Below, in pieces: positions 1 through 64,000 of a DNA stretch of 64,000 bases. A program made the position numbers and the translations under genes. The notes beneath the pieces were generated by a model, which saw only the letters and a program-made list of their open reading frames with translations, ran no database searches and was not told where the DNA came from. Numbering within the stretch: position 1 is the first letter of the stretch; the number at the start of each line of letters is the position of its first letter. Source of the stretch: Paraphysomonas bandaiensis (Eukaryota > Protista > Chrysophyceae). Location of the stretch: assembly GCA_965644295.1 (NCBI GenBank), contig CBFFRP010000440.1, positions 1 through 64,000 on the forward strand. Reading direction: 5' to 3'.

Positions 1-1132
1 AGGAGTGTATGGATTCAGTTAGAAGGCATGCACTGGACTGTGCCGTGCTGTGCTGTACGATAGATCGCCATATACATACATACATATACATATACATACT
101 GCTGTATGTACTCTATTGTAGCTGCAGCTCTACGTGATTTACATACAGAGTACTGCTGTACAGCAGCTCTGTTCTGATCTCTCTGTATACCGTGAAGTAT
201 TCCTGGTATTCCACATCATCGCTCAACGTACAGTACAGCAGGCTCATACTTCCACTTGTCACAATCCTGCTGCTCTATCATGCTGTACTTATGAGGGCAT
301 GGTGTACGAGTATCTTCTAGAGATGCTACACTTTCAGTTCCATGTACTGTAGAGACCAATACATACAGCATCCAAGCAACAACAGAGCAGAGCAGAGGAG
401 CGATATTTCATCATGCATCATCATCATGCATCATGAGAATGATACGAACGATGTAGTAAATAAGATCGAGATGTTGCTGCAGTCGCACAGAACATGAACT
501 CGAACTGCTACTCTTGACACACTGCACATGAAAGCGGAGTGGAATCTGAGCTCTCAGTTGGTTAGAATAGCGTGCATGTCAACAGACATAGCAGGATTGG
601 TGGTGTATAGCAACGTTATGGCGAGAAGTGTTCTCTTGACTGTATATCAAAGTGGTTGTGTCAATTCTGGTAATGGATTGTGAGTTTGCTGTGAGCTGAC
701 TCTCATTATATTGATAGAAGTTGGATAGAAGTCCGTCTCTGGGTCTATTCACACTGTTGATCCAGGCTATGACAGATATCACATTTCCCTTTATGTTTTC
801 TTATGCCGTTTAGGTCTATTTAAAAGAGATGTTGTCAATAATAACTATTGTATTTACCGTCATGTAGTGTAACTAAAACCCTTCAACATGCACCACATCT
901 GATTTACCCAGGATTGCATGTTTAGCTTATGGCATAAACCACCACTGCAACTGTTAGTGTTAGGTACAGAAGAAAGCTTTCCAACTATTATTTCATCCAA
1001 CTTGTATGTTTCTTATATCGACGTGTACCACAATATCCAATAGAGACTATGCATATATGCTACTAAAAACTAAACTATAAACGGCAGCTGAAAAGTATTT
1101 AAATAGTAGTAGAATTGAATAAAACTTTCAAC

Positions 1133-1250
1133 GTAGTAGGAATGTCTGAAAAAATTAGTAGGATCAGCCTTTAGTATAGTAGGAACTTCAGTTAAATTCA
1201 GTTGGGTCAAATATATTAGCGAATACTGAAGCAGAGACTAATTTCAAATT
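1133..1250 (-). repeat. Degenerate 3'-tail remnant of the LINE family
   Basis: tagtaggaatgtctgaaaaaattagtagg resembles the LINE 3' terminus tagtagtgaatgtctgattatttagcaatagg (3933-3965). Confidence 0.35.
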
Positions 1251-1347
1251 GCAATAAAGCTATGCTATGTATTATACACAGTACAAAAGTACAAAAGAAA
1301 TGAACGCCATAAATTCGCTTTCCAAAAATACCTTCACGATTATACTA

Positions 1348-1815
1348 CTACTTCGCTTCGACTGCGGCCTCTTTCTCTTTTGAAATACAAAGCGGGTTGT
1401 ATTCTTTTTTCAAACATCCTGTATCTTGAACCACCAATTTTTTGAATTCATTAAGTCTCACCTGTTGTCTAATTGCAGCCAAATTTATCGAGAGTAATTG
1501 GATATACAACAAATAAATCATGGACACTGCCCCAATGACAGTATACACGATACAGTCCAATTGGTAATATGTCTTCCAAATAGATAAGAACAATGACGCA
1601 ACAAAGAAAAATGCACCAATAATAGCAGTGTACTGCGAAAGATTTTTGTATGAATACATATCAATAATCAGAATGAATTTGTCGTACTCGCAATAAGCCC
1701 TGCTCATCGCATTTTCAACAAAGCATACACCGCTGATTATGGATATTATAAAAAGTAGGTTAGCAATACCATTCACGAAGAAGTAAACACGTAAACCATA
1801 ATTGGTTTTTTGCAA
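1348..1815 (-). CDS. Hypothetical small membrane protein (about 3 hydrophobic segments)
   Basis: 155-aa ORF with three hydrophobic stretches and a charged C-terminus. No family recognised, non-ATG start, may be an exon. Confidence 0.35.
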   Translation of the reverse strand: MQKTNYGLRVYFFVNGIANLLFIISIISGVCFVENAMSRAYCEYDKFILIIDMYSYKNLSQYTAIIGAFFFVASLFLSIWKTYYQLDCIVYTVIGAVSMIYLLYIQLLSINLAAIRQQVRLNEFKKLVVQDTGCLKKEYNPLCISKEKEAAVEAK

Positions 1816-2071
1816 TTCATCAACGTGATCGTATTGAGGAGGGAGAACAATGAAGCTGATGTCACTGTAATAAGAAGTGCGCTGACAAGCATCGTGTTAT
1901 TAATCCTAAGCACACGTTAAAAGATTCGCTTTTGTTTATAGATACCAATCAATACCTTGTCGTAAGCTCTTCACCAAACCACTGTACCCATAACACAAAA
2001 AAGTTAGTTCGTATACTCTTCAATCATGTAAGAAGGTTACCTCAGGAGACATTGCTGCAACACAGTTAAAC

Positions 2072-2314
2072 TCAGGTATATAATAAATTAGAAGACACAC
2101 CTCTCGCTATAGCCCAGTCCATCCTGTCTGATACTTCCCATTTAGGGTAGTTGTCCTTCAATAATTCCATAGTTTCAGTGTAAACGGTAAGCATTTCATT
2201 AATTTCGTCCACGTCTCTTTTGCGAGTAACTTCTTTTGCAATCTTCTCAGGATCACCCGTACAGTCGGGCCATACTTTTTCAGCTTTCTGACATAAATGG
2301 AATAGCTTGTCCAT
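2072..2314 (-). CDS. Hypothetical protein or exon
   Basis: 80-aa ORF with globular, protein-like composition (MDKLFHLCQKAEKVWPDC...). No family recognised. Confidence 0.3.
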   Translation of the reverse strand: MDKLFHLCQKAEKVWPDCTGDPEKIAKEVTRKRDVDEINEMLTVYTETMELLKDNYPKWEVSDRMDWAIARGVSSNLLYT

Positions 2315-2546
2315 GTCAACACTTTCTTCAACGTTGTATACGTCTATTTACCCTTTAAAACTTATAACTGTTATGGATTGCAAGATTGTTGAGGTTGCAT
2401 CCATCCGTTCGTTACGCAGGAGTGGATCTTATCACTGTACTTCAACTGAAAAATCCAGACATCAAACATGAAAATCTAGAAAATTCCTGAAACAAAACAA
2501 AACAGGGGGTTTCCTTCAAAATCAGGGATTTTCATGCCAGAGTGCT

Positions 2547-2699
2547 GTGGTCGACAACCAGCGCGCTTTTCAAATAAAAGCGGGTTTTGATGCTTATCTG
2601 GGCATGGATAAGCACGCTTTTCATTTTTTGGTGGTCGGGCACACCAAAAAAGCGCACTTATTTATAAAAAGCGCAACCAGCTCGCTTGTTGCCGATCAC
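2547..2699. mobile_element. MITE-like foldback element
   Basis: Imperfect TIRs: gtggtcgacaaccagcgcgct versus the reverse complement of the right end, gtgatcggcaacaagcgagct. Confidence 0.55.
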
Positions 2700-2842
2700 G
2701 GGTGGTTGTGCATATCGATTTCATCGATTTGTTCATCGTTTATTTCATCTAAAAATCAACGTTTTTTCAGTGAAAAGTGACTTTTTAATGAAAAAACGAT
2801 GACTTTTCAATGAAATAAACGATGAACAAACCACCCCCAGTG
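2700..2842. mobile_element. MITE-like palindromic element
   Basis: gggtggtt...tttgttcatcgtttatttcat is inverted against atgaaataaacgatgaacaaaccaccc. Confidence 0.6.
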
Positions 2843-4073
2843 TCTCTGATTGCATACGTCGATGTCGTGAGCTGATGAGTTGTGTGATGGGCTGCACTGT
2901 GAGCTCATGGAGTGGTGGGTCACATCAGTATATATCCAGTGACAAAGAGAGCCAGTTGATGAAGCTATTGAGAAGCTGCTCTCACTGTACACAGCACTCC
3001 ACTCTCTGATAGAGAGCCTCTCAAAGGAGGCCTTTAGAAGTGTGTATGTAACGAGCGAATCGATGAAACCGCAGAGTCAGAGAGAGTCTGCTTACTTCAT
3101 AATCTGAACCCGACCGCTACTTTGAATCTGGCGGTCAGTCGTGTGTGAACGAACGAGAAACGCATATCAAAGAAACTGATTTCTACTCGCAACTGTTTCA
3201 TCGAGTCACGTGTATGTGTTCAGTTCTGGTGTGTCTGCTTCAGAACAACTCTCCGCTAAGGGCAAGCCCACCTTTTCATTTTACTGTATCACTGAAGGCT
3301 GAAGGAACCATACAATGCGCTCCCAGTATCAAATGTAGTACGGTGGACTTAGACCTCTCTACTATATGCGATAAATCCGCTTAGTCTAAGTTAGGATATT
3401 TAAGAGCGGAGTTTCTTACTGGCTGAATTACGAACAAGAAGGGGCTATTATCCAAACTCATTTTGATTCTAAGAAAAGAAATATCTGTGTTGTTGATAAT
3501 TATGTTTTCTCTGCATATTCTAGTTTGCGCTTTTCCCGAGCCAATTAATGACCCATGATTCTCAATATTTTCGAGTAAATATAATAACTGTAATATTTAA
3601 TATTTCGTAAAATTCGATTATTTTTTCGTAGACAATTCATATCTTGTAAAGACACGAAATGGGTCAAAATATAGGGGACGCAAGTTCAGGACTAATGCTT
3701 GTTGATATCACTGTTTTCAAAGTCAGATATTAGTGTAGTTATAAATGCTTTAAAATATCTAATAAGTCGTCAGTACTTAGATAGAAGTAAAATGTAACCT
3801 GATTGAGTTTAGAATTACTCAAAAGAACTTTAGTAAGTAGGGGTAGAGTAGACAAGTTTACTTGGGTCACGTCACAGTTCTAAACGAAAGTGATACCGAC
3901 TAACTAGTCATGGGTTAGATAATTATGAATTACTAGTAGTGAATGTCTGATTATTTAGCAATAGGCGTTGAGACCTTGCATCAATTAGTGGCTAGAAGAA
4001 TGCTAGTCATACTAGTTAGACCACTACCCGTAACTAATCAATACAAACTCTTTTATCCTACTATTTAACGCTA

Positions 4074-4122
4074 CGAAAGCTGCTTGTGCGTCGCCGCAAG
4101 CACCAAGGTGCAACCACTTCCG
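4074..4122 (-). ncRNA. Conserved structured 3'-UTR RNA element of the LINE family
   Basis: CGGAAGTGGTTGCACCTTGGTGCTTGCGGCGACGCACAAGCAGCTTTCG: a basal stem plus two hairpins, one with a GNRA loop. Homologues at 22255-22299, 25285-25333, 28785-28833, 45677-45724 and 46640-46688. Confidence 0.7.
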
Positions 4123-4169
4123 TTCTTTTTGTGTGATATGAAATTCGCCTTTATCGTGTGTCCGTGGAC

Positions 4170-7100
4170 TCACCGGCGCTTTTGATCTGGGGGTCTCCCT
4201 TTGGGATGGGTCTCCATTGGTTTTGGAGGGGGCTCAGCATTCTGAATTAGGGTCCTGAGTGCACCTAGTTCCAGATGTGTGGGTTGGGAGTGGTGGGGAT
4301 TGTTGGGAGGAGGAGTTGGGTTTGTAGTATGTGTTACTGTGCTCCTGTGGGGCCGCGGGTGTAGATAGAGTTGTCGAAGCCGTCGGCGTTGTGGAGGTCT
4401 GGGCAGTCCAGTGCTCTGTCGGGTAGGACCTGTGAGGTGTGCACGTGTGTCTGGAGTCGGATACGCTGTGGGGGGTCTTCGTTGGACCCCTAGTAGTCGA
4501 AGGACTCTCGGACGTTGTCTTGACTGACTGCGTTTCGGACGGGGTCTCGGGAGTAGCCTGGGCGGCCTTTTGGACATGGTGATATAGCGACAACCGCGAT
4601 CCTGTAACATAAGCTTCGCTGCAGTGTAAAGCGGTTGCAGGAGATTAATAACCACTGTTTCTAGGTTCCGTAGACTGTGAGCCGTCAGGTGGTTGTGTAT
4701 GTCATCTCCGAAGACCGTTTCCAGTTGGGCTGCTGTGATGGTTCCAGTCCAGTATCTCTCGACCTGTGGGATGGAGGGATTCCAGGCTCTGCTGGAGAGT
4801 CTCCGTAGTGCAGATGTGATCCAGTTGGGTAAGTTCTGAGTTCTCTGTATTTCGTGTAGCACATTTTTATGCGATTGAAATGCAGTTTCCCTTATTTGGG
4901 TGATGGATTCATGTGTGCAGTCGAGGCACATATGTTTTAGGGAATCTAGTCGAAACCCGCAGTCAGAGCATGCGGCTTTGGTCAGGTCAAGCCCCTGTTT
5001 GGTTTTGGCCCGGTTCCTCCCTATGCAGAAAGATTTGTCCCATGTCAGTGCCGTGTTGAGAATTCTTTGGCGTAGATTTGAGCTGAGTTTGTCTTTGGAT
5101 GCACTGCCATCCGCTTGAGCTAGTTTGCGCGGGAGGTGTACTCCGCTATTGGTCCAGTAGCCAGGCGCTCGATCAGGATTGTTTCCGTAGCGTTGATCTC
5201 TGGTTGAAGTGTAGTTCTCAAGTGTCCTTAGGTCGCAGAGATCTTGGAAATCAGTAAGGAGTGGGCTAGAGTAGTATGGCCGTCTTGTACTGTGCAAACG
5301 CCAGTGCCATAATCCAGCGGTTAGTAAGCGTTCAATGGCACTGTCAATCGCAATTGTACAGACAGTGTAGTTATTTTTTCCAAGGATGCGATCGACTTCA
5401 TGCCAGTCTTCACCCGCGACTGCGTCCGCAATATAGATGCCCTTGTCCTCAAACGTCCACTCCGTTTCATCTGTGGTACGTCGTTCGGGATGGGACCTCA
5501 CCCAGGTCACCTGTCGTTTGCAATCTCTACTGGCCGCGATGCTTTCGAGTAGTACCCCTTTTGCACGGTGACCGAGAGCTCTGCGTCTTGTGGAGAGTGC
5601 TTCCTCAGTACGGGTGCACACTGCCTGACAGTCTGTGTGGCTTCTTATGTGTTCGGGAATGCGTGTTGAGAGTATAAGCCCCATGGCTGTGCCTATGAGT
5701 TCATATGCGTATGAGTCCAAACCTGGCACATCACGAAAGGGTGTATCTAGTCGTAGTATTATGGTTGTACCATCTTCCCAGGCATTTTCTGGGGGTAAGT
5801 AGACGACCGCTGCACCTCCTCGGTGTGTCCATCGTGTTCGCGGATTGACATGAGTGAGGCGACGCGTGGAGAGCGCACTGGCTGTGTATGATCCATCTGT
5901 GAAGATTGCCTTGAAAGTATCTGGTTGGACGCTATTAAGGCCGAGTTCTTGTTTTAGATTGGTCAGCATGTGTTCATCCTGTGGTTCGGGGGGCTCAGGT
6001 TGCTGAAGGGTAAGGCCCAATTCCGTTCCCCATTCCCTGAGGCTGAGAACATAGTGGTGGTATTGGGGCTGTGGCTCTGTTGTCTGAGTGAGTAGAAAAT
6101 GTGCTGCTTGACCTGCTTCTCCCCCGAGGGTTATTGCGCGCTGTAGAGATCCCCATTTTTGCTCCTGCGCCGAGTCTGAGAAACGTTTCATACCTAATCC
6201 GTTGTGCTTGAGTGAGAGGTAGATCAGTTCCGTGGGGTATCCAGGGCCTAGACTGAGGGCCTTTCTGTAGAGGGTTGCGCAAGCAGCGTCAATTTCTCTG
6301 TACCAGTGTAGCGGCCATGAAGCTTTGGTGGCTCTATAGAGCAAAGTCGGTATGATTTGGGTCTCGATAACCATGACTTTACAGCCGGCTGAGGCCTGTT
6401 TAATCCCTAGGTGTGTGGTCACGACTTTCAGGTATTTTAGACACCAATCATGGGAGGCCTTGTCTGTGATTGTGAGAGGAAGGTCTGCTCCGAGGTAATG
6501 TATCGACTCTAGTGATGTTTGGATAGGGACTGGGTGTGGACGCCACGACCAGTCGTAGAGAATGATGTAGCCAATGGGGTCGGAGGACTTGTTGGAATCT
6601 TGTAGGATCGGAAACACTGTGCAAACTACTTTGGGGATAGAGAGTTCCATTCCCGAAAGTACGCAGAACGCAGATATTTGTTGGGCAATGAGTTGGGCAG
6701 CGTGTATGGATTTAGCTATTGTGTTAAGATCATCCGCGAAGGAGATCTTTATTTCGCCGGTAGTCGGAGTCGTGAGTTGAATAGTTGGTAACGTTGGACT
6801 CGTTGTTGACAGTTCAATGTCCAGCCACGTGAGAAGGATGTCGTAGAGTGCCACCCAGGCGCATGTGGATTCTGTGCCCCCTTGGGTGATACCCCTTTCG
6901 GCTTCGAAACCCAGACTGAATAGTGCAATGAAGTGGCCGTCTGCGGACAGGAGGTCAAGGAGAGAACGTGGCTCTATGTTGTTTGCCATGAATGGTGTCC
7001 AGGGAAATGTTAGACCGCCGGCATCTAAGTTGCCAAACCAGTCAACTACATCGTCCGGAACGCCCAGTCGTGCCCACGCGAGACGCATGAGGTTAGGCGC

Positions 7101-10100
7101 AATTGAGTCGAAGGCCTTCTTGAAGTCCCAGAGTGTACATATATGCTGGTCGCCTTTTCGTCTTGCTTCTTCTGCAGCCGCGAGTACCCTTAGTATCGCT
7201 GTGTCCGTCCCGTTCCTCCAGCGATAACCATGCTGGGACGGATGCAAAACTTTCTGTTCCTCCCATACGGTAAGAATTCTATGAGTGATTATCCTTGTTA
7301 ATATTTTCCTACTGACTTCAAGCAGACCAATCGGTCGGAGATTAGTGAGGGAGGATTCTCCTGGTTTCTTGAGAATGGGAGACATTACCCTGTCTCTCCA
7401 CCAAATGGGCACATGTTTATGTTTCCAGAGAGATCTGGTGAGGATGTAAGCCTCTCGCTGAACTACCGGTGGCCAGGATTTGACCATGTTGGAGGAGACC
7501 ATTGAGGGTCCAGGCGCGCGGTTGAAGGAGAGAGAGTGAAGTGTGCAGTAGAATTCATCCTGGGTGATGTCTTTTGCAAGAGTAGATTTGAGTGTGGCTG
7601 CCATGGCCGGAGTGGTCTTGGTACAAAGGGCCCGTCGTAACCCCAGTTGCAGGGGAAGAGGGATTTTCGAGCGGGGGTGGAGTGGTTCCTGGCATGTCGC
7701 TGAGCCCGGATCAAGAAGGGATTTCCACCATGTAGGGTCATCCTGGAGCTGTTGTGCTACAGGGTCAAGTCCAGGAGGTTTGGCATGATGTTCACGGAAG
7801 TGCGCATTAATGCCTTCATGAATGTCTTGCGGTGTTGTGAGGATGTGTCCGTCAGTTGTTTTCACCGTGGTAAGTCGGAGTGGTGTTTTGACCTTGAGAC
7901 CAATTTTCTGAAGAATTGCTTGAAGTCTTTTCTGCTGTAGCAGTGCCTCCATCTGATTGGTGCGAGCCGTGAGTCTAGTCCGCATTTCTGTCCTGGCTCT
8001 TCCATGAAGAAGTCCTCTCAGTCGCAAGGCAATTCGGAGAAGGTTTTTCTTGGTGGCTTGCTTTTCGTTCCAACCCAGGATTACTCGTGGGTCCGCGTTG
8101 CGATGGCTGCACCAGAAGTTGATGTCTGATATGCCTTTGATGTGACCCTGAGAACTCCTGAGATAGGAGTCCCATCGGATGAACCATGCAGTGATGATTT
8201 CGTGGGTGGGGGTGGTTGCCGGGGGGCCGCGCCATCCATGCCGTTTGTATCCGGCAGAATTGAACATCTTTTGGATAATCCGCAAAACCATGATCATTCC
8301 TTCCTGTATTACTCTCATTTCCGGGGAAAAGCCATTCTTGAACTTTGAGCGTTTGCGCTGACAACGTTCGTGTAGTCGTGTGCTATAAGTACATGCAGGA
8401 CGCTTCGCTTCAAGCGAAGCCTGGAGGGTTATGTGATGGATGGCCGCTAGTCTGTTGGCTGCCACCTCAGGAGGGAGTATGGCAGACGATCCGTTGTCTA
8501 AATGTGGTAGTTGTGCATGAAGTTGGAGGAGTCTTGCGGTGTATGCCTGTACTTCCTTGGAGTCCTTCGGGTTTACATTGAGACGGGGGGGGATTCGGAG
8601 GTGCGACTCAGGTGGTCGAGGGTCAAGATTGACTGGTACAGTGAAACCGACCCAGACCGGTCGATGATCGAAGGCTGCTGCGAGTAGTGAGGGGGAGTCA
8701 AGGCAGCCAGTGTCCGTAACAGACATGTTCGGAAGTAACGGCGTGTGTAGAATATGATCGATCCGCGATATTCCTTTGTCTAATCTGTGGAAGGTATGAT
8801 ATGTTTTCCTGGGTAGGAGAAGCTCATGGAGTGGTGCAGCCAGTTGGAGTTTGTCGGCAAGTGGTCGTATGTCTCTGCCTTTCGGATTTGTCTCCATGGA
8901 GCCATTGAAGTCGCCGGCGACAATGACAGTATGGTCCTTGGCTCTGGCTTTAGTGACCCATTTCGTAAGGATGTTGCATAGGAGCTTGTAGGGGTCAGCA
9001 GTACAGATACCACGGGACGCTCTCCCTAGCTTGGTCAATTTGCTCCATAATGTGCAAGAGCCTGGCGTGGATGGCTTCGGGGGTAGATAGACGCTTATTA
9101 GTACTAGGGTGTGCGCCACCGACGTTTTGAACTCTAGTCGGCTCACTAAACCAAGTCCCGTAAAGTCAGCCTTTGTGAAGGCGAGACGGCGCTTCCAGTA
9201 TTCGCTGATTATGACTACTGTACCCCCCATTAGTGGGTCTCTTGAAGTCAGTTTTGGCTGCTTGCTGAGGAAGAGGCATATTCTTGATCCCTGGATTGCA
9301 TCTTCTATGATACGTGTGAAGAAGTTGGCCTGAGTTTCTGTTAGACGGACATCCTGTAATAGGAGCACGTCCAATTTTTGCCGCTTAAAGTGTCGGATGA
9401 TAGCTTGGACTTTGCCTGTGTGAGATGCCGGATTGCCATTTGTGTTCCATGTGGAGAGTCGGAGTCCCATGGCTGCTCCCGAGGGAGCCTTGGGGATGCT
9501 GCTGGAGGTCTCTGTAGGAGTTCCACTCTTGTCTGCAAGGAGTCTGTCCCATACTGCTTTATTGGCACCGCCTATGTCGCTGTCGTACGCAGCCCTGGCT
9601 TGGATTAATATCTCAAGTGGCCAGCGTTGATCACACCAGTAATGATGCCCGTAGTTGATGAGAAGTTCTTCATCCTTAGCAATGGGACGTATTGTACGGA
9701 CATAGAGGCGTTTATTTTTCGTGACAAACTTGACATTAGCCATGTTTGTGGCTAGGGGGTCATTAATATACCCAGCTTCGCATGTTACACATTGTCGGAC
9801 TTGGTCAAAGCCATCTATTGCGAAGGTACCAGTACTGTCTTGAACTATGTAATCAGAACGCCTTGCAGACTGACTCAGCTTTGTTAGTGGATAGCGTTTG
9901 CCTTTGTACTCAGCAATGATGACGTCTGCTGGGAATGTGTTCTTCGCATAAAGGGATAGTCCTTTGGCAGTGTTATCGGCGTACGCAATGTAGAACTTTC
10001 TTGACCAGTCCTTGTCCCAGCTGGTGGTATCAAGTGCTGGAGTTGGTCTGATCGTTCGTGTGGTCGTGGATTGGTGTGAGTTGTGAAGGTTCGTTGGTTG

Positions 10101-13100
10101 GTCACTTTCATCGTAATTTACGACCTTTTTGGCTTTCCGGGTTGGCTGGCATCGACTTGTCAACGCAGTTTGGGCGTGTTTCAACTGCATCTTCTTGTGC
10201 GATGGTAGTGCTCCAGGGGTTGAAGCCTGCAGAATCTGTCGATTTGTTCGTGCTAACTTGGTGCTGCTGGACGAGGTTGTTCTGGTGCTGGTCGTCTTTG
10301 ATGTCCTATTGTTGTTCGTGATTGAGTCCGCGGGAAGTGTAGGTGGAGCGATGGGGTCAGACGTTGAGAGTATACTGGTGGCCAAGGTGTTTTCAAGAGA
10401 TAGTAGGGCGTTGTCTAGGGCAGTAGAAAGACCGGCAGGGTCTAAGAGGAAGTAGTGAGCATCTTGTAGTATGACATGGTAGTAGTTATCACGAATAGCG
10501 TTCCTAAGTTCCTCCACCTTCCATGCGATGTTATAAGCTACTTTGTCAGTAGGGATGCCTACAATGCTGAGATAATTACCATTTTGCGCCCACGTCGTGC
10601 AGGGGTTGATAGTAGAGGCTAAAAGGTGGACCTCTCGCACTGAGAGCCAGTGAGTTATGTCGTCCTCCGTAGTGTATGTTGTTTTGGCAGGTATTAAAAG
10701 TGCGGCCTGTGCGTGATCCAACTTATGTCGTAGTGGCTGAAGTGTGTGATGGGCCATGCACTCCCGTTGCATTGTGTCGAACGCTTGGGTGCCTAATGTA
10801 TTTATAAAAGATGCTAGCGTGTGACGGTCCTTGCGTTGTTTGAGGTCTAATTTCAGACAGGAGCGAGTGTGTCGCCTGCTTGAAGCAAGAATGTGCAGAT
10901 GATAGAGTGTACTGTATGCGCAGTATCCATCACTTGGGATATGTTGTTGTGTGCGAAGGGCTGAGGGTCTGAGGGTGAGGCGATAGACTCTGCTCATGTC
11001 GCACATATGGAGCCTGAGTTGTCGACGGTCCGTGGGGTTCATCTGCCGTAGTTGACGTCGAGCTCTCAGTGACAAGGAGACTGCAATTACTTCCCTCTGT
11101 TCCTGTTGCTCTCTTTGCTCATGTAGCATAGATGGTACAGTTGACGGTTCAGAAGTCCAGATGATGTTGGTGCTCTGTCTGGAGGTCTGGTGTTGTAGAA
11201 AACAGGATAGCCGCTCCTGAGTTCGTGTTAGAGCGTGCATGATGGAGGTGGGGATATTTGTTGCATTTAGTATGTGAAACCCATGCTGGCTGCGTATGAT
11301 GTCATGGGTTACCACAGTGTTGGTAGAAGCGTGCACTGTTAGTGCCTGTCTGGAGAATGGTGATAGCTGTGCCCAACCAGGCGCCAGGTGCGGTTGACCA
11401 GCGTCCCATAGTCTGCATGGTATGGAGAGAAGATCGAGTAGCAGTTGGAAATCCTCCGTGTCTAGATGTAGTCCTGTGTGTGGATTCGAGGATTCATATT
11501 GCATAAGTGTCTTACGGAGAGTGACAGTGGCTGTTGAGGGAATACCCTTTGTCAGGCAAAGGGTCCGCACATGCCTAGATACAACATGAGTGGAGTCTGC
11601 CCAGGGTTTGTTGCCATTCGCGAGATGCTGGGCAACTAGTAGGGCGCTGTGCGTGGTGTCCAATTTGTGCTCTGGTAGCGTGAATGATATCATGAGATCA
11701 TAGTTGTCCGTCCTGGAAGCCTTGGCTATGAATCCTTCCCATATGTCTAAACAGGCAGGGGATAGCATGTGTGCGTATATTTCTTTTAAAAGGTTTCCCT
11801 GTGGGGAGGCAGCAATAGTTTGGGTTTCATCATATCTAACCCAGTTGTTCAGCAGATCGGAGTGAAAGGGCGTGTGACCCCGGCCCTCTGTGTAGTGTAG
11901 GGGGTATGTGGCAATATCCTTGGGCAGTACATCCGGCCTGAGGTCAGGAGTGGTAGTGGAGAGTGAGGATGGGCCGTCTGGGGCTAATGCTGGAGTTCCC
12001 ATGGTGTTCAGTTGAGTAAGGTTGGTGGTAGGTGGCTTCCGTTTGACTGGGAAATAGTCAAATAACGTTGCATACGGTGTGGTGGCATCCTTAGTGGGTA
12101 AGGGTAATGTGTGGGTGGATTTGCTAGGTCCGTCACCGCTGTTATCGGAGGAGAATTCCTTCCCCTGAAGGGCGTGGGAGGGATGGTTGATGGACCTGGC
12201 ACGGTGGACTCCTTGCATTCCCTTGGAATGACATTGCAACACATTTTGGAGACGCATGATGACGAGGTCAGGAATTCTCTCGAGTAGCGCGTGTAGTTCC
12301 AACTCCACCGGGTATTTGGTGTCCAGGAAGAAGTGATCGTTGGAGCAAAACACATCATAAGATGGAAGGAATTGAGTTTGTGGAAGGAAGGAGGAATAGT
12401 GGGTGGACCAGTACGCCCAGTAAGGGAGAGGCGATAGTTTGTCTGGGGGTTTTCTAGGAGGAGGTAGAGTGTACTGTGTGTGTGTATGACACTGCAGTGG
12501 TGTTATGAGTGTGTTGGACAGTGAGAGAGAGCTGGTGATGTGTCCAACAGTACAGGTAGACAGGTACATGGACATGGTGATGTGTCCAACAGTACAGGTA
12601 GACAGGTACATGGACATGGTGATGTGTCCAACAGCAGTAGAGGTATACACGGAATGGTATACATCCTGTAGGACACAGTAGTACAGTAGTCGAGTATACC
12701 GTATGCGGAATACAGTGTCTATCCAATGAGATGGATGGGCTGTGGGGGTGATAGGTGAACAGGGTGAGGGGGTAGCCTGCTGGGTGCATAGACCACAGAC
12801 AAACCATGTTGGGTTGGGTTGAGTGGGCGGCAGAAGGCAGCCCTGTTGCACAGTTGAGAGGGATCGAGAGTATTCAGTGATTGCATAGGGGGTCCATGGG
12901 GGTCGTTTTCGTGAGCCTGCTCGCACGAGCCATGTTCTGAGAGGTTGTAGCCGTAGAAAGCGATGGGTGAGACGAAGTTGTCTGCTGAGGGGATAGCACG
13001 TAGGTGCGGTCAGCGCTGCATTGGTGCAGGCACGTGGTTTAACTGAAGTAGTTGAGTAGGGTGAAGGTTGCAAGGCCAGGCAGGGGGGCTTGGAGCGTGT

Positions 13101-13220
13101 ACAACATGGTGTGACAGGTAATTTGTCAGAAGCGTGGTGGTCAACAAAATGCAGCAGTAAGGGAGTGTAAAAGGCCCTGGGCACACTGATGTGACTCAGC
13201 CACAGTCTCAATAGAGACAT
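4170..13220 (-). CDS. LINE polyprotein: OTU-like protease motif, SET, AP endonuclease, reverse transcriptase, RNase H, CCHC finger (3016 aa)
   Basis: OTU-like IPSDGYCAYS (~10940) and QDAHYFLL (~10457). SET KGLSLYA/IIAEYKG/GYINDP/EELLINYGHHYW (9636-9970). APE TWNTNG/SVYLPP/AGDFNG/RIDHIL/DHRPV (8640-9465). RT APGPS/LRPIGLL/QHGYR/DFKKAFDS/GITQG/FADD/YLG (6480-7530). RNase H IFTDGS/YELIG/TDCQ/WVRSH/ADAVA (5400-5910). CSDC..HMCLDC (~4915-4972). Confidence 0.95.
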   Translation of the reverse strand: MSLLRLWLSHISVPRAFYTPLLLHFVDHHASDKLPVTPCCTRSKPPCLALQPSPYSTTSVKPRACTNAALTAPTCYPLSRQLRLTHRFLRLQPLRTWLVRAGSRKRPPWTPYAITEYSRSLSTVQQGCLLPPTQPNPTWFVCGLCTQQATPSPCSPITPTAHPSHWIDTVFRIRYTRLLYYCVLQDVYHSVYTSTAVGHITMSMYLSTCTVGHITMSMYLSTCTVGHITSSLSLSNTLITPLQCHTHTQYTLPPPRKPPDKLSPLPYWAYWSTHYSSFLPQTQFLPSYDVFCSNDHFFLDTKYPVELELHALLERIPDLVIMRLQNVLQCHSKGMQGVHRARSINHPSHALQGKEFSSDNSGDGPSKSTHTLPLPTKDATTPYATLFDYFPVKRKPPTTNLTQLNTMGTPALAPDGPSSLSTTTPDLRPDVLPKDIATYPLHYTEGRGHTPFHSDLLNNWVRYDETQTIAASPQGNLLKEIYAHMLSPACLDIWEGFIAKASRTDNYDLMISFTLPEHKLDTTHSALLVAQHLANGNKPWADSTHVVSRHVRTLCLTKGIPSTATVTLRKTLMQYESSNPHTGLHLDTEDFQLLLDLLSIPCRLWDAGQPHLAPGWAQLSPFSRQALTVHASTNTVVTHDIIRSQHGFHILNATNIPTSIMHALTRTQERLSCFLQHQTSRQSTNIIWTSEPSTVPSMLHEQREQQEQREVIAVSLSLRARRQLRQMNPTDRRQLRLHMCDMSRVYRLTLRPSALRTQQHIPSDGYCAYSTLYHLHILASSRRHTRSCLKLDLKQRKDRHTLASFINTLGTQAFDTMQRECMAHHTLQPLRHKLDHAQAALLIPAKTTYTTEDDITHWLSVREVHLLASTINPCTTWAQNGNYLSIVGIPTDKVAYNIAWKVEELRNAIRDNYYHVILQDAHYFLLDPAGLSTALDNALLSLENTLATSILSTSDPIAPPTLPADSITNNNRTSKTTSTRTTSSSSTKLARTNRQILQASTPGALPSHKKMQLKHAQTALTSRCQPTRKAKKVVNYDESDQPTNLHNSHQSTTTRTIRPTPALDTTSWDKDWSRKFYIAYADNTAKGLSLYAKNTFPADVIIAEYKGKRYPLTKLSQSARRSDYIVQDSTGTFAIDGFDQVRQCVTCEAGYINDPLATNMANVKFVTKNKRLYVRTIRPIAKDEELLINYGHHYWCDQRWPLEILIQARAAYDSDIGGANKAVWDRLLADKSGTPTETSSSIPKAPSGAAMGLRLSTWNTNGNPASHTGKVQAIIRHFKRQKLDVLLLQDVRLTETQANFFTRIIEDAIQGSRICLFLSKQPKLTSRDPLMGGTVVIISEYWKRRLAFTKADFTGLGLVSRLEFKTSVAHTLVLISVYLPPKPSTPGSCTLWSKLTKLGRASRGICTADPYKLLCNILTKWVTKARAKDHTVIVAGDFNGSMETNPKGRDIRPLADKLQLAAPLHELLLPRKTYHTFHRLDKGISRIDHILHTPLLPNMSVTDTGCLDSPSLLAAAFDHRPVWVGFTVPVNLDPRPPESHLRIPPRLNVNPKDSKEVQAYTARLLQLHAQLPHLDNGSSAILPPEVAANRLAAIHHITLQASLEAKRPACTYSTRLHERCQRKRSKFKNGFSPEMRVIQEGMIMVLRIIQKMFNSAGYKRHGWRGPPATTPTHEIITAWFIRWDSYLRSSQGHIKGISDINFWCSHRNADPRVILGWNEKQATKKNLLRIALRLRGLLHGRARTEMRTRLTARTNQMEALLQQKRLQAILQKIGLKVKTPLRLTTVKTTDGHILTTPQDIHEGINAHFREHHAKPPGLDPVAQQLQDDPTWWKSLLDPGSATCQEPLHPRSKIPLPLQLGLRRALCTKTTPAMAATLKSTLAKDITQDEFYCTLHSLSFNRAPGPSMVSSNMVKSWPPVVQREAYILTRSLWKHKHVPIWWRDRVMSPILKKPGESSLTNLRPIGLLEVSRKILTRIITHRILTVWEEQKVLHPSQHGYRWRNGTDTAILRVLAAAEEARRKGDQHICTLWDFKKAFDSIAPNLMRLAWARLGVPDDVVDWFGNLDAGGLTFPWTPFMANNIEPRSLLDLLSADGHFIALFSLGFEAERGITQGGTESTCAWVALYDILLTWLDIELSTTSPTLPTIQLTTPTTGEIKISFADDLNTIAKSIHAAQLIAQQISAFCVLSGMELSIPKVVCTVFPILQDSNKSSDPIGYIILYDWSWRPHPVPIQTSLESIHYLGADLPLTITDKASHDWCLKYLKVVTTHLGIKQASAGCKVMVIETQIIPTLLYRATKASWPLHWYREIDAACATLYRKALSLGPGYPTELIYLSLKHNGLGMKRFSDSAQEQKWGSLQRAITLGGEAGQAAHFLLTQTTEPQPQYHHYVLSLREWGTELGLTLQQPEPPEPQDEHMLTNLKQELGLNSVQPDTFKAIFTDGSYTASALSTRRLTHVNPRTRWTHRGGAAVVYLPPENAWEDGTTIILRLDTPFRDVPGLDSYAYELIGTAMGLILSTRIPEHIRSHTDCQAVCTRTEEALSTRRRALGHRAKGVLLESIAASRDCKRQVTWVRSHPERRTTDETEWTFEDKGIYIADAVAGEDWHEVDRILGKNNYTVCTIAIDSAIERLLTAGLWHWRLHSTRRPYYSSPLLTDFQDLCDLRTLENYTSTRDQRYGNNPDRAPGYWTNSGVHLPRKLAQADGSASKDKLSSNLRQRILNTALTWDKSFCIGRNRAKTKQGLDLTKAACSDCGFRLDSLKHMCLDCTHESITQIRETAFQSHKNVLHEIQRTQNLPNWITSALRRLSSRAWNPSIPQVERYWTGTITAAQLETVFGDDIHNHLTAHSLRNLETVVINLLQPLYTAAKLMLQDRGCRYITMSKRPPRLLPRPRPKRSQSRQRPRVLRLLGVQRRPPTAYPTPDTRAHLTGPTRQSTGLPRPPQRRRLRQLYLHPRPHRSTVTHTTNPTPPPNNPHHSQPTHLELGALRTLIQNAEPPPKPMETHPKGRPPDQKRR
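12533..12633. repeat. In-frame 42-bp tandem repeat within the LINE ORF (about 2.4 copies)
   Basis: tggtgatgtgtccaacagtacaggtagacaggtacatggaca is repeated and encodes TCTVGHITMSMYLS. Confidence 0.9.
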
Positions 13221-13344
13221 TGGGCTTGGAGCTGGTTAATAGAGTGAAACTTTATGTTGGACTGTATTTGCCATCGTAGGGCAGAGAATTTTTATGAATT
13301 ACTAACAAGCATTAAAGCATAGAGCTCTATATAATATTTTCTAA

Positions 13345-13495
13345 CATTTTGTCTCAAAAAAGCTTTTTTGACCTGATTTGGGCTCAACAGAACGCTCATA
13401 TCAGCACCGGACAAATATAGACATTCCATTGCATTTAACTTCGATATTCGGTTTACCAGAAGCTCACTTCTATCTTAATTATGATATTGACAGTC
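13345..13495. repeat. Dispersed repeat; inverted homologue at 29518-29660
   Basis: tttgacctgatttgggctcaacagaacgctcatatcagcaccggacaaatatagacatt...tatcttaattatgatattgacagt matches the reverse complement of 29518-29660. Confidence 0.65.
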
Positions 13496-14434
13496 ATATG
13501 TATGTGCTTTTATTATATTACACTAGAGAAACCACAATGATGACATAAATCATTAGACACTTCAAGTTATACTCCACCCTTCGTCTCTTCGTCTGACGAT
13601 GTGGAAGATCATAATGATGTCAGTGCAAGCGATCTATCTTCATAGCCAGGGCTTTGAAACAACTTCAAGTATATTTCAGGTGAGTTTAAGTGCCTTATCT
13701 GATGCTGTATAGGTGGTAAATGGCAGGAATCCAGTTCTTTCAGTGTTCGGGTTACATTGTGCTTATGAGAGGATATTGTGTGCCTCACATCATTTAATCA
13801 GGTGCATTAGCAGAGGTTAAGCGTATTGTATATAAATGTATGTGATGATGATGCTAATTAAGCAATAAGAAGCCTTTTGTGCGACTACAACTGATCACAT
13901 TCATCATCACATTTATGTACGAATTTTAACAACTCGCAGTTGCTATTTCATCAGTATCCTTCTGTGGTAGGAGTGCAGTTGTTGTAGCTATTATATATAT
14001 AGAAATTTGGGGTTTTTGTTATAAATAGAAAATTGCTATTCCCAAAGCATACACAGTCAGTATACATATATACCATTCATTTGAAACAATACAAATTCCC
14101 GTTTGTTTTCTTAATGTTAATCAGGAAACACCTATTTCTTATTACAGCAAGCAAGCTACTAATAGCTATACAATCTAATATTATTAAGTTCTCAACATCA
14201 TAAGAATAAGCTACAATTTATCTAGAAGAAGTAAACAATGTGCAAACGTGGGAAATTTAAAAAATTTGGGAAAATCTAGTAGATTTTACTAGACTTTTAA
14301 GAATTGTTGTAGAATGGCTCTAAAAGTGCTTGAATGCAATAGTACAGTGTGAATATTAGTTTTATTAATATTTAGGTCTTATAGGACACACCAACAGCAC
14401 GTTTCCTTTTACCAGTAACTATTCCTTAAGGGAT

Positions 14435-14523
14435 AAGGAGTATTGTCCCTTGTCTAAATTTTAAAACTCTGGCTTTTCGCCCTCGTTTCAAAATTTTGAG
14501 CGCGGGACGATATAGCCTCCTTT
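14435..14523. repeat. Imperfect palindrome or MITE relic
   Basis: aaggagtattgtcccttgtctaaattttaaaac versus the reverse complement of the right arm, aaggaggctatatcgtcccgcgctcaaaattttgaaac. Confidence 0.45.
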
Positions 14524-15088
14524 CTCTTTATTGCCCGTGGATAAATATAACTATATATGGACGACAGAAGAGTGATCACGCTTCCAGTTCTTCAGTGTGA
14601 TGTGTGATGCGATATATAATTGAAGTGAGTTAATAGAGTGCAATTAGTGAAATCAACTCATTGGTGTGACGGGTGATTGTAATTACAAAGTGAAGTAAAT
14701 TCAGTTACTGATGTGTGACTATAGAACATTATAAGATATAGGAGAAACTGGTGAACATATATATGATAAACATATGTCTCTGCGAAGTATATACTGCAAC
14801 CAATACAGCTGGACTACGCGACCATATAAGTTTGCTTTAACTTTATAGCAGATCTCAAAGACAGCAGATCATAGTCTGACGTCATCATTATCAGCAGCCC
14901 AGTCATATCAATCTTCGCAATAGCGTAGCTAGTTTGTTTGTAAAATCTTGCGGCTGAAGGACAAACAGAAAATGTCAACAACTATTCGAATTCTGCGTTC
15001 TACGTTCAGAAAATTAAGTTCAAATGCATCGACATCGCCTATATGTATTATATTTTAATTATTAGCTCATTGTAATAAATACGATACT

Positions 15089-18000
15089 CTATGATGGAAG
15101 AAGAGTCTGAATCTTTGAGTGTACTTCACATAAGTGATCAACATACGACATGCACCCTGTAGCCACAAATCAAAATCACATAAACAGTAAATCAATTCAA
15201 ACAAACCATATATGGAGTCTTCTATCAAGCGAATACCAAACCGCAACACATCAGCTGAGTTGGAATTTAACTCTCCTCCCCAAACAATCTTCAACTCTAC
15301 ATAAAGAACACGGTGAATACGCAATAACATTTGATGGTAGAATGAATTGAACCTGGAGGGTAGGAACTATCCTCCCTTGCACACTGCACTATGTTATGGA
15401 CTCGCAGAGAACGCTCCGAACGTGGAAGAAGGGCAGGTGGAATACTTCCGCTACTGTTGCATCTCATATTCCCTCGTCTAGAATCTGAGGCTGCGGAGGT
15501 GAAGGAACTAGCGCGGGAAAGGCAATCGCTCTCGACCACCTGATATTCTTTTCTATCAGCAGGAGGGATGGGGGAGGCATTGCTTGCAGGGGGAGAACTC
15601 CCAGGATTTGCGCCAAGGAGCTCACGAACTATGTCCTGACTTGCACACCGACCAATATAGAGCCATAGAAACTCTCCATCATCCAGTAGATAGACACCTT
15701 CAGAGTCTATACTCTCAGCAGAACACTTCTTCCAGTCTGGCATCTGAATCTGTGACCCCTATACTCATGGCACGACACAATCATACTGTGATTACAACAA
15801 ATGTAAATGGAGCGTACCTCCTCATCTCTAGTTGCATCAGGGATTACTTGGTACCCATCCCCCTCCTGAAGTGAATGCAGCGCGTAGAGCCTCGGATAGA
15901 GGCTGCGTACAGTCTCGCGCACAGACATTCGTAACATTGAAGTCAATTGGTAAGCACGTTCGCAGCACCCCGTACCCAACTTGTCAGACTGCCCCCCTGG
16001 TAGCCCAGCGCCACCTCTGTTCACAGCACTGTTGTGGAGTAGCATTGGATGCTTAAGCAAACTCAAAACATACAGCGGGAGCACTTTAAGAGCCTCGGGA
16101 AGGATCAGCTGGCCTTTTGGAGAGTGGGAGGAGCAGAGCACACGATACTTGAGCAATATATCAATGCACATATCCAGCAGACGTTGTCTGACGTTTTTCA
16201 CGTTTCTGCTCCCGTTCGGTGTGTATGCATTGGCGGCTACTTTATCTGATGATAGTGGATACCGCAAAGCGCTGTCTGCAGCACATTTGCACATGTACGT
16301 TATCAGACAATCACAATCCGCATGTCGAAAGATGACCACAGGATCTGTGGATGTATGAACCACTAAAGTGTGCACTCGCACAATGCGCTGCGCGGCGGGC
16401 TGAGACGTATAGAGCACAGCTAGTTGTAAACAAAGTGGGTCACCATCCTTGAGAGAGCTTGAATTAGCTTGCAATAATAGACAGCAAGTTTGGTTGCGGT
16501 CCACACCACTGAGAATCACTTCCCCATCCTCAGGAATATAGCGGCCATCACCGTAATATTCACTCACTCTAAAACCCGCAGAGCATCGCAGCTTCATCAC
16601 TGCCTCCGACCCGACAACACTCTGCACCGCGCCCAGCAATTGCTGTTTACATCATAAAGAGCTGCTGTAAAAAATACAAAATACTTACCGCTTGAAGTCT
16701 GTTTGCATTATCTTCCAGATGCAATGAGCCGGAAAATAAATGTAATACGCCTCCTGATGACCGGCAGATCTCTGCAAAGATTGCGCTGTTATCTGGGCTC
16801 GCGCGTCGTTGTTGCGTCATCAAATGAGCAGATGAGGTTCCAGAAGGTCTTTCGGTCGATATATATTCCTCCTGCATCTCTGCGCTCAGACATGGTACGA
16901 AGAAGAAAATATCTACGCATGTGCCTTGATTGCTGAAAGTTTGCCCCAGGTCAATGTAACTCTGTAACGTCGCACGTTCCTCAGGTGAGAGATTCTTTTC
17001 TTGCTCTAATACACTCTCCAGGGAACCATAGTAACTATGCTCCTCAGGCGTACCGTATGTCGACAGCTTTGGCTTTCTTTTAATCTTTCCGAAACCTGGT
17101 TAGTATAGACATCGTGATAAATTATCCCATGAAATTTGCATCATACGTACCTATATCTGGGTTACTATCCGTCAGCAACAGCACACGGCCCCCTATCCCC
17201 TCCAGAGCCAGTTGTACTGCCTTGAGCGCTGCCGTTGGGCAAGAGTACGACAACATGTGACGACTACTATCCAGAGCTGCGGTGGAAGCTACACGTCTGC
17301 TGCCTGGCGAGTGACCCCCAGACAGAGGAAGTCGGGGGCCACGGGAGTTTAGAGGTGGGGCGGAAGCATCGGAACAGGAATCAACTAGTTCCGGGATGCG
17401 ATCCAAAAGGATGTCAATGTCATCCATCTGCTCGCACAAATTCATTAGCCAGCTGGAAGGTGGAATGGCTGGAAAGGGGTCTTCCGGGTCTACCACGAAC
17501 ATACCTATACAGTATAAGGGATACATGGAAAGCGACAAAGAACATACTTATTGGTTCTGGGGCACCTCGTCTGACCCAATAGAACTGAAGTTGACTGCTA
17601 AATGTAAAAATTCCAACACGAATTAGTTCTGCTTCAACAGGACTGCCTTCGTCTTCCACTACAGTAGCTCCCTACATACATGTATTATGAATAATGATCC
17701 ACATTACTGTTCCAAAGAAACTGTACCTCATTGAGATCACTGAGTGGGTCGGTAGAGGGTGAAACCGAGCGGTCGGAAGTGGCCCACATAAATAGCTCCT
17801 GCAATGTGTGACGTACAGCATCCAGACTGGCAGATGCTGCTCCTGAAGCAAGAGCACGAGGAGAGACATCGATGCAGAATACATAAACTGGTTCCTGTGG
17901 GTCCTTAAGGCAATAATCTTTCGAGACTCTAAAGTCCACTGACCCACAGCATAGCTCAAATTTCGAATACCTATCAACTCGTTGAGAGGCTCCATCTAAA

Positions 18001-19361
18001 GAAGAGTAGTACCATGGTGCGGTCGTGTTAGTAGCAAAGCAGAGGTTACAGACCCACTTGTTCCCACCCTCCGTCCATGTTACATGTGGATTGATGTATG
18101 CACGACATCTCTCACATCTGACGGGGTTTCCATCGTCACTACCATATTCCAAGCAGTCCACAAGTGGAACCTCACATTCTCCGCTCTCTGGTAGCGCAAA
18201 AGGGGTAGCAACCACAGCAAGGGGTAACATCACCCTGGATGCGGTGGACCGGTCGGAAGGTGGCGCAACGGTGGACACCCGCATATATCTAGGGCCAGCA
18301 TTGCCAGTGTCCACCGCTGTAAAGTTAGCAGTGGCTGAAGGAGGCACTCTCCGCGTTCCAAGTGAAGGGCGAGTATGATACAAGGATGGTGGTCCTCTTG
18401 TTGGAGGGCGAGGTCGGGGCATTTGGTTGACATCGATCCTTGAGCGGGGTGGGCTTCTGGATTTTTTCTTCGGTACCCCCACACCGCCCATGGCTGCACC
18501 TCCATCACGTTGAGCTCGCCGCATAGATGGACTGTTGCACGTCCCTACTCCCTCCACATTTCTTGACCATTGGGGAGATTTAGAACGAGATCGAGAAATA
18601 GGAGGGCCTACCGTAGGCGGACCTAATTCTCTGCCCCGCTGTGTTTCAGAAGTTTGAGCACGCATCTTGGGTGCAGGTAAGGTGTGATTTGCCGGTGGTG
18701 GAGGGACACTATGAAATTCTGCCGCTGAAGAATTGAGAACACTACCATACTCTGGACGGGTCTGCTGAAAAGGTTGATAGGCCTGATATTGGTTTTGCTG
18801 AACTGGTGGAGGAGGGATAGAAGGTGGTGGGAATGTGGGGGGAGGAGCCCCACTTTGCGGAGGAGGAGGGGCCAAATTCAGTGAAGGGGACTGGCTGATT
18901 GTACTGCTGTTCATAACTCCTGCTGCGGTGTTCGCCGTCTGAGATGGTGGAGATGCCACAGTAGCAGACGATGGCGGAGGCTGAATGGACGTCTGACTCG
19001 CCGGAAGGCGTGGAAACCGAGGATCCACAGATCCAGGTGGACTATTGTCACGACTACTTGGAGTAATTGGAACTGCAAAGGGTTCATTTGGAGGGCTACT
19101 ACTGAGTGATGGAGGGCTGTAGTCAGCCGGTCCGCTCTGTGATCGCTGTATCGGACCTCTGCTGTGACTCGGAGACGTAAACGACGGCAATTTCTTCAAA
19201 CTCTTCGGTTCTGTGCTGCTCCCTCTATTGGTCCGAGGTGTGGAGAAACTGTTACCAGTCATAGACGACCCCTGTCTATTTAATACTTTAGGGTTATCAC
19301 TAACTGGAGTCGTCACACTGCTGAACGACGCCGCTTTCTTTCTCTCGGGTGTTGTTGCCAT
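15089..19361 (-). CDS. SEC24: COPII coat protein Sec24 (multi-exon)
   Basis: Pro/Ser-rich N-terminus, zinc finger CERCRAYINP..WVCNLC, trunk PVYVFCIDVS, helical LILPEALKVLPLY, gelsolin-like GVYLLDDGEFLWLYIG, C-terminal SYVDHLCEVHSKI. Confidence 0.93.
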
Positions 19362-19915
19362 GCCTCTTGTGTTCAATACACGTAGCTGGCGTGCAGTGAA
19401 TACACCCGATAGATGAAGGGGACGATGATGTTAAGGGATGACTAATAAAGAGATCACTGCGACCGACTGTCTCTCGCCTCTTGAAATGAAGCAATGAGGT
19501 ACTGCTGTGTGTGTCTACAGCAGTACGGAGTACTTCTCTATACACACACGTACTGCGGTACTTGTACAGCCTACAGACATCTAGACATTGTCGGTGTGCA
19601 CTATACATACACCAGTACACACAATATAGTGTATAAAACCCGTATATCCTAACGAATATCTGTGTATTTGTGTATTCCAGGAGGCAGGTACAGTATTTCA
19701 TAGTATTTCATGGTTGTGCAAACAACAAGCATACAGGAACTTCTGCATGTATTCCTGCAATATTCTTCTCTGTATTCGTATGGTATACTGCTGTATATTG
19801 TACTGTGGTTTTAGTTGTGCTGTATGTGCGTCTGTGCATTGAGTTTATTTATTGGCTTGTGAACTGAAGCAGTCAGCCATAACTTCATCTCTGCTATTGA
19901 CTCTCACCCTCCTAT

Positions 19916-21294
19916 ATGGTTCAATTGTTCCTAGTAGGCGTGGGACCTAGCAGGTCCCTCTGTGTGGAGGATTCATGCAGTGTTGAGGACTTTCACTCTA
20001 TTGTTTCCAGCAGCCTTCAAATCCCTCGTGAGGGTTTTTATCTTTCGTCTTTGGGAGGAACTCGATGTTTTTCTTCTGGTTTGATAGGAGAAAATATTCA
20101 AGATGGTTCATCCGTGCAGGTGAAGCTGAGGGTCAGAGGAGGTATTGACTTTCAGCATCGAGAGGGGTCGAAAATAGGATCAGGCGGACACCTATCGGAG
20201 TCTCAGGCTGCATTGGAACGTAAAGAGCGCCTGAGAAAAATTGCACTCGAAACCATAGATATTACGAAGGATCCGTACATTATGAGGAATCACTTGGGTA
20301 CATATGAATGCAAATTATGTTTGACACTACACAGCAATGAAGGGAACTATCTTGCTCATACACAAGGAAAGAGGCACCAGGTATGCAAGATATGACATAC
20401 TCATATACACTTCAGTTTCATTACACTGTTTTTATCATTTGAGTGCCTCAGATTGAAAGTTTGTTTTACTAGAATACCTTATTGATGCATCGATTATTTG
20501 CACACATCTTGTAGTCATGGTGTCTGTGTGTATAGTCTAATCTTGCTCGACGAGCGGCGATGGAAGCTCGCAACGCTCCGTCGAAGCCCATAACATCTAC
20601 TGGGGAGACCACAGTAAAACACACGATACGCATTGGCCGGCCCGGGTACAAGGTAAGTTGTCTACATTATTTCATCTACACACCTTTACTATGTGTACTG
20701 ATTTTCAAGCTTCTATTTGTATGCTGGGATTTGATTACACTTCTGCCGTATAAATATCTATCCATGCATAATATGCATTGACTAGCCGAGTACATATGCG
20801 TAAATGTTTCACTTCTGTAATATTTAGGTCACGAAGAGTAGAGACATGCTGACGCGGCAGAGATCTCTTACTTTTGAGGTTGATTACCCGCAGACAGAAG
20901 AAGGAGTTCAACCTCGACACAGATTCATGAGTGCGTATGAGCAGAAAGTCGAAGCCCCTGATAAAAACTACCAATATGTTCTTTTTGCTTGCGATCCGTA
21001 CGAAACTATCGCATTCAAGGTAGCCGCAATCAGCATTTTTGTGTGCATCGTGTTTATTATATATGGAATCACATTTGTCCTCAATATTTTAATAGTTTAT
21101 TGTTTAACTGGTTTACCTTCTAGATCCCTAATGTCCCTGTGGATAAGAGCGAAGGACGGTTTTTTACAAACTGGGATGCGAAGAACAGAAAATTTATCCT
21201 ACAACTCTATTTTCTGGAAAAGGAGCAGCAAGCAGAAATGGGCCAGAAAAGCTCTGCTCCCCCGCCTCCTAGACCTGTTCTCAGATACAACTAG
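19916..21294 (+). CDS. SF3A2: Splicing factor 3A subunit 2 with an N-terminal ubiquitin-like extension (exons 19916-20380, 20536-20652, 20828-21019, 21124-21294)
   Basis: DFQHREGSKIGSGG, ERLRKIALETIDITKDPY, CKLCLTLHSNEGNYLAHTQGKRHQ, IGRPGYKV, PRHRFMSAYEQKVE, PYETIAFKIP. GT-AG introns keep the frame (314 aa). Confidence 0.95.
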
Positions 21295-21859
21295 TCTACT
21301 ACCTGAATTCTTGGCTTGATAGCAGATACATGTCTAGTATTTTGGAACCTAGCAGAGTGTGGTGTTTGGTATCGTGCAGTTGAGAGCAGAGATAAGAGCA
21401 GATCGCATGTGTTGATACGGTCACAATGGCACGTGCTCTTTCTTGCAGTAAATTAATATATATTGTCATTGCTGAATCTTTTTGTGATATTTCCTCGTAG
21501 CGACACAACGCGAAACACTTTTGGTTTTAGTCGTTTGTTTTGTGTGTGTTAACATGAATTCATCAGATAAGTACCATGTGATAATATATCTATTATATCC
21601 TTTATCCTTTCCATAGCTATTTCATGTGATTCCTACGAGATCAATAAGGACTACACGACTACACGATTAATATCTACCTCATGTGAGGAAAAAAAATACA
21701 AATATAGGACTGATGGATTTTATTATTTTAATGGAGCACTGACCTCTGTACACTAGGTACCTCAGTATATATATTTTGTAAGGGGGATATCTTACAAAAT
21801 CGAGCGCAATGCTTACATCTTCAGTGTCTACAACTGTCCGCGGCTGCGGGACAATAGAC

Positions 21860-22130
21860 GCTCTCTTGGCCATACTCTCTAGCCGTTGTCGTAAGCACCC
21901 AAGGGGCCACATCGACTCCCCCCAGACCGCGTCAAAAACGTGGCAGCACATGATTGAAACATAGCAACACACAGCGGAAAACCGCACATACAGCTTTCGT
22001 AGCGTTACATGATATATATAGTAGACTATGAGAAGTTACAGGTAGAAGTTTATCTAGCGTGACTAGTTTTTATCTAGTAAATTATCAGGTGCGGATTCTT
22101 GACATCTATATTGCTAATAATAAGCTTTTC
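21860..22130 (+). mobile_element. Degenerate 3' fragment of the LINE family
   Basis: cacatcgactccccccagacc is shared with the remnant at ~55940. Partial 3' motif cgcacatacagctttcgtagcgtta and tail ctatattgctaataataa. Confidence 0.55.
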
Positions 22131-22137
22131 ATATATA

Positions 22138-22790
22138 TAGGAAAGTCTGATTATTACATGAAAACGGTTGTGTACAGAAACTAGTTTATATCTATAGACT
22201 AACTACAGTAATAACTAGATTTGCTAAATACTACTAGTGGCAGGCAGCCGTCTCGGGACTGCTTGTGCATCGCTGCGAGCACTATGGTGCAACCGTCCCT
22301 GTTGTAGTGATGTTAGTCGGGGGGTCTACCTTTGGGCAATGTGTCTGGCGGGCCTGTGCCATGGGTTATGTGAGGGGTGGATGGGGCGAGATGTATATGA
22401 GAGTGTAAGTCGGTGGTGGAGATGGTGCTAGTTGTCGAGGTGGGGTTTCGGCCACAACTAGGAGGAGTTGTTTCCGGAGCGGTTGCGCTTGCCTCTGGGT
22501 TCGGACTCTTGCAGAGAGTGTAGTTCTTGGGGTGGATGTCGCCTGGAGTATTTTTGGTGTCGGGTGAGTATCCTGGGACTGGCGTTGCTGTGAGTGTGTC
22601 GGTGTCGTGACCGGTGTTACTGGTGCCGTGTCTGCGTTGTGGTGTCTGAGTCCCCTATTTCGAAGCATGAGGAGCCCTCCATTATATAGGGGGAGCAGGA
22701 TAGAGGTGATGGATTTTTCGAGGGCGTGGAACTGATGTTCGAGCAGTGAGCTGGATATGTGGCGTCCGATTTCATATATATAGCCGTACA
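22138..22790 (-). mobile_element. 5'-truncated 3' fragment of a divergent LINE subfamily
   Basis: HQFHALEKSITSILLPLYNGGLLMLRNRG aligns with HSLRNLETVVINLLQPLYTAAKLMLQDRG of the big ORF. It is followed by a variant of the 3' RNA motif (22255-22299). Confidence 0.75.
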
Positions 22791-23269
22791 TCACTTGTGA
22801 AATATATGTGTATATTATATATATATCTTACAATCATGTAAGTGCTACAGTGCTACTAATCACTATGTTACAGGCATCGCATTCTATGTATGGTTTTCGA
22901 GAGGTCCCTTACAAAATCAATTACAAACCCTATATATATCGCTTGCGAGGTATGTGTAATACATTTATATCTCTCTACATTACATCATAATAATATCGAC
23001 ATTGATTTATCCACATGTCGTGATCAATCAGGCCAGCAAGGACTTGCGGCCGGCCTCGCCAAGCAGCGAGGACCGTCATCTATGATGAACCCGTAAATGT
23101 ACTAGAACTGGAAGAATACGTACGTGCGCTACCCACAGTACCTGAATGGTATGTGCGTATATTTGGAGTTACTGATGTTTTTACGAATGGACCGCTGCCT
23201 CTGGAATAAAATGACAGTTGAGATAGTTATAAGTTATATTATTATATTTGGCAGCTAATGTAGCTTAGT

Positions 23270-23365
23270 GTTAAATAATTGCAATAATGAAATTGGGAGA
23301 CAGCAAGTAATAATTGCAATTATAATTGACTACAACCTGCGTCAATTAATTGATACGCAGCCCTG
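23270..23365. mobile_element. AT-rich MITE end (TIR CAGGGCTGCGTAACAATTAATTG family)
   Basis: caattaattgatacgcagccctg. Related pieces at 28545-28622, 44825-44940 and 54317-54450. Confidence 0.55.
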
Positions 23366-23428
23366 ATGTGCGTGGGTTACCTAACTACAAGAATAAAGAA
23401 ATTATTTTCGATGTCAGTATCTGTTAGG

Positions 23429-24085
23429 AATTCTCTGCCCTACGATGGCAAATACAGTCCAACATAAAGTTTCACTCTATTAACCAGCTCCAAGCCCAAT
23501 GTCTCTATTGAGACTGTGGCTGAGTCACATCAGTGTGCCCAGGGCCTTTTACACTCCCTTACTGCTGCATTTTGTTGACCACCACGCTTCCGACAAATTA
23601 CCTGTCACACCATGTTGTACACGCTCCAAGCCCCCCTGCCTGGCCTTGCAACCTTCACCCTACTCAACTACTTCAGTTAAACCACGTGCCTGCACCAATG
23701 CAGCGCTGACCGCACCTACGTGCTATCCTCTCAGCAGACAACTTCGTCTCACCCATCGCTTTCTACGGCTACAACCTCTCAGAACATGGCTCGTGCGAGC
23801 AGGCTCACGAAAACGACCCCCATGGACCCCCTATGCAATCACTGAATACTCTCGATCCCTCTCAACTGTGCAACAGGGCTGCCTTCTGCCGCCCACTCAG
23901 CCCAACCCAACATGGTTTGTCTGTGGTCCATCCACCCAGCAGGCTACCCCCTCACCCTGTTCACCTATCACCCCCACAGCCCATCCATCTCATTGGATAG
24001 ACACTGTATTCCGCATACGGTTTACTCGACTACTGTACTACTGTGTCCTACAGGATGTATACCATTCCGTGTATACCTCTACTGC
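23429..24085 (+). mobile_element. Near-identical copy of the 5' 657 bp of the full-length LINE
   Basis: Matches the reverse complement of 12634-13290 with only about six substitutions by eye. Same N-terminal peptide, MSLLRLWLSH. Confidence 0.95.
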
Positions 24086-25155
24086 CGTAGAGCTAAATGA
24101 TGATTCGGTATAGAAGTCTTCGAGTGATGGAAATGAAAGTCAACGTGCACATTCGTTTTTGTCACAGTGATTATGTTTTCAGTTATTGTACATGTGTGAC
24201 TCTGTAGGATACGAGTGAGAGTGTACAGTAGAACATGATCAGCTGTAGTATTATTGTGTTGTAGGGAGACACCATAATTTCCTATCACTAACGATTTCTG
24301 TAGTATTTGCAAAGAGACTTGTCTTTTGCCTACCGGTAGTGTAGTTTGAACGGAGGACAACGGGCGAACTGGATCCGTGAGTGTTTGATTGATCCGTAGT
24401 ATCAGTGTTGTATTTTCGATCCAAGTACGTATTTCTCTACGTGATAGAAAATTATGAAGAAGTCGAGCAACGAGAAGCTCAAGAAGTTTAGGAACAAGGC
24501 GTTGGACCAGCGGTCCAGGGGCCAAGGGGCAGAGGCATTGACCCCAACGGTGCCGATTCTGAAGTATGGGACGAACACCAACCTGGCGGTATTTAAGCAG
24601 AAGCTCACAGTGGCCGCCATGATGCTATTTGGTGACCTAGCGAGGCTCGTGGAGACCGATGAGTATTATGAACCACCCAAGATAAAGATTGAGGACTACG
24701 ATCTCGATAATGACCCCCACGGTCTGAACCTGGAAGAACTTAAGGATGCGAGAAAGACACGCCAAAGGAAGATTGACCAAATGCGTGACAACAGATCAGC
24801 TTTCTATGCGTTCATGTATGACAGACTGAGCAACGAGTCCGTGGACGCGATTAAGCAATTGGAGGAATACGAAGAGATTAACTCCTCCAAGGACCCTCTA
24901 CTGTTGTGGCTTGCTATCAAGCAGACTCACAAAACAGCGACGAACTCCAATGTAGGGACCATCATGCGTGCAGAGACGAGAAAGAAGTACCAAGACGTGC
25001 GTCAGGGTCCATTTGAGAGTATCGTGGCCTATAAGGAGCGTTTCGATTTTCTTTTGGAAGCGTACAATGATATGGAGAATCCGAAGATGGAAGAAGAAGA
25101 TATAGCTATGGACTTCTTCAGGGGTCTGGACGACACCAGATATGAGGAGTTTCTT
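24086..25155 (+). mobile_element. Truncated Ty1/Copia-like LTR retrotransposon fragment (leader plus gag, ORF from 24454)
   Basis: Gag-like VPILKYG..NLAVFKQKL, KDPLLLWLAIKQTH, VRQGPFESIVAYKERF, IAMDFFRGLD. The ORF breaks off with no pol. Confidence 0.7.
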
Positions 25156-25279
25156 GTCCCGCCTCCCTCGTTTTTTTAATCATTGTTTTGTATGTTGGAT
25201 GGCAGAAGGAGATTCTGATGTATGTATGTATGATGGATTTTCATTCTCTTGGATGAAATTACTGGAATAATAGTTTCCT

Positions 25280-25455
25280 AAGAGCGAAAGTGGTTGCGCC
25301 ATGGTGCTTGCGGTGACGCACAAGCAGCTTTCGTAGACGAGTTAAATAGTAGGATGTCAGATTTAAGCACTAGGTAGTTAAATTGCAATGCTAAATTAGT
25401 TCTGAATCTTACAAGCCTACTGCTAATTGCTAATAATGAGACACTCACTACTATA
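25280..25455 (+). mobile_element. 3' end of a LINE-family or SINE-like element
   Basis: 3' RNA motif at 25285-25333, then the tail gttaaatagtagg...gacactcactacta. Confidence 0.75.
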
Positions 25456-25621
25456 GTTTGCTAGAATTACTTGGATTTACAACACTGTTGAAAATTTCGA
25501 TTTCACTTGTATGTGAAAGAAAATGCTACAATAAATTCGGCCTATTCCCACGCCACACTACAGACGAGTGCACTGAAGTATGCTGCCAAAAAATATGCTG
25601 AATAGAATATATTTAGTACAC

Positions 25622-26496
25622 TTAAAATACAGCTTCTGCTTCATTATCACTCCCTCCATAACCATCATCCGATGCATAGTGATCCACACCGTAGTCATCA
25701 TCTAACTCCAATTCATCTGCTGCGCCAGCATCGTCCTCGCCCTACATTAAAGTGTCAATCATACTATGACACATGCATGTCATATTCACCTCTGAGGCAT
25801 CATCCGCTTTCTCGTCCTCCCCCTGTCCGCTTTTGTTGGACAAACCTGATTTTTCCACCTGTTCCAGATGGCTAAGACTCAACAAATCTTCCCCTCCTTT
25901 CTCTAAACTGCTTCTGCTCTTCTTTGTCGATCCCCGTAACTTCTTACCGACAACATTCCTAATCGCAAAACTGTCAGGTGTATGATATCAATCGTGGTTT
26001 CACTCACGATGGGTTCAGCAAATCGTACGGAATGTACCGCTTTTTTAACAAAGTTCGCGCGGATATGAAGTCAAAAATATCTGTTTCCTTTCCATTCCTG
26101 AGGCACTACTCACAACACTATATTTCATTCCAAGGCACATTACCTCCTATACTTGTCCGAGTATCGCATTATATCCTTCTCCTGCTTTTTTTGGGTCAAG
26201 AAATACGGAGATGTTTGAAATCTGTTGGCGGTATAAACACAAAGTCGATTAAAATACACGTAAACCAACCTGTGTGTAATTTCTTGCATCCTCTTCACCA
26301 TCATCGTCTCGTTATCTGTCAACTTGGTTGCCTGTTGCAGAGATATAGGGGGATATAGCGGAGGGGGCCCATTCTCCTGTAAAGAGAACTGCTGCTCTAA
26401 GCCCAGGTCTTCTAAATTGTCTCGAAGTAAATCCTGTGTGGCGCTTCCACGACCTCCTCTCCCTCTCCCTCTACCACGACCTCTTCCTCTACTCAT
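25622..26496 (-). CDS. RNA polymerase III subunit RPC31/RPC7-like (multi-exon)
   Basis: RG-rich N-terminus, GPPPLYPP, SPYFL, DIMRYSDKY and an acidic C-terminus ending DNEAEAVF*. Confidence 0.82.
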
Positions 26497-27273
26497 ACTA
26501 ACACAGTTCAGATATATATACTACACTACGACAACACTGAGCTGAGCAGTCAGCAGAGGCATGTGCAGTGTGCTGAGTTGATATGTATGGACTGCATATG
26601 TGAAACTTTACTGGGTTTTTGGGCTTATAAAACCCCTCTGTGAATATTACTGTAAAATCCATAGGAACTCCGACTTGATAATGCATAGAGCTTCACATAA
26701 AAACTGGCACTTTTCTTTACGAAAACCCCCATAATAAAGTAGAATTATACAATACGATAGTTGTGTATGTATCTTCTGAGCACTGTGTGAGTATCATAAA
26801 CGACACAGAATCACACACAGACACTCCAGTAAGGCTTGAACCACCCCTCAAATGAAGAGAAAGAGGCCATAGAACCCCGTCTGGATACTCTAGAGGACAC
26901 ACGTGATGACATGAGGGGTCATGACCAGACATAAGCTGACTGGTAGTCTCCCCTTTTCACATCCACGAGTGTTTGCCTCAGATCGATTGATAGAACTAGA
27001 GATGCATGCACTGCTTGTGATAGAGGGGGTCCTACACAGGCACTGCAGTTAGGAGAACATTCCCAATCTGAAGAGTCTTTTTAGTTGCAGTGCCTAAAGT
27101 TGAGCGAGAAATGGATAGTAGCATGCTCCATGCATAGCACACTCTACATTCAATAGCATATCACCACAATTACTGCAGAGATATCTTATTGAACCTAGTC
27201 AACACGATTCTAATAGACTTGGTTTCGTAAATGTAATAAATGATTCGAACTAGAGTCAACTTTAAGTTTTAAA

Positions 27274-27331
27274 TGTATGTATGTATGTATGTATGTATGT
27301 ATGTATGTATGTATGTATGTATGTATGTATG

Positions 27332-27362
<31 letters not shown>

Positions 27363-27375
27363 GTTTGTATGTATG
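27274..27375. repeat. (TATG)n microsatellite
   Basis: Direct observation of about 100 bp of tetranucleotide repeat. Confidence 0.97.
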
Positions 27376-28299
27376 TTATGCTGGTTGTTATAGTGTAATA
27401 TAGAATAGTGTATTATGTCATATCATAATATAGAGTACTAGCAATGAGTCACGGTGGTTGTGAAGGATGTGTGACTTGAGAAGTGGTGACAGCGATGAGA
27501 GGGAGGCAGTAACATTATGATACTCCAATGCGATACCAGTGCAGAGTATGAGCCCATATTATTCGACTATGACAATGGAGTTGAGATATGAGCACCTTCA
27601 TATGATATTATGAATTAGAGCTTATGTATGGGTGACGTGTATGTGAAGAGGGTATATTAATCGTCATCCGCTGGATGCTATTATAGTTAGGCGCTGACTG
27701 CTCTGTGTGGGCATTAGTCGGACGGAGAGACTATGAATAACGGTATACAGGGCAATTGGATGGGGTAACGGCTCGAATCAAATACGAGGAAGAAGCTCAG
27801 TATATGTGTGAGTTAGTGTCCTGCTTGTTGTGTCTGTTGGGGCGGGTTTACGGTAGATGCTAGAGTAGATTATCTCATGCTAAGATAATCTATAGGAGTT
27901 TATGTGCATGAGCAATATGTGAGCTTAACTATGGAGCTGCTTGGTCCACTTCACCAGAACCTGTAGGAGGATAGAGGATATAAAATGGGTGGCCTGGGTT
28001 TCTATCTGCTAACAATGAGGATAGCACAAACGGCGCGACTTCAATAGGAGATTTGGCATATATACCATATATCGATGGTAGTAATGATCGTTATGTAGAT
28101 GCACAGCAACCGAAGTCGGAATCATGTGTTAAATGTCTTTATTAGAATCTCTTTGGTGTTCTCTACTTTTTAGAATGGAAATTTATTTGAGCAAGTTCTT
28201 TGGATGATGCTGCTGCCATCATCAATGTCACCTAACTTGTGTCTACAAGGCTATCATGTATGCCTGGATGTCTTCATAAATTAGGCTCCTCGAAATTAG

Positions 28300-28545
28300 T
28301 TTAGGACTCAGAATTAATTTAGCAAACTAATTTAACTAACTAGTGCTTAACTCTAATATCCTACTATCTATCTAGTGCGGGGCCTCTAGACGTCTACACA
28401 AGTGATACTAAGTAGTGTCCCTTGTACCACACAAGCATTTGGCTATGAGTGGGAAAAGCAATTTCTGCTGACTATATGCGGCTCACGTTAGTTTCCCGAA
28501 AAAATATCCCCTTCTTATCGCCCAGAGCTCCGACTTTGTTTAGAG
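28300..28545 (-). mobile_element. Internally deleted copy of the SINE-like element
   Basis: Contains the head (gcggctcacgttagtttccc...ccgactttgtt), the middle (gtcccttgtaccacacaagcatt) and the tail (cagaattaatttagcaaa) of the family. Confidence 0.7.
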
Positions 28546-28694
28546 CAATTATTACGTATATTCTATGCAACTTAATTGCAACTACAATTACTTGCAATTC
28601 AATTAATTGTTACGCAGCCCCGATGTTGAATGAAGGCCTCTCTACAATGTCGTAGCTAATGTATATACGGTTTAATTTAAGCAGTGCATGTTTT

Positions 28695-29235
28695 ACTAGT
28701 AGCAATGGACCTGCAAGATTCAGAACTAATTTAGCAAAGCTATTATCTAACTAGTGCTTTTAACTCTGTCTACTATTAAAGCTACGAACGCTGCTTGTGC
28801 GTCACCGCAAGCACCAGGGTGCAGCCGCTTTCGCTCTATCACTCGAAGCAAACGCAGTCAGCAAGCACAATGTTGCTATACCTGACATCTGCTGACTTCA
28901 GGATCTTAGAGTCCTTAAGGTGAACAGCCCGGATGCTTGACTTCAGCAGGCAGACCTATACCCCGGTTGCCCATCAGGTAGGTCCAGTCCCGGTTACCCT
29001 TGAGGTGAGCCCATTCCCGGATGCCTGTTTATAATTCGCCAAGGTCCAAAGACGTCTGCACAAGTGACACTTACTTGTTTTCCCTTGTATACCACACCAG
29101 CATTAGGCTATGAGTGGGCAGAACATTACCTGCGGACTATATATATGCGGCTCACGTTAGTTTCCGGAGAAATATCTCCGGTACTTATTCCATAGAACGC
29201 CAGGTAAAGGTGCGAGTCCGACTTTGTTGAGGGAA
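28695..29235 (-). mobile_element. Non-coding SINE-like element sharing the LINE 3' RNA motif
   Basis: Colinear with 45318-45800 in the opposite orientation. No ORF. Ends in the conserved 3' motif and tail. Confidence 0.8.
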
Positions 29236-29517
29236 CAGCAATAGTATGACACACACAATCCTAATAAACACGAACCCTAAATGAACTCCCTAAATAAATC
29301 ATCTTCAGTATCAGATGTGATATTTGAGCTCTCCAGTAATATTCTGGAAGTATCGTTGCGAAGTTATGGCTATAAAGATAGATTACTTACACTTGATCTT
29401 CTACAGAAGTCGAAGGGTGGAGTACAACTTGGAGTGCTTGATTATTTGCTCTTGAAAGTTGACTCATCATTGTGGTTTCCCTAAAATTGTGTAATTATAA
29501 ATAAATCACTTCCAAAT

Positions 29518-29660
29518 TACTGTCAACATTATAATTAAGATAAGAGATAGTTTATGTTCGAACCGAATATTGAAATTGAATGTCTATATCTGCCCGGTGT
29601 TAATATGAGCATTCTGTTGAACCCAATTCGGGTCAAAAAGAACATTTTTCAGACAAATAA
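29518..29660. repeat. Dispersed repeat; inverted homologue of 13345-13495
   Basis: Sequence similarity to the reverse complement of 13345-13495. Confidence 0.65.
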
Positions 29661-29891
29661 GGATGATAAAGGTATATTATATTTAGTTTAGAATTGTGCC
29701 TTGATCTATATCAAGGCCAACATTATTCAATCGATATACGCTCTCTAGCTCAACTATAGTCTATAGGCTTACATCTTGCTAATATGAAAATCGTAAACAC
29801 ACTTTGGTGGTATAGCTCAGAGTTTAGAGTAAAATCTAAGCGATTCTAATATATATACTATATATCATATCGAGGCATTCGAAAATATACT

Positions 29892-32528
29892 TTACACGTC
29901 GTCCTCGCCCTCATCATCATCGAACAAAAATATATCGTCATTTTCTCGCACATCGTCCTGTGATGCATCTGCACCCCTACTAGGAATGCTACTGCCACTA
30001 TTCATACTCCTTAGACTGCTCAGTTTACTGCCATCCTCGGACATTACAATGCTGAAGGCAAGTGCCTCTAATTCACGAAGACCACCTCCAGTCAATAATA
30101 AAAAAGGCTCAGCTTTCCTGTGACTGTATTTTAAAACAATAAGATCACAAATATGCGGATAATTACCTCGAGGCAGAATTCGAAATTGAATTCAAAATAT
30201 ATATTGGTCCCGGATGCCCCGGTGTCTTCAAAAACGCCTTTACATCTGCATCATCCACAGCCTAAGGGCATTTAGTGCACTGTTACACACTCTGTAGCAA
30301 TTACCTGACGCACTGAAGTTTTGGTTTGCATTTGTCCCCAATCAGACTCGTCCGATAAAATATGACGGCGCCTCTGCTTCCACAATATACTTTGAAGCAC
30401 CTTGGTGTACTTGTTTCCGCCACTTCTCTGCCACGACTGTGCTCTGTTGTAGTTACGCTTTCCTGTCATATTAATTACCGACAGCTAGCAGAAAATATTG
30501 CATGTTGTGCTCACCAGGTGATCGAGTGTCCACCAGGTTCTCAATATGCCGCTGCTGATTCATTAGCGTTTTATACACTTGCTGCTTTTGTGACATCAGC
30601 GCTGATAGATTGTTGTACACCTGACAAGTAGCCAAATTATAAAACTACCATTGTTGGCAGAATCCAAACCTCATCCAGTTTTTGAACAGTCACCCCGAAG
30701 AATTTCGTTTTTTTCATTTTGCTGACTGCACTACGTTCACTCAGACTGATCTCATTGTTGCGAGTAATACGCGTTTTCACCAACAGCTTTTGAAGAGACA
30801 GCCACAATATCTGCATCAGCGGTCAGCGAAATCGTAAACCCAATGCAGAGCTCACCAGAATTCTGGCATTCTGACATTCCAAGAAACTCCTCACCCACCG
30901 CTGAATCTTAACGACACGAGCTCGATAGCGATACACTTTTTGTGTCCTGTCGCTTACCCCACCGATATCAACCAAAAACCTCTGTACCAGACAAATCACT
31001 ACCAGCGACACAACTCTGCTCACTCAGAATTCTCACCTGAATCATGTCTATCGCAGTTGACCTCTCTCCAACCTTACGTCGCCTCCAGTATACCATCACC
31101 GCAACTCGGATCTTTGCAAGGGATTCGGGGTTCCTCCGCATCTTCGATATAACACGGTGACTCTTCCAGAAACTGGGCATTCCACACCAATCATTACATA
31201 GTTCACAAACAACGAGAATAGACTCACAGTTCTATTCTTCGGATCGCACCCCGTTGCACCTTACGAACAGCTTTTTTAAATCTCGCTAAGCGCTTGTTCT
31301 CGAGAGCCGCCGCCAGTTTCCTTTTGTTTCGTCAACATTATCACGGGAAATAAAATACAATTAACCTGGTTCTAAGAAGAGTGGCCAATATAACAAGCCA
31401 CATATTCTGTCTGTTTCGCAGGGATACAAGCTGAGTACGCTCAACGCTCCTACGCTTCTTATCCTCGATTAACATCGCCCGACGCTGCTCTTCTTCACAT
31501 ATGAGGTCGTCGCGTTTTCTAAGAATACTGTCTCTCTCCACTAACGATGACCTGACAACAACGATGAAATTAGTGCGTGAAGAAGAGATGATATACCTGG
31601 ACTCCCTTCTTGAAGCCACCGTGCGAACATCACTAAGGCGCAGATTCTTCGGGGGGCCCGGGCTGTGAGGTCTATTCCCTGGTTGAGGAATTTCCAACGG
31701 CACTAGCCCACCACCTCTCCTAGGGTTTTCATTAACCTCTTTTCTATGCTGCGCTTCACCCCCTGGGCAAGTGTCTCCGCTGTCTGAGAAAGGAGCCTTC
31801 TCTGACAAGCAGGCGGAGTTTTCCATAGACCGTGCCTGCCGAATACGTCGAGCCTTTACTCTGTTAGAACAATCCTGCATCTTGCAGCTCTCGGTTGACA
31901 TTATCTCCGATATTATGCTGGCAGAAATAGGTCTCAGATTGGCAGCGTTCTTTTTGGCTGTGGCCTCTTCCTCGTGTCGCCGCTCCTATGTTACTTTATT
32001 AACACAGCCTATATCATTACCCTCACTACACCATACCGGAGAGGTCTTTACTCTATGATGGTATGCACTTTGGGCTTCCTTATATATGTCTTCAACATTG
32101 TGCAGTACAATCGGTGCTTCATTTTTATATGATAAGGAGGGGCTACATATGCAACGCAGAGTTAAAACCAGACTACGAATATAGACAGAGTCGTACACTT
32201 TATTCGGTGGCTTCTTCAAAGTCTTCGGGGAGCTTTTATCGGGTGTGGTGGGGCGACCAACCTTCCGAATCAACCGAAGAGCTGTTGCCTGATAAAGCAG
32301 TTAGGCACTCGTCTGATATGTAATGCTCCTCACAATATTCGCCTCTCGCTGTCTGCTCATGGCATCCCCCAGAGTCAGTTCACTGGCAGCATCAGATGCA
32401 TTCCCTATAGAGGCTTTTCTACTGCCGTTAGATGATCCATATGCACTGGAAGCTGCTACTGCAGTGCTTCTCTTTCGTGATGATGTGCCGATCTGACTGA
32501 TGATTATCTCTGGTGTATTAGTGTCCAT
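29892..32528 (-). CDS. Hypothetical multi-exon protein with an IQ-like motif and coiled coil
   Basis: Chain of same-strand ORFs (32528 MDTNTPEII to 29892 DDDEGEDDV*) separated by intron-like gaps. IQ-like VVKIQRWVRSFL. Confidence 0.65.
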
Positions 32529-33115
32529 ATCAGTGGATTCAGAGTGTGACTAATATCTCATCTCAGATGGTGGCAGTGCGGCAGTGTAGTTAAGTTTATG
32601 TTATGTATGGTAAGTATGTATGTGTATGTGTGTATAGTGTACAGCCTATTGATAATATAGCGCTGAAGTTGCTCTATCCCTACGATCCAATCGAGGTCAG
32701 GCTATATGTGTATATGTAGGATGTAAGGGGGAGAAGTGAAGTGAAGTGTGGTGTTGTATTCGATGCATCCTTCTGCTTGAATGCATTATTGTTCTGCGGT
32801 TTCGAAGCACTTCATTCGCTAACCATTGGCGGTATAGCTACCGTCATACCGCATACAGAGTATACGTTCGTACGAATGCAATATACATACACAGTACCTA
32901 CGTACATGTGGCGGTACATCTCATCTACAGCAGTACATCTCATCTACAGCAGTACATCTCATGTACAGCAGCAGTATACAGCACCGGGAGATGTACCGGT
33001 GTACTCTCCGCGCATCATAACACACACAGTTACATCATATAGTACTTAAGTAATTCCCATGTATGCATGATACAGAGCCATACATCTCCTTCAATTTTCA
33101 TCTCGTTGATCTCTA

Positions 33116-34226
33116 ATGGCATTAAAGGGAAACAAAGGGTCAAATGATATCGCCAAAACCCTCATGACATATTCGAAGAAGACGAATTATCCAGACGTGG
33201 CTCTTCCTAATGTACGCGTCTATCTACTTGTTCATATTGGAGTAGTTATTGTTTATACGCAGGAGAACTGGACCCCCCTTCAGTTCGCATGTGCTATAGG
33301 TTAGATTAACGTGCTATTCTCATTATAACAACAGTGAGTTATATACTTACATACATACATACATACAGGGGACTTGTCGTGTGCACAGTATCTGATAGAA
33401 TCAAAAAAAGTTGACTTCTGCAAGTACAGTGAGGTCTGTATGTTTTGAACTCTTGCTATACCTGACACTTTGATAGAGTAAAGCTGTCCCAATGATGAGC
33501 CCTATCCATATCTGTGCACTTCACGGACATGTCGATATATTGCTTCTACTTGCTAATTCCGCTACTGTAGATGTTCAAGATCAGGTACATCCTTGCCATT
33601 GTAGTGTTGTATTTTTGTCATATTATTGTGCCACAGTGGGGATTTACTCCTTTACACTATGCGGTGTATGGCAGGGCGATATCGGCCGTCAAGTGTCTCT
33701 TAGAATTTGGGGCAGATGCCACCATATGCAGCAAGGTAAATCTACAAGTGATACCCTCATATTGTTCATCTTACGATATCTCATGTACGAGTGCAGTCCG
33801 GAAGCTCTCCCTTACAAATAGCGCAGGAGCTCCGCTTCCATGACATAGCAGATGTTCTTGCATCCAGAGTTAATATAGCGGAAGGTATTCGTGCAGATGT
33901 GATTCTTTTTATTCTAATCGCGGAAATTAGACCCCTCAGCACCACAATTTAGAGAGTGGTTACGTTGCCTTGGTGCAGGATCATACACTTCTAGTTTCTT
34001 CGGTGCTGGATACGACCTTGCTTTCATTGCAAAGCATGGACTCAGCGATGAAGATCTCGACTGTGTGGGCATTCCATCTACTCAAATGGGTTTGCGGAGG
34101 AAGCTGAAAGCCCTCCACAAAATCGATCGTTTCGCGCCAGCAGCTGATGGTGCAGATGAAAGTGTGGCTGACAGTGAGGAAGAGGAGTCAAGTGGTGGTG
34201 AATCTGATGGAAGCGAAGAGAGTTAG
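33116..34226 (+). CDS. Ankyrin-repeat protein with a C-terminal SAM domain (multi-exon, start uncertain)
   Basis: ENWTPLQFACAIG, SPIHICALHGHVDILLLL, WGFTPLHYAV. SAM-like LREWLRCLGAGSYTSSFFGAGYDL..LSDEDLDCVGIP..MGLRRKL. Confidence 0.85.
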
Positions 34227-34816
34227 TTGTAGGTTTTGTTCGTGTATATTTGCAATTTATTTTAGCTTGACTTTGTAGTATGTTATAATAAGCGTGTAGT
34301 TACGTAGTATTTAAAAGCTGTATTTTTTCTACAAAACTGCATATGCATAGAAGTTATTTCACAACAATAGTACGGCTGTATTTTAAGTAAATAGTATTGT
34401 GATACTCCGTGAAAATTCCTGCCACGAGCGTCATGCTTTAATAAAATCTACATAGATGGCGTGGTACTACAAATATGATTTCTTAGAGGTGAAAAATAAC
34501 ACTCTGGACACTATGATCTTCAGTATAAAAAGCAAGGAAGGTGGTCCATATTTTCAGCTTTCAGTATGTCAATTTCTAGTCATGGCACTTCGCCGTACAT
34601 GTGTATACATGCTCCACTAAGAACACTTTTTTTCAATTGCAAAAATGTAGTCATTAATTTCTACGAAAGGCGCTAATGTTGCAGCTCTATGTTGAACGAA
34701 GCCAAATATTAAACCAATTATTACAGGCAACCTTGACACTCTAAACACCACATCGTAGTTTTTTTGGGTATATAAATGGTCCTAACATCTAATTCAAATA
34801 TCCAAACTAATTAAAA

Positions 34817-37029
34817 TCAAGTTTTCTTGTTGCGTTTGGCCTTAGGAGGGGCTGCAGCAGACTTAATAACTTCCGGTTCACCGCTGGATTTCTTTACAGC
34901 GGGAGTAGGGTCCTCTTTTTTAGTCTGCAACACCTCATGGTACCTTTCTCTCTTCTTTCCCTTCGCTTTCTTTGGTTTGGACTCAGTTTCTAACTTCTGG
35001 TTCAACTGATCATTTAAGTCGCTAGCTTTCTGTTTCCAATACGCCAACTCATTATCAGGATCAGCAGAAACAGAAAAGTCGGCATCTCCATCGTCTCTCG
35101 ACTCCCCAGTTACAGCCACCGACTTGTCCCAGTTGTCATAGAACTCATCACCGAATGTGTCTTGTCGTTTAATCATGGGCGGCCTCATGAAAGTGCCAGT
35201 CTCACTATCTGGTGGAGGTGCTTGGGGATACGAGTCAATAGCACTTGGCAGTTTTATCACGTCATCATCTAGCGCGGATTTTCCTACCAACTGTGCACTG
35301 GCGAGCGGGGCAACTTCCATATAGCTCTCATTGATCCGGTTGCTAGAGGAAAGATTCTCACTATCCTTCCCCAAAGCCACCCGAGATGAACCTATGATTC
35401 GACGACCAGGCAATAAACTAGAGGAGGGTTGCTGCTGCTTGCTACCACCGCCTAATTCCACAGCTTGATGATACTTCTTAAGGTGGCCAATTGGACACAG
35501 ATGAGGTCTATGAGTGCCTGTACTCCCTGCCCCACTGTCGATAACATCTGGTTTAGGCAGCACCTGGTTAAGAAATATATTACAATGCACCATACCGCAT
35601 CTGAAAAGCACGTACCATTATATTAGTCAGAGCAATCTTCGAAAATGGAGCCAGAATGCGCACACACTGCCTGGTAATCACATTCCAGACACGAACATCC
35701 CCATCCATGGAGGCACTTGCCAACGTAACATTATCCTGGGAGTGCGCGATACTCGTAACAGCCTTGTCATGACCAACTAAAACGTCAATTTCAGGATCTG
35801 ATATGGATCCGTCGTGCTGCGCTTTTGCATGAGCGGAGGCGAGTGATAGAGCCGCAAGAGACAAAGAAGATATATATATCTTTCCGCTGTTGGATCCACT
35901 GAACGCATAATCATACGTGGGATTGGAAACACAGCACGTAAGGGGTTCTGGATGGCTTACGCGTAAAACCTCTCTCTGAGGAAAGAGGTCGTACACGACT
36001 AGTGAGCGATCTAACGATACGGTCATCACTCGGGTAGAGGCACAGGGTCCTCCAGAACTCTGCAGCTCAAGTCCCGTAATTGGAAGAGAGTGTGGGGACC
36101 ATGAGCGGAAGTGGGGAGCATTCTTATTGGCCGATCGCTCTGCCATCAACTTCGCCCCGGTGCTGCCGCTAAGGATATTCACAATGTCCCAGCAACGAGC
36201 CATTCCATCCTCAGAAGTAGACACACAGAAATTTCCACATGGAGTGAATCTAAGGCAAGACACAGCCTTAAAATGGGCTTGCCATGATAACACCATATTT
36301 CCCGTGGAGAGTTCCCAGCAGAATATGCGTCCCGCTTTCGTCCCACCAAGTAGATAGAAGCCATTCGAGTCAACAGCCACAGCCGTGGTTATTTCTTGTA
36401 TGTGACATTGCATTAGCGCCTATGCGACCGTTAACACAAGTCACACAAATGCACACGTACGGTGCTATATCACCACACCCTCTCACCTGAGGCTTGCCCC
36501 ACTGCCAAACATTTATCTGAGGCTTCTTCGACTGTGCCGCGATAATATAGTCTCCACATTTGGCGCCCATACCACTGAAAGAAGACATCCCCCCCACTGT
36601 GGTAACACCTGTACATATATACGGTGAATATCTCTAAGTATACTCATAGAAACATCACTAACACACCACTCCTACATAACAGACAGTAGCGCGATATACA
36701 TATATATATATACTTATCAACCACCAAACATAATACATGACTCACCCACACTATACTCATAATCTACTCACATACCACTGCATATAAGCAAAACCCCTAC
36801 ACTACTCACACACCAGCTATAGCTATCTATAGGAGACAATACCTTCCGGGGAGCACATACAATTCTTCAGCACATTCGAGAAGGGACTACCGGTCGATAG
36901 ATCGAAAAACCCTATCCCTCCTATGAAACAGTCAAGATACACGTAACTTTATTAATGACAAGAAGCACACAGAGATAGTAACCCACCAGTGTCCTTATTC
37001 GATGTTATGAGAAGGATCTCGTCATCCAT
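34817..37029 (-). CDS. WDR18: WD40 protein, WDR18/Ipi3-like (Rix1 complex), multi-exon
   Basis: DYIIAAQSKKPQINVWQW, GFYLLGGTKAGRIFCWELSTG, AHFKAVSCLRF..STSEDG, HSLPITGL, GHDKAVTSI..LASASMDGDVRVW and a C-terminal coiled coil. Confidence 0.85.
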
Positions 37030-37149
37030 TTGATTCACTATAAGATAAAAGAAAAGTCTGTCTGTTGATTCAGTGTGTTCTATTTAGTTACCAACAGATC
37101 TGTTCTCGTGTATTGTTGATAGGGTCATGCTGTTAATTCAAGGTGTCTC

Positions 37150-38350
37150 CTCACTGTTCCAGTCCTGTCGGAGCTGCTAATTCCCTGCCCAATCCGACAT
37201 ACTCCAAACAACAAGAACCACTCAACCAAAATATGATACAGGAAACAGGAATCCGTGTTTTTGATAAAGAAATGCCGATATTTGTTAACAAAATAGCCGA
37301 AAAATCCACTATATGATCCCTCAGTACTGCATCTTTACATGAGTTCAAGTATCAGCTTAGCTTAGCTGCACCACACTGCTGTGCTATCTGCCCTGATAAG
37401 AGCATGTTCCAAAAGAGGCGTGACGCTACTCTTTGCTCTAGTATGATTACGCTAGCTAGAAGCTGGAAGGTGACGACCACACTATACAATCACCACACAC
37501 AGAGAGGCTGAAGGGAGGTGCACACATCAGTGATAAGGTGGCCATCTACCCACACAGACGTTCCCTTCTTGCACATATTAAGTCTCCTGTTAGTTTAGAA
37601 GCATGCGACACACGAACAGTAGAGTGCGATCAGTTTGTATGGATCTGGTAAGTTAAGAGCCGAATGACGAGAGTTGGGTAAACTACTTTGAAGTGAAACA
37701 CTGAAGACGATAAATGAGTAACTTAGCCAGTGAGTAAGTTGATGATACCGTCAAAGGACATCAACGAGGACCGTATGAAAAGCATGGTGAGCAACACGAA
37801 AGAAGTGACAAGAGTTGAAGTCTTATGTTTGCCAGTAATCATGACTTTGACAGATAAAGCATTCATGTAAGCACTGTGAAACCAGTGGATATCTTAAGAC
37901 ATAACATGATTGAAAAAGTCATGGTATCAAGAGTCACCAAACCTTACAGATCTACAAAAAACTAATCGAATAGTCATCAGGTTCGTGAACAACCTCGTTC
38001 TGTTACTAAATCACATGGAATGGAATCAAAAAGGGTCCTTATGAATTGCAGGTCTCCATCTTTAAAACAAGCTGTGAAGGTTAAAGTAGATATAAATTCT
38101 CTAGACACAGCAACACTCTCCAGACAGCAAGGCACCCCACGCACTGCACACAATTCAAACATCCTACGTCTATTTTGAGTCACATCTATCGCAAGACGCC
38201 CCTCCATCGTCTGGACACAACAACGGCCAGAATGTAGTACTGCTAAGTACCAGAAAGCCCCTAACTATATACCATGGCGGGAGCTGTACAAATAAGGCGC
38301 ACACATACTGAAGTTAAAGTACATTAACTTACCAAGATAAGATTGCACAC
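37150..38350 (+). pseudogene. Possible highly degenerate retroelement remnant
   Basis: Intergenic, A/C-rich coding-like sequence with many stops. No intact motif, so support is weak. Confidence 0.2.
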
Positions 38351-38889
38351 GTACAACCATAATGGGCTAAGAAAACTCTTTGTTTCGTGCTTAGCTCGAA
38401 CTACAGTAATCATAATCTACCCACTGCAATACAATAAGAAATTGATTTTATATTGGTCATAATTGCATATTGCTATCGTGTAAGCATCTTCATGACCTGA
38501 ATACTGAATATGGTCTTACATCATGCACATCCACCTGTCGGTGACTGGGTTTCTGGCAGTCAAGAACTTTGAGTGGTATATGCCTCTGAGTGATTCTTTT
38601 GTCTATAGCTGTGAATTGTGAATACCCTGTGGATTGAATATTCAGCAAGCGGTTCTAAGCTGCTAATATGCTGACACAAAGCACTACATACTACATTCAT
38701 AATGGTGTATCCATCTAAAATAATATTGAAAAGAGTTTGACAGTCGTTAACACATGCTTTTCATAATTTGTTAGATCATCTATTATTTACACCAAGAGAG
38801 TTACCGCAAATGCTTATAATATAGTAGCTATATCGGTTTTCAATCATTGACTTTTTTCATGAGCATAGATAGCACTTTAGGAATTTAAA

Positions 38890-39012
38890 GCAGAAATTTA
38901 TCAGCTGACTATACATTATGCGGCTCACGTTAGTTTCCCAGAGAAATAACTCCGGTACTTATCCTCAGAACACACCACGAAAAGGTGCAAGTCCGACTTT
39001 GTTGAGGGATTC
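38890..39012 (-). mobile_element. 5' head fragment of the SINE-like element
   Basis: gcggctcacgttagtttcccagagaaataactccggtacttatcctcagaacacaccacgaaaaggtgcaagtccgactttgttgaggga. Confidence 0.75.
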
Positions 39013-39802
39013 TTTTTACGTTTTTATAAACTATCCACTGACTGCTATCATGATCATCAACGTTTCTCATTCAGAAGTATATAATTTTACTTAATACGTC
39101 CAGCATTATTCGCTGCTTGTATAGCAGTATTTTAAATCTCTACAACATTAGTATGTTAAGAAAATGAACTTGGATTTTGGATAGATGTTAGAATGTTTGT
39201 GCTGCAGAGCCAAATTTGGTTTGTTTTCATCAATGTAACACATGTTAAACTTCACATCACGAGACATCAATACAGCTAAGATCAAACTCGAGAAGTCAAT
39301 GGTGATTATATTCGAAGTCAAGTGGACGGTAGAATATTGATGATATAGGATAAACGATAAACAACGATATATATGAGAAACTGATATGTCTTATGTCTGA
39401 TATGTTATATTTCACGTGTGATATATCATGCTATGCAGAAGCAAAGATATATAACTAGATCTAACAAAATCAATAACAATGTGAAAACATAATAAATTCT
39501 ACGAAGGTAACAATATAAGGACGCAGTAAATAATTTATAAGGTATATGCTATCTACAGAGGATTCGAACATACATGTAACATGAATTGCTATTCCAACAC
39601 AGTTTAACGAAAGTCGAAATTCAACAATACTACTAAATCAATATTTAACAATAGCCTTACAAATAATGGAAATGATTATGGAAACCCCTGAACAGTCTAC
39701 TTATATATATAACAGGTCATATCCATAATTACGGCTCTATTTCCATTTTTACAAAACACCGGTGCTGGTTTCTACGGAATATATCACCTTACTATGTTGT
39801 CA

Positions 39803-42257
39803 TTAAGACTCGTGTGAATCCTTTCCACCACTACAAATATCCTCACTATCAGCAATAGGTCTCACTAAGTGTATTTGTGACACATTAGATAGCTGCTTGT
39901 TTCCAGATAAAAGTTTCCCATCATTTTGTGAGTTCGAAGTATTTGTATAGCGCGATATCCCTGCAACATTAGGGTCAGAGCAAACCATAGACAATAAGTA
40001 AATGTAATACCAGGAATCATTTGCTCAGCGAGTTCAGAAGGTCGACAATCTACTAGAATGTATCAAATAACACTGAATATATTTTTAACAGGAATTATAC
40101 CTGGTGCGGATAGATGATGCTGGGGTATTGAATTGTTGCTACCTTCCCCTGTCGGTTTCAAATCTGAATATGAAATCTGCCCACGCAAAAATGCAGTAAC
40201 AATTGCAAGTGCTGCATCTTCAGCTTGGGCTTTGTTGTATATAGGCCTACAATAACATCAGCGGTGCAACAAACACACCCAGAAGTGTTTTACCTATCAT
40301 CGGCATCGTCTGATTGCGAGGGCAACGGAAAATTGGAAGACAGCACAGATGTCGACGCACCAGAACTTTTATTCATACTTCCTGATGTGCTCGTTCTGGT
40401 TTCCGCAGTCACAGGCCACTGCCCACTTGAGAAGAGTGCCGAATTCGTCCTTCCGCCTGCACTCTCATTGGCCTTTGTTTGGTTCTGAAAAATCGCATTA
40501 TCCGGTGTATTTTTGCAGTCTACGCATCGGCAGCGATCAAAACATGGAACCCCAGCCTGTAAAGTTGTTCACAAAACTACGCTCCAGAAAAATACTACAT
40601 ACCTGGAAACACTCGCAGTATTTTTTCAGGCATGCCGACTTTTTGCAATGACAACCTGACTGATGTTGTCCCAACACACGAGTACCACTAACAGCAGCAG
40701 GGCCATCTTTTTTCAAATTTTCATTATAGCGAGATATCCGCGGCCTGTGGCAATGTTATACATACATCACAAAGTGTAGAGTGGGGCCTACTTGAAGGCT
40801 TCAGGGTTTCTATCAATGATCGCATTTTTCGCTGCTATTCTCTCTGCCTCACACGACTCCTACGGTCATAGATAAGGTGGTAGTATTAGCACAATGTATC
40901 ACGTACTCGATTAGCACAGTCTTTACAATGGCATCCCTGACAATATTGCTGTGCCCTGAAACAGTCACAATACCTACACACGAGGAAGTGGTACAGGCGT
41001 TAGCACAGAGCCAGTACAGTATGGCATGACGTACAGCTTCAGGCAGCGACTCTTCTTGCAATTACATGTGACACTTTTTACATCAGGAGATATAGATGGC
41101 TGACTCACACCAGTTTGCACAGCCTACGAGCGACTGTCAGAGACACGGGAATGGTACTGAGATGACAATCACACCTGCGGGCTGCTCATCACTTGATCGC
41201 CAACGCTAAGTGACTTGGCCTGTGTGGAAGCAGTCACGCGAGAGATAGGAAGAGAGACTGAAGGGCTGTCGTTTTTTTGACTCTTTCGTCCAGCTACCAA
41301 TGACATTGTGCCACTCTCATCATTTACTGCTGCCTTTGATATTTCTTGGTGCTCCTGCTGCGCAGGAGCGACGGGGTCCACACGTGGCGACAAAATACTG
41401 TTTTCAGTTTTCTTTTTTCCTTCGATTCGTCCACCTGTCCTGGCACATTTAGAGGCTTTCTTCCGTCGGTCGCAATTGCGTAAAGCTGCAGCTAAAACTT
41501 CTACATCTGTCTCGCAAAAGAATCGTGTATAAGCAACATTGATGAAAAAAAACTTCCTATACCTGGAGAAGGTGGTACATTTCTCCCACTTTCACCCAAA
41601 GAACCATCTTCCTCCCCTTCAGATGACACCCTACTATTGCTTTCCCGCACACGGCGACGTTTCTTTGTGGTTTTTTCATCAGACTCGCTTCCTGCTGGTG
41701 AGGTGTTAAACAAGTTCATGCTCTTCGAAGCGGAGCTCATTCCAGTTGCTCTCTTCTGCTGGCTATCTACTCGATTCATGCCAATCATGCGCTCTAAAAA
41801 GTGCCTGTCGCCGGGAGAGTGTATAGAAGAGCTTTCATATATACCTGTATGTGCTGAATCGAACATAACCTCATCCATACTGTTGATCTTCTTCGATTTG
41901 CCTGATGGAGAAGGCCTCGGTGTGCCATCTGCACAACCAAACAAATCACACCCTGAACTAGTTGGTTGTTGATAAGTGGACCACTCCCTGTACATATAAT
42001 TACAAACTAATCAGTTGAGTGTGCAGTGAGTACCGTGAATACGGTGTCTGAGGAGTCTGCAGGTGGGAGAATGGGGTGAATATGCCATCAAAGTTATACA
42101 TATCCGAATTAGGAGTGTTAAGAGAAGGCATGGAAACATGCTCTGGAGTACGCTGTGCTTCATCTATTCGTGATGATTTACTATCACGGAGTGGGGTTCG
42201 AACAGCCACTGAGTCATCTGAATCTCGAGAAAACTCCTTTGAGTCACTCGATGACAT
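39803..42257 (-). CDS. CRC-domain (tesmin/TSO1/LIN54-like) protein, multi-exon
   Basis: Spliced CNCKKSRCLKL, AIIDRNPEAFK, GCHCKKSACLKKYCECF and CRCVDCKN give two CXC clusters with the RNP linker. Confidence 0.88.
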
Positions 42258-42622
42258 AGATGTCTATTCAAATATATCGTAAGCTTATGGTGATTGAGTG
42301 TATGGCGATAAGCAGGTTAGTTATGTGAATTTCTTATACGTGAATTTGCTTATAGTGAAATCTTCAGAAGAAACCAGCGTGTCTGCTGCTTTTATAGTAA
42401 ACTAAACTGGCGAGGGAGAGCGTTGGTGTGTGTGTAGTGTGTGCTGGTGTTGTATAGTATACCTACAGTAGTACTGTATACCATAACTGTATATGAGTAC
42501 TATCGTACATATCGCTAAATTAAAATACTGTACAGAATACCGGAATACATAGCAGTACCACGAAGGAGCTGAGCGAGGCAGGATGTTGCTTGCTTGCATA
42601 TCTAGCTGGACTCCGAGTAGCT

Positions 42623-44541
42623 ATCACACCATTAACAGACCATCACAGCTGTGATATATGAGTCAATGGTAAAGCAGTATCACCAGTGTATTGTTCTGTG
42701 TAGTGTCATGGCACCAGAACGAAAAAAAGGAAGAGAGAGAGCCCTGGAGAGCCAGAGAAGCAGCAACTCACTCATATCTACATGTTTATGACCAATATAT
42801 ACATAAGAGACAGTTAGAACCACTAAACAAAAGAATAATGATGAAGTGACAACATAATTCATTGCCAGTTGTTCAGTTATGGATGCATCGCTGCCTTGAT
42901 TTGGGAAGCACGCCTGTGTTCGCTCAAGAGAATCTCACTGTAGATGGTGGCATCACCCTCAAACATGTTAAGAAGTTGTGGACAGAATTAAAAGTATGAG
43001 TGATGAAGAGAGAATGCATCGTAGTACGCATCACCCAAGAATACACCCCAGACACACTTTTGAACAAAATGAAGACAATAAAGATTACGTTGATAAAATG
43101 TTGGTGATGAATCATAGCGTCAACTTGTGACTGTCTCTTCGATACGAAGAGGAGTTCATTTGGGCAGCATTGTCCAGATTCTACTTCATTAGCAACAGTG
43201 TACAAGACCATGAGATTGAATAATACTCGAAAGACGTGGCATGGAAACATATCAAGAATCCATAGAAGCAGTTGTGCTCTCACCTATCTGCTGGACGCGT
43301 TGTGAAATTGATGGAAGATGATTTTTTAGCAAGATATGGTTAGGCACCAAGGGGTAAAGATTGTGAACGCGCATAGATAGGTGGCGGTCGTTCTTTTGCT
43401 GTTGACACTGCATGCACTGAATTGGGATTACTTGCATGGCATGTTTTTGAAGGTACTGTTTCCGAAAACGAAGTCGTTTTTTTCTTGAAGTCGATCGCAC
43501 CGTTCCTTAACGATGATTTTTTTTATAATTCTGCTAATCAACGAATAGCAGCTGTACGGATTATAATCGGGATGAGAGACATTGAACTACGTTTGGGGGA
43601 TGACCCAGTAGGACATTAATTTTGCATTTAGACACTACAACATTGAGCAGCTGGTGGTTTACATTTTTATGCACAGAGACAATTTCGACGTTGCTGCCTG
43701 CCTGCAGCATTAGTTGATCGTAAGGAAATGGTTTCCATTATATAGTATACATTAACATTAATTACGTGCAGTGATTTCAAGTAGGAAATTAATGACATCA
43801 ATTTGGTGGGCGTTTATGTAGAATCTGAATTAACAAATTCAGTTTTATCGTCAATCACGTGTAGGCTGTTAATGTCAATCGTGAGATTGTTCGTAAATCG
43901 TTATTGTGTCGTAATCCGTAATGTTTATAATAAAATGTATCTGTTTTTATGATGATGTTGTGTATGAATGGTGAATGGTTTTGACCTGTACGTAACCAAT
44001 TAAATCACTACAGTAGTTTGTAGTTATTATTATCTTTTCTGAGGTGTTCGCTATCCTTAAAGCTATATAGGAGGTGGACGGAACAATGACAACATTGTTG
44101 ACATTCATTGAAAAGTAAATCTGACCTCGACAAAAAGAGAAGTATGAAATTAGTTTGGGGGAGGCATGAGGGAGTATAATGGTCCTTTACCCAGGTTCAT
44201 GTGATAGGACAGATATATCACTGTTTAAAGATAGAAGATCGGCATCCAAAGTAATGAAACTCTTCCACCGTATTCGAACTGCAAGAGCCACAACGAAAGT
44301 GGGGCTATTATTTTGTTTCGTTGTTCTAACAATCGCTTTATGTATATTGGTCATGAATATGTAAAGATATAATAGTTATTTCGTACCTGGACAAATTGCT
44401 GCTTCTCTGGTTCTCCGGAGTTCTTTCTTTTCCTTTTTTCCGTTCTGGTGCCATTACACTGCACAGGACAACACATTGGTGACACTACTATACCATTGAC
44501 TCATATATTACAGCTGTAATAGCTTTTCAATGTTGAGTGAT
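42623..44541 (+). mobile_element. Degenerate DNA transposon with long (about 220-240 bp) TIRs and an IS630/Tc1-like transposase relic
   Basis: 42623-42840 is an imperfect inverted repeat of 44305-44541 (e.g. cagctg..atatatgagtcaatggta..tggcaccagaacg..cagagaagcagcaa). Internal broken frames RYG*APRGKDC and GLLAWHVFEGTVSENEVVFFLKSIAPFL resemble DDE_3 transposases. Confidence 0.75.
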
Positions 44542-44824
44542 GTGAAGGGGTTTCCAAATCACTTCTTTCGAAACTAAAAAGGAGGTCAAATACAAACATA
44601 CAAAAACCATCAGCGCTACTTCAGCGGACTTGTTCACAACAGACTGTCGAATTGTCATTTCATTTAAATAACATTCAAAATCAAAATTAATGAAAGCTCT
44701 TATTCTTTCGAACAGAACATCATCAAGTTGAATATATAATTTACTACTGTTAATATATCAGTGTTCAAGTCAACTTTTTAATAAACAAAATGGGGATAGG
44801 TACTTAGTTGTACTTTTTGTTAAC

Positions 44825-44940
44825 CAGGGCTGTGTAACAATTAATTGCAATTAAATTTCAACATTCCAGTGAGCAAGTAAATTGAAATTATTACGTATAT
44901 TTCATGCAATTTAATTGGAATTACAATTAATCGCAATACT
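44825..44940. mobile_element. AT-rich MITE fragment (CAGGGCTG TIR family)
   Basis: cagggctgtgtaacaattaattgcaatt. Confidence 0.5.
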
Positions 44941-45317
44941 CAACTCTTACATACTTGTAGATTATTGGAATTTAACTCTAGCATCTAGGTATCTAGTCTA
45001 TATTCTGTTGCGATGAAGCACATAAATATGTACAACTAGAAACACACCTTCTATGTTATTTTCTATCTAACGTATAAGCACTTAAATATTTCAAGTTCCC
45101 AAAATAATTGCAAACACAGGAAAAGGAAATAGCCAATATACACAAGGCCATTACTAACAGCGTATACGAAAGAAGTGTCACTTGATGAAAAGACTAAAGA
45201 TACAACTATAGCCACAGTTTCATCATAGTACGTTGTTAGCATTATCAAGTCCAACAAAGGTTCAAAAGAGTAGCAGTTGAAGCTATATACTGTCACAGGC
45301 ACAACTAGTTAATCATA

Positions 45318-45800
45318 ATCCTCAACAAAGTCGGACTCGCACCTTTTCGTGATGTTCTGGGGATAAGTAGGAGATGTTTCTCCGGGAAACTAACGTGAGC
45401 CGCAAACATATAGTCAGCAGATAATTTTCTACCAAATGCTTGTGTGGTACAAGGGACACCAATAAGTGTCACTTGTGTAGGCGTCTTTGCGTCTTTGGGC
45501 CTTGACGAAAAAACAGGCATCCAGGAATGGGCCCACCTTAAGGGTAATTGGGGTATTGGGCTGCCTGCTGAAGTCAAGCATCCGGGATATTAAGCTTGAG
45601 GACTCAACAAACCCGAAGTCAGCAGATGTCAGGTATATCAACATTCTGCTTGCTCACTGTGTTTGCTTTTAGTGAGAGAAAGTGGCTGCACATTGGTGCT
45701 TGCGGTGACGCAGAAACAGTTTCTTAGCGTTAAATAGTAGGATATCAGAGTTAAACGCTGACTCTGAAACGCCTATTATATAATAATACGACATTCACTT
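45318..45800 (+). mobile_element. Non-coding SINE-like element sharing the LINE 3' RNA motif
   Basis: Head cctcaacaaagtcggactcgc, body colinear with 28695-29235, 3' motif at 45677-45724 and tail gacattcactt. Confidence 0.8.
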
Positions 45801-45804
45801 CGCT

Positions 45805-46825
45805 CTCTCTCTCTGTCCAACACACTCATAACACCGCTGCACTGTCATACACACGCATCTTACACTCTACCTCCTCCTCGAGAACCTCCAGACAAACCAT
45901 CTCCCCTCCCTTCGTCTCTGATACGTTGCCGTCATCTTCCTTCCACACACACTCTATGCCTCAGCCTGTACCCCCCTGCACCAACACAGACACTAACAAG
46001 GGCAGCTGAGGACGTCCGAGTCTCTCCTCCAGACCATCATCATCATCATCATCATCTCGTGCATAGGTCTATCAGAGTACCCGACCTTAACAGACCTACT
46101 AGTTCTGTTGCGCAGTCCCACTCTCCTCTATCAGATGTTGCCTCTTTTGCACCATCACACTCCCTCTCGACTCCCTGTTGCTGGACACACCGGGTAACCC
46201 TCATATCTCACCCCTATCCAGCTATACACTCTCTTGCATGTGCTCTCTACCACTGGCTATAAGACAGCAAAAGAGTCGATTTCGACGCTTCTTCACAGTA
46301 GGCCATAACCTTTTGCAAGACTATCATCCACATACCTCCGAGCCACTTGGCACAATGCCTAAAGGCAGGCCACCAGATCGCCAATCTCAGCAGGGTATAG
46401 TGCTGTGTTCCCCTGGTTGCCATGAGGTACATAAGGCAGTCCCCGATGCAAATTGCAAATAATACACAATGTATGTGTAGTCTTAAGCGTTCCAGTGTTG
46501 TAGTAGTAGACGTAGATCACTGCTTTCACTTGTCATGCTGTACGTTGCACAACGTGCCTCCTACATACACACCTATCATATAGCGCCGGTGAGTCCTATG
46601 ACACACGACAATGGCAAAACTCGCAATCAACATCAAGAACGGAAGTGGTCGCACCTTGGTGCTTGCGACGACGCACAAGCAGCTTCTGTAGCGTTAAATA
46701 GTAGGATAACGGAATTTGTGCTGAGGTCTAACTAGTATGTCTAGCATTCAACTAGCCAATATATTGGCACAGGTTTTTAACGCCTATTGCTAAATAAAAA
46801 GACTTTCAATATAGACATTCACTTG
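45805..46825 (+). mobile_element. Degenerate 3' portion of a LINE-family copy
   Basis: MPKGRPPDR matches the ORF C-terminus HPKGRPPDQ. 3' motif at 46640-46688. The tail ggtctaactagtatgtctagcattc..aacgcctattgctaaataa..gacattcac closely matches the full element's 3' UTR. Confidence 0.75.
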
Positions 46826-47012
46826 TTAATGATAATATTCAGGCACTCGTTTTGGAGGATGCTTGCGTCATTCATCGAAAAATTCAATCGAAAATTATAC
46901 TTTATTGATTGTAATATGATAATCCATATTGAAGCACATACTGTAGGTATTCAATGACCAAGCTACATAAAAATAAACCAATACCTCACTCAATTTTATT
47001 ATTGGGTCATGC

Positions 47013-49927
47013 TCAAACTTCTTCCACAGAATCTCCTGTCAAACCTCTTGTACCGTCGGGCACATGCTGCACTTCGTCCTGTGCTGAAAAGCGTGGGATG
47101 AACTGGGGAAGCGGACTTCGATGATCCGCAATACAATTTGGACTACCCGGCGATGCGGAGGAGCTCCGACGAGAAGATGGAGAGAGAAAGGAAAAAAGTG
47201 GCACAATATTGCCGGATTCTGTGGGCGAAATATTAGCATCTGCAATTGATCGTCGAGATGCCACTTTTTGCAAAAGGTTGGTCCGACGTAGAATATCTTC
47301 CTCATTTGCAGAGTTGGGAAATATTAGGCGGTGGATCTCCGTCATACTTAAGGTACCGCTCCGATCTTTGTCGATTTCTTGGAATATGAGAGTGAACTTT
47401 CGGTCACTATAATGTAGATGAAGAGCACCCAACATATCACGAAACTCCGATGTACTTATATAGCCACTATAATCAGAATCAATTTCCTCAAACAAATCTC
47501 TGAGAATCTGAGAAGAAATATCGTTTAATACAAGCAGTAGAGTGAGCTGTAAAACAACATACAACAAAACCACAAGGCGATTTCGCACCTGCTTTTGCTC
47601 TAGTTCACTTCCACGAATACGTTTCAACACTTTTCTTCTTAGCTCATCAACAAGGACTTTTCTATCTTCTTCATCTTCCAGTATCATACCTGTGATGATA
47701 TTACATGTGAATATTTGCCATACATACATATTGGCCACATACTTTTGCCAACACCATACACACATTTAACACAGTATCCAAATTATTACTACGGCATGCA
47801 CACAAATATACTATAATTTACACATACCGATTATATTCATATCCAGCTCCGCAATAGCTTCAAGCAATGACGCATCTTTAACAATCTCCCCGATACATGG
47901 TAACACGATGGCTATAGGGATCAGCATAATGATCTGCCACAGCAAGGAGTTGGAGATATATACATCAACCACAGTGATAAAATTCGTAATCCAGAGAGAT
48001 AAATAAAGGGAGTTCAGCATGATCGCAACTTCTACTGATAAACTATATAGCTTTGGACTGTGGAACAAATAAATTTCACTGAAGTCTTCTTTGACTTTAA
48101 AACCCTTTTTATCATTTCTAGCACTTCTTCCCTGTGTAGTAAATATTAACTCGCCTCGCTGTGATTGGCTCGCCTTTTTCAGTCGAAATTGCTCCACAAC
48201 AGTCAGGATCTCGGGCGATATATTTGCTTTGATATGAGAACGTCGACGCCGTTGAGCGTAATTAGGCTGCTTTGTAGAGTTTGTTCTTCGAATAACATTA
48301 GGCGGTGACTCGTTATCGTCATCAGGGCAGCTACTGAGAGAACTGGAGAGACGAAAAATCATATTACTTCGGCGAGATGCAGCCGCAGAGAGACGACCCA
48401 CACTCGCTTCATCGCTCACTGACAAACACAGTTAGAACACATAGATGGAGCTCATCAGAACAGAATAAAAGAAATCAGAGTACTACAATTGTCAGCATTC
48501 AATACCTTTTGTTCCCTTCGCTAAATTGACAAAGTTCGTATACGCTGAAACCTTTTTGAATGCTTTTTTCCACAACAAAGCTGCGTGAGACTCGTTTTCG
48601 GGAGCCACATTGCTCTGCATCGCTCGCATTTGGTCCACCTGGGTTTTGAAATTTGATGTAGACTCATGTCGGTCAATAGCGGTCTCTGGAGTGTCGGACT
48701 CAGAATTTTGCAGAACCTCTAAACGTCTCTTCTCGTTCTGTGCACACACAGAGAGTTAGTTCGAATAGGAAACAAGGTTATCCCCACCGGGATTTTCATG
48801 TGGGCATTACAAGAACGATACGACATCACTGATAAATATACTAATATAACACACTACTTCATACTTATATTCTTAAATGTACAGCAACATACGAATAGCA
48901 GTGGAAAATAATTGGACCATTCTCACAACCGTACATTACACCTCACAGAAGTACACACCTCAAGAAGAGCTCCTTCCTCAAAAGTAAGAAACTCCTCGTA
49001 CTCATCTGGTCCATTGACGCCAACACGAGTCATTAGCCGTTCTCCATATACGCGGCCCACAACCAATAAACCCAATGTATAGAGTACAAGCATGCCCCCA
49101 CATATCATATACAACTGGAGATGTTGTTTATGACATTCTACCGCTATCGTGGTCAGACTTCGACGTGCGGCATAGTTATATTCGTCCAGTATATCATTAT
49201 TTACATTGTCGTTTCGGTCTCTACTTATATATTTCGAGCAATTACCGAAATCTAAATGTAAATACTTCACGCGACTGTAATTTAGCACCGCCAATAATAT
49301 CATAACTGCCCAGCTTGATATATTGATATTGATCATCTTCGACGAGAACTTAGATAAGCAGTGACTCAAATACATGCCGTAGTCAAATCCCGATGGTATG
49401 GAATATGTATCACGAAACAGGGAGTAAATAATTTTAAACTCCACATTCCGAAGAGGAGTAGGGACATATAAATAGCGCAGAAATATAAGAACCCTCTGGA
49501 ACGGATTTGTTGTGGCATCAATGAATGAATTAAGGCAGTCCGCAACAGACATCTCGTGCAAAACCACATAACGAGATTCCATTACAATAGAGATAAACAT
49601 TATAAAGAGTGCATGGGCCACGAAAAAAATTGCTACAAAGAATAAAATAAAACCAATAATGTCGGCAATATTTATCGCTTCTGTGGCATCTTCTGATAAT
49701 TTGTGAGAGGCTGTGTACATCGCTAATATCAGAGTCACGAACCCCATAATCATGAGCTCTTTATATATCTTCTGAAGCATTCCGTTATACACAGTTGAGT
49801 GCTTGACACTCCGTTCCACAATCTTCGTCAGAGATTCCATAGCCAGCATAAACAGAACAGTCACAATGAAGGCCAAGGTTGCGATGTCGATATCGATGTT
49901 GCTGAGCCTTCCAAAAGAAAAGGCCAT
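47013..49927 (-). CDS. MLO-like multi-pass membrane protein with two C-terminal EF-hands (multi-exon, 5' end uncertain)
   Basis: LQKIYKELMIMGFVTLIL and FDYGMYLSHCL..ININISSW resemble MLO signatures. EF-hands DSDYSGYISTSEF and DKDRSGTLSMTEI. Confidence 0.78.
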
Positions 49928-50324
49928 TTCTTCCTCTTCTTTACTACAGCAGAACGACAAACATCAGGAAGCACTCATATATACATATGAACGTATGAAG
50001 CTCAACCCTATCAATGTTTACTATACATATACACTATAGATAATCAAGCACATCTACTTGTGTACTGTGAGCAGTGGTGGGATCGGTACAGATAGCGTAA
50101 CGATCCCTTCCCTCAACACCAACAGCTGTCGGTCCATTTAAATACACACCTCCACAGGTCATCGTCACATATATAATCCTTATGCTCTTCCCTAGACCAA
50201 TCATAGAGCAGAAACGATTAATGATTGGATCACAAAAAGCAGATGGAACATTGGCTCCAACAAGTTCATGTCCAAAATGGGAGACCATCCCATCGCATTT
50301 CAGCGGGAGTAGGAAGGACATACT

Positions 50325-50361
50325 GTATGTATGTATGTATGTATGTATGTATGTATGTATG

Positions 50362-50395
<34 letters not shown>

Positions 50396-50953
50396 TGTAT
50401 GTATGTATGTATGTATGTATGTATGTATGTATGTATGTATGTATGTATGTATGTATGTATGTATGTATGTATGTATGTATGTATGTATGTATGTATGTAT
50501 GTATGTATGTATGTATGTATGTATGTATGTATGTATGTATGTATGTATGTATGTATGTATGTATGTATGTATGTATGTATGTATGTATGTATGTATGTAT
50601 GTATGTATGTATGTATGTATGTATGTATGTATGTATGTATGTATGTATGTATGTATGTATGTATGTATGTATGTATGTATGTATGTATGTATGTATGTAT
50701 GTATGTATGTATGTATGTATGTATGTATGTATGTATGTATGTATGTATGTATGTATGTATGTATGTATGTATGTATGTATGTATGTATGTATGTATGTAT
50801 GTATGTATGTATGTATGTATGTATGTATGTATGTATGTATGTATGTATGTATGTATGTATGTATGTATGTATGTATGTATGTATGTATGTATGTATGTAT
50901 GTATGTATGTATGTATGTATGTATGTAGGTATGTATGTAGTTCTTAATGTATG

Positions 50954-50987
<34 letters not shown>

Positions 50988-52324
50988 TGTATGTATGTAT
51001 GTATGTATGTATGTATGTATGTATGTATGTATGTATGTATGTATGTATGTATGTATGTATGTATGTATGTATGTATGTATGTATGTATGTATGTATGTAT
51101 GTATGTATGTATGTATGTATGTATGTATGTATGTATGTATGTATGTATGTATGTATGCATGTATGTATGTACGTATGTATGTATGTATGCATGCATGTAT
51201 GTATGTATGTATGTATGTATGTATGTATGTATGTATGTATGTATGTATGTATGTATGTATGTATGTATGTATGTATGTATGTATGCATGTATGTATGTAT
51301 GTATGCATGTATGCATGTATGTATGTATGTATGCATGTATGTATGTATGTATGTATGTATGTATGTATGTATGTATGTATGTATGTATGTATGTATGCAT
51401 GTATGTATGTATGTATGTATGTATGTATGTATGTATGTATGTATGTATGTATGTATGTATGTATGTATGTATGTATGTATGTATGTATGTATGTATGTAT
51501 GTATGTATGTATGTATGTATGTATGTATGTATGTATGTATGTATGTATGTATGTATGTATGTATGTATGTATGTATGTATGTATGTGTATGTATGTATGT
51601 ATGTATGTATGTATGTATGTATGTATGTATGTATGTATGTATGTATGTATGTATGTATGTATGTATGTATGTATGTATGTATGTATGTATGTATGTATGT
51701 ATGTATGTATGTATGTATGTATGTATGTATGTATGTATGTATGTATGTATGTATGTATGTATGTATGTATGTATGTATGTATGTATGTATGTATGTATGT
51801 ATGTATGTATGTATGTATGTATGTATGTATGTATGTATGTATGTATGTATGTATGTATGTATGTATGTATGTATGTATGTATGTATGTATGTATGTATGT
51901 ATGTATGTATGTATGTATGTATGTATGTATGTATGTATGTATGTATGTATGTATGTATGTATGTATGTATGTATGTATGTATGTATGTATGTATGTATGT
52001 ATGTATGTATGTATGTATGTATGTATGTATGTATGTATGTATGTATGTATGTATGTATGTATGTATGTATGTATGTATGTATGTATGTATGTATGTATGT
52101 ATGTATGTATGTATGTATGTATGTATGTATGTATGTATGTATGTATGTATGTATGTATGTATGTATGTATGTATGTATGTATGTATGTATGTATGTATGT
52201 ATGTATGTATGTATGTATGTATGTATGTATGTATGTATGTATGTATGTATGTATGTATGTATGTATGTATGTATGTATGTGTATGTATGTATGTATGTAT
52301 GTATGTATGTATGTATGTATGTAC

Positions 52325-52355
<31 letters not shown>

Positions 52356-52386
52356 TGTATGTATGTATGTATGTATGTATGTATGT
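50325..52386. repeat. About 2.06-kb (TATG)n microsatellite
   Basis: Direct observation, with sparse CATG, TACG and TG variants and one interruption near 50928-50948. Confidence 0.99.
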
Positions 52387-52535
52387 ACAGGTATTTTTGT
52401 TATCGGTAGGTACACCAGAGCGGTACAGCTGGAATCTAGGGCGGGGCTGGTTGTGCGATATGTGTGTCTATAGCTTGTTCCAGTCTTCGCCACATGGGCA
52501 CACCTCTGATCTGATCAAGACTAAGGTGCAAGTGG

Positions 52536-54104
52536 ATGGGTTCCGATGAAAGTGTACCTGTGGACTGTAGAGTATCTTCAGTATCAGGCCTGACTGCTGA
52601 TTCCAATCAGTGTTACTTTCGATGTCAGTTATTCTGGCAGGATCTGCAGTCGTGGCATATCGCCGACGCCTCCTTAGAATTCAAGATGAATTTTTCCAGT
52701 GGTGTGAATCGGGCTCGCTATGTTTGTGATGTAGACTTAGATAACGGCCCCGCAGACAGACTGCAGAATGCAATAAAGGCCGCCACTGTGATTGTTGCTG
52801 ATTCTGAAGGAAAAGATGATAAAGACGCCATTACGATCCGTTTGATGCAGGCAACTACTTGGAATGATGCCGAACAAGTTGCTTATTTGCTGCGCTCTTG
52901 TTATGTCACAGAATCGTCAGCCTTACCAGCACTGGCGGAGGCTTGTCGCAGTGGTGCCACTGATTGTGTAGAAGTTTTCCTTTCTTCTGGAGTGTCGCCA
53001 TGTGCTTCAATTCCAAGTCCTTTTATTGGTGGTAAAAATGCACTACATATTGCGTGTGAAAATTGTCAAGAGGCGTGCGCTAGTATTCTTGTTACAGCGC
53101 TGGGGTGTGCAGCTGATGCTTACATGACGTGTGGTTCATCCGGTCTCACGGCCTTTGACATTCTTCGAGAAAATGATTGTCACGGTATGGCACGCAGACT
53201 AGAGGCTCAGGTGAAAAACTTGTTTTGTCTGCCTTCTTTACCGAGTGGTACGAGTTCCCCTGATCTGTCACATTCCGTTCTGACTCTGTCAACTGGATGT
53301 GGTGCATTCGCCGTTATTCACCCTCCTTCTGGCTACAAGTTACAAGTTTACTACTACAAGTCAAGTGAATACAATGGTAGCGCCCCACCTATTTTTATAT
53401 TTCATGGTAATGGCCGCGATGCCGGGGGTTTGCTCGAGTCTTGGATCAGAATAATTGGGAATCGTCCCTGGCTAGTTCTTGCGCCCTTGTTTAGCGAAGA
53501 GGACTTCCCAGGGTCTGAACGTTACATTCTGGGCAATATAAGTAACGCTGCGACTATAAATGACCAATCGGAGTGGAGCATTCAGATTCCTGACTATATC
53601 TTTAACTACATGAGAGATTCGGGTTTGACTAGGGCGCAGGGCTATATTGCCTTTGGACACAGCGCTGGAGCGCAGTTTTTGCATCGCCAGGTCGCACTTG
53701 TGAGTAATAGCAGCAGACTTGCTGCTATCGTTGCTAATGCCGGCTGGTATACAATCCCAGATGCCGACGAGACATGGCCATACGGTCTGGGTCTTGATGG
53801 CCTTGTTTTAGATGATATACTTCCAAGATTCTTATCGTCGAGAGTGATACTATTGCTCGGAGGTGCTGATACCGACAGAGATGATCCTGTGTTACGAAAA
53901 ACATGTAAAGCTATGAAACAGGGCGTATGTCGGCTCGATCGTGGCAAATACTTTTATAAATGTGGTAGTCGAATGGCCAATGTGCTTGATGTGCCATTCG
54001 GGTGGATTTGTGAAGTGGTGCCCGGAGTTGGCCACTGTCAGTACGAAATGGGAGAGGCAGCACTGAAATATATAGTAGATATAATTCGGAATCATACAGT
54101 TTAA
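52536..54104 (+). CDS. Ankyrin-repeat plus alpha/beta-hydrolase fusion protein (apparently intronless)
   Basis: Ankyrin-like ALAEACRSGATDCVEVFL, GKNALHIACE, GLTAFDI. Hydrolase HGNGR, GHSAGAQFLHR (nucleophile elbow), ANAGWY, WPYGL, VPGVGH. Confidence 0.85.
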   Translation: MGSDESVPVDCRVSSVSGLTADSNQCYFRCQLFWQDLQSWHIADASLEFKMNFSSGVNRARYVCDVDLDNGPADRLQNAIKAATVIVADSEGKDDKDAITIRLMQATTWNDAEQVAYLLRSCYVTESSALPALAEACRSGATDCVEVFLSSGVSPCASIPSPFIGGKNALHIACENCQEACASILVTALGCAADAYMTCGSSGLTAFDILRENDCHGMARRLEAQVKNLFCLPSLPSGTSSPDLSHSVLTLSTGCGAFAVIHPPSGYKLQVYYYKSSEYNGSAPPIFIFHGNGRDAGGLLESWIRIIGNRPWLVLAPLFSEEDFPGSERYILGNISNAATINDQSEWSIQIPDYIFNYMRDSGLTRAQGYIAFGHSAGAQFLHRQVALVSNSSRLAAIVANAGWYTIPDADETWPYGLGLDGLVLDDILPRFLSSRVILLLGGADTDRDDPVLRKTCKAMKQGVCRLDRGKYFYKCGSRMANVLDVPFGWICEVVPGVGHCQYEMGEAALKYIVDIIRNHTV

Positions 54105-54316
54105 TATTTTGCGATTCGTTACTGGTGATGGTAGGGTGTGTATGTATATTTAAGCTTTTCGGCGTACAACTAATGCATGGTGTGTAAATGTTAGCAGTTT
54201 TGACTTAAGGGAAGAAGTTTTGCTTAAATTGAGTTGAAGGTTGCACAATCCCTAATTGCACTCGCGTTATTTTTGTTTTACCTAGCACAGTACACTGAAT
54301 TTAGTGAATAAATAAA

Positions 54317-54450
54317 TGCGTAACAATTAATAGTCAATTATGGCATTGCAATAAAATAGAAATTGGGACAGCATATAATATTTGATCAAATACTTGTGTT
54401 CAATTGTTGCAATTAATTGGAATATGTTAATACCATCAATTTGGGTGCGT
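54317..54450. mobile_element. AT-rich MITE fragment (CAGGGCTG TIR family)
   Basis: tgcgtaacaattaat..gaaattgggacagc is shared with 23270-23365. Confidence 0.45.
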
Positions 54451-54659
54451 ATATTAGCTACTACATAATCACAAACGGTACAAACGTACAGACCAGAGAC
54501 TGGTAACTGGTAACCATTAATGGTAGTCCAGTTCCCGGCAATTAAAATGGCCACTAAATGCCATTAATAATTCAGTAGATAATACCGCTCATAACAGATA
54601 GTGTGATGCACCCTTAATTACTAATTTAGTTAAATAACAGACTACGAATCTGAACTATT

Positions 54660-55965
54660 TTGCAGGGCTTCATGGAGAGTGTAAGCATCCCACAACATGT
54701 AATTGGCTCGTAGGAATAGCAAAGATTCTCTAGACAATACGGATTCATGTTTCTACGCTCAGGTGGGTGTCATAATCAACTTTGCATGACCACAGAGCCT
54801 CTCAACCACAACATTCGATATGAAGCAAGCAGCGGTAGTTGGACTCATATCGGTACCAAGTCAGCTCTCATGCTATCCTCACATGCTCCCGTCCACATTC
54901 CTATTAATACAGATTGTAAGCCAGTGTGTATGAGAACTGAGGAAGCCCTCTCCAAGACATCGTGCTAAAAAGGGGTCTTCCTCTAGAGGGCGCGAGAGCC
55001 AAGATGTGCACCACGACTCTTAATAGGGTTCGCTCACACCCTGAAAGGCGCACGACTGACGAAACGCTATGAACACATGTAGACACAGGAATTTACGTAG
55101 CAGACGCGGTTGCAGGTGGTGACTGGTTGAAGGTTGAACGTATGATAGGCCGTAACAAGTGTACTTTCGGTAAAATTTCGTCCGGAATATGGCACTGGCG
55201 TCTGTCCAGAACACGCCGGCCGTATATTACCCACCCCATGATCACTGATTTTCAATCTCGTCGTAATCAATGGACTTTAGAGAATTAAACTGCGCTCCGT
55301 GAGCAACTCTACGGTCATATTCTGGAGCGTGTACCTGGATACAGGAAAGAGAGCGGTGTCTTGCTTCCGCACAAACTATATCTGGCAGATCGCGGTAGAT
55401 CCAAGGTTAAGGACAGTTCACAACTACGACTGCACATATATTATACTCAATACGGCCCTGACATGGGACAAATCCTTCAGCATTAGTAGGAATAGGGCTA
55501 AAACAAAATTTGGACTCGACTTGAACAAAGCCAGATGCTCTGACTGTGGCTTTCGACTTGACTCTTCTCTCAAATGCATGTTGTGTCTTGATTGCCCACA
55601 CGCCTCCGTCTCTCAGATATCGAGAATCCGCCTTTCAGAGACACAAGAAGAAGTGTCTTCGGGAACTTCTACGAGACCCAACCGTACCCCCTTTCTCAAG
55701 AAACTCTCCAGCAGTGCCTGGAATGCCCCACTCCAGCAGGTTGAACGATTCTGGACAGGAACTATCACCGATGCTCAATGGAAAGCGTTTCTGGAGCACA
55801 ATACAACTGCACCTTTAAATCGCATGGACCTCGTGCCCTCGAAATAGCAGTTGTTACCCTTCTTCAACCGCATTATGCTGCAGCCAAACAAATGCTCCAG
55901 GATTGCAGTTGTCATCATGCTATCACACCTATGGGGTCACATCGACTCCCCCCCAGACCACATCC
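54660..55965 (+). pseudogene. Frameshifted remnant of the LINE ORF (RNase H to C-terminus)
   Basis: ILNTALTWDKSFSISRNRAKTKFGLDLNKARCSDCGFRLDS and QVERFWTGTIT are near-identical to the C-terminus of the 3016-aa ORF. Many indels. Confidence 0.9.
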
Positions 55966-55992
55966 TGCTTTCCCCTTTCACCCTTAACACCT

Positions 55993-56906
55993 TTACCCCC
56001 ATGCTTGTGCGGCCATATGCGGTATATTAGATCTGTAGGTTAAACAAATCGCATACACCAAACTTCTTTTTGTATGCATCAATAGCAGGACGATGGTGAT
56101 GAGTACCTCGTCGACATATCGTGTGTATGCATTGCTCATAGCAGTCCTAATCTTAGCATCTTTTTGGCCATGCTGTGGCTTAGCATAGTACAGAACAATT
56201 ATCTTGTCCGTAGTCTTATTATAAACACCAGCAAAGTCCCCCACCTTGCGTATCTTCTTTAACATTTCAGTTTGAAGTTTGAATCGATTAGGGTTGACGG
56301 CTCCAATGTACTTAACGTTTTGTCGATTCAAGAATTCCCTAGTTGAGCTAGAATGGTAAAACAAGTCAGAGACTAGCAATGTATCGACATCTTTGTCCGC
56401 ATATGGCACTTCTAATACATGCCGACACCACATTTGTACCACTTGAGAACCGGAAATGACCCTTCGTCTAATTTATTAACACCATATAGGCATAAATGCA
56501 ACACGTAGGACAAACTATTGGACAAAATTGATGCTAGCTGATAGAACCACAGCCCCACTCTATCAGGCTTGCTAAGAGCCACACGGACATTATCACTTTC
56601 ACCAAAAAAGCAAAGCAATTTTTCGTCCCCTGCAACATAGGTACCAATGTGTCTGACAATACTGATGAAATTAGCTGACAACTCTTCCAGATACGTGCTA
56701 TCAACCAGAAAATGAGACAAAATAAGTTCACACCCAACGATTCCTAATGTCTTGACGAGGTATTTCTCCTCGAAATATTTCTTGAACGCCTTGACTTGAA
56801 GAAGTTTCTCGTGCGCTTCTTTTTGGTCCCTTTCGTGCGCTTTTGACTTGCTCCTGAAACCATTTTTAGTTGTCAGCAAGTGGCAATTAATGTCAATTAC
56901 CTGCAT
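55993..56906 (-). pseudogene. piggyBac-like (DDE_Tnp_1_7-type) transposase relic, frameshifted
   Basis: YVAGDEKLLCFFG..SKPDRVGLWFY and LLVSDLFYHS..YIGAV correspond to the piggyBac DE/KP/DNFY motifs. Split over two frames; TIRs not resolved. Confidence 0.65.
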
Positions 56907-57170
56907 TTTAAATTTATATTGAATTGACTGATCAGCAGTGCAGATGCAAGTGTCACAAGTGTTGAGATGTTTTAACAGATACAGGTTTTTGCAGTTGGTA
57001 CAACAAAATCCCGTACCTATCCTATGAGAGGGGACAAAAAAACGAAGAAAAAGAAGCTACTTGTGGGTAGCCCTAATTGATAACTCTAACCCTAATCGAA
57101 TAATATGTCGTATTGTTATTATTTAGTCAGTTAATTCTCAAAACAAAAACTACTTGTTGATGCATATCGC

Positions 57171-60100
57171 TTATACAATACTGTTGACGTAATCACGAGC
57201 TTTCTGCCTCACTATTTCTTGTTCATGTTCTGATCCGTGCGTCAGCTCGAAATTTAGATACTTCTTGAAAACAGACTTGATATTCTTGGAACTTATCTTG
57301 AGAGTGATCATGCGAGAAAATATTCTGCGAGCTGCGTCATAATTCTTGTATTTGATTTCTTTGTCAACGAACACATTCCATATATCCGTGCGCTTGGGAT
57401 AACTGAAGATAATGTTAACATCAATCACACACTTGGTTTTCAAGTACATACCTCATCAGCAAGTCTTCGAACACCTCACGTCCCCTTTCAAACCTTCCTA
57501 ATTCAAACTCCAATGATGCATATTGCAATATAACTTCGATGTGTTTGTGCTTTGACAACGACAACATGGACCGATTCAGCAGCGAACGGGCTTCCTTATC
57601 TCTCCCGCCACGCTGCTCAAAGTGTTGATACGCCATCCACACCTACACACATACCTGTAAAAAGTAACAAATAATACAATTATAATTTCTCACTTTTTTG
57701 CTTGTTTTGTGTTTTTTCAACGTTTTCTCAAACATTTCACGAGCCCCGTCAACATCGCCACTTTTTTCATACAATTCGGCCAAATGAAGATGCAAATACT
57801 TGCTCTATGAAACAGTTAGAAGCGATGACATAAAAATATCCTTCTTACCTTGCTTTCAGATATCGCTCGTCTAAATAAAGTTGCCAAACTATCAGTCGTT
57901 CCAAACTTATGTTCCATATTTAGAAGTGCTATCCAAACATTGTATTTCTCCTATAGAACAAATTAGAACCGATTTCACAGTATATAGACTCGTTGCAACC
58001 TCTTCCTCTCTGAAGCCGATAGTTCTAATAGCTCGCAAACCAACTGCTCTGGCGGCATGTACATCAGCTGAAAGTAGATGAAACGACATGTATTGTATCC
58101 ATAGCAACGACGAATTCGGCTCGGTTATTAGCAGTCTCTCAAAGTCCTCGGGCGAACCGGGCTCATCTGTACCAGTAGCAATCGCATTCTTAACAAAAAG
58201 TTAAGACAAATTATGAGATAAATAAAAGTATGCACCTCTCGTTTCCTGATCTCCTCTTCCGCTTTCAGTGCATCTGCCGGGCGTCTCTTCTTGCCTTTCT
58301 TCTTCCCGGTGGCATCATCATTACTTTCATCACAGCTAGTTGCAGAGTCGTTATCCGATTCCTCATTTTCCGATTGTGCACCAGACAATGTAGAGGGTTT
58401 AAACGAGTCTCCCCAGTCCAGCATCATAGGACCGGATTCATTATCATCATCTAATGGAACCAGATCTTTAGCACTGCTAGATGGTATGTTTGTAGACAAT
58501 GGCTCCACTTTCGCCCGTTTACTCTGTTGAACAACCTCACCCCCATCATCAGAGTCCGAATCTTCTCCTGAATCATCACTCTGTTTATCTTCTGAATTAT
58601 CATCCAATGATTCTTCTTCATCCGAGCTTGCAACTTCATCAGCCTCATCACCACTTTCACTTTTTAAGGATGCTTGCCTAATTATAGCCTGAACCTCTCG
58701 TTCATCCTCGCTGTCCGAGTCACCATCTACGAGAACGATACCCTCTTCGTCAACATCCTCTTCCATATCACTACTAGTATCCTCTACATCTGACTCATCA
58801 GAACTCTCACCCTTCGTATCATTGAAACAGGAGGGCTTCAAACCGAGTGCTATCTTGTGGCCAGAAACACCGAGAATAACAGCACGTACACGATCTCCCA
58901 CGTCATACACGTCATTCAAGTCATCAGATAAAGATTCAACTGCCATTGGCTTCCGACAAAGCCCAATGAGAGAAGAGTTTTCAATAGTTACGAAGACACC
59001 GAAGTCGGTAATGCGGTGTACGCGACCAGCTATGACGTCACCAGGGGAGAGTGACTCGATTTCACGCTGTGAATCTTCACCTAATACCACGGAGCCACGA
59101 AGGCTTAGACTCACCTGTATCATTCCCGATACAGATGGCTCTGATACTGACAAAACCCGGGCGGTAACTAACTTACCAGGGGGATATGATGCAATAGGAG
59201 AGTGTACATACTCATCAGATAGATCCTTCAGCAAAACGCGGCCAGTAACAGATGATGACAACCTCAAAAAACACCCCTTCGACGATGTGTTAGCAACGTA
59301 TGCTTGAACTGTTGACCCTACAACAGGAACGCTATCAGGTCGTATAGAAGCCTTTTTGGAGGAAGAATTCTACATTAAAAGATTAATGAAATAGGTTACT
59401 CCATTTTTACTATACTTACCACTCTTGATGGTCGCATTGACAGTTCAATGGGGGCATGGGAGTCAGGCACGCAAACAACCCGGCACTTCACAATATCTCC
59501 GTGTTTTGGCCCGGCAGCAGAATCTCTATCGTCGGTAATGACTGCGCTCTCCGTGGAGTGCACGCTGCTGGCGCTAGTTGTACTATCACTGCGTGGACGC
59601 TTTGAAGCACTCCTACCTCCATTGTCAGAAAATAGGGCAGAGTAGTCGGCCTTCCAATCCCCAACATCAGCAATTTCAGTCACACAAACACGTCCTGTTC
59701 TATTATGGGCTACATTGATATATATTACTGGAGTATCGTAATTAATACATAATACATACCTAGTAAGATACTCAACGCTGGAGGTTTCTGTACATTGATG
59801 CTTGATTTCAGGTCAACAATGCCTGTAATCACGCTACCAGCTTTCACAGTTTTTGACTCTACAGTTCCTCCTACAGCTTCTATTGTGACATTCTTCGAGA
59901 GATCAATAATGGTAGATCCCGAGGCTGCATCTTCAACAACCAAACGACTAATTGTTACAGAACTACGACCTCCAATTGTCTTCACAGAAGTCACAGCAAC
60001 TACTATTCTCATTCCCACGTAACAAAATAGTTGAAATTTCTTGATCAATGCAATGTCAGATGATATGTCCAACATATTAAGGTTGCACGACACATAAGGA

Positions 60101-63100
60101 CTCAGAGCAACAGTACATTTGGCATTGTCGATCGATGTCAACACACCAGCATACAAAACGCCCTCGCGGACAGCATCTCGACCTTTCCACTGGACAAGGC
60201 GCCTCCACCTGTTGCTGGTGCTTATACCTGTGAAGATTCATTTAAACGAATGGTTCCACAAACCACATAACATTACCAGGGGATGAAACAAGTGCCAGAA
60301 GGACGACAATACACTTGCTCTTTCCAGCACTATCATCGTCGTCTTCATTATCCACGTCAACATGACGAATCTGCACTATGCGTGCAGACACCTTCTGTCC
60401 CTTGCGAAGAGAACTAAACGGGTGCAGTTTACTGATGCCTTTCCTAGCGCTGTCTGTAAGTTCCGCAGACATAGAGTTCTCCAAGGACTTCTCCAAATCG
60501 TCACAGCCATCACATGCATCAGTGCAGCACGAAACGTGAATCGATGCCTGAATGTTGACATCTACATGATCAGGGTTCTCGGGAACTACAGTGGTTTCCA
60601 TGCGGTTGACGTTTTGCACCTCCCAGCGCAAAATAGCACCCATGCGAATGCTCTCAACAAATTTCTGACGGGCTACACTGGGCTCCACTGCCTTGGTCAG
60701 GCCCTTCGCTTTCGTAGCTGCAAACTTTTCATGAATCTTAATATCAGATTGCTCCACTTCCTTCTGCAGTTGTGCCGCCTAAAATGAAAATTATTACTAG
60801 CCACTACGACCACCTTACATATAAAAACCTGTTTCCTATGACGGTCACTCTCTTCGGTGTACAGACTGCCAATGGTTACGTGATCATAAGGAGTCGACAT
60901 ATTCGAAGAAAAGAGTTGTTTCGTCAAAACTTTTTCGATACGAACAGGCAGAATTTGTCCAAGGGTATAGCCCGTGGTATCTTTATATGGACAGTTGTAG
61001 TCGGCCACCATAACAAAGCATAAAGTACTCTCGTTGAGTGCAACCACAAGATAACGTTCTTTAACAAGAACGACACTTGTACTCGTGCATATCTCTCCAG
61101 CAGAAAAACATTTCGTTGGTGCGATCACGACACCGCTGCCAACGCCTGACTCAGCCTTCTTTTTCTTCTTTGCTTTCTTGGAATCACGACATTGCGCAGC
61201 ACTCACAAGTGCTTGATCTAAAGTTCCCTCCAACACACTGTGGCTCAGATCGATATCTACGACCACAGCGTCCAAAGAGTCACCTTCACTAACGTTTTGT
61301 GTGTTGTCGGATGTCTTTATAAGCATCATCGTTACGTTATCTGGACACATTAAAACAATTCCATATTCTTTGATAGAGGCTACTGTACAGCTTACGACGT
61401 GGCCAACAGGGTACATTTCCCAAGCAGGAATAGATACCGACGACGTTGAAGCAGCCACCTCGGCAAGAGTCGACTCGTATGATTCCCGTAAAATAGTTGA
61501 CAAATATGTGACCATCCCTGTAGAAGGTGGAACAATAGCTGGCTTTAATGTGACAATCGCTCGGTCACGTGCTAGATCCACACGCTGCACAACACATCGA
61601 ACGGAGTCACCAACAGAGAATAGGCCAACAGGAGTAGCTATGAATTTATCAGCAACATTAGGACGCGGGGCTAGAGCTGTCATCGCATCACGGAATCTAA
61701 CAAGTATACCATACGCCTCAACCTTCCACACATAGCCTACTACAATCTGTCCAGGTGACAAATCGCTAATGCGTGACGGGATAGAGACTGCTTCCACGTC
61801 ACGAGAGGAAAAGTTGGCTGATGCACTATTCTTTACACCTGCAGCAGCACGAAACAGCGGCTTCATCGAAATAGTTATCGTTCCCCCTTTCCCAGTAGAA
61901 CTCAACACAACGGCATTTTCGATTCGCGAACCATTTGCAAAAGCACTAGCACTGCAGTAGAACTGACTGTATTGGGCAATATCACAAGTGTGGTCTTTGT
62001 GGAGGATTCCCAAGCGGCCATCATCTAGTCTGACCTGAAAGATACCATCCTCTTGTTTAATTACAATTCCTGATACTAGTTCCAATGTAACATCATTGCT
62101 TATTGATTCCTCAGCAGTTGATTCCTGCATGGCACCGTTTTTATCAGCTTCCGTTTCCTTGTCACTTATTGCTCGAATGATAGAAGACGTGTCACCAATG
62201 TCCAGGCCAAGCAGCAATTTAGCCTTCGCATTAGATTTCTTTGAAGATGGAGACTTCTTCTGTAAAACTACACACCGAACCACTTGTCCTATTCTATATG
62301 CACCTTCAACGTCTGCATCAAAACATCAAGAGATCATATTTCTATATATTAACCCCCACTACCTGCCACTCCTTGCTTGACAAGTACACTCATTGGAATC
62401 AAACCTTTCACTTTATTAAAAAAGTGGATCTGAAGACCCTCATGAGACATTTTGGAAACAACACCCACGGCGGTTTTACCCTCCACTGCATCTTGGACTG
62501 ATGTTAGAATATTTTCTTCTGACGCTTGCACTAAGCTTTTTTTATTCGTCATGACAATGGCAGAGTCTTTGGCCTCCCATACCCTCATGGTCAGCTTTTG
62601 TTTAGCTTTATACCGCTTCTGAAGTTGAATGGAGTGCCCCGAATCTGTCAAGTGCATGGACGGGCATATCGCACGAACCTTACCACCTAGCTGCACCACT
62701 AGGCCAAAATCTGACACTTTTAACACTTCTACTTCCAATACCTGGCCAACCTCCACCTGTGATGAGTGAACTACGGATCCATCAACAAACTCTGATATTG
62801 TAGATCCTACAGAAATGCCTTCCACTAAATGGTATCCCATTACTCTGACATCCATCTCCTTTCCTACTTTGTAAGTACTTTCCCAATCTCCTCCAGAAGT
62901 CTGCAGAGATGACTTGTGGACAAAAATACCACTCACTGCAGAATCATCGGCGTCACGTTTCGCCTGCATGGCAATCGCCTGAGCCTTTTTATTTTTCTTC
63001 CCAGTCGGAGCTGATTCCTCTTCATCAATATTTTTTGACACGGTCAAAACCACCCCGACTTTGTTGATGACACTTGTGACAGTGTAGGAGGAGAGAACAT

Positions 63101-64000
63101 CCCCTGCACGCAGAAAGTAAACATGTATAAAATAAAGGAGGAAATGAAGCGCACCGAGTGCAGGCAAGTTTCTCGGGGATCTCATCTCTATCACATGGGG
63201 TCGCATGGATAGTCGGACACTTTTACTGCACAAAAACCGGGTGAGACAACTGTTAACCCCAGCGCATAGAGATCTACGCACCTGCCGTGATCTATGAATA
63301 TGATTCTTGCCTGCAATACGTCTCCTTCAGAAAATCTTGACTTCCATTCATCACTGCCGGTGCTAATACGAGGGAGACTCCACATATCAATAGATCCATG
63401 AAATATGCCGAGAAAATTAACAGTCAAGCCATTCTACGAACATACCATTGAATTGAGTAGAATAGATGAAACAATAAGATAACGCACCACTGCAACGTTT
63501 TCCACCACGGCATTGACCATCATACCCGCCTGTAAAGATGTGAATGCTAATTTGCTTCCGCGAGTAATCGCCTCGGAAACAGCTTTGCGATGGGCGCGCA
63601 AAGTGACAGTGTGGGCAGCAAAGTTGACATCTTCCACGATAGTCTCCACTGACTGTCCTATGGAGAGAAATGCAGTCAGCGCAAATAAATGTACAGTGGT
63701 CGTGACATTAAAAGTAACAAACAGCACTTACCAACACCAAGGGTTCCCATTGCATTCGGAACTGCTGTAAAAGGAAGAAAGCAAGTTGTTCCATAAATTC
63801 CGGTTACTATGACGTATCTGGAAGTATGTTAAAAGAATGTAACACAGACTAGATACGGACCCTTTATCCTCCACACTCCCTACGCAACCCTGTATGGGAA
63901 ATCCTGGAAGAAGATGTTGTATATTAAGGCCACGATTGATTGAACTGGAGCGCAAGCTAGCAATAAGTGTCTTCTTCTTCCTATTCGTCTCCTGCTGAGC
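57171..64000 (-). CDS. RRP5: rRNA biogenesis protein Rrp5 (S1 repeats plus HAT/TPR), 5'-partial, multi-exon
   Basis: Many S1 repeats (GRVHRITDFGVFV, VLKVSDFGLVV), an acidic linker and HAT repeats LLWIQYMSFHL..RAIRTIGFREE, SYPKRTDIWNVFVD, KKYLNFE..KARDYV. Confidence 0.95.

Follow-up and report, generated by a model that had tools for sequence, protein, structure and literature searches.

A LINE (non-LTR retrotransposon) in the 64,000-nucleotide stretch of DNA analysed here (the window) encodes, within its single polyprotein, a SET domain placed directly before the AP endonuclease (APE); the identity, predicted fold, position, copy number, constraint and recurrence of this domain are established below by comparison of sequences and of a structural model. 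The reading that we favour, and regard as reasonably probable, is that the LINE is active and that the SET is a lysine methyltransferase which selection maintains as an integral component of the polyprotein and which would methylate at the nick site, to the benefit of the element. Its catalysis, its substrate and its benefit to the element are the parts of this reading that we infer.

Results

Within the single ORF of the element (Table 1), Pfam places the APE before the reverse transcriptase (RT), to which the nearest solved RT is that of human L1 ORF2p. The OTU-like motif upstream of the SET is a weak candidate: its 'DGYC' aligns pairwise, at E 0.009, with the 'DGNC' of the Pfam-verified OTU of P0050, and no Pfam match falls within aa 1-1059 of the ORF, the OTU region included. 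An RNase H in the element found no support from Pfam, from PDB searches or from comparison with the RNase H of P0025, which is itself Pfam-verified. The source organism of the LINE is a marine protist.

Table 1. The SET-bearing LINE and its features, in positions of the window; aa numbers are those of the polyprotein.
Feature	Positions	Strand	Details
Full-length LINE (non-LTR retrotransposon)	3936-13291	-	about 9.36 kb, bounded by target-site duplications (TSD), without poly(A) tail
TSD, 3' side of element	3923-3935	.	13 bp, identical 13-mer at 13292-13304
TSD, 5' side of element	13292-13304	.	13 bp, identical to 3923-3935
Single polyprotein ORF	4170-13220	-	3016 aa, translation without stop codons
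Weak OTU-like catalytic-Cys motif 'DGYC'	10899-10940	-	aa 761-774, pairwise alignment to P0050 OTU
Basic stretch and N-Y-D-E motif upstream of SET	10101-10148	-	aa 1025-1040, belongs to extended SET module
SET domain, Pfam PF00856	9648-9962	-	aa 1087-1191, same place in whole-genome profile scan
Invariant residues N1153, N1162, catalytic-type Y1190, Y1194, W1195	9636-9764	-	25 sequences, 22-65% identical
Conserved helical tail in place of post-SET region	9528-9641	-	aa 1194-1231, alignments; predicted helices, pLDDT about 88-91
AP endonuclease (APE), PF03372	8739-9452	-	aa 1257-1494, E 2.4e-9
Reverse transcriptase (RT), PF00078	6489-7370	-	aa 1951-2244, E 1.1e-14
C-terminal Cys/His (CCHC-type) motif	4917-4970	-	aa 2751-2768, read from translation

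An earlier reading of this DNA, made from the sequence only, had recognised four SET motifs in frame in the LINE. All four are present on the minus strand (aa 1086-1107 at 9900-9965, aa 1149-1155 at 9756-9776, aa 1162-1165 at 9726-9737 and aa 1172-1195 at 9636-9707), in a domain that is compact, as had been described, with both the pre-SET and the post-SET Cys clusters absent. The profile search and structure prediction proposed at the time agree with this assignment. PF00856 matches the ORF at E 1.3e-8 and 35.7 bits, above its curated cut-off of 22.4, over profile positions 1-105 of 105, and LINE lineages B, C and D of the source genome likewise pass. The AlphaFold (AF2) model, a predicted structure with pLDDT 87.5 and pTM 0.83, adopts a SET fold; when it was compared with the PDB by Foldseek (368 matches at E<=0.001), each of the best among the matches listed was a SET or PR domain, with SET7/9 at the head (E 1.5e-8, TM by query 0.66), followed by PRDM1/3, MLL3/4, LegAS4 and SETD8, each at probability 1.0. 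A profile of the 25-member family matches KMT2C/D, LegAS4, PRDM12, SETD7, EZH2 and vSET at E 1e-11 to 2e-8, and a search of the ESM Atlas with the SET returned generic small SET proteins only. Because profile match, predicted fold and conservation across divergent copies agree, the identification as SET is far beyond chance.

The basic stretch and N-Y-D-E motif upstream of the domain are modelled at low confidence by AF2, and are conserved both across lineages A-D and among environmental relatives, LINEs with the SET after the RT being among the latter. On the alignments and the model, basic lead-in, SET core and helical tail would together form a module of about 200 aa with a genuine SET fold. 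The first APE motif, GLRLSTWNTNGN, begins at aa 1252, 56 aa past W1195, close to the roughly 55 aa originally estimated; since most of this gap is conserved helical tail, the true linker is only about 20 aa.

In alignments, the invariant residues of the SET subfamily fall on the NHS and EL..Y motifs of MLL3/4 and, in PBCV-1 vSET, on the motif YG..YW. The catalytic Tyr that had been claimed for the domain is present as Y1190 in 'EELLINY', which aligns with the Tyr of 'EEL..DY' in MLL3/4 and is invariant in the 25 sequences. The Asn of NHS is also invariant and is followed by D1154 in place of His ('YINDPL' as against 'YINHSC' in MLL3/4), an exchange found throughout the subfamily, with IND replacing INH in at least 90% of it. 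Where GxG is expected the window SET has G-L-S, and across the LINEs of the source genome the second Gly is Ser or Ala (G-L-S or G-N-A). A change of His to Leu at the equivalent NHS position inactivates SUV39H1, so that activity of the SET in the LINE cannot be assumed and, with Asp at this position family-wide, catalysis stays something that we infer.

The replaced His and the degenerate GxG are also what recommends a different reading, that the SET fold is a non-catalytic binding module, either a reader of lysines or histone tails or a docking surface, which would tether the APE to chromatin or to a host factor and so resemble a chromodomain rather than an enzyme. The PR-domain model PRDM2_PR also matches, below its own cut-off in the window SET (21 bits against 27) and at 40.8 bits in lineage C, and many PR domains are inactive; the place of the SET immediately before the APE would likewise fit targeting. 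However, the residues that are invariant in the 25 members (the Asn of NHS, the Tyr of EL..Y and the pair YW) are those found, in active SETs, in the wall of the cofactor pocket and along the lysine channel, and a pure binding module would have no need of them. Moreover, active SET/PR enzymes without the NH motif exist, PRDM9 among them. We consider a pure binding module unlikely, and continue to favour an active methyltransferase.

Searches of the source genome gave 99 SET and 106 APE matches on many contigs. Many of the APE matches start inside the domain, have long downstream ORFs and are 5'-truncated copies; each traced match that starts at the first residues of the APE, and is therefore not 5'-truncated, has a SET just upstream. 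About 28 near-identical copies, spread over different contigs, share the SET-APE junction, and 12 of the 30 copies fetched are 100% identical over 606 nt. With its TSD, its RT and these near-identical copies, the window LINE is a young, multi-copy element. The LINEs of the source genome form four lineages (A-D), 38-64% identical overall, and a check of the sister lineages for loss of the SET found that all four keep it directly before the APE, with the RT following. To judge from this distribution, the SET appears to predate the divergence of the four lineages and to have been kept since.

For lineages A and B, the dN values are 0.216 (SET), 0.185 (APE) and 0.183 (RT), against 0.62 and 0.42 in the linkers on either side. 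For lineages C and D the corresponding values are 0.182 (omega 0.067, which is rough because inter-lineage dS is saturated, leaving only relative dN robust), 0.155 and 0.104, with linkers at 0.45 and 0.43. The comparison of dN and dS across copies that the sequence-only reading had called for thus gives a SET constrained to a similar degree as APE and RT and linkers that evolve 2-3 times faster, supporting purifying selection on the SET like that on the core enzymes.

LINEs can acquire host sequence through template switching, and a SET picked up in this way could in principle be a neutral passenger without any role, captured by chance as a host exon, or else an assembly chimaera. This is hardly credible for a domain that four lineages and four environmental proteins carry in one and the same position, that has the low dN of the enzymes beside it rather than that of its linkers, and whose junction with the APE is the same in those near-identical copies on different contigs. 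Furthermore, the SET has no close host paralogue, and the nearest non-LINE SETs in the source genome are borne by Ty3/Gypsy Pol, at about 31% identity. The evidence instead favours a SET that is an integral, selected part of the LINE polyprotein.

A search for SET plus APE, as had been suggested beforehand, was positive in the four lineages and gave, outside the source genome, the four environmental proteins (P0001, P0009, P0100 and P0162). P0001 has the junction at 31% identity over 394 aa; P0162 has it at 49% identity, with an RT downstream. P0025 and P0050 are giant environmental LINEs of the same clade, with homologous APE-RT (E 1e-63), in which the same extended SET module is placed after the RT, next to Pfam OTU and Ulp1 proteases. 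A scan of JGI metagenome contigs found no relatives. Contigs from marine metatranscriptomes, obtained from poly(A) and random-primed runs of separate studies, match the SET region at 99% identity or more and hint at its expression, although they are assembled contigs that may hold DNA and from which a single transcript is not demonstrable.

Discussion

In the mechanism that we propose, the translated polyprotein would bring an S-adenosylmethionine-dependent methyltransferase to the site of the APE nick in chromatin, where the SET may methylate lysines of histone tails or of the proteins of the element's own ribonucleoprotein, and this methylation would alter the state of nearby chromatin or protein to the element's advantage. 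It is thus probable that the LINE comes with a tool of its own for marking protein or chromatin. The roles suggested in the sequence-only reading, namely that the SET might write chromatin, mark the insertion site, counter silencing or target the element, are conjectural for this LINE. A narrower version of the same idea is that the SET is an active methyltransferase with a non-histone substrate, whether the element's own polyprotein or ribonucleoprotein (for instance the basic 'TRKAKK' 60 aa upstream) or a host restriction or repair factor. The best structural match, SET7/9, methylates many non-histone proteins, the conserved basic lead-in accompanies the SET in every architecture, and the AF2 model of aa 1015-1250 contains a two-residue beta bridge at R1028-K1029, which is the way in which substrates pair with SET. 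Yet 'TRKAKK' makes a weak substrate, since the segment has a pLDDT of about 50 and its Lys is not conserved in lineage C, and in sequence the SET resembles the histone enzymes MLL3/4, EZH2 and vSET just as well. An exclusively non-histone substrate therefore seems to us rather improbable, and we retain the broader reading, in which either histone tails or proteins of the element may be methylated.

Transposons are usually seen as targets of host histone methylation, and to our knowledge the exceptions among them carry readers (chromodomains), not writers. If a selected SET enzyme is indeed fused to the APE, some retrotransposons would actively set lysine marks, either where they integrate, on copies of themselves or on the proteins that they encode. 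The SET LINEs would then be a concrete, testable system for chromatin manipulation by mobile elements, and they supply compact, Zn-free SET domains for biochemistry.

According to the sequence-only reading, SET is not known as a standard domain of APE-type non-LTR elements, and full-text literature searches likewise found no description of a SET in a non-LTR retrotransposon. LINEs with accessory domains are well established, as in Dualen with its OTU-like protease and the L1 elements of plants and oomycetes with RNase H, and like the SET LINE they join an APE-RT core and acquired enzymatic domains in one polyprotein; we know of none that carries a SET. Chromoviruses, which are Ty3/Gypsy elements with an integrase chromodomain in Pol that is thought to guide or condition integration, resemble the SET LINE as retrotransposons with a chromatin-related domain, but they are LTR elements and their chromodomain reads methyl-lysine, whereas SET is a writer fold.

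The parallel with SETMAR (Metnase) drawn in the sequence-only reading stands insofar as both join a SET to a transposon-derived nuclease in one polypeptide. It is only a loose one, because SETMAR is a host fusion, a single-copy primate gene formed when a SET gene of the host took up a dead mariner transposase, and not a domain of an active element; the LINE, by contrast, is an active carrier, multi-copy and recently amplified, with RT and TSD. PBCV-1 vSET (A612L, a viral H3K27 methyltransferase, PDB 1n3j) is likewise minimal, without pre- or post-SET Zn clusters, and parasite-encoded, and its C-terminal 'YGDDYW' aligns with 'YGHHYW' of the LINE SET (family profile match at E 1.9e-8). However, vSET makes up an entire protein of 119 aa, encoded by a DNA virus, and is no closer to the LINE SET than are MLL3/4 or SETD7.

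The nearest precedent is a proto-Helentron of the oomycete Phytophthora infestans, a stramenopile mobile element with a SET-domain ORF (Thomas et al. 2014, Mob DNA 5:18, PMC4067079), whose SET has a small ORF to itself and is described there as a gene that was captured and that resembles Clr4 (PMC4067079). Helentrons also bear OTU-like cysteine protease ORFs and an APE endonuclease (PMC4067079), and by this description they have the same three parts as the SET LINEs, namely SET, OTU and APE. Unlike the LINE, the proto-Helentron is a rolling-circle DNA transposon, and its SET is not fused in frame to a retrotransposon APE-RT. LegAS4/RomA of Legionella and other bacterial SET effectors are a further parallel, as SET enzymes with which an intracellular parasite rewrites host chromatin, and in both the profile and the fold comparison LegAS4 ranks with the best matches of the LINE SET. 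Bacteria with such effectors also deploy OTU and Ulp1 peptidases (PMC3417536). The bacterial effectors differ in being secreted and in having kept the NHS motif, and their common descent with the LINE SET is shown at the level of the SET superfamily only.

The SET subfamily recurs in LINEs at two positions and in Gypsy Pol at two positions, and also beside OTU and Ulp1, and this recurrence speaks for an accessory kit that is used repeatedly and against a capture that happened once. We tentatively entertain, as a possibility short of an expectation, that the LINEs of protists have a portable 'chromatin effector' kit in common with protist Ty3/Gypsy elements, a kit made up of this rare subfamily (IND for INH, with a YG..YW tail) and usually found near proteases resembling deubiquitinases or deSUMOylases of OTU/Ulp1 type. 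Such a kit would have moved between element classes and between positions in the polyprotein, and would rewrite histone marks at the insertion site or on the element's own copies, as a transposon counterpart of vSET and of the Legionella SET effectors.

Recent capture of the SET from the host was considered and rejected, a close host paralogue being absent from the source genome. In a tree of 144 SET domains (148 columns), the LINE SETs of the source genome form one clade (SH-aLRT 99) and the Gypsy SETs another (support 97), and the tree is compatible both with a single origin of these two clades and the environmental SET-APE proteins and with separate ones. The source genome has Gypsy elements in which the SET lies between RNase H and integrase. 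The same genome also has an 8-copy family with a 1526-aa ORF and a SET, a family of paired small SET ORFs, and the C505 array.

The element and its SET domain

The LINE element on the minus strand of the window encodes, in a single open reading frame, a polyprotein with lysine-methyltransferase (SET), AP endonuclease (APE) and reverse transcriptase (RT) domains, all three of which exceed their curated Pfam cut-offs (see table). The element has no poly(A) tail, and the direct repeat at its ends is a target-site duplication of the type produced by target-primed reverse transcription. The sequence-only reading had placed a SET domain directly upstream of APE and proposed a Pfam search, and the match to PF00856 bears it out: the four SET motifs lie where it located them (window 9636-9965, as located in the ORF), and its spacing of about 55 aa agrees with a first APE motif that starts 56 aa past the last SET motif.

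Positions of features in the window, its ORF (aa) and the source genome (L, DNA loci; C, contigs)
Feature	Position	Strand	Basis
Single ORF, 3016 codons	4170-13220	-	translation
LINE element, 9.36 kb	between 13-bp direct repeats		identical repeat copies
13-bp direct repeat, identical copies	3923-3935 and 13292-13304		sequence match
Basic stretch ending in N-Y-(D/N)-E motif	aa 1025-1040, ~45 aa upstream of SET		alignment
SET (PF00856)	aa 1087-1191		Pfam, E 1.3e-8, 35.7 bits vs curated cut-off 22.4
Helical tail, roughly YW..WPLEIL..A..AY......W..L	aa 1194-1231		alignment
APE (Exo_endo_phos)	aa 1257-1494		Pfam, above curated cut-off
RT (RVT_1)	aa 1951-2244		Pfam, above curated cut-off
RNA run X9, over SET region	9948-10156		contigs >=99% identical
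RNA run X12, over SET region	9716-9978		contigs >=99% identical
RNA run X14, SET-APE linker beside SET	9288-9437		contigs >=99% identical
SET-bearing Ty3/Gypsy Pol	L035:3217-9057	-
SET-bearing Ty3/Gypsy Pol	L036:3907-6255	+
SET-bearing Ty3/Gypsy Pol	L038:3013-6531	-
SET-bearing Ty3/Gypsy Pol	L039:2-5143	-
Second, upstream SET of lineage C	L032:1666-2037 (C644:3665-4036)
1526-aa SET frames	C119:140077, C123:82391, C201:5582, C210:190558, C252:2148, C432:239162, C191:26067

The domain has the SET fold and most catalytic signatures, with one non-canonical feature in a cofactor motif. A 25-member profile of the window-type SET group matches solved SET enzymes, among them KMT2C/D, Legionella LegAS4, PRDM12, SETD7, EZH2 and PBCV-1 vSET (E 1e-11 to 2e-8). 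Residue-level alignment to MLL3/4 and vSET pairs GLSLYA with canonical GLGLYA (GxG), EYKG with EYIG, YINDPLATN with YINHSCAPN (NHS), EELLINY with EEL..DY (catalytic Tyr) and YGHHYW with YGDDYW of vSET. Across 25 SET sequences, 22-65% identical, five residues never vary: N1153, N1162, Y1190, Y1194 and W1195. In the LINE SETs of the source genome, Ser or Ala stands at the second Gly of GxG. In our favoured reading, which we consider fairly probable, the LINE SET would be catalytically active and methylate lysines, either at the site where the element contacts chromatin or on proteins that the element itself encodes. Asp replaces the His of NHS in at least 90% of the group, a change that would suit a non-catalytic tethering module, an alternative that we regard as unlikely.

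When the LINE lineages are aligned with environmental relatives, a larger conserved module of three parts emerges, a basic stretch, the SET core and a helical tail, and once the tail is counted the actual SET-APE linker is merely ~20 aa. An AlphaFold model of aa 1060-1225 (mean pLDDT 87.5, pTM 0.83) has SET or PR domains as its top listed Foldseek matches in the PDB, led by SET7/9 (E 1.5e-8, TM 0.66 by query) and followed by PRDM1/3, MLL3/4, LegAS4 and SETD8; in a second model, of aa 1015-1250 (pLDDT 77), the tail helices are confident and the lead-in is poorly defined. The predicted SET7/9-like fold, together with the basic lead-in that travels with SET, would also be consistent with action on a non-histone substrate, which seems to us rather improbable.

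Copies and constraint in the source genome

In the source genome (62.6 Mb, 669 contigs) the SET region was matched 99 times and APE 106 times. Many of the matches to APE start inside the domain and continue into long ORFs, indicating 5'-truncated copies. Amplification was recent, given that 12 of the 30 copies retrieved show 100% identity over 606 nt. The LINEs fall into four lineages, A (the window copy), B (64% identical overall) and C and D (38-44%), which share the domain order SET, APE, RT. In every traced APE homologue without 5' truncation SET lies directly upstream, and no intact lineage without SET was seen among these homologues in the source genome. The LINE SETs group in a single clade (SH-aLRT 99), so SET is older than the split of lineages A-D.

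The sequence-only reading had also proposed comparing substitution rates among copies. Because synonymous sites are saturated, we used relative dN, which for SET is similar to that of APE and RT and below that of the flanking linkers: 0.216, 0.185 and 0.183 against 0.62 and 0.42 for A-B; 0.182 (omega 0.067), 0.155 and 0.104 against 0.45 and 0.43 for C-D; and 0.457, 0.487 and 0.419 against 1.0 and 0.79 for A-C. By this measure SET is constrained as strongly as the core enzymes. Kept ahead of APE in all four lineages, it is neither absent from sister lineages nor decaying neutrally, and a neutral passenger is effectively excluded. In an active LINE, a SET-fold module whose pocket residues are conserved, and which is under constraint, thus lies ~20 aa before the enzyme that nicks DNA.

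Three lineage C SET-plus-APE segments spaced exactly 2178 bp apart (C505:58045-63515) are an internal LINE fragment in tandem repeat.

Other SET-bearing elements

The closest non-LINE SETs in the genome, ~31% identical to the window SET (E 1e-13), sit between RNase H and integrase in Ty3/Gypsy Pol; ordinary host SET genes are far more distant. The nearest relatives of the second SET of lineage C, 28-29% identical, are small multi-copy SET ORFs (171-266 aa) forming same-strand pairs 6-8 kb apart (C599, C70, C378, C645, C589), the arrangement that genes within the paired LTRs of a single element would show. At least seven further SET copies lie in open frames of identical length, an eighth (C207) having a shorter frame, and this family is probably another SET-bearing mobile element. 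SET may have been exchanged between element classes, given that the SET tree does not resolve its deepest splits.

Environmental relatives and known systems

An exhaustive phmmer search of 1.84 billion representative proteins with the window SET gave so few matches (236 at E<=1e-3, 19 at E<=1e-10, the best 39% identical) that it represents a rare SET subgroup. The SET-APE junction was found again in four environmental proteins: P0001 (31% identity over 394 aa across SET and APE), P0009, P0100 and P0162 (49% identity; an RT gene follows it on the 8.8-kb metagenome contig). P0163 is a related LINE without SET. The APE-RT of two giant environmental LINE polyproteins, P0025 (L063, 3923 aa: RNase H, APE, RT, SET, OTU, Ulp1) and P0050 (L064, 3532 aa: RNase H, APE, RT, OTU, SET, Ulp1), is homologous to that of the window LINE (E 1e-63), the APE of P0050 being assigned by this homology with none listed by Pfam; OTU and Ulp1 are Pfam-verified in both. 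Both carry the same extended SET module but downstream of RT, and judged by sequence they belong to the window's LINE clade, with SET at an alternative position.

The same SET subgroup is joined to Ulp1 (C48) in P0077, P0083 and P0099 and to a RickCE-like peptidase in P0133; with P0051, these environmental fusions span Ulp1/C48, RickCE-like or C15 peptidases, and pairing with cysteine peptidases recurs. That OTU and Ulp1 keep turning up beside SET suggests, as conjecture, a combined kit modifying ubiquitin or SUMO plus lysine methylation, which might resemble what intracellular bacteria deploy as effector sets (PMC3417536). In P0103 (L069), a Gypsy Pol, SET of this subgroup follows integrase, at the site where chromoviruses have a chromodomain.

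In full-text literature, whose coverage is thin for subscription papers and Repbase reports, we found no account of a non-LTR retrotransposon that carries SET. The closest known case is the proto-Helentron of Phytophthora infestans, where SET is a separate ORF (PMC4067079), whereas the window SET lies within the LINE polyprotein; in Helentrons, OTU ORFs occur as well, along with an APE domain (PMC4067079). The domain carried by chromoviruses is a reader, whereas SET is a writer fold. Unlike the window LINE, SETMAR is a host fusion, and vSET and LegAS4 are free-standing enzymes of parasites.

Expression

Near-identical sequence occurs in marine metatranscriptomes of several studies, in poly(A) as well as random-primed runs; in a 2015 run whose type is unclear, contigs at least 99% identical also extend across all of the 5-kb stretch. 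The RNA-run contigs do no more than hint at LINE expression, as libraries can hold DNA and contigs cannot prove a single transcript. In the 5' part of the ORF (window 11508-12500), RNA-library contig depth is 10-30 times that of the rest, and identical loose-end sequences occur at 11550, 12118 and 12422 in three runs, each from a different study; another abundant transcript or repeat may contain this segment too. The N-terminal region also holds two and a half tandem repeats of a ~15-aa peptide, VGHITMSMYLSTCT (window ~12500-12640, ORF aa ~195-240).
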